From Catajapyx aquilonaris (taxonomy: Eukaryota), in the NCBI GenBank assembly GCA_000934665.2, contig JYFJ02003865.1, positions 1-36,913 of the forward strand: 36,913 nt of DNA. Reading direction: 5' to 3'. Every line of letters starts with the position of its first letter. The stretch's first letter is position 1. Below, one piece after another: positions 1 to 36,913 of the stretch. The translations under genes were made by a program, and so were the position numbers. The notes beneath the pieces are model-generated. The model saw only the letters and a program-made list of their open reading frames with translations, was not told the origin of the DNA and did no database searches.

Positions 1-400
1 TCCATGGATTCCAGACCAGCCAGGACAATTTGACCTGGGAGCAAACTGAAGTGCGGCTCAGAGAGCTTCTGGCGAAGTATAAGCTTCATGATGACCCCTC
101 TGGAATTAAGTTTCATCGAGTCCATCTAATGGGTCGCCCGAGGGTAGGAGGACCGGCGATTGCGGCCACCCAGGTTTTACGAAGGTGGAGTTATCACATG
201 TGTTGGTGGGATCCATAACAATGACATATGGAGAAGACACCTCCAGACAACATAGGGCTCAGGACTCAATGCGCGCGCCGCCTGATATACGTGAAGGTTG
301 GGTCACCACTAAAGTACTCAACAACGTGCCCCACTATAACTTATCATCACGGGGTCGGAAACAAGTCACCAACGCTCTACTAAAAGCCTCTAGCTTTTAA
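1..400 (+). mobile_element. Degenerate non-LTR retrotransposon ORF1 fragment (CR1/L2/L1-type RRM-like ORF1), frameshifted
   Basis: Translation TWEQTEVRLRELL...IKFHRVHLMGRP, then in a shifted frame ...ITMTYGEDTSRQHR, resembles the ORF1p pattern 'TWEQTE..V..L...I.FERVHR.G.P ... I.EDFS..TR'. No intact ORF. Confidence 0.5.
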
Positions 401-1199
401 AGGTAGGTAAATATGCCGATTGATATATCGAAAAATATCAATTTTTAGTGTCTCCAGCTGGAAACGAAGACGAAACATGCACATTGCTGGGAGGGGGGGG
501 GGGGGTAAGGCAGGGGAGAGGGTCAAAGAAGGGCATGATTTAAAACCTCCCAAAACCTATCACACACCCCCATCCTCGCCGTTCAGAGCCTCACATGCAC
601 ACTGCATGGGGCCTTCAAATTAAGCGTGGATATGAGAGGCGATATATTTTAACGAAATTTGGGCCACATCTAGCATTAGACTGGTGTTGCTACGGATTTT
701 TAAATGGGGCTTAGAGCCGCATGGCAGATGTATAACGCATTATTCTCTTCAGTTTAAAAAGTACGGTATTGTCCAAAACACAATGGAAGCATTGTCAGTT
801 GCCGTGCATTTTATTTTTCTGTCGACGGATTGTTGGTAGGGGACAACTGTTACGTCTGTTGCTTCCCTTATAACACTTACCAGAGCGATGTAGCCTGTGG
901 AGTATATCCCAAATACAGTAAATTACTCATTGATGTCATTGTGATTACTGATTGATTAATGGTTTAATGGCGCAACAATGACCTATTTTCCAGACTAAGC
1001 TCCGAGGGATACTGGGCAAAGAAAGGAGCGGCCGCGAGCGTGAGTTGACGTTGGAAAAGGTTAACATATAGATGAGGGGAACCATGCGTTGGACCAGGTT
1101 AACCAAGTGCGGACCAGGACAAGGTGATGTTCAACGAGGTGTTGGACCAGGTTAACAAAAATGGTAGGAACACTCGTACAATATGTATTGTACTTATTA

Positions 1200-1362
1200 C
1201 AGTTGAATCTGGATATAACAATCTCGGCTATAACAGACTTTCGTTCTTAAATGCCGGTTCCGGCATGCTTCCATATAGGCCCAGTGTATTTTTACTTACT
1301 CCTGATATAACACTCATTTTCACCTCACCTCGGGTATAACAGACCATTATTTCGTGGCCCCT
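1200..1362. mobile_element. One-ended Tigger/pogo-like MITE fragment, same family as 11139-11285
   Basis: TA|CAGTTGAATCTGGATATAACAATCTCGGCTATAACAGACTTTCG matches the reverse complement of the right end of the element at 11139-11285. No matching opposite TIR found. Confidence 0.7.
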
Positions 1363-1419
1363 CGCCTCGGAGGGAAAATCTAGTTTTTCAGGTATAAAAT
1401 AGTCAACTCTGAAATGTTA

Positions 1420-4400
1420 CCCTGACCCCGAGTCCTGCTCTGGACACGAACTCTGACAAAAACCACTCGCGGTAGAGTGGAACAAAATTGGACACAAAGA
1501 AGGCATATATCAACGAGTAACAGCTTCACAAGTATCTAATAATTTCACCGACATTACCTGAGGCATAAAATTACTGCTACGGCTCGTTAACAAAGGCACG
1601 TTTCAGCACGTAGATAATTAATTTGACCAATTTGGAGACCAGGTGGAACATTCTACAGGGACATGCAGCGAAGAATGTTGGTTCGCTTCACCTATGACTC
1701 GAATGATACATGAATTGAAACCTACTACAAAGAATGGGGTGGACTATTTAAAACTCAGCTAAACAAAATGCACATGCATTTTCCTCTCTCCCTCTCATGA
1801 AGATGGCAACAGCCAAAGTTCCGTATTGCGACTGTTACTAATTGTTAAAATTTATAACTCCAGTTTTACATTTATGTCTCAGAATACTGCCCGTATTACT
1901 AGGTAGGCAAACTACTACTAAGACAGCTTCCAACATACATCATTTCATCAAGAGGAAAGTACCTAACACTTCTCAACAATGGTTTTTCCCAGTGTCTGAC
2001 TCTGTCAATGTTTACCGAAATATCAAGATACGATACGAAGTCCTGGAAGTGATCCGAACAATTAATGGAATATTTGTGAATCGCTGCCATAGGTCAGACC
2101 AACTCATGACTTCAAGGTTGATCCCATGTATCAGGAGGAGGCTGCTTTACGTGGGCTACTTTGTGCTGCTGGCTACTATAGTGGTAAAAACACAAATAAT
2201 TCTAACTAGACAACACCTGGGATTCTAGCAACATCTACTCTTCAAACAAGTAGAAGACAATCATAAAATTCTAACCGATTGATCAACAACAAGATGATGC
2301 ATTCAACGACACTGGCAAAGCAACGGGCACCTCTCTGGGGATGGCTGAAAGTATACGGATAGGCCAGTTCCATTCAGCTCGCATACTGTACAGTACCAGT
2401 AATCTTCACATCAGTACAAGCATTTTCAAGAGCATTAATAATATTATTCAGAAGTGAGATGAGAAGCGAAATGGACCAATACCCCAGCTTTCGACTGATG
2501 CGGGTCGTCTTGTTCAGCCTGGGCGAAAATGAGAAAATGTTTCGCCTCAATTCGGAGAGAGAGACTACTTAAACCTTCATCCCCCGCCGAATTTTGGGCA
2601 GTTGTGAAAACAACAAAGAAACTTTACCCGATTGGCCCCAGATACAAGACAAATGGTGACAGCTTTTGAAATACCTTCCAAATTACATCACAAGTTGCCA
2701 ATTGCGAACTGGCAGTAGCAAACCCAGAAATATAATGAGTTAACGACGAGAGAGATAAACCATTAACACTGTTAGAACTTCATCTAGCTATCTAGACGCT
2801 TAAACCAAAAACAGCACCAGGTCCTGATTTAATATCCAATAAGCTAATCAAAAAAAGACACTTCAAGTATTTTGGAGACTTCATTTGTTATCTTTAAAAA
2901 CAATCTAAATTCACAACATAATTCCTAAAAATTGGGAGTCAGGCGAGGATAACCCGATCATACAAGCTCAAAGCTCAGCTTGTACCTATGTGAATATTAT
3001 GTGACCAACAATAGAGGTATTTCGCATGGCATCAGACGGCATGACACTTGGTAGTTATTACTTTTTTTTCTACCGCAAATACTTCACCTGTATTTAATAA
3101 TCTCACAGACATTTCCTTAATAACTGAATTGATCCTATGGCTTGTTAACAAAGGCATGTTTCAGGTCGATTATTAATTTGCCGGAGTTCGACCCTGTGGA
3201 ACACTCAACAACTTCTTTTCAACAAGGTATAACCTCAGCAGACAAATGAGTGCCTCTAACTGTAAGCTCATAGGATGAGCAAGGTAAAAGGCAACCTGTA
3301 AATATCGGGATTGCAAGCCACATTTCTCTGCACATATGAGAGCAATTTTTAAGAGCATGCTGAATACGAATTTTCAAGAGTGTACAAAGGGGCTTAAATA
3401 TAGTGGTAAAAATACAAATAAGTCTAACTAGACAACACCTGGCATTCTGTGTACCATGCTCCGCAAGCATTTGAACATGGCCATTGAGTCGTGTTTTGTT
3501 GCATGGAGCACCATCCGCTCCAGAACGTCCAGGTATTGTAACGTTGCAGAGGTGTTGTAAACAAACCCTTGTTCCACTTCTGAACACCCCATTAGTATAA
3601 GAAACACCACATGAGGACTAACCCCTAAAATCATCTCACTAACCTCTCTAAACCCAGTCATAAATTTCACCAGTTTAGGACAATAGTAGTCCTGCCTTCT
3701 CTCTTTCTTCCATAACTATACACATAAGACATAACTATACTTCCAATCTTCTGGCAATATAATTGTTTGAATAGATAATATTTCAAAGTGATCACTGCCA
3801 GTGGCTTAAATGAGAGCAAATATTTTAATTGGATAGTTGGAATTTTACCAGAGGATACTGGAAAGTGAGCATCTGTCATGCAGAAGCGGCATCACTCGAC
3901 CACTCCGACTCACCAGTCATGATCTGTCCGAATCATATGCCCAACTTGCAGATAGTTACAAATGCCACAAGGAATGACAGGGATTCAAAATGCCAACGCC
4001 TGTCACAAGAACATCTCTCCAACATGGGGAACATTCCACATTCTCTTCCAGAATGCATAACCTTAACAGCCTCCAGGCAAACGAGTTCCTCTCATACGAT
4101 AGTCAGCATGAGCAACTTAGAATGCCGTGTGTAATTGCATTGAAACACAGATTCGGCCAAATGGCATTTTGTACTAACAAGTAAAAGCCTGTGGAATGCA
4201 AATTTTCAGAGGTGTATAAACTGGCAAAAGGTGACAACATTAGCGAAAGGAATAGCGTAACATGAGTATAACCTCCCAAAGTACGCCTGCTCGGTGCAGT
4301 TCCAAAAGAAGAAACAGCTCAAATTAGTGGGAATGACCACTTGACATGTGAAACACTCGGAATATTTGTCGGTTGATGCAAGTGAAAGGCTTAACTTGCA

Positions 4401-6900
4401 CTCAACTCTTAAAGACTCTCCCGATGCTCTATGTATTCTGATTTTAGAAAGGAGGAGAAATGACCATCTGAAGGAATATCATACGCCATTCATCAACTAT
4501 GGGATATTGTGACTAGAGGCAGGCAAACACTCCAGAACAATTCTCCATAAAGACTGAAATTTCTACCTTGTCCGAGAGATGGATGTTACCACATTGTACG
4601 CACTGCAAAGAATGGCAGGTCTTCTCCTCAGAGATCCTTTCAGCAGGGTTTCACCCATGAAGGAGTACAACTGCACCGCATTCAACAAGAACAATTGCAT
4701 AACATCAACACACATTTCCATACAGATTCAGTGGGATTAGCAGAAGACTACAATTCATGAATATTTTTTCAAATGACATCAGGACCCTCTCATCCTAGGT
4801 GTGCTTCCATGACCTGGAAACGAAGTACTGTTACATTAAAAATCGAAATATGTTATTTAATATTATCAGGCATTCTGAACTAATTCTTACAACAGATGGC
4901 CTGGAACTCAGCGATAATAAACAATTCACCAACAGTCATATTCATGTTTCTCTATCACGTTCATGACCATTCAAAGGAAACCAGAGCTACAAGAAAAGAA
5001 CTAATACAAGAACGTAAATCCCTAACTGCCCAAGGAATCCACACTGCATTTAAAAAACCACTGTCTGATTATAAATAATACCCATTTACCTGGTCCCAAG
5101 GGAAATTGAACCACAAATGACATGAACCACAGATGCAAAAATATATGAACTGAAGTAACACTGTCTGCTCATGTGCAGTGTATAGTGCATACATAGTATG
5201 CCCTTATGACGAGGTACACTTCATTAAAACAAAGAGCATCTAGCGAGGACGTGTTTCTCCGACCTGGAATCCTGCTCTGGGTCTGAACTCACCTCTGAGA
5301 AAAACTACTGTGACGCAGAACTGCACACAAAGTTGGCACCATTACAACAGCATTTTTAGGAAGACACTGCCTTGTACTACCAAAAGCATACAGTAACACC
5401 TTTATTTCGAATAAACAGACAACATAATTTTCTAACCAAATGTTGAATCATACGACATGGCAGCTCTCTAATTCTAATAACATGTCATACTTATATCAGA
5501 GGAGTCTAGTCATTACGACCAGTATCATGTAGGCGAGGATGCCTCTTCATTTGTGTCACGATACTGTTGGTATGTTACACACTGAACAAGTCATCATAAA
5601 ATATATGAGCATATTTAACACTCGCTGCCTATGCATTGTGTGTAGTATGTGAACAGGTCGTGTCAAAATTGACTATCCGCGCATTGATCTCATACAAAAG
5701 ACAGTACATTCCCAGCCATATGGTTTCGTCTCAACACCAAAGAAGTCATGGAGGAAGGCAGAGAAAGACTCGAAAGCAACATGTACCTCCCTGCGGACAG
5801 TTTACAGTACGGATTTGAGCCAGCTCCATTCAGCTGGCTTTTTCCAGCCTTTACCTCAGTACATCAGCATTTTCAAGAGCATTAATAATATCATTCAAAA
5901 GTGACTTGTGGTTATTTTAGTCATTTGTACAAATATACAACTTTCTAGTCTCAAGTGTCAGTACACGCTTTATTTGACGTGTCACAACTCCGCAGGATTT
6001 CAAAATGATTAAGTAGTCATTCCGATTTACCCAGTCTTTACATTTCATTCAAGGACTGCGTATTCTATCAATGGTTTTTTGTACATACCTCTGATGATGT
6101 AAATCTTTTGTTTTTGCTTTTATTTTATTTTCTACAGTAAACTTTTGTGATGCCAATGGCTGTCTCCCCCCAATGGCCACCGATCCCATCAGGTTAATAA
6201 ATTAATAACTACATAAATAAATTTTAGTCAAGGTAATGGGTAATTTGTAATATTTGTAAATTCCCATGGCAAATATTTCATGCATTTATAACACCTACAC
6301 CTGAGTGTGTTATTATTGTAATTCATAAGAGGCTCAATGCCCACGGAACCAAGTGTCAGTGGAAAATGAGACCTGCAGTGTGATAAGTAGGAGTGTGATG
6401 TACGACCCCTAGGCTGGTTAAAGTCTGCACGATTACCCTTATCGGCTAGTGCAATCCCACAGGATGGAACAAGGAAGAGGCACCCTCACTACGAAAGGAG
6501 GACGAAACATGCAAATGCATAATTGGACTTGGTGGACCAAAGACAACGATGAGAACACGTCTTTAAAACCAAGACAAACTTGTTATTTTAGTCAATGTGA
6601 AGTGTTACACTGACCCTGAGTCCTGCTCTGGACCCGAACTAATCTCTGACAAAAACCACTGGCAATAGAGTGAAACAAAATTTGCACACAAAGTGGGAAG
6701 CCACGACTGCGGTGTTGTTAAGAAGACACCACCTTGCATCTAGCATAGCACAGAGTAACAGCTTCACCTGTATTTTTAATAATTTCACAGATGTTTCCTA
6801 AGGCATAAAATTACATCTACAGCTTGGCACTTTTCCTAAAAGTATGCTGCCGCTGTCAGTTGAAATATTCACACAATTGAACAACTTACCCCTGGGCCTG
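1420..6900 (-). repeat. Mosaic of degenerate local duplications, possibly decayed paralogous pseudogenes
   Basis: Shared blocks: CCTGCTCTGG...CACAAAG at about 1422-1499, 5259-5332 and 6610-6693; CTTCAC...AATAAT...GACAT at about 1515-1606, 3081-3180 and 6753-6830; ATAGTGGTAAAAA...CTAACTAGACAACACCTGG at about 2177-2220 and 3400-3442; CCATTCAGCT...GCATTTTCAAGAGCATTAATAAT at about 2351-2457 and 5807-5904. Confidence 0.75.
2470..2970 (+). mobile_element. Decayed non-LTR retrotransposon ORF2 fragment (pre-RT region)
   Basis: From 2775: ELHLAI*TLKPKTAPGPDLISNKLIKK, then a broken IPKNW...ARI...YK. These match the classic 'K.APGPD.I.N..LK ... IP..WK.A.I.PI.K' motifs of LINE ORF2. Stops and frameshifts are present. 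Confidence 0.75.
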
Positions 6901-7260
6901 CCTGGGCCTCTGGAACTCTGTGAATAATAAACAATACGCTGGAAGTGCTAATGGCATTCATGTAGGTTTAATATTACTTTGTTTAATCCGCTTTCTATGT
7001 TCCCACCAAGCTCCAGGTAGCTTTTATTACTACTATTGACATAAATATTGTCACTTACGTAAATTATCCACTTTGGAAAAATAGGGTGGGATGGCCAAGA
7101 GATCCACTCAATATGTACGAGCCTTGAGATACAAAACCGAGTGAAGCCTCTGATATGTGTAATGATTGTTAACACTGTCTTAATTTTCATTATTGTAAAT
7201 CACCCCAACCAACACTCCTTATTAAGTCATTAGAGTTCGAACAGTCAGCATCGTTTTTTT

Positions 7261-8024
7261 TGTTTTTGGAATGGCTCCGGGGAAGAAGTTGTGGTGTCGC
7301 CCGAGGGGGGGAAAGAGGACTAGGAGAAGGAAACATGTGGTCCCATCTGCAGTCCAACAGGAGAACACCAGCTGCAGTCACCTTCCCAACCAGCCGAACC
7401 AAGAGAACACCAGTGCTCCAGATGGCTACGCACTCCAGGAAATCACGTTGCCGTGCAAGGTACCAAGCAGGAACCGTCAGTGGCTGCAAATACAGAAAAA
7501 GAATCCCTGGATGGTGGATTTCGCTATCAACATGGCAGGGGGAGATGACACAGATGGACCCGGTCTGGGGACCTCATATCCTCGGACATGCGAGCCATGG
7601 CTAAAGGTGGACGACTCCAGGTCACCTACGGACGACGGAACGACAGACGTCAGGTCACCAACAGACGACGGAAATGGACGAAGGAACGACAGTCCGTCAA
7701 GGACTGGTCGTTCTTCTAACCGAGGAAGGAGTACTGTAATGTCAATTGTTCACTTGTTCATCATTACATCGTTTGTAAACATGTCATTTCATCCATTGTT
7801 AATTCACCCAATATCACCATCGTTTGTAATCAATCATTGTTAATTCACCCACATATCACCATCGTTTTGTCGTCGACATTTGTAAACAAGTTTTTCGAAT
7901 AAAAGGACACGAGCCAGGACAGATCGAGTCAGTTGTGACTGAACCCTCTTGGAGTAAGGTTCTCTTGAACCTTGCTCAATTAACTGGCAGACTCTTGACT
8001 TGACCTGTCCCAGGTGTAGTGTCG
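7261..8024 (+). mobile_element. Probable 3' end of an LTR retrotransposon: internal 3' region, polypurine tract and 3' LTR (7546-8024)
   Basis: The purine tract GGCAGGGGGAGA directly precedes TGACAC (7546). A near-inverted end GTGTCG lies at 8019-8024, AATAAA at 7898, and there are internal short duplications. No gag/pol or second LTR in the window. Confidence 0.5.
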
Positions 8025-9377
8025 AACAGAACTCAGTGTGTATGTGTCTCTTAATTGTTGGAGGGAGACAGGTCAGTTAGACATGAGTGTATGCTGGTAT
8101 TCGTACCTGGCCAGCTCCAGTGAGTGAGCACCGCCGGACCATTAGGTCCTGGCCAGCTCCCACTTGTGAGCGCCGCTGGTATACCTTGAGTGTAGCCTAC
8201 ATTGTTTTGTTGGTGTATGGAATGTAGTGTATCGTATGTGAGTTGTATGTGAGTGGTACTTATAAGAGCTTCCACCATCCCGACGGGACAGTTGGCGGAA
8301 GCCCAAACTGGGTCATCGTAGCGTCCAGAGAAGAACAGCTAGTTTTGGCGCTACATATGTATAACAGAAACAGCCCAAAAAGACAGGGAAAGGAAGAGCT
8401 CTGACAATTTAACTCCCGCCTTCGACAACTGAATCTACATGCAGCAGGAAATGCACAGGACGTACGAGAAACAACCATGAAAGGAACACTTCAGTGACGC
8501 CAAGAGCATCACGAAATGAGCATATCTCTGAACTTGTCAGTCTTAGCTATCATGTCTTACAAACTGAATAAATCACAGACGCAGAAATATACGCGCATTA
8601 GTAATGTTGGCTGCCCATGTACATTGTACAGTGTGTAGTGCGCACATGTTTCCAAATACTTGCCCCTTCATATATTTCACCTGATTAGGACTACTTATAG
8701 TTCTTCACACTCTTTCACTTTGACCAGAAACCATAACACAATTCAACAACAATGGATATCCCTTAAGTTGTCACAAGTGACATGGTTGTATGCAGAAATT
8801 TTGTTAGCTCTCACAAGACGTTAATAATAAGACTTTTCCTTATATTGGCTTGTAATCATGTAATATTATCATTGTCCCAAAGTACCACGCGTCATGTCCC
8901 AATTTGCCCAGCAACAGGGAACATTGGGACATGTTGCATAAGGTTGTAAGAAATTACGTGTAGCAACATTGTTCAATGTGACAAACATGCAAAAAAATAC
9001 ACATTGTGTTAGCCATAAAAGATCCAAGCTAAGTAGTGGATTCTTTAAAATTGCTTAATTTTGTGAGGTAGTCACAAAATAAATTGCGACCCAAAATTTT
9101 GTCCCACAGGGCACCTCCAGTGCAATTGGCCACCATAGGCTTATGGGTTGCCTTTATGGCGAATCAAGATACCAGTTGTGGACAGACTATTCGTTACCTC
9201 AGGATGTAGTATGGACTATTTAAATCGACATTTCAAAAGCGCCCTGAACTATGATGTGAAACATAGATATGTTAAAGAAAATTACTTCTTAGAATCCCTG
9301 ATGAATGAAGGAAGAAATTCTGCGCCTTTCACACCGTCCCGTTGAATGGTCCGCCGCAGGGGCCGATGCCGCCGCCG

Positions 9378-9588
9378 CAAGGGTTGCCATTTTTTGACAT
9401 TAAATTCAATTAAAAATTAACATTTAATTGTAAATAATTAGTGCTCATTCCATGAATTAACCACCAGTAATAATAAATGGGTATAACAGCTAAAATGATT
9501 CGTGCTGAATTAGATTTAAAAAAAAAATTGCATGTAGCCTAGTTAACGGTTTTAAAATGCACAAAAATATCATTAATTGCTACCAATA

Positions 9589-9592
<4 letters not shown>
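9378..9592 (+). repeat. Dispersed repeat, copy 1 (starts CAAGGGTTGCCA, hAT-like terminus)
   Basis: Colinear, highly similar direct copy at 13021-13257 (ATTAAATTCAATTAAAAATTAAC...TTCCATGAATTAACCACCAGTAA...ATGTAGCCTAGTT...TTGCTACCAATATGATA). Confidence 0.85.

Positions 9593-9676
<84 letters not shown>
9591..9676. repeat. (AT)n microsatellite
   Basis: Pure AT dinucleotide run of about 43 units. Confidence 0.99.
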
Positions 9677-9682
<6 letters not shown>

Positions 9683-9961
9683 CCTTCACACTCTTTCACT
9701 TTGACCAAAAAACCATAACGACCAAAGCCTGACACGTATCATAAATGATATTAATTAATTGGATGAGGTCACACAGGCATCACGTTAAAAAGCTTTAGAA
9801 CAGATTTTGGACGTACAAGATGACGCAAGAACCAACCGATATTTTCATGAAACAAAATACAATGCGTTAGGTTAGTACATTCAGTACACCAACTCAACGT
9901 AGCACTTGCACACGTAGGTCTTGCAATTACATTTAGCCAACATGTTAGTAATATTATTGTT

Positions 9962-10003
9962 GGCCCGAGTAAGCTAGGCCTACTCGCCTTGACTTGAACT
10001 AGT
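9962..10003 (+). mobile_element. Helitron-type 3' terminus (hairpin followed by CTAG)
   Basis: CGAGTA-AGCTAGGCC-TACTCG hairpin (9966-9986), then CTAG|T at 9999-10003, 12 nt downstream. Confidence 0.4.
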
Positions 10004-10389
10004 TTGCATTAGTGACCCATCTCACATCCCTCCATACCTCCCTCGTAGGCCTATACTTTCCCCTTTGCCTCCTGAGGTCATCCCCTGACCCAAGCCAGGT
10101 CAGGTCAAGGAAAAAGGTCAGGATTCGATCAGATTCCCTTCCCCTTCCAAAGAATCGAACGCTCAAGAAAAGAAAAAAAGAAAAACCCGGAAATGATGAT
10201 GCAACAAGAAATGACGTCACTAAAACAAAGATGGCCGACTTCCTGTGACGTCACTCCAATTCTAAACGATTTTATTACGCTATTAAAAATTAATCTACAC
10301 ATAAAATAAAACCTGGGTCAAAATAATATTATTAAACATGCCTAAAATTGTAATACCCCCCCCCCCCCTCTCTTTTTTTTTGTAAAAAA

Positions 10390-11075
10390 TGCTAAAAAGT
10401 TTTTGTGCTTGTCTGTCTGTCTGTTTGTCCAGGTTCTGGTTAACCATGGCAACATGTTAGCATGGCATCAACGATGGTCAATTGCTGCCAATTACAATAC
10501 CATGGAAAGAGGGTGGGCGACAAACCGGTTCCACTACTAGTAAAAAAATGAGAAACCAACAAAAAATTCGGCTGTTTGGTTGTTTGTCCAGGTTCCGGTT
10601 AACCATGGCAACATGTTATCATGGCATCAACGATGGTTAATTGCAGCCGATTATAATAGTACCGTGGAAACAAGGGAGTGCGACAAACCGGTTCCGCTAC
10701 TAGTAAAAAACATGATTTAAAAATCGGCTGTTTGTTTGTTTGTCCAGGTTCTGGTTAACCCCATGGCAACATGTTAGCACGGCATCAACTACGGTTGGTT
10801 GTTGCCTATTGCAATGCCGTGGAATCTACGAGTAGGTTCCACTGCTAACATTATTATAAAAGGCGAAGATTGTCTGACTGTTTGTTTGTCCAGGTTCTGG
10901 TTAACCATGGCAACATGTTAACATATCAACGATGATGGTTGATTGTTGCTGATTTCAATACCGTGGAAAAATGGGTGTGCAAAGGGCCGGTTCTGCTGAT
11001 AGCATTATTATGAAAGGCGAAATTTGTCAGTCTGTTTGTTTGTCCATGTTTTGGTTAGCCATGGCAACTTGTTCC
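10390..11075 (+). repeat. Tandem array of 5 units of about 155 bp resembling non-autonomous Helitrons
   Basis: Core TTTGTCCAGGTT(C)TGGTTAACCATGGCAACATGTTA at 10424, 10583, 10739, 10885 and 11039. Units start with ATTATAAAAGGCGAAGATTG-like sequence plus a GTCT/GTTT microsatellite. Two units end in ACTAGT (10536, 10699). Confidence 0.8.
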
Positions 11076-11138
11076 GCAGTTATTGAGAATTGATTGATTG
11101 TTGGAAACATTGGCGAAGTATGTGCTCTGATGATAGTA

Positions 11139-11285
11139 CGGTTGAATCCGGATATAACAGAGAGAAATTGGGTCTGTTATAACCAAGGTCTGTTATAGCG
11201 GAACACACAAGCCGGGACCGGCCTTACGAGCCTGTTATAACCGAAAGTCTGTTATAGCCGAGGCTGTTACATCCGGATTCAACTG
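11139..11285. mobile_element. Tigger/pogo (Tc1-mariner superfamily) MITE, 147 bp
   Basis: TIRs CGGTTGAATCCGGATATAACAG ... CTGTTACATCCGGATTCAACTG, flanked by TA on both sides, with internal repeated CTGTTATA motifs. Confidence 0.9.
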
Positions 11286-11361
11286 TAATACGTAACGGAC
11301 GAAGCATGTATCGTTACAGGGATATGAAAACTATTTTATTTCTCCGTTAATTCCACAGTGG

Positions 11362-12789
11362 TCAAACCTCGATGTCCGGCATGGACATAAGGGGCGCTGG
11401 GATGTCCTCTGGGTTCATGTCCCCTGTGATGATGAGTCCTACTAAACCCATGTCGCTGTTGCGGCTCTCCTTCTCCCACCTCTTGATGACGGAGAGGGAC
11501 GGAAGGATGAAGCCATTGGCTCGGAGGTACCTGTACGCCAATGGTCCTTGATCGTACAGACTCAGCGCCATTGCCCGCTCTTCCTCCGTGAACTGCTGGC
11601 CTTTTCCGCCCGACCTCACTTGAAGCCTGCAGAGGGTCAGCGCGTCCCCCGATAGCACCTCTTCCAGTCCTCTAGTCAATCCCTTTCTGCCTGGAGGTTG
11701 CTCCAGTTGGGCTTGCATCCTCTGGATCCTCCGCTGAAGGTAGTTTATCTGGTTGCGGAGGCGGTGGGTGACCAGTCGTCTGTGCTCCTTCAAAGCCTCC
11801 TGCTGCTTCAGTGTTCGGCGGCCAGTCTGAGTCATGCGGCTGACAGTGCGTGGCGCCTTCGACACTGTAATAAAAATGGAAGAATACACTTCCGTTGCGA
11901 TGCAAACTGATTAGAATCTCACCTGTTTGTGTACTGGCATCCATTGCGTCGTCTTCAATCGCCACACCTCTATCATCCGCCAGCACACTATTTCTCTGTC
12001 GCCATTTCGCCTGCTCTTTGTCCCTCCTGGCATTCTTCCTGGCTTCGTCTCCAAAGAGAGTCGGTATGGCGTTGTGCACCAGCCTGTTCCTGGCGGGACT
12101 GAGGAAGCTGGTCTCTAAGAAGTGGGCGGCACAGACCCTCTTGTTGCTCAGCATGTTTCTCTCGAGGTGCCACAGCTTATCGGAATCCACCTCCGACAGC
12201 CAACGTTCACACCTAAAAACGCAGTGTTTACATGTGGGCGATTCGCCAAGGGTCTGTAACGCAAGTAACCAATATTTTTTGAGGGTACCTGATATTGTCA
12301 TGTACAGGGAACCTGAAGAAGGACATGCCCATGCTTGGCCTGTTTGAGCACGACGGAACCACACACTGGGTCTGCCGCTTGCACTCCTGCTGAATACCCG
12401 CTTTCTGGATCAACTCCAGAATCTCCGCCGAGTACGGCGCAGGTCGTGGGATGGGATCGGACACACGAGGCGGGGCATCAGCTCCAGGAAGACGAGTTGG
12501 CTTTAAACTGGGACGACCACGAGGAGGCCTAACCTCCCTGTGAAATGCAGAAAACTTGTTTTACCGGTACACGACTCTTCGCCGCAATTGTAGAGTTGGC
12601 TTTGGTAATTTTTTGTGTGTGTAGTTGACCCCCAGCTGTACAAGCTACAATCGACACAGTTAATTATAATAGAAAATATAATTATTTCAACAACATTATC
12701 AACCATTAACATAAGTTGGATCAATTCCCACACATTTTTAACCTTATTAGCATGTCTTACCCATCACACCTTGAAGCCTCCTGGCTCAT
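11362..12789 (-). CDS. THAP zinc-finger / coiled-coil / P-element-type HTH protein, about 356 aa, 4 exons (12789-12761, 12537-12289, 12212-11923, 11864-11362)
   Basis: GT-AG introns join in frame. THAP C2CH motif CVVPSCSN..FFRFP..R.ERW...RVCAAHF...LVHNAIPTLF, then coiled coil RLRNQINYLQRRIQRMQAQL, then FTEEERAMALSLYDQGPLAYRYLRANGFILPSLSVIKRW as in P-element transposase N-terminal regions. PRGRP (AT-hook-like) in exon 2. The first exon is less certain (alternative ATG at 12928). Confidence 0.85.
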
Positions 12790-12919
12790 TTTGTGCGCTG
12801 AACAACGCTCTACAAAACCAGACCTGAATCACGACTGAGGACCTGATCTGACCGGAGATACAACCAGTTTTATGACCCAAACTTTGCATCAACGGTTACT
12901 TTTTTTTCAGTCGGGCAAA

Positions 12920-13020
12920 GTCCGCCATATTTGAAGCAGGTAAAGGAAGGCGGCCATCTTGGAACTCTAGCCAATCAGATTGCTCGAAAAGTGGTCGGAC
13001 GTCCAAGATGGCGGCAGCAT
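12920..13020. promoter_or_regulatory. Putative promoter of the THAP gene
   Basis: YY1-type motifs (CCGCCAT, GGCGGCCATCTT, CAAGATGGCGGC) and AGCCAATCAG (CCAAT box) just upstream of the minus-strand gene. Confidence 0.5.
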
Positions 13021-13257
13021 CAAGGGTTGCCAGACCAATAAATTTTTTTGATATTAAATTCAATTAAAAATTAACAATTGCAAATAATTAGTGCTCCTTC
13101 CATGAATTAACCACCAGTAATTATAAATTTGTAAAACACCTCAAATGATTCGTGCTGAATTTTATATATATATATTTTTTAAAAGTAATTATATATGTAG
13201 CCTAGTTGACGGTTTTAAAATGCACAAAAAAATATGATTATTGCTACCAATATGATA
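13021..13257 (+). repeat. Dispersed repeat, copy 2 (starts CAAGGGTTGCCAGA)
   Basis: Direct copy of 9378-9592. Confidence 0.85.
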
Positions 13258-14768
13258 GCTTAATTTTGATCCAAATATAAGTACCGGTAAGCCAAAGTTT
13301 CCACTGATTACTATAATTACGCGTTAATTTGTGCCAATAAAATAAATCCGAGCAGCATACGTACAAATTATCTGCAAAAATGGTATCATATGTGTAATAG
13401 TTTCATGTAACAAAAAGCCCTAAATGAAAATGCTGATCTAGGGGGAAAAAAAATTTAATTCACAATTTTTATTGACAATATGTAGGTGTTCAAAGTTCAG
13501 GATTATTTCTCTGTTTGTTTGAGTACGAACGAGCCAAAGCAACTTGGGTGTGAGAAGATGCACAGTTTTTTGGCGTGCTTCCCGCTTCATGTCGACTCCA
13601 CAGTTCACTGCCATCTGGAAGAGACGTAGCGTTACAAACATTGCAAACATATCGCCACATGCATGCTAACAATTATAAATATAATTTTCCGGCCTAATTG
13701 TTTCCTGAACATCTAATATGAAAAATATAGATATGGCTACTGGCTGGTTAGACAATTCCATCTCCTGCGTACGTCACCTCGTCCGGACGCGGCGTACAAT
13801 CCTCCGCAGCCTCCTCTATGTGTGGCAGTCGGTGGCAGTGTACCGCAACCTGCTTCAAACCCAATTGGCACAAACCTAAATGAATATAATAAAAAATATC
13901 ATATTAATATTACTGGGGCTGTCCCGCATGATGCCCACTACCGCTCCCCATGAAATAAACATAAACAGCAAACAATACATGCCCAATTCAACCGGGCCAA
14001 ACAATACCCTGCACATCCAGGGTTCAATACGAACACTCGCGGACCGCCAATTCAAATGTCCAGTGTCCGAAAATGACAATTGTTCATTGCAAAAAAACGT
14101 TCATTACAATCTCAACAGGTGGGCGCCATCATGGATCAATACTTTGGACCGAATGAAGCGCAGCTGCTACGTCAGAAAGATAGCTGTTACAAAAAAAACT
14201 GTTAATTCCGGTAGCGGCTTCAAATAGCGACTAGTGACATGAAAATGCGCAGAAAAATTAGTAAATCAATAGCAAAGTGTTTGTTGAGAATGATTGACTA
14301 CCACAGCAGTAGGAAAGTGTGACAGATAAGCTGTCAAAAAATTAAACCATGAAGACGAACAGTAAGCAATGAATAATTTAAAAAAAAAATCCCATCAATT
14401 TTTGACGAAGACCAACATTCGACTTGCAGGACGTCCTCAGGACGTCCTTTGGACCTGGTGTGCTGCCTGGGAATAATTAGGAATAATTTGGCAGAATATA
14501 TTGTGCAGTAATAGTGGCCTTTCGCTATCTGATAAGCACAATAAATCAATTTACTTACCTATATATGCACATGAATGTACAGAGATCTTGTACCGAAATC
14601 TAATTACAAACTTGCCTTATTTATGGCTCAATTTGCATCGACACCGACACCAAAAGTCTGCAGTGGGTATATCTCACGTCAGAAGAATAAACTTATTCGG
14701 GAACATATGTAGACTGTAAGAGTTAGTGGACAGACGTTAAAACATAGAGTAGAAAAATTTAGTCAAAA

Positions 14769-17313
14769 ATGATGAGTTTGTCACTTTATGTTCTAATACT
14801 GATCTTTACTGTGCTGCAAGTAAGTACATACACCAGTATCCGTTTGTTTGTGTGTTGGTTCGTTTGTTCATTTGTCCAAGTTTCATCGTTTGTTTGTTCA
14901 TTTCTTAATTCGTTCGTTCGTTCGGTCATTAATTTCTTCCTTTGTTCATTTGTTCGTTAGTTAGCTTGTTCATCATTTGTTTGATCGTTTGTTTGTCCAT
15001 TCATTAGTTCGTTCCTTCGTTTGTCCAACCATGCATAATTCACTCGTTCATTTGTTTCTTTGTTTATTCCTTCGTTGGTTCCTTTTTGTTCATCTGTAAA
15101 TTTTTCATTCGTTTGTTTCATCATTTTTCGTTCGTTCATTCCTTCGTTGGTTCCTTTGTTCTTTATTCATCCGTGAAAATTTATTTATTTGTTTGTTCAT
15201 TTCTTTGTTATTTGTTCATTCGTTCGTTTGTTTGTTTGTTCATTTGTTTGTTATTTGTTCATTCGTTTGTTATTTGTTCAGTCGTTTGTTTGTTCGTTTG
15301 TTTGTTCATTTGTTCATTTTTCATTAGTTTGTTTGAAAAATACGTTCGTTCGTTCATTCATTTGCTCATTTGTTTGTTTGTTCGTTCGTTCTTTCGTTTG
15401 ATTGTGAGTTTGTTTTGTGTATGACTGAGCTCGTTTCTCCAAAGGCTCAAATCCAGATCAAACCTGACATCAACGACGCCCTGTTGGCAGACGCTCTCCA
15501 CAACATCATCGAGCTACAATGTCCGGAGTGTCCGCTAGCAGTTGGAACGGACTACTCGAACCTGAGCACACCTTTGCAACATCTGCTCAAACGGACCCAA
15601 ACCCAGTATCTGTCAGTCGTAATGAGCATGATGATGGACTCATTTCCTTACGACCCTGCAGACTACCCATGGACCTGGAAGCCCGAGCATCTCCTGTCAT
15701 TTCGGACCCAACCACCCGAACTCCGATCCAAATTCTGGCCTGGAACCACCTCCTCATTCAACATCATCCTGTCGACCACAGCATCCAATGTGCCCCATCT
15801 GATCATGCACACAGCAAGTTCGTTCATGATACGAAACCTGTACGACCCTGTGTTCATCCACGTTCATCAGACAGGAGCTGAAACACTTCTTCTGCAGGAT
15901 CCTGCTCAAGGAATCCGGATGAAGATGCTGTCCAGCTATGATCAGACGAGATTGCTTCTCCACACTGTTTGTTACTTCTGCAACAATGGACAGCATGTTC
16001 TGAACAATCCGATTGTGTACGACTCTAGTAAGTCCCTAGAGCGTCGTGATGTGCTGGCTGCTCCTGGACGATACAGAAATGGTAGAGTGGTCGTGCTCGG
16101 ATATGTGAATGATATTGATGTTGAAGATGCTGAGACACGAGAGAGGAACGGCGACTTGTTAGTTTACGCCGAAAGCGCTCTACTTGACTTACAACGACGT
16201 TACGACATCAAGGTTGTCATCAAAGTTCCGGAGCTGACAACAAAAGAGCTGCATCCAAACGGAAGTTTGACAGGCCTGTCAAATGCGGTTGTGTCCAGAC
16301 AGTGTGAAGTGATGTTAGTGACAATATACACTGAGGTGTCAAACAGAGCTGTGATGTTGGGATATCCTGTCTGGTATCTTCAAGCAGGAATTGTGACTCG
16401 AATTCCACATGATGATATGAAGTGGTACTTGATATTCCAACCTTTTAGTCTCATAGTGTGGATCACACTATTAGGATCAATCGTGGTATCATCCATAACT
16501 TTGTATTACCTCAACACTGTCAGTGACTGTAAATCATATCCGATACATATGTACATACAGCATCTATTACGTGAGATAATTTATCAGCCTTTGTCGCCTC
16601 TTCTCAACACAAACCCAATACTTGTGTTTCACGTCTTCTGTTCATTACTTGCTATTGTCATATCCTGCGCTTATCAGACAAAATTAGTTCAGCTAATTAC
16701 ATTTCCGAGGCCAGAAGTTCTACCTGTAACAGTTTCAGATCTTTACAAGTCGACGTGGACATGGGGCACCACCTTACTTATGTCAGTAATGTTCAGTCTG
16801 GCAGCAGAAAATATTGACAGTAATCACATTATCCAGGACTTACTTAAAAATGTCCAGATCATCCCAACTATTGAGGAGTGTTTTGAGAAGACGCTGCTAG
16901 AGGATTTCGCATGCATAGTTCCAAACTTTGTCTACGATCAGAATCGCGATTATTACTTAGATGACAGAGGAAATCCTAGAACAAAATTTTGGGGACAAGA
17001 AGGATTCAGTCTGTACACTGGAGTTTCTTATGGAAGAGACGACATCAATTTTGTTCGTGAAGACAAAGATATGCAGAGGATTTTTGAAGCTCACATTCCC
17101 AAAGCTAGAGAATCTAGGGTCAACACCATGTTGTTCTTAAGAAAAGTGTTGAGCATCAGCAGGAAGAACACCCAAGTTGGACACAAAGAGAAGGAGAAGA
17201 TTTTAAGCTTCTCGAAGCTAGCAAACATTTTCTTCATACTTCTCATAGGTTATATGATGTCTATTGTCGCACTTGTGTACGAAACACTGAAGCATTCATG
17301 GAAAAATCACTAA
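14769..17313 (+). CDS. Divergent ionotropic receptor (IR, iGluR-related chemoreceptor), about 639 aa; exons 14769-14819 and 15445-17313
   Basis: Signal-peptide exon MMSLSLYVLILIFTVLQ|GTAAGT, phase-0 acceptor TTTCTCCAAAG at 15444. Pre-M1 WYLIFQPFSLIVW, M3 AIVISCAYQTKLVQLITFP, M4 LSFSKLANIFFILLIG...LVYE. Confidence 0.9.
14842..15420. repeat. Degenerate compound tetranucleotide microsatellite (TTTG/TTCG/TTCA)n filling the first IR intron
   Basis: About 580 bp of TTTG, TTCG and TTCA units. This explains the spurious F/V/C/S-rich ORFs in the track. Confidence 0.95.
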
Positions 17314-17397
17314 CATATGTTTGAAAAAATCACTAACATATTGTTTGAAAAAATCACTAACATATTGTTTGAAAAAATCACTAACATATTGTTTGAA
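17301..17397 (+). repeat. Tandem repeat, 4 x about 24 bp (GAAAAAATCACTAACATATTGTTT)
   Basis: The first unit contains the last codons and the TAA of the first IR gene. Confidence 0.95.
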
Positions 17398-17983
17398 GAA
17401 AAAAAAATGCTAAAATATGTTCACATTTTTTTCCCGTTACAAGCACAGTAGACATGAAGTGAGAATAAAATATTAACTCTTCAACAAGACGTAGGTACTG
17501 GTTATGGCTCATCATACTGTCATTATGAGTGATTATTGGACATAATGATTACAGGTCACCTCACAAAAGTTGAATAATCAGATATATGGATTGTGATTTA
17601 TTGCCCTGAAATTATTGTGAGTCGATATATATGGATTTTGGTCTCGCAATGTTTCAATTGATGTAATTTATTTAAAAAATGGAAATAAATTTAAGTGAAG
17701 CACATATTGTTGTGTACAGTTCAACTTGAACTTGAAAGGTTAACACACTTTGCCCTTCGCCTAATTAATGCCTGTCAAATCCCGAACAATGCCTATCGGC
17801 CCCATTAATTCACCATAGAAAAGAAACAATGCAATTTCTATCGATCACAGCACAAATATTTCTAAGAAAAAAGTGGGTTATTGTGCTATGGATTGTTACG
17901 GTGTCATTACACTTACTTTATTACTAGCACTTGAAGTTAAGGAAAGGGAAGGATCAGACTAAAGTATCCAACTGTGCCTAATT

Positions 17984-19988
17984 ATGATGTTGCTCCTGTT
18001 GCTTCTTATCATCTCAATGTCTGGAAACTCACTGGTAAACCTAATTTACTCTTAATCATTGATATGTTGTTAACCATAACTCTTAACCAATTGATTTGCT
18101 ATTACAGAGATATGTGAAGAGAGCGGAGATGTCAAACAAATTTCTTGAGAGCATCAATCCTGAGGATGTCATCGTGACAAGAACAGTGAAATCCATAATC
18201 CAGTCCTTCTTCTCCGGATGTTCATTGACACTATCATTGGATCATCCTGGAGTCAGCAAGCCTCTGGAGCAACTAATGATCTGGAATCACAAATCCAGAT
18301 ATCCGATGATGGTCAGCACCATGAGGAACTTTCCTTACAACAAGGACTACCCGTGGGTATGGAAACCCTCGCAACTCATGTCGTTCCGGACCCAACCTCC
18401 TGAGCTTAGGTCTCACACATGGCCTGGAGGAACCTGCGCCTTTAACATGATACTGGTTCTAAACACTTCAAATCTCCCACAGACAATAATGTATGCAGCT
18501 TCTGTGTTCAAAATGCGGAACTTGTACGACCCATTCTTCATTCATGTTCAGGAGTTGAACAGTCAGAACTCGCTGCTTCATGAACCTGTTCGAGGAATTA
18601 GGTTGAAGTTGATGTCACAGTTTGTCTCCAGGAAATTGGAGTTCTATAATGTCTGTTACTGCTGCAATCATGGTGAGGACACTCTGAACAAAGTAGATCA
18701 AATGAGCAGTATGTTTCCTGATCCTCCGAGGAATCTGAATGGCAGAAGACGTGTTGTCGGATTCATTGAGGATGTGGACATGAAAGGAGCTAAGATCAGA
18801 CATGATAATGATGAGTACATCAGCTCAACAGAAGAGACAATGCTGATGATCCAGGAGATATTCAACTGTGTGTTGACAGTCACTAAACCTGAGTTCACAA
18901 CTTCTGATCTGAATCCAAATGGAAGTCTAGCAGGATTCACTAGTTCTGTGTTCAGAAACGAGATCACATCAGCAGGAGTGATCTTCTACACTGATGTGGC
19001 TGAACGTGCTCTGATGTTAGGACATCCGATGTACTATCTGTACGGAGGGTTTGCCACAAGGATACCCAGATCAGAGATCAAATGGTACTTGATCTTCATG
19101 CCGTACTCACCTGGTATGTGGTTAGCTCTAGTCGCATCCTTACTACTCACAGCTACGACACTATCCGTACTGGACAGACATCGCATTGTGTTTGGACTTA
19201 TCAACACACATTTCAAGCTTCTTCTGCGTGTGCTTCTAGAGCAGACGTCGTACTTCTCACGTGACACTCCAACACTCATGCTTCATGCACATTTTCTGGC
19301 ATTCTCCATTGTTGTCATTTGTCTGTATAAGACCAAGTTGGTGTCACTCATCACCTTTCCGCCTCCTGAGGACATTCCGACAACAGGTCTGCAGTTGATC
19401 GAATCCGAGATGACATGGGGCACCACTGGTCTTCTGGTCATCGGATTAACAGTCGCGGTACAGAACCTGAACAACCCAGTGTATCGGCACGTACTAGACA
19501 ACGTAGTGCTGACTCCAACACTGCGAGACTGCGTGAACCGTACGCAAACAGAAGACTTCGCCTGCATAGCACCAGACATCATGTACCACAGAGAACGCGA
19601 CTACTTCCTAGACAAGAATGGCAATCCAAAGACCATCTTCTGGACTGACAGATCCGTCAACGCCTACACTGGTCCTGCGTACGGAAGAGACGACGTGCAC
19701 TTCGTGACGATGAACAAGGTGCTGAAAGGTCTGGCTGAAGGTGACATCGTGAATCACATCATACTTGCTGTGAATCACAGGAACTTTGTGAGGAATTACT
19801 TCCAAATCCTTCGTGGCAATGTGGAGACTTTGTTTGAAGAAAAGGAGAGTATGCTGGATGTTAAGAAGCTGGCCAACATCTTCCACATGTGGTCTGTCGG
19901 GATGGGACTGTCCTGCATTGGGTTTGTCTACGAGAAGTTTCGGTGGAGGATAGTGAAGAGAAGTTGGGACTGGGGGTTCCTGCTGTGA
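17984..19988 (+). CDS. Divergent ionotropic receptor paralog, about 643 aa; exons 17984-18034 and 18108-19988
   Basis: Signal exon MMLLLLLLIISMSGNSL|GTAAAC, acceptor TTACAG at 18107. Shares DYPWxWKP..L.SFRTQPPELRS, RNLYDP, CY.CN.G, KWYLIF.P.S, TWGTT, EDFACI.P, YGRDD and KLANIF with the upstream gene. Confidence 0.9.
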
Positions 19989-20603
19989 GGAGTCACTATT
20001 ATTAAACAACTAGCGCACCCGTAGCCAAAATTTGGCAAGGCCTGATGATTTAGTGCCGTGATCAGAAGGTGGCAGCACTCACCAGGGGCCCTTCTATCTT
20101 TCCGCCACGATCAGAAGGTGGCAGCACTCACCAGGGACCGTTCTCCTTCCGGAGCGTTCCGGAGGCGAAAAAAATAAGAGGGGGAATATCTCATTGCGCA
20201 CACTTGTTGATGTTCATGTACGGCAATAAAACCATTGTTCTCATGCCTGATTGTTCCTCTTTATCGGGGGGGGGGGGGGNGGGGGAAGCATCAGATTGTT
20301 TGCGATAATTTATTTATTGTAAAAAAAAAACAACGTCGATGGGCTTGCCGTTGACAACCATCGGGTTGACAACAAGACCCCTTGTTGACAAACTCTTATT
20401 GTAGTAACCCACACTCTCGAACAGACAGTCAGAGGTGTCGGACGTGGGCGGTTTAACGTTCCCACAAAAATTAGACCATAAAAACCCCATAAATTTTCCA
20501 GTGTACCAGGTAAGTCTGTTCATCATTTTTTTAGTGTGCGCATGTGTGTATATGTATTAATTACAGCTGTGTACTTTTTTAAATTCCAGCCAACCACCTA
20601 ACA

Positions 20604-21346
20604 ATGGCGAAGGGCTGCATCCAGAGCATCCCAAGAACCGTGAAATACCGGTGCTTCCCCCCAAAAAACCTCAAGCTGGCCAAGGTCTCCCTCCAAAGAG
20701 TCCCTGGTATCGGTAACGTCCTGGCTCGAAAATTCAGGAAGTTCGGAATATGCAACGTAAGTTCCAAAAAGAAAAAAAAAAATAATTATGGACACCAAAA
20801 ATCATTCCAATAATTGTTGACAAAATCACTATTAGCAACAAGTTCAAAAAAGAAAAAAAGTCGCGCCATTGTTGTTCAAAATCAGTCGTGCCAACATTGG
20901 GAGTGACGTCACTTCCTTGTTGGCTGCACTGCATGACGTCATGGCGCCAATTTTTTTGAAAATATAAGAGATGACGTCACCCAGTGTAGCCAACAGTGAC
21001 GTCACATGTGGCTACACTTAGTGGCTACATTGTGTGACGTCATGGCGCCAATTTTTTTCTCTTTTAAATATATTATGTTAAAAAAATAGATATAAATGAC
21101 ATTTTTGAAGCTTGTTGATCATTTCTGATTGAAGTTAATTGTTGATTATTTATGCCTGATTGTTGCTCTTGATTGTTGTATTTTTTTTTTTTTTTGGTGT
21201 AGACGTTCCAGCTGAAAAAAAAATTTGACAAGTCGAAGACTGGTTGCGGGTTCGAGCTGTGGCTGCACCATGTGGTGGGAGCCAACGCGAGGCATGCGAG
21301 GCACATCCACGCTGCCATGGCCAAGCTGAAGGGACGGAGGAACTAG
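20604..21346 (+). CDS. Divergent Barrier-to-autointegration factor (BAF/BANF1)-like protein, 98 aa; exons 20604-20756 and 21203-21346
   Basis: Spliced product MAKGCIQSIPRTVKYRCFPPKNLKLAKVSLQRVPGIGNVLARKFRKFGICN|TFQLKKKFDKSKTGCGFELWLHHVVGANARHARHIHAAMAKLKGRRN aligns to the BAF motifs SQKHRDF, LAGIGEVLGKKL and FREWLKDTCGANAKQSR. GTAAGT donor and poly-T...TAG acceptor, phase 0. Confidence 0.8.
20904..21042. promoter_or_regulatory. Cluster of five TGACGTCA (CRE) palindromes in the BAF-like intron
   Basis: TGACGTCA at 20904, 20934, 20972, 20997 and 21035; TGACGTCATGGCGCCAATTTTTT is duplicated. May be a repeat element rather than an enhancer. Confidence 0.5.
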
Positions 21347-21758
21347 ATTGACGAGGCACAGGGGGACGGCACCTTTTTTTTTTTAATTGGAAGGACGGCT
21401 GCGGAGGTGCAAGGGGGGGAACGACGGACAACATAATAACATAACATGGCTTTGGCTTAAAAAATCTGGTGCAAAATTTTTGTTGTAATAAATAGGCTGT
21501 TAGAAACCCATATGTTGTCTCGTTTTACTGTGGGCCGCCCTTTTAGGTTCAGCGATGAAGCTTCAACCAAAAGAATTGCAATCCACGGATTAATAAATTG
21601 TGGACATGTTAGTCACCGTTCGCTGGTACGTTGCGAACAGGAATTAACGTACACTGTACATAACACATACCCAAAAAAGGAACACCCGAAACAACTCTCG
21701 GAAACTATGGTAACAGCGCCATTGTTGCCGTATCGCAACAATGGCATAAATTCTCGTG

Positions 21759-22204
21759 ATGGGGCAGGCGCAGGCTTCAGAAATTTCAGTGATATCCCGC
21801 GAGTCTGTGGAAGTACTACATACAGGTGCGATGAACGTGTGCGATTGAAATCATTACGAGGGGTCACTTCAGGCGTTTTGTTTGTAGCGAGTGAACCGTC
21901 GGGAAACGAACTGTTTTTGTGGAAGCCAAAAACTCAAAAATTCAAGAATTTCCCCCCTCATGGTCCGCTGGACAAAATGCAGCTTTGGAAAGTTCCCGGG
22001 ATTGGTCAGACGGGATGCAAAAAATTTCACAAGTGGGGGATTACAACTGTAAGTACGTGACGAATGTGTTAATAAATTATAATTTAGCTTGCATCCGCAT
22101 TTGAAAATGTTCAGACAGAAAAAAACATTTGCGGGGCCACAAACTTCAGGCAGCCGCAACATATTTAACTGATGTGGATGCGAGCTAAATTCCAAAAATC
22201 ATAA
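21759..22204 (+). pseudogene. Second BAF-like paralog with a frameshifted last exon
   Basis: Exons 21759-21825 and 21888-22048 give ...KTQKFKNFPPHGPLDKMQLWKVPGIGQTGCKKFHKWGITT|GTAAGT, with the same donor position as copy 1. The downstream remnants NICGA / KLQAAATY / LMWMR lie in different frames. Confidence 0.6.
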
Positions 22205-22592
22205 TTAACTATCTCGAGCTAACAATGCCTTTTTAGGTCCTACAACTCAAGAGAAAGTACACCAAGTGTAAAACGGAATCCGAGTTTCAGACGTTTCTAT
22301 CACACGTCGGTGTAACATCCAACTACGCACGTCACGTCCATGCAGCCATGGTGAAGCTTCTGGCAATCGAGTATAATATAAATCATAGCATATAGAATAA
22401 TTACTAATTAGGCAATAAAGTATCTGCCACCTGCCAGAGTATGATTGAGGTCAATAAAATCATGAGTTACACAAGATGTTTTAATCCAGTTTAAAGCACA
22501 AAAAAAAGGGGGAAAACCAATAATCATAAGAGCAACGGCTCTCGGTTGCTTTTGGTTAGCCGTCTGCTGAACGTATTCGGTTTGGGGATTAG

Positions 22593-24912
22593 TCAAGATT
22601 CCGTGACAGGCTCACGAGGCAGCCACCTGGATTGGTCCAAGGCATTCCAGAATTCGTAGGTCCGCTCCATCACCATTCGGTTCATGGTGTCTACGTCCAA
22701 TGGAAGGTTATGTTCTGTAAGAGGACAGGAATTGTCAATCCAAATTGGCCAGTACACAGTGATTGTACTTACCAATGAGCTCAAACTCATCCTCCTGCTC
22801 TGCTGGCTTCCCTGCGACGCCTGCAGCTCCCATGACTCCTCCAACCATCGCACCACCCATCATCGCTCCACCCATCACCTGCTGCTGGCCGCCTGCAATA
22901 CCCATGGTGGTCCCGTACCCCCCGTAATAGCTCCCGTAATTCTGCCAGGCAGCGTAGTTCTGCCAGTACTGCTCGTAATACTGGCTGTAATCGCCAGGCG
23001 TTGCAGCCACCTGACTTGTGGCCATGTTGGCCACGTTCATTCCCGACTGGTACATCTCCGACTGCTGTGCGAGGGTCTGGGCAGCCGTCAGCTGGGTGGT
23101 GGCCATTGTGCTGGCCATAGTTGTGGTGCTGGCCCCAGGCGAAGTGGACGTGGTGGACGAAGTGGTGGAGGTCGTGGATGGAGAGCTGCCCCATCCGTAC
23201 TTATACCCTTTCTGAACAGCCAGGCTCACTTTGATGGGACGTCCACCCAAGCCTCGGAAGCCGGACATCTGCACCAAGGCGTCCTTATGCTCGTCCTCAT
23301 TAGCAAAGTGGATGAATCCGTACCCTCGGCTGAATCCAGAGTTGTCCATGATCACTAGTGGAGTGAGAATATGGGTCGCAAGGTGTCACAATCGATACTG
23401 CACAACTGACCTTTGGCTGTACGGATTGACTGATACCGAGTGGCAAAGGCTTGGTACAGTGCGTAGTCGTCAACATCCGGAGTCAGGTCACCTATCCACA
23501 AACTGAATTCACGATCAAGCTGCGGACGTCCGCTCACACTTGCATGATTCAGCTTGAAGCGGACAGGCTGGAAAGCAAATAGTCTTTTTACAAACAGTGT
23601 GTGGCATAAACCTAAAAGTCATCAAATGTATGCCCTTTCAACCAATGCTACAAACAAGCTTCCCGTAATAATGAAAAACATCGTATGTATCTCTACTGAT
23701 AAACCAACATGTACTGCAGGTTTCCCCCACATTTCAATAACAGCGAGTTGGTTAAAAAAAATTTAAACAAGCCTCTCTTGTCACCATATAATCACCTTCA
23801 CAGGCTGACTGTTCGGGATGACCTTTCCGTTCAGCCTGTGCATGGCCGTAAGCGCAACCTGGTCGTCCTTGAACTGCACGAAGCAATATCCGGCTGGCTC
23901 GCCCGTGAACTTGTTGCGCATCACCTTCACGTTCAGCGCCTCTTCGCCCATCTGGAGAAACGCATTCTTCACAAAGGGCTCGTCCATGTATGCCTCAAGC
24001 TGAAATAGGGGGTCTGAATATTAGGACAATTAACAAGACGTACATTGTTTATTATTGCTTCTGAATTTTTAATAAATATATTCAGTCGATTGTCCGGCCA
24101 AGTTTTGAATTTAAAAAATATATATACAGGGTGGTCCAAGTTCAAGTGTCGTTTTATAACGGCGATTAATAGAAGCGCTTAACGATGACGTAGCAGCGAC
24201 GTGTAAAATTGCCCACTTCGATGGCGCCGAAGATGCGCCGAAGTGGGACATTTTACACGTCGCTGCTACGTCATTGCAAAATCACTGCTATTAATCGCCG
24301 TTATAAAACGACACTTGAACTTGGACCACCCTGCATATCCCGCTGATTGTTCAGTAGGGGCCTAACGTAATTAATTTTTTGTTTAAATATTATGGTGATT
24401 GTAAGGCAATGTTCTGAATTTTAATATATTCTGTTGTTCCGTAACGTACTGAATTTTTTTTTTTAAATAAAAATTCTGTCAATTGTACGGCCAAGTTCTG
24501 AAATATCCAGTTGATTGTACATCCAACTTTCTGAATTAAACATTTTCCGTTGATTGCACAGTTATGATTTTTTTTAAAAAAATGGCTGATTGTGCGTATG
24601 CCATGTAACAGTAAGACTCAGATTATAATAATTTTTACTGTTACATACGCCGCCATTTTGTCTCGCCATTTTTTTTCCACTGATTGTACCGCAACATTTG
24701 GGTCGTTATTTTTTTTATACAACTAATTATAGATCGTCCGGCCAACAATTGCGTTCTAAAACGACAGAAATTAAGATGTGCCGTGACTTTAGCCATAAGA
24801 ACGGAGTGTATTGACCTTCTTTTTTCTAATTCTTTTTTTCTTCTTAACCCTAGGGCCGCCCCTTCCATTAATTACTCACGCCGCCCATCCAGAGCGAGCC
24901 TTCCCGACTCAT
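22593..24912 (-). CDS. TRNAU1AP: tRNA selenocysteine 1-associated protein 1 (SECp43), about 363 aa; exons 24912-24880, 23999-23802, 23567-23411, 23354-22773, 22714-22593
   Basis: SLWMGGLEAYMDE...AGYCFVQF...LNGKVIPNSQPPVRFKLNHA (RRM1); FSLWIGDLTPDVDD...SRGYGFIHF...GLGGRPIKVSLA (RRM2); Tyr-rich stretch; C-terminal LDVDTMNR...FWNALDQSRW. All introns are GT-AG and in frame. Confidence 0.95.
24127..24333. mobile_element. Palindromic Tc1/mariner-type MITE (207 bp) in TRNAU1AP intron 1
   Basis: CAGGGTGGTCCAAGTTCAAGTGTCGTTTTATAACGGCGATTAATAG ... CTATTAATCGCCGTTATAAAACGACACTTGAACTTGGACCACCCTG. Almost the whole element is an inverted repeat. TA on the left, CA on the right. Confidence 0.9.
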
Positions 24913-25279
24913 GGTCGCCGTCTTCGGTGTGTGTCTTGGAATCGATCGAAATGAAAAAAATATATATTGGCGGAAGAAGAAGAACCGATGAGCACACGAC
25001 GCGTCCTCAGGAAGGAATGGGCCGGGCGGGGGAAAACGTTTGGAAGCCTTAAGAGGAAGACATGTTGGAGCTCGGATCGGGTCACGTGACGGGATTTGCT
25101 GCGGTCCGATTGGCTTCAAATCCAGAGCAGCAACATGGCGGCGACCAAGTCCAACTGTTATATTAGTCGGCGCAATTGTAACGGCTACGCGTTACCAGCA
25201 GCTAGGAATCAGCTACTACGCTTTAGACATTTAATATAGATATAGCATAGCTGATAATACATATTTACATTTATTATGA

Positions 25280-25785
25280 AATATTATTTATTAAATTATT
25301 GTCAAATTAATTACTAATTAGGAATAAAATATTTTATTGTAGAATGAAATTGTTAATAATAATTAATTATTAGGAATAAAATATTATTTATTGTAGAAAG
25401 AAATTGTTAATAATTAGGAATAAATTCATATTTATTGTAGAATTAAATTGTTAATAATTAATAATTAGGAATAAATTCATATTTTTTATAGAATTAAATT
25501 GTTAATAATAATTAAGATTAAATTCATATTTTTTTGCAGAATTAAATTGTTCATACTAATTAATAATTAGGAATAAATTCATATTATTTGTTGTATAATT
25601 AAATTGTTAATAATTAATAATTAGGAATAAATTCATATTATTTATTGTATAATTAAATTGTTAATAATAATTAATAATTAGGAATAAATTTATATTTATT
25701 AATTATTGTTGGATAAAATTATTGTTAATAATTAGGACTAAATTTGGTATATATTAAATTATTGTAGAATTAAATTGTTACGAAT
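25280..25785. repeat. AT-rich minisatellite, about 10 imperfect units of about 50 bp
   Basis: Recurring TAATTAGGAATAAA(TTC)ATATT...TGTAGAATTAAATTGTTAATAAT between the SART3 3' end and the TRNAU1AP promoter. Confidence 0.9.
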
Positions 25786-25922
25786 AATTCTGCAGGAATG
25801 AGAGGCAAGAAATGATATGCAGCGCAAGTGTGTGAAAAATAAATGCAAAAAAAAGTACATGTTTATTACAGTAGTTATTCTTTTTAACATTTTCCAAGTG
25901 TCATCGAGACATGAACTGTGCC

Positions 25923-28900
25923 TCACATCAACAGTTTGCGGAAGTCCGCATTGCTCATGGCTGGTACTTTCCTCTTCTCCTCCGTCGTCTCACCTCCGTT
26001 CACCTTCGCACTGGTCCCGCTGGACGTCGGAACCTGGACGGACCTGGGGACGAACGAGAGCTGGCTCCTGCCCTTTCCACGTCTGTAAAAGAGCAAGTAC
26101 GTTAGGGGAAAATACGATGGTTGGGTACAATGGACACTTACATTCCCAGGTCCTTCTTGCCGCCTCCGAGTGACGCGATTATAGGCGTTATGGCAGACAC
26201 TGCGGCTTTGTTTCCACGCTGTGCCGCAAGCCCGCCTTCCTTACGTACTGGCGGGTTGCTCAGTGCGACGGATATGACCTTATCGCCTATCTTCATCCCG
26301 TCCGTCTTGACCAGAGCAACGGCAGCTGATGTCTGCAATAGCGACCCAACAATTATATGCCCATATTGCATTACAAGTACTAACCTCATCGGCGTAATCG
26401 ACATACGCGAATCCTTTCGAGTGTCCGTTCCTGTACGTAGCTAATCGGATGGCCTTTAGCTTCCCATGCGTTCCGAACAGTTCCTTCAGCTCCTCCTCGG
26501 TCGTCTCGAATGGCAATCCCTTCACGAACAGCTTGTTCTTTTCCAGCCCCATCGCAGCAACGTACGACGGGAGTCCTCGCAATCGCTTCTCCTGATCGCA
26601 TGGCGACACAAACATGGGTCGTCCTTCCAAGCGAGTACGATCGTGCTTCAATGCAGCTTGGGCCTCTCGCTGAAACATCAACAGTTACAAATTGTCACCG
26701 ATCACTGTGCAGACTCACCTGTTCGGAGTACACGACGTAGCAGAATCCTTTGGACCTGCCTTTAAAGTCCCGCACCAATCGGACCTCTTCGACCTTCCCG
26801 TACTGCGTGAAAGTCTCACGTATTTTGGGCTCCCCGACCGAGAAGTCCAGGTTGCTTACGAACACCGTCTGACAGTCTTTGGCCGGGTCGTGCTTCACCG
26901 TCTCGCCATGTTGCGGCTCCTTCTCTGTCTTCTCCGGCTCGGACTTATCCGCCTTTCCCGGCGCTGCTGGCTTTTTGAACACACCGGCTTCATCTGCATG
27001 TAAAAACATATTAAAATGTGCGGCCATATTAATCGCAGTCTCACCTTTCTTTAGTTTCTTCTTAGGAGGCTCCGGCGCTTTCATATCCTTCCGTTTGACC
27101 GCCATCCGCTTCTTAGGTTCCTCCCGCTCCGTCTTTTCTCGTTGAACCACCTTAGTCGCCACTTTAGTCTCTGCAGCCTCCAACGACTCCAGCGTCCCCC
27201 AGTCTCGCTCAAAGTCCAACCACGCTTCGCCCACATCCTCAGGCGCGTCTTTCGCAGCATCGATTGCCCTCTGGAATGTCCGTCTAACCTGCTTGGTTCC
27301 AACCCCGTTCGCAATCTCCAGACGAGCCAGTTCCAACCAGTTTCTGGCTCTGTGGCCGGTTTGGCTTAGTATGTCGGACCACAACTGGCGCGATTTTGGG
27401 AAGTCGCCGGATCGCATCTCGAACCGTGCCCACCACCTGAAACTGGAAGTGTATTAACTCGATCAAAACCAGTATGGACGGTTATTACCTGAGCAGGATA
27501 CAGTCGGGGTCGCCGTCTAGTCCGAAGTACTGCGCCAGATGCTCGCAAGCGCGGTTGAACGTTAAACGGATTTCTTCCTGGCTTCTTTCCAGCTCCTGTT
27601 CGCTTTCCGGCTGTGATGCGGGGATATTCCGCATGAGATACTCGATATAGGCGATCCAGACAGTGCGGTAATCCAATGCTGTTGTAAATCCGCTGCCCAA
27701 TGCACGCTCTATCAGCTCTGGAAAAGACGGAGGTCAGTCCAGGTTGAGATGCGGGTGAGACAATACCTTTGATTTTATTCCGGGGCTGCTCGAACCGCTC
27801 CATTGATCGGAGATAGCTGCACCACAGCCTTACTTCCCATGGACAGTTACGGACGGCCCGTTCGTGATTTGGCAAAGACGCCTCGGCCGACTTAAGCTGC
27901 ATATCCAAATACCGCGTGTAGTCCGCCCACAAGCCAGAATCGAGACAGCACTGACTCACAGCACGCTCGTACATACACTGGATACGCGCCGGATTTCCAC
28001 TGGTCATTTCCTGCAAAATCAATCCGTTATTCCGGCAATACGCACCGAATGTTGGAGCGTACCTGTTGAATATATTTCCAGTACACCTGCGCCTTCTCGG
28101 TGTCCGATGCTGCGTCCAGCTCCTCCTCGATGGGCTTGAGTGTCCGCAGCATCTCCTTTGCCTTTTTGTACGCAGACTGGTTGGCCGGCTCCTGATTATT
28201 GGCGGACATCCACTCTTCCATCTCATCCCAGGTCGACTCCATCCCCAGAAGCGGGATGGACAGCTGACGTTTGTATATGGACACGATGCGCATTTTCTGC
28301 CGCTGCTCGTCGTCTTGGGTTGTTTCACGGACCTAAAATTTGCGGGTTAAAGATGGCTGGGTTGAGTCGGGGTGGGACTGACCTGCGCTACGGCCAGCAG
28401 TGCGTTCTCAAACTCCCTGAATGCTTCCCAGAGTATAGCGCCTTTGGACAGATGTAAGCCGCCTGACGCTACGGCTCGTTCAAACAGCCGCCTGCATTCC
28501 TCGACGCTCTCTCCTCCGTCGCCCATTCCTCCGAGGGCGAACTGCACGTACTCCAGCCACACCTCCACGGACATGTAGTCCCGAATGGCCCGCTCAAACA
28601 GCCTTCGAACCCCTTCCTTCTCCTCCTTGCTGGAGGCCAGCTTGGACTCATCCGCTATCCAGTCCAGCCACAGCTGCTCGGACATGGGGAAGTGGCTGGA
28701 CATGAACTCACGGGCTGGACGCAGCCTGTCCAGGTCCGCAGTGCGACGCAGCAGCCCGATCAGCTCCACATGCTTGTCGTACATGTGCGGACTGGCCTTC
28801 ACCTGTTAATTAACAACGCAACTAATTAAGACGCATGCACAGCGTTGCATTGCTGTCATTTGTGTAATTAATTGACAGCCGACGTTCCAATCCCCCAATA

Positions 28901-29568
28901 AAGTGTGGTCATCAAAACCTGTGCTTCCAGCTCTTTGATCTGCCTCTCCGTCTCCTCGTCCTTCTCGTCCTCATCCGACGACGATGAGGAGGAGGAGGAC
29001 GACGACCCACCCTGGACGTCCATGGCGTCTCCGTCTCCACCAGGCGTCTCCTCCTCCTCCTCCTCCGAAGACGTCGAAGCGTCGCTCTCCCAGAGTTGCC
29101 AGATCGTGAGATCGAGTAAATGGTACCAACCCTCGAAATTAATGGTACTTTTCCGGAAAAGATGGTACATTTCAAAAATGGTGTAATTAATGTTAATTAA
29201 AGACAATTTAAATTTAAATAGCCGTAATTAAAAAGTTAAACATGATAAAGTAGTCGAAACCGGGGAAAGTAGTAAAGTACTGGCGGGGAGGGAAAAGCGC
29301 GCCGCAGGCGATTTTTTTTTAGGTTCAAGGTCACACAAGTTTTGGTGAATGTAACCTACTGGGAGATCTGAATAGGTGTATATGTGGTTAAATTGGTATC
29401 ACTTTTTTCATGGAAGTGGAATTACAGAGTAACATTGGACATGACAAAATAAGGTACTTTTTGCGTACCATTATGGTACATGGTACGGAACCCGAAAATA
29501 TGGTATGAATACCATAATTATGGTACATCTGGTAACACTGCGCTCTCCTCTTCCATACCGGCCTCCAT
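25923..29568 (-). CDS. SART3: SART3/Prp24 U4/U6 snRNP recycling factor; exons 29568-(insertion)-28919, 28802-28383, 28332-28063, 28010-27767, 27717-27489, 27436-27045, 26993-26719, 26669-26385, 26332-26142, 26082-25923
   Basis: Acidic N-terminus; HAT repeats (LWLDWIADE, LFERAIRDYMSVEVWLEY, YKRQLSIPLLGME, HERAVRNCPW); two RRMs (TVFVSNL...SKGFCYV; KLFVKGLP...SKGFAYVDY); C-terminal LSm-binding motif MSNADFRKLLM. The 5' end is interrupted by a transposon. Confidence 0.95.
29091..29540. mobile_element. Non-autonomous DNA transposon (hAT-like), 450 bp, 8-bp TSD
   Basis: TIRs CAGAGTTGCCAGAT / ATCTGGTAACACTG (12 of 14 match). Identical TSD CGCTCTCC at 29083-29090 and 29541-29548. Subterminal ATGGTAC repeats at both ends. 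Confidence 0.93.
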
Positions 29569-29649
29569 CTTGGAACTTGCCAAGATAACAGTTACTTAAC
29601 TGGAAAACAGCCAGCCAAAGGACAAGCTAATATATTAGCTCAATTATTA

Positions 29650-30375
29650 TTCTATAGCTGCTATTGGAAATAGCAGCTACAGTTTTGATAGCGACATGTT
29701 ATTGCAAATAGCTACGATCAAATGCATAGCTGCTGTTTAAAACAATAGCTATCGGCCAGCTTTTGTAGCTGTGGTTGCAAATAGCGGCTACTTCCGATCG
29801 TAGCTGTTGTTGCCAATAAGTTAGTTGCTTCATTTGATCGTAGCTGTTGTTGCGAATAGCTGCTACCACCGATTGTAGCTGTTGTTGCAAATAGCTGCTA
29901 CCACCGATCGTAACTGTTGTTGCGAATAGCTGCTACCTCCGATCGTAGCTTTTGTTGCGAATAGCTACTGCTTCCGATCGTAGCTGTTGTTGCAAAAAGC
30001 GGCTACATTTGATCGTAGCTATTTGCAATTACATGTCCATCAAATGTAGCTGCTGTTTACAATATTGTAAACAGCAATGCATGCCGTTCAAAATGTAGCT
30101 GCTGTTCACAATAATAGCTTTCGGCCGGCTTTCGTAGCTGTTATTGCAAATAGCCGTAAACTGAAACGAAGGTACTAATATAATTATAATAGCTGCATAC
30201 AATCTTATAGGCTTGATAAGCTGTTATTTGTGCAAGACAGTTATCGTTCGTAAGATGTCAATGTATCAGCTATTTACAAGTAGCTGCTTATGGTGTGAGT
30301 TAACTGCTATGAAATTTGATTTTCCAGCTACATTGGGATGGCTTATCAGCTTATGACTACTTGAAGTAGCTGCTA
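29650..30375. repeat. TAGCT-rich repeat complex with a central 35-bp tandem array
   Basis: GATCGTAGCTGTTGTTGCGAATAGCTGCTACCACC-like units at 29836, 29871, 29906, 29941, 29976 and 30011. 29701-29724 is the exact reverse complement of 30006-30029. Confidence 0.9.
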
Positions 30376-30744
30376 TGCGTATTTGGTCGAAGGTTTTTTT
30401 TGGAAAAGATTTTCCGTTGGATTTGTTCGGTTGAGTTGTTCGATTTTTTTGGGAGCAAATTTGCTAATTGGTAATGCTAATTTGTAGTAAATATTAATTG
30501 CTAATGATGTAGATGCCTTTAGGCCAGATGGGCCAGATGTTGTGCATGCTGTTGTTGGAAGCGGTTTGATAGAGGTGAGTGAAAATGCAAAGTTTGATAA
30601 GTTTTTCCCGAAATGATGTTCCATTTTGGGGGTACTGATTATTACAATAGTGTACTTGCCTAGGAATAGTTGAAGCTAATTACAAGCATGTACTTGTAAG
30701 GATAACTGACACTGAAAATGAACAATTAAAGCTAACCGTACGCT

Positions 30745-30840
30745 TACATGTGTACTTGTAATCGAAGCTAATTACATGTGTACCTGTAATCGAAGCTAAT
30801 TACATGTGTACTTGTAATCAAAGCATGTGTACTTGTAATT
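30745..30840. repeat. 28-bp tandem repeat (TTACATGTGTACTTGTAATCGAAGCTAA), about 3.5 copies
   Basis: Direct inspection; more degenerate copies at about 30675-30700. Confidence 0.85.
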
Positions 30841-30915
30841 TAAGTTTGTAGGGGTTTGTCATTGCAGCTTCATATACATGCAGCATTTTTGTTACAGGCG
30901 TTGAGTGGACCAGGT

Positions 30916-33229
30916 ATGATGTACCAGTATGGGACGGTGCTTGGCGACCGTCCGCAGTCGTCGTACAGCCTGCGTTCGAGTAAGCATTCCCTGGAGAAGG
31001 CCCTGGTGCAGAGAAGGAACATGGTTGAGCGCCACTGGGAGCTGAGGGATCAGGCGTACACTTTCTTCAAGGAAGGCCAGAAGTTGTTGGATAAGAAGAG
31101 GGCAATCGAGTCAGATCAGGCCAAGCTGGCCAGGTGAGGTTGTAGGGTAAATACCATCTGAAATGACATTAACGGTTGCGTTTTTAAAGCCTGGCTGCGT
31201 ACCAGGAATCCAAGTCGCCGGAGATGAAGCAGCGTCACCTGCAAGAGCGTCGTGAGCGCCTACGTGCCTTCCTGCAGACGGAACAGGAGAGTTTCGATGT
31301 GCAACTGGAGGCGCTGAAGGAATCGGAGAAGAAGAAGGCTTACAACTCAAAGGAGATGGATTACCTAACGGTGGAACTACGACGGAGGAAGGAAGAGGCA
31401 CTGCTGAGAGAGGCTGAGCTGATTCAGTTTGAGAGGTCCGGGTTTACAGTTAATGTGCTATGTCACATGTAATTAAATAAATATCTGCATACTGCACATG
31501 CGTAGATTCACATCACCCTAAAAAAATTAATAATTTCAGTTACAAGTAGCACACTGAGAACATCGCAGTACAGTTGCAGCTCTTTCTTAATGATGCTACG
31601 TCATCGATGTAATTTTATGATCGCTGTAGCATGGTAATTGATTCAATTAGATGTGTACTGAACCTGCGTTACATTTGCAGATGGAAGGCAAGTCGTCCAG
31701 TGCTTCGTCAGACAGAGTCGAAACTGCAGAATGAATTTTCCCGTCGTCTGTGGGCTGCCCAGGTGAAGGAGCGCCTGGAGCGGGAGAATCTGGAGCGGAA
31801 AAGGAAGGAAGAGGAGGCGAAGCAGGTGTTGGAACGAGCACGGGAGGAGGAAGAGAAGGAACTTGAAAAGGAAAAAACAAGGAGAGACAGGTTGTCAATT
31901 TGGAGGAAGGAGCTGTTGCAACAGGTCGGTAGAAAGGTTTAGGTTATGAGGCCACGTTATGATACGATTGTTGCAGGTGCAAGAGTTGAAAGAACGAGAG
32001 AAGGAATACGCCGAGTTGTGTGTGGACGAGAAGCGCTTGTGGGAGGAGAAAGAGAAGGTGGAGGAGGCCATGGAGTGGAAGAAACGAGCAGAGCAGCGGC
32101 GGAAGGCTAGTGAACTGCGGGTTTTCTGGACCAGGCAAGCTCAGGCCAGGCTTCGGCAAAGGGCCAAAGAGGTGAAGGAGGAAGTGGAGGAGGCAGCAGA
32201 GATGCTTGAAAGGCTGGCCAAGCAGATGCAGGAGGAGAAGTGGAAGAAGGAAGAGGGACGGAGGCAACTAAAAGACGAACTGGACCAGGCCAGGAATGAT
32301 CTACAAAAGCAACTGGCTGTTGAGAAGAAGCGGAGAGAAGACGATGACTTCATGTTCCAGTCGGTGTTGTGTACACCAGCTTTATACCAACCATTTTTGA
32401 CACTCGTATTGTTTGCAGGGAGGAAGCGGAGGAGATGTGGCGCAAACGGGAGGCCGAATGGGATTTCGAACGGGCCGCCAGACAGGCCCTGCTTGACCAA
32501 GTGACTTTGCATTTGAAGAAGCAAGTGAATGAGCGGATGTTGGCCAAAAAGAAGGAGCAAGAGGAGTGCGTGCGGCGGAGGGAGGAGCTGGTGGCAGAAC
32601 TGGAGCGGTTGCAGAAGGATGAGTTGGAGGAAGCCGAGGCTGCGGCCAAGAGGAAGGAAGAGCTGGCAAGGCGGCTGATGCAGCAGGTGGATACAAAGAA
32701 GAGGGAGGAAGAGGAAATATTGAGGATGGAGCAGGCTAAGCAGGAGGCTATGAAGAAGGTGGACGAAGCGGATAGAGTCATTGAGGATGTCGTACGCGAG
32801 AGGATGGAACGAGCTGGATTCCAGCCGAAGGTGAGGTTCAAGCTATGGTCATGAGCGTCAGTAATTTGTGCACGTTAGAGGTTTATACGAATACCGTATT
32901 TGACGGCCCCATTTCAGCAGATCATATTCAGGGAAAAAAAGTTTGTGTTGTATTTTCGCATATAAGACGCGGGGCGATTTTTTGAGCTAATTTTTGAGGG
33001 AAAAAAAGTGCTGTCAAATAACGCTTATTGCCAACAATTCGTTTGAATTTAATGTGGGCAGTTGTCTAATTTTATTGCTCTTTACCTTCTGCAATGAGCC
33101 GCTCCGTAAACTGTGAGTGTCCCTTCAAGTGCGCATTAATATTTGCCATTTATTGTCGTTTATGCGAATGTATTAATTATTGCCATTTCTTTTCAGTTTT
33201 GGGGCTACAGGCGTGTGCCGTGGATTTGA
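30916..33229 (+). CDS. TCHP: Trichoplein keratin filament-binding protein; exons 30916-31133, 31190-31435, 31681-31924, 31977-32359, 32419-32830, 33197-33229
   Basis: E/K/R-rich coiled coil with SLAAYQE..MKQRHLQERRERLRAFLQTEQ, RWKASRPVLRQTE and EEAEEMWRKREAEWDFERAARQALLDQV, ending GFQPKFWGYRRVPWI*. All match trichoplein motifs. Introns are GT-AG and in frame. Confidence 0.88.
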
Positions 33230-34153
33230 CGCTTGTTGCGACCGTTGCGGGTTGTGTTTGATTGTTTTGACGACGCATGTTTTACGAATGTACACATCAC
33301 TGCCATTTTATAGTGTGGACAGAACTGTAATAAATTATTAATTCATTAATGTTTGGACCGCAACACTTTTGTTATCACTTGCCCCATTTTACCTTATGAC
33401 TAATTTTGTTGTTGTCATTTGACCGTGTGATATGTTGGGTATTGGCCGTTTGATGTGCGATAAGGTGTAGTGTGGTTCAAGTGTGTGGCCAGTGACACTG
33501 CTAGATTGAAAGGTATCCTTAGTCGTTAGCATGAATTCACAAGGGCGTTGTCGATGCGGTTGACATCCACAGAAGACAACGAACAGAGGCAACTGAGGCC
33601 ATCCCAACACGTGTTACTGCCTTGTTGTGTCCCCCCCTCCATCCAACCCTCATCCATTAAGCAGGATGACCCCCAGACTGGTGACAGTTCAATCATCTGG
33701 AGGCCCTCCGGGTTCGAACCCCTCCCCCCTTACTACTCTTTACTCTCCAACCCAAACCCCTCGGACTAATCACTCATTTGTCACCAAAAGCATCCCGAGT
33801 TAGATGGATGGGCCTTGCACTTACAAGGAAGGGTCTGAAGAATTACGACCACTTCCGGTTCATTAAGTGGTCAAATGGCCCGGACAAACTTCCTGGGGAT
33901 GCTGCTCCCTAATTTAGGTCTATGATCTGGTAGAAAATATATCTACACATCTACAGTGTAGAAATTGGCTGGTATGTGACTCTGTCCAGGGTGAGTCATC
34001 AGCGAGACCGAAACTCACGCACGACAACGTAGCCAGGGGCCAATTAATGAATAATTAAAATATTAAATAATTAAATTTAAAACCAGTCCATTAATTGCAA
34101 TCAATTAATTAATATATAAATCGTGTAATTTTGAGATGACAAATCAATTAAAT

Positions 34154-34246
34154 TACTATACTACTACTACTACTACTACTACTGACAGTAGTAGTAGTAG
34201 TAGAAGTAGTAGTAGTAGTAGTAGTAGTGATGATGATGATAATAAT
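34154..34246. repeat. Head-to-head (ACT)n/(AGT)n trinucleotide repeat grading into (TGA)n/(TAA)n
   Basis: About 8 ACT units, then GAC, then about 14 AGT units. Confidence 0.95.
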
Positions 34247-36119
34247 CACACCCGCAACATCTGAGGCTCGTTCCAGAGCCTTGAAAACTACGCAAACGTC
34301 GGGCCATTTAGTCCCTCCCAGTGTAGCGTTGGAAATAAGTACACGCATAGCCGCCGATAGCTTACCAGATATCATTGATAACTTCTTTGATAATTCCAAC
34401 CCTGCAAGCTGCGCGAACTGTAGTGCGCACTCGGTGCGGGCGAATGCGCCGTACCGTGCCTGTCGGGGCCACAAGAAGTACAGTGTCGTCCTTGTGCGCC
34501 ATCTATGTGAGCGACATGGCACTACATGGACACTTCAACTGTTGAAATATCTGCTGTTGAGGTAGGTTTGATCGTGACTAATGCAATGCATGACCAAAGT
34601 TCATTGTCTGTCTGTCCAATCATTTTCTTTTCTTTTCTTTTTCCCACCTGCTTATCACCCCCCTTGTTAGCAGTTAGCGGGAGGGACGTTCAATATTCAA
34701 GAGTGTTGTCGCCTGACACCGTCCGTCTCTTCTTGATCAATCATGCACGGGGGGTCATTACGGTGACACATTTTTTAAAAAAAAAAAAAAAAGTTACATA
34801 TTGACCAACAATAGTGATCGATCAGTAATTGCACCCAAATTTTACATTTTTTTGGTAAGAAACACGTGATGGGTGGAGAGTTTCAAATATTTTATAAAAA
34901 AAAGTTTAAATCCCCCCCCCCCCCACACCCCTCCTCCTCCTCCCCTCTAATCATGCTAAGTGCCAATCGATAGATCAAGATGGGGGGCGAAAACCCCTCC
35001 TACCCAATTTTCTATTTTCTTGTGGCTTTAAAGGTGATCTGCATTTCAGATGAGAAACTTCGCCTACTTAGTCATCGATAGGTCAACAATGAGCTGGAGG
35101 AAGGGGGGTTCAAACCGTTTTAGTTGGATCAAGTGCGGCTCACAAGTATATAATGTATATAGGCGTAATCCACAATAAGCGCCCAGCTCATCCCCAACGA
35201 TCGCAATTAACTAAAATTGTCACGCAATGCGACGTACCGTGCCTGGCGGGGCCACAAGTCTTTTAAAGTCGTAGTCTGAATCTGAGTAACTTTCATTCCA
35301 ATAATATACTATATTTGGCCCAGAATTTACGTAAAAATGGCAGCCGGTTACCATGTCAAATTGGCAAAGCCACAATAACGTTCGTTGGCCTGCGACGCAC
35401 ACAATACGGGCAGTAGCTAATGTTGTCGCAAACACTAGAGTCCAGCTCGCTGACGTCCGCGATTAATTTAAAAAAATGGCAAAGAATTACTTGTTATAAT
35501 AATTAATATTAATAGCTGATATTATTATTATTATTATTATTATTTATAATCTGTTGTTAATATTAATAGCTGACATTGACTTAGAATATTTAACTTGAGA
35601 ATTTTTCCTATATGTGTTGGTGTGGTCACCCCAATGATGTCATGCAGATGACACCAACATGTGTGGGGAAATTCTCTATAGTTAAATTCTAAGTAAAAGA
35701 AGCTTTTGAAGTACGTTTTCCACGCGAAACCCTTTTTGTAAAAACTGGCCATATTTCACCTTGATGTACAGGACTCGACACAACTGCCCTACAAAAAAAA
35801 AGAGTGTACGCCACGTCCTGTCTTATTAGCGTTTTGTTAAAAATTCAAAGTAACCTGTTTTTAGCACGTCTGTAAAAAAAAAAAAAGAGCCCCACTCAGT
35901 ACGTGTGACATTGCCAAGTGTGGAAAGTGCCAGACGCAGGCACCGCCAATCTCAACACTATGTTCCGGGGAGAATTAATCACACATGTGTGAGCACCATG
36001 TGTGTGTGTGACCTGATCTTGACCCGGGGCCAACGCCACCGGGGGAGAGGCTGTAAATTATTTTTCACTTGAATCAATGAGACGGAAATAATTTTTTGAA
36101 GGGGGGGGCAGACAGAAGC

Positions 36120-36265
36120 GTTGGGAGGTGACGTCACGCGTTAACGTGACGGGAGGCTTAGCGTCACTATAAATGTCACGTGTCGGCTGTTTCAACACCT
36201 TGTCACTTCGGCTTCTAGTCTAGGCCGTTTGCCAAACGAATCTGTCTTTTCATCTGTTGCAGGTA
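36120..36265 (+). promoter_or_regulatory. Possible promoter and first non-coding exon of a gene outside the window
   Basis: GTGACGTCAC (CRE), TATAAAT at 36168, GTCACGTG E-box, then a CAG|GTACG donor-like site near 36262. Confidence 0.3.
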
Positions 36266-36598
36266 CGAGCCAAAATGGCTTTTTTTAAGGCTTATATATA
36301 TATTGGTGTTTACACTAGGGGTTGAGTTACGTGTGTGATTGATGAATGTTTTGTATCGATATATTTAGTATCGTATCGATTCAGCAATATAATTATCAAG
36401 TCTGTGCCTCTGTTTGTCCGGAGTCATCTCTCACGTAGGTGCATGTAGCCCCCACTATACTGGCACGACCTTGACAGTTGCAGAAGTGCACTCATGCGCC
36501 ATCTATGTGAGGGATTATGGTAATTACGTGAACAGTGCCCGGACAGTTTTTGCTTTCTAAGACAATTATAAAATAAATTAGTATTAATTATTTAGAAA

Positions 36599-36765
36599 TA
36601 AACAATAAGCAATATTTAGAAATTATTTAGAAGTAAACAATAAGCAATATTTAGAAATTATTTAGAAGTAAACAATAAGCAATATTTAGAAATTATTTAG
36701 AAGTAAACAATAAGCAATATTTAGAAATTATTTAGAAATAAACAATAAGCAATATTTAGAAAATA
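36599..36765. repeat. 35-bp AT-rich tandem repeat, about 5 copies
   Basis: TAAACAATAAGCAATATTTAGAAATTATTTAGAAG at 36599, 36634, 36669, 36704 and 36739. Confidence 0.97.
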
Positions 36766-36913
36766 TTTATAAATATTTTAAAATAAACAGAATAAACCAA
36801 GCATATATTCATATTTTTATAAATAAAATAGACAAATCAGATTTATTAATTATTGCCTTTATTCTTAAATAATAAAATAGACAAATAACCATAAATATTG
36901 ATGAATAAATACA

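Follow-up and report, generated by a model that had tools for sequence, protein, structure and literature searches.

Mar of Drosophila willistoni is reportedly a MITE of the hAT superfamily. For single insertions, the nearest precedent to the locus studied here is maize Ds, a hAT-family element that is non-autonomous, exonic, and able to form a potential intron via sites in its ends: Giroux et al. are said to have shown on RNA that a Ds element in an exon was spliced from the pre-mRNA, creating an intron de novo. For the BuT2-derived hAT MITEs of D. willistoni, the source paper gives TIRs of 12 bp, TSDs of 8 bp, and lengths of 532 to 927 bp, and it names an 8-bp TSD with short TIRs of 10 to 25 bp as a hallmark of hAT elements (PMC3942097). 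Introners are known from Micromonas, Aureococcus, Symbiodinium, and others, and two reports describe families among them that take one splice site from the TSD (PMC9860276, PMC11282704); the former also gives 8-bp TSDs for the introners of Aureococcus, whose splicing leaves 12 additional bases behind in the mRNA (PMC9860276). A further study characterizes introners as families of nearly identical introns that are correctly spliced, recur across many genes, and have consistent splice sites validated by transcripts (PMC12130899). The nearest animal precedent is the tunicate Fritillaria borealis, whose MITE-like elements, carrying TIRs and TSD-like junction repeats, are removed as introns; these introns are non-canonical, occur genome-wide, and need a lineage-specific permissive spliceosome (PMC11282704).

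In this study, we analyzed a contig of 36,913 nt from Catajapyx aquilonaris (JYFJ02003865.1, assembly GCA_000934665.2), referred to in its full length as the window, in which a SART3 homolog is encoded on the minus strand. Logan contigs were used from three genomic DNA runs of one sample (X1, X2, and X3) that carry the same organism code as the window. A 4.7-kb stretch was matched by 138 contigs of X1, 147 of X2, and 128 of X3, nearly all of the short ones lying on the inserted element described below, and 32 of 442 contig pieces are listed. A fourth run, X5, whose kind is recorded as "?", behaves like cDNA: one of its contigs skips eight introns and another the 116-nt intron 1, in all cases with GT..AG borders on the gene strand.

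The downstream exons of the gene matched the Pfam families HAT_PRP39_N (E = 2.4e-14), Suf (E = 1.1e-9), and RRM_1 (E = 5.9e-13 and 1.7e-16), an arrangement typical of SART3/Prp24, with HAT (half-a-TPR) repeats at the N-terminus and two RRM domains after them. Of 1,528 candidates, 75 were homologs (E ≤ 0.001), and most of these bear the name SART3 or spliceosome associated factor 3. The best SART3 matches, from molluscs, arthropods, and others, show 49 to 58% identity, and a close relative is therefore absent from the database. Judged by its sequence, the host gene is a homolog of the SART3/Prp24-type U4/U6 recycling factor. It contains nine introns, all of them skipped in X5 contigs; eight measure 49 to 59 nt, and intron 1 (28803 to 28918, minus strand), which is missing from an intron-less X5 contig, measures 116 nt. 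All nine are canonical GT..AG introns on the minus strand, unlike the MITE-derived introns of F. borealis.

Translation and the starts of the homologs place the start codon and the first nine codons, MEAGMEEES, at 29542 to 29568 on the minus strand. A start of the form M-x(2-4)-M-[ED] occurs in 36 of the 75 homologs, for example as MAENMEEEN, and since MEAGMEEES fits this pattern, the interrupted ATG at 29568 is regarded as the ancestral start. The remaining part of coding exon 1 (28919 to 29082, minus strand) is acidic and Ser/Glu-rich and extends to the intron 1 donor, which is confirmed by an X5 joint; among the first 40 homologs listed, this N-terminal acidic stretch is variable in both sequence and length. 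A protein search with the exon-1 open reading frame returned seven candidates, none of them significant. Comparison of the orthologous site by way of exon 2 was abandoned, the one related locus (L001, 49% identity) being too distant.

Between these two parts of exon 1 lies a 450-bp element (29091 to 29540, not assigned to a strand), delimited by its TSD and TIRs, by contig depth, and by the contig ends of other copies. The TSD, found by repeat search, is an 8-bp sequence, CGCTCTCC on the plus strand, whose copies at 29083 to 29090 (downstream on the gene strand) and 29541 to 29548 (upstream on the gene strand) are identical at 8 of 8 positions; the upstream copy supplies codons 8 and 9 and the first base of codon 10. 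Immediately inside the TSD, an inverted-repeat search identified TIR arms of 14 nt that are complementary at 12 of 14 positions, the left arm being CAGAGTTGCCAGAT (29091 to 29104, plus strand) and the right arm, read inward, CAGTGTTACCAGAT (29527 to 29540, minus strand). The right arm contains the CA|GT that was proposed as a splice donor. This TSD-plus-TIR arrangement occurs a single time in the window and appeared in 1 of 200 block-shuffled windows. The boundaries were confirmed independently, as positions 29091 and 29540 are exactly where contigs of other copies begin and finish, and the empty-site joint in genomic DNA lies exactly at the TSD. Together with the HAT and RRM domains of the gene, these features bear out the preliminary description in placing a DNA transposon with TIRs and a TSD within coding exon 1 of a SART3 homolog.

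The element has a G+C content of 36.9%, compared with 43% for the window. Furthermore, it contains nine GGTAC/GTACC motifs in 450 nt versus 0.53 per 450 nt in the remaining window, and these are clustered in the outer ~90 nt of both ends, with four of the nine at 29122 to 29168 and five at 29453 to 29526 (both plus strand). The element is devoid of a long open frame: among gene-strand frames that begin with ATG and terminate within the element, the longest comprises 46 codons. RNA folding of the element with its TSDs gave an unremarkable z score of −2.15 and revealed no long hairpin, and the Rfam search yielded just sub-threshold miRNA-like matches in low-complexity sequence.

Analysis of contig depth in X1 to X3 revealed a summed depth of 1,000 to 5,000 on the element versus 23 to 36 on its flanks, with many element contigs 90 to 99% alike to the copy at 29091 to 29540. 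The element thus belongs to a multi-copy family, although depth does not give the copy number. High-depth contigs differ from the copy in the window in 4 letters plus 2 gaps over 268 nt and in 2 letters plus 1 gap over 122 nt, and because these differences are so few, the family is considered young. A second copy was not found in the window, where the 14-nt TIR pattern (up to 3 mismatches) matched just both ends of the element and a blastn self-search returned the self-hit plus matches of at most 24 nt. An exact 22-nt pattern taken from where the element is best covered matched 0 metagenome contigs.

With an 8-bp TSD, a TIR within the range of 10 to 25 bp, and a short, non-coding, multi-copy body, the element shows the features of hAT-type MITEs, and its terminal CAG(A/T)G is presumably compatible with hAT ends. 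We therefore describe it as a putative hAT-like non-autonomous MITE, a class assignment made from TSD length and TIR form. These data indicate that a hAT-like MITE family has recently been active in C. aquilonaris. Like the animal hAT MITEs Mar and those derived from BuT2, the element is short, non-coding, and multi-copy, with short TIRs and identical 8-bp TSDs; the TSDs of those MITEs differ between copies. In contrast to the animal elements, with which it was compared by TSD and TIR form, the copy described here lies in a coding exon.

Two further observations concern the family at large. Contigs of X1 to X3 with a depth of 30 to 35 join 29160 to 29315 (shorter side, 23 letters) and skip 154 nt inside the element, which is probably an internally deleted family copy elsewhere in the genome. 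In addition, many copies diverge from the copy in the window at 29322/29323 and at 29355, where they appear as loose ends, and depth peaks over 29268 to 29424; it thus seems that subfamilies with a common central part exist.

The insertion lies in codons 8 to 10 and breaks the SART3 frame after codon 9, at 29540, within the first coding exon. Unspliced translation from the ATG at 29568 stops after 16 codons at a TAA (29518 to 29520, minus strand), in agreement with the preliminary description. When the flanks were joined by coordinates with one TSD copy kept, the frame was open from the ATG at 29568 to the exon end at 28919, so that removal of the element plus one TSD does restore the frame as had been stated. 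After the ATG at 29568, nine further ATGs (29556 to 29243) all run into stops. Translation also confirmed the two in-frame ATGs that had been named as possible starts: one borne by the element and open into the downstream SART3 frame (29168 to 29170, minus strand), and one in a gacgccATGg context that is the first in-frame ATG downstream of the element (29021 to 29023, minus strand) and at which a protein with a shortened N-terminus might start. All coordinates given in the preliminary description proved correct.

The genomic contigs contain the empty site, for which the preliminary description had suggested population genotyping. X1, X2, and X3 each contain one genomic contig of ~3.5 kb that runs from 25614/25620 through the introns to 29082 and continues directly at 29541 for 30 letters. 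The 29082|29541 joint is exact in all three runs; the contigs skip 458 nt, corresponding to the element and one TSD copy, with 8 letters fitting either side. Because genomic DNA of the same organism includes the empty site, the insertion has not become fixed, and the gene is independent of removal of the element. The preliminary description had mentioned a recent damaging allele as an alternative and had counted a rare heterozygous insertion, together with other copies that avoid exons, against its splicing proposal; the empty site agrees with that alternative and, as far as fixation is concerned, with part of this condition.

The X1 contig carries 0 other letters over 3,463 nt compared with the window and therefore stems from the same strain background. 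The X2 contig differs from the window at 28159 and 28165 and the X3 contig at 28667, and there is thus more than one haplotype in the sample at this locus. Excision of hAT elements usually leaves footprints, and the clean single TSD copy therefore indicates an ancestral allele that never contained the insertion. The reference assembly thus carries a filled haplotype, and an intact haplotype with a single TSD copy coexists with it as genomic DNA. All three empty-site contigs stop exactly 30 letters past the start of the TSD, the point at which a contig from a word-graph assembler would end if a second path, through the end of the element, merged there. These contig ends hint that the filled allele is also present in the sample of X1 to X3. 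Apart from this, contigs of each of the three DNA runs break at 29569, beside the start codon, and positions 29569 to 29721 are covered by a contig of 153 nt; the break may reflect a further variant near the ATG.

The preliminary description had proposed that the element can be spliced out in frame in the manner of an introner, through an intron of 452 nt (29087 to 29538, minus strand) with the borders gca|GTGTTA and CTGGGAG|agc. On such a reading, the spliceosome would use the CA|GT of the TIR together with the AG in the downstream copy of the TSD, or another in-frame pair, and would produce a near-normal protein with two extra residues. The GT is indeed found at the third base of the TIR and the AG in the TSD copy, and translation showed the pair to be in frame. 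To score these sites, we derived weight matrices for donors and acceptors from the nine introns of the gene, with the real sites scored leave-one-out; matrices from nine sites are noisy. The proposed donor (29538) reached −1.9 bits versus 3.6 to 9.4 bits for the nine real donors, and 128 of 221 decoy GTs scored at least as high. Likewise, the proposed acceptor (29087) reached −3.6 bits versus 1.6 to 11.1 bits for the real acceptors and was equaled or exceeded by 76 of 279 decoy AGs; it has a G at position −3, seen at 0 of 9 real sites, and no T-rich tract. Both sites thus lie below all nine real sites of their kind and score like decoys; the preliminary description had also called both weak. 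Some real donors of the gene are weak too, with cag|GTTTTG and cag|GTACGC as loose examples.

The in-frame position of the proposed pair adds nothing to its case. In total, 50 in-frame, stop-free GT/GC..AG pairs span the element (26 with GT), and the downstream codons are GAG-rich, so that an in-frame pair is expected by chance and represents no signal. The best donor nearby is located at 29558 (ccg|GTATGG, 5.4 bits) and the best acceptor at 29132 (2.3 bits). Their combination was discarded, as it is not among the 50 in-frame pairs, and the acceptors that do share a frame with donor 29558 are all poor (−5.5 and −6.1 bits). Introners are characterized by consistent, usable splice sites that come from the element and/or the TSD; sites of this kind were not found with the nine-site matrix, and nothing points to the element being built for splicing. 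In addition, the proposed 452 nt compare with 49 to 59 nt for eight introns of the gene and 116 nt for the ninth, and as an intact allele exists, selection need not have favored a spliceable insertion. Nine X5 joints fall within the SART3 homolog and none across the element; the X5 contig of exon 1 reaches only ~122 letters beyond intron 1, to ~29038 in a GAG repeat, and X5 cover is absent over 29582 to 29738. X5 pieces that match the element differ in their letters from the copy at 29091 to 29540 and therefore represent other copies. The X5 contigs carry no information on splicing or on transcript starts of the insertion allele.

Known systems leave some room for a nascent intron. The maize Ds case is a precedent for an intron that arose de novo from an inserted element. 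Some introners contribute one splice site themselves and borrow the other from the TSD (PMC9860276). Like introners, the element studied here is a non-autonomous TIR/TSD element inside coding sequence, and the 8-bp TSD is shared with Aureococcus. Unlike introners, it is represented by one copy here, its splice sites are decoy-like, and an intact allele coexists; furthermore, this insertion is known from DNA, whereas the Ds case was demonstrated on RNA. The introner model is a fair analogy for the SART3 insertion. Taken together, the weak splice scores weaken the splicing idea without eliminating it, and with decoy-level sites, in-frame pairs numerous enough to arise by chance, and the exact empty site as genomic DNA, introner-like splicing is unsupported and appears unlikely. 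If it took place nonetheless, the polymorphism would represent intron gain by an animal hAT-type MITE in progress, inside the gene of a splicing factor and at the cost of two added residues, and splicing in carriers would have a bearing on how new introns arise in animals.

We favor, at a probability of roughly 70%, a young multi-copy hAT-like MITE insertion allele in exon 1 of SART3 that segregates with an intact allele and is not a new intron. In this scenario, a non-autonomous hAT-like MITE would have inserted recently into codons 8 to 10 and duplicated its 8-bp target. A transcript of the filled allele from the normal promoter would be expected to contain the 16-codon frame followed by nine dead-end ATGs, and the normal protein could presumably not be made unless the element was removed. 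Because the normal protein needs this removal, the filled allele is most likely null or hypomorphic and shielded by its intact counterpart. At best, an N-terminally altered protein with its HAT repeats and both RRMs complete might be initiated at ATG 29170 or 29023. Such a start could yield a functional SART3 in which only ~28 N-terminal acidic residues are lost or replaced, making the insertion a tolerated allele: both ATGs are open in the coding frame to the exon end, the domains from the HAT repeats through the RRMs are all downstream, and the acidic stretch varies among the first 40 homologs listed. The ancestral ATG and nine dead-end ATGs precede position 29170, however, which would make reinitiation inefficient; a promoter in the element would be hypothetical, and the M-x(2-4)-M-[ED] start kept in 36 of the 75 homologs hints at some constraint. 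On balance, tolerance through an alternative start is improbable, if slightly less so than splicing, but if the filled allele were common, this would argue for tolerance.

A trivial explanation would be that repeat misassembly placed the element in the exon and that it is present there in no genome. The Logan contigs of the DNA runs do show the empty site, and a contig bridging the filled junction was not seen among the pieces listed (32 of 442). Against this, a perfect 8-bp target duplication around intact TIRs is a signature of transposition and unlike a repeat-induced join, and each empty-site contig stops exactly 30 letters beyond the start of the TSD, as if the path of the element merged there. 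An artifact of this kind is thus very improbable. For the filled allele, we consider the most likely order of outcomes to be a null or hypomorph, followed by a tolerated N-terminal variant and then by splicing, with an assembly artifact unlikely. As it stands, the segregating MITE insertion is an ordinary feature, a young insertion allele in a coding exon that was captured by the reference assembly, and hAT-like MITE insertion polymorphisms are of a kind already known. For annotation, it means that the reference SART3 haplotype is disrupted and that the gene model belongs on the empty-site allele. The filled allele is also a natural candidate for loss of function, or for truncation of the N-terminus, in a conserved U4/U6 recycling factor.

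Elsewhere in the window, several other features were observed. Positions 11336 to 12560 (minus strand) contain overlapping open frames with a THAP domain (E = 3.3e-6) and a G+C content of ~50%, which could represent a THAP-type transposase relic or a domesticated gene. Two tandem intronless open frames on the plus strand, at 15337 to 17313 (658 amino acids) and 18087 to 19988 (633 amino acids), are apparent paralogs. The 658-amino-acid frame has a weak Lig_chan match (E = 2.6e-4) under the cut-off of Pfam, no homolog of the 633-amino-acid frame was found among 8,000 candidates, and the pair may be lineage-specific and ionotropic-receptor-like. An RRM-domain gene with a Gly/Tyr/Gln-rich tail is located downstream of SART3 on the same strand (22735 to 24020, minus strand).

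Two additional joints were present in the contigs of X1 to X3. One runs from 25645 back to 25500, that is, by 146 nt, and includes 10 additional letters; it is suggestive of a variant with a tandem duplication downstream of the SART3 gene. The other joins 27186 to 29045 with a skip of 1,858 nt and a shorter side of 22 letters; it lands in the GAG repeat and is probably a low-complexity artifact.

On the strand opposite to SART3, open frames rich in Glu, Lys, and Arg with a coiled-coil-like composition and no Pfam match are found at 31950 to 32854 (plus strand), which suggests that they form a divergent gene pair with SART3 and have the intergenic region of 29.6 to 31.9 kb in common. A 35-bp tandem array with 7.2 copies and 80% matches is located at 29765 to 30020, ~200 to 450 nt upstream of the SART3 start. 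Near the array, and also at 29650 to 29790, several inverted repeats of 27 to 36 nt are formed by its AGCTGCTATT..GCAAATAGC unit. Because DNA contigs cover the array at single-copy depth, it is local and not a dispersed repeat, and it might be part of the promoter region.
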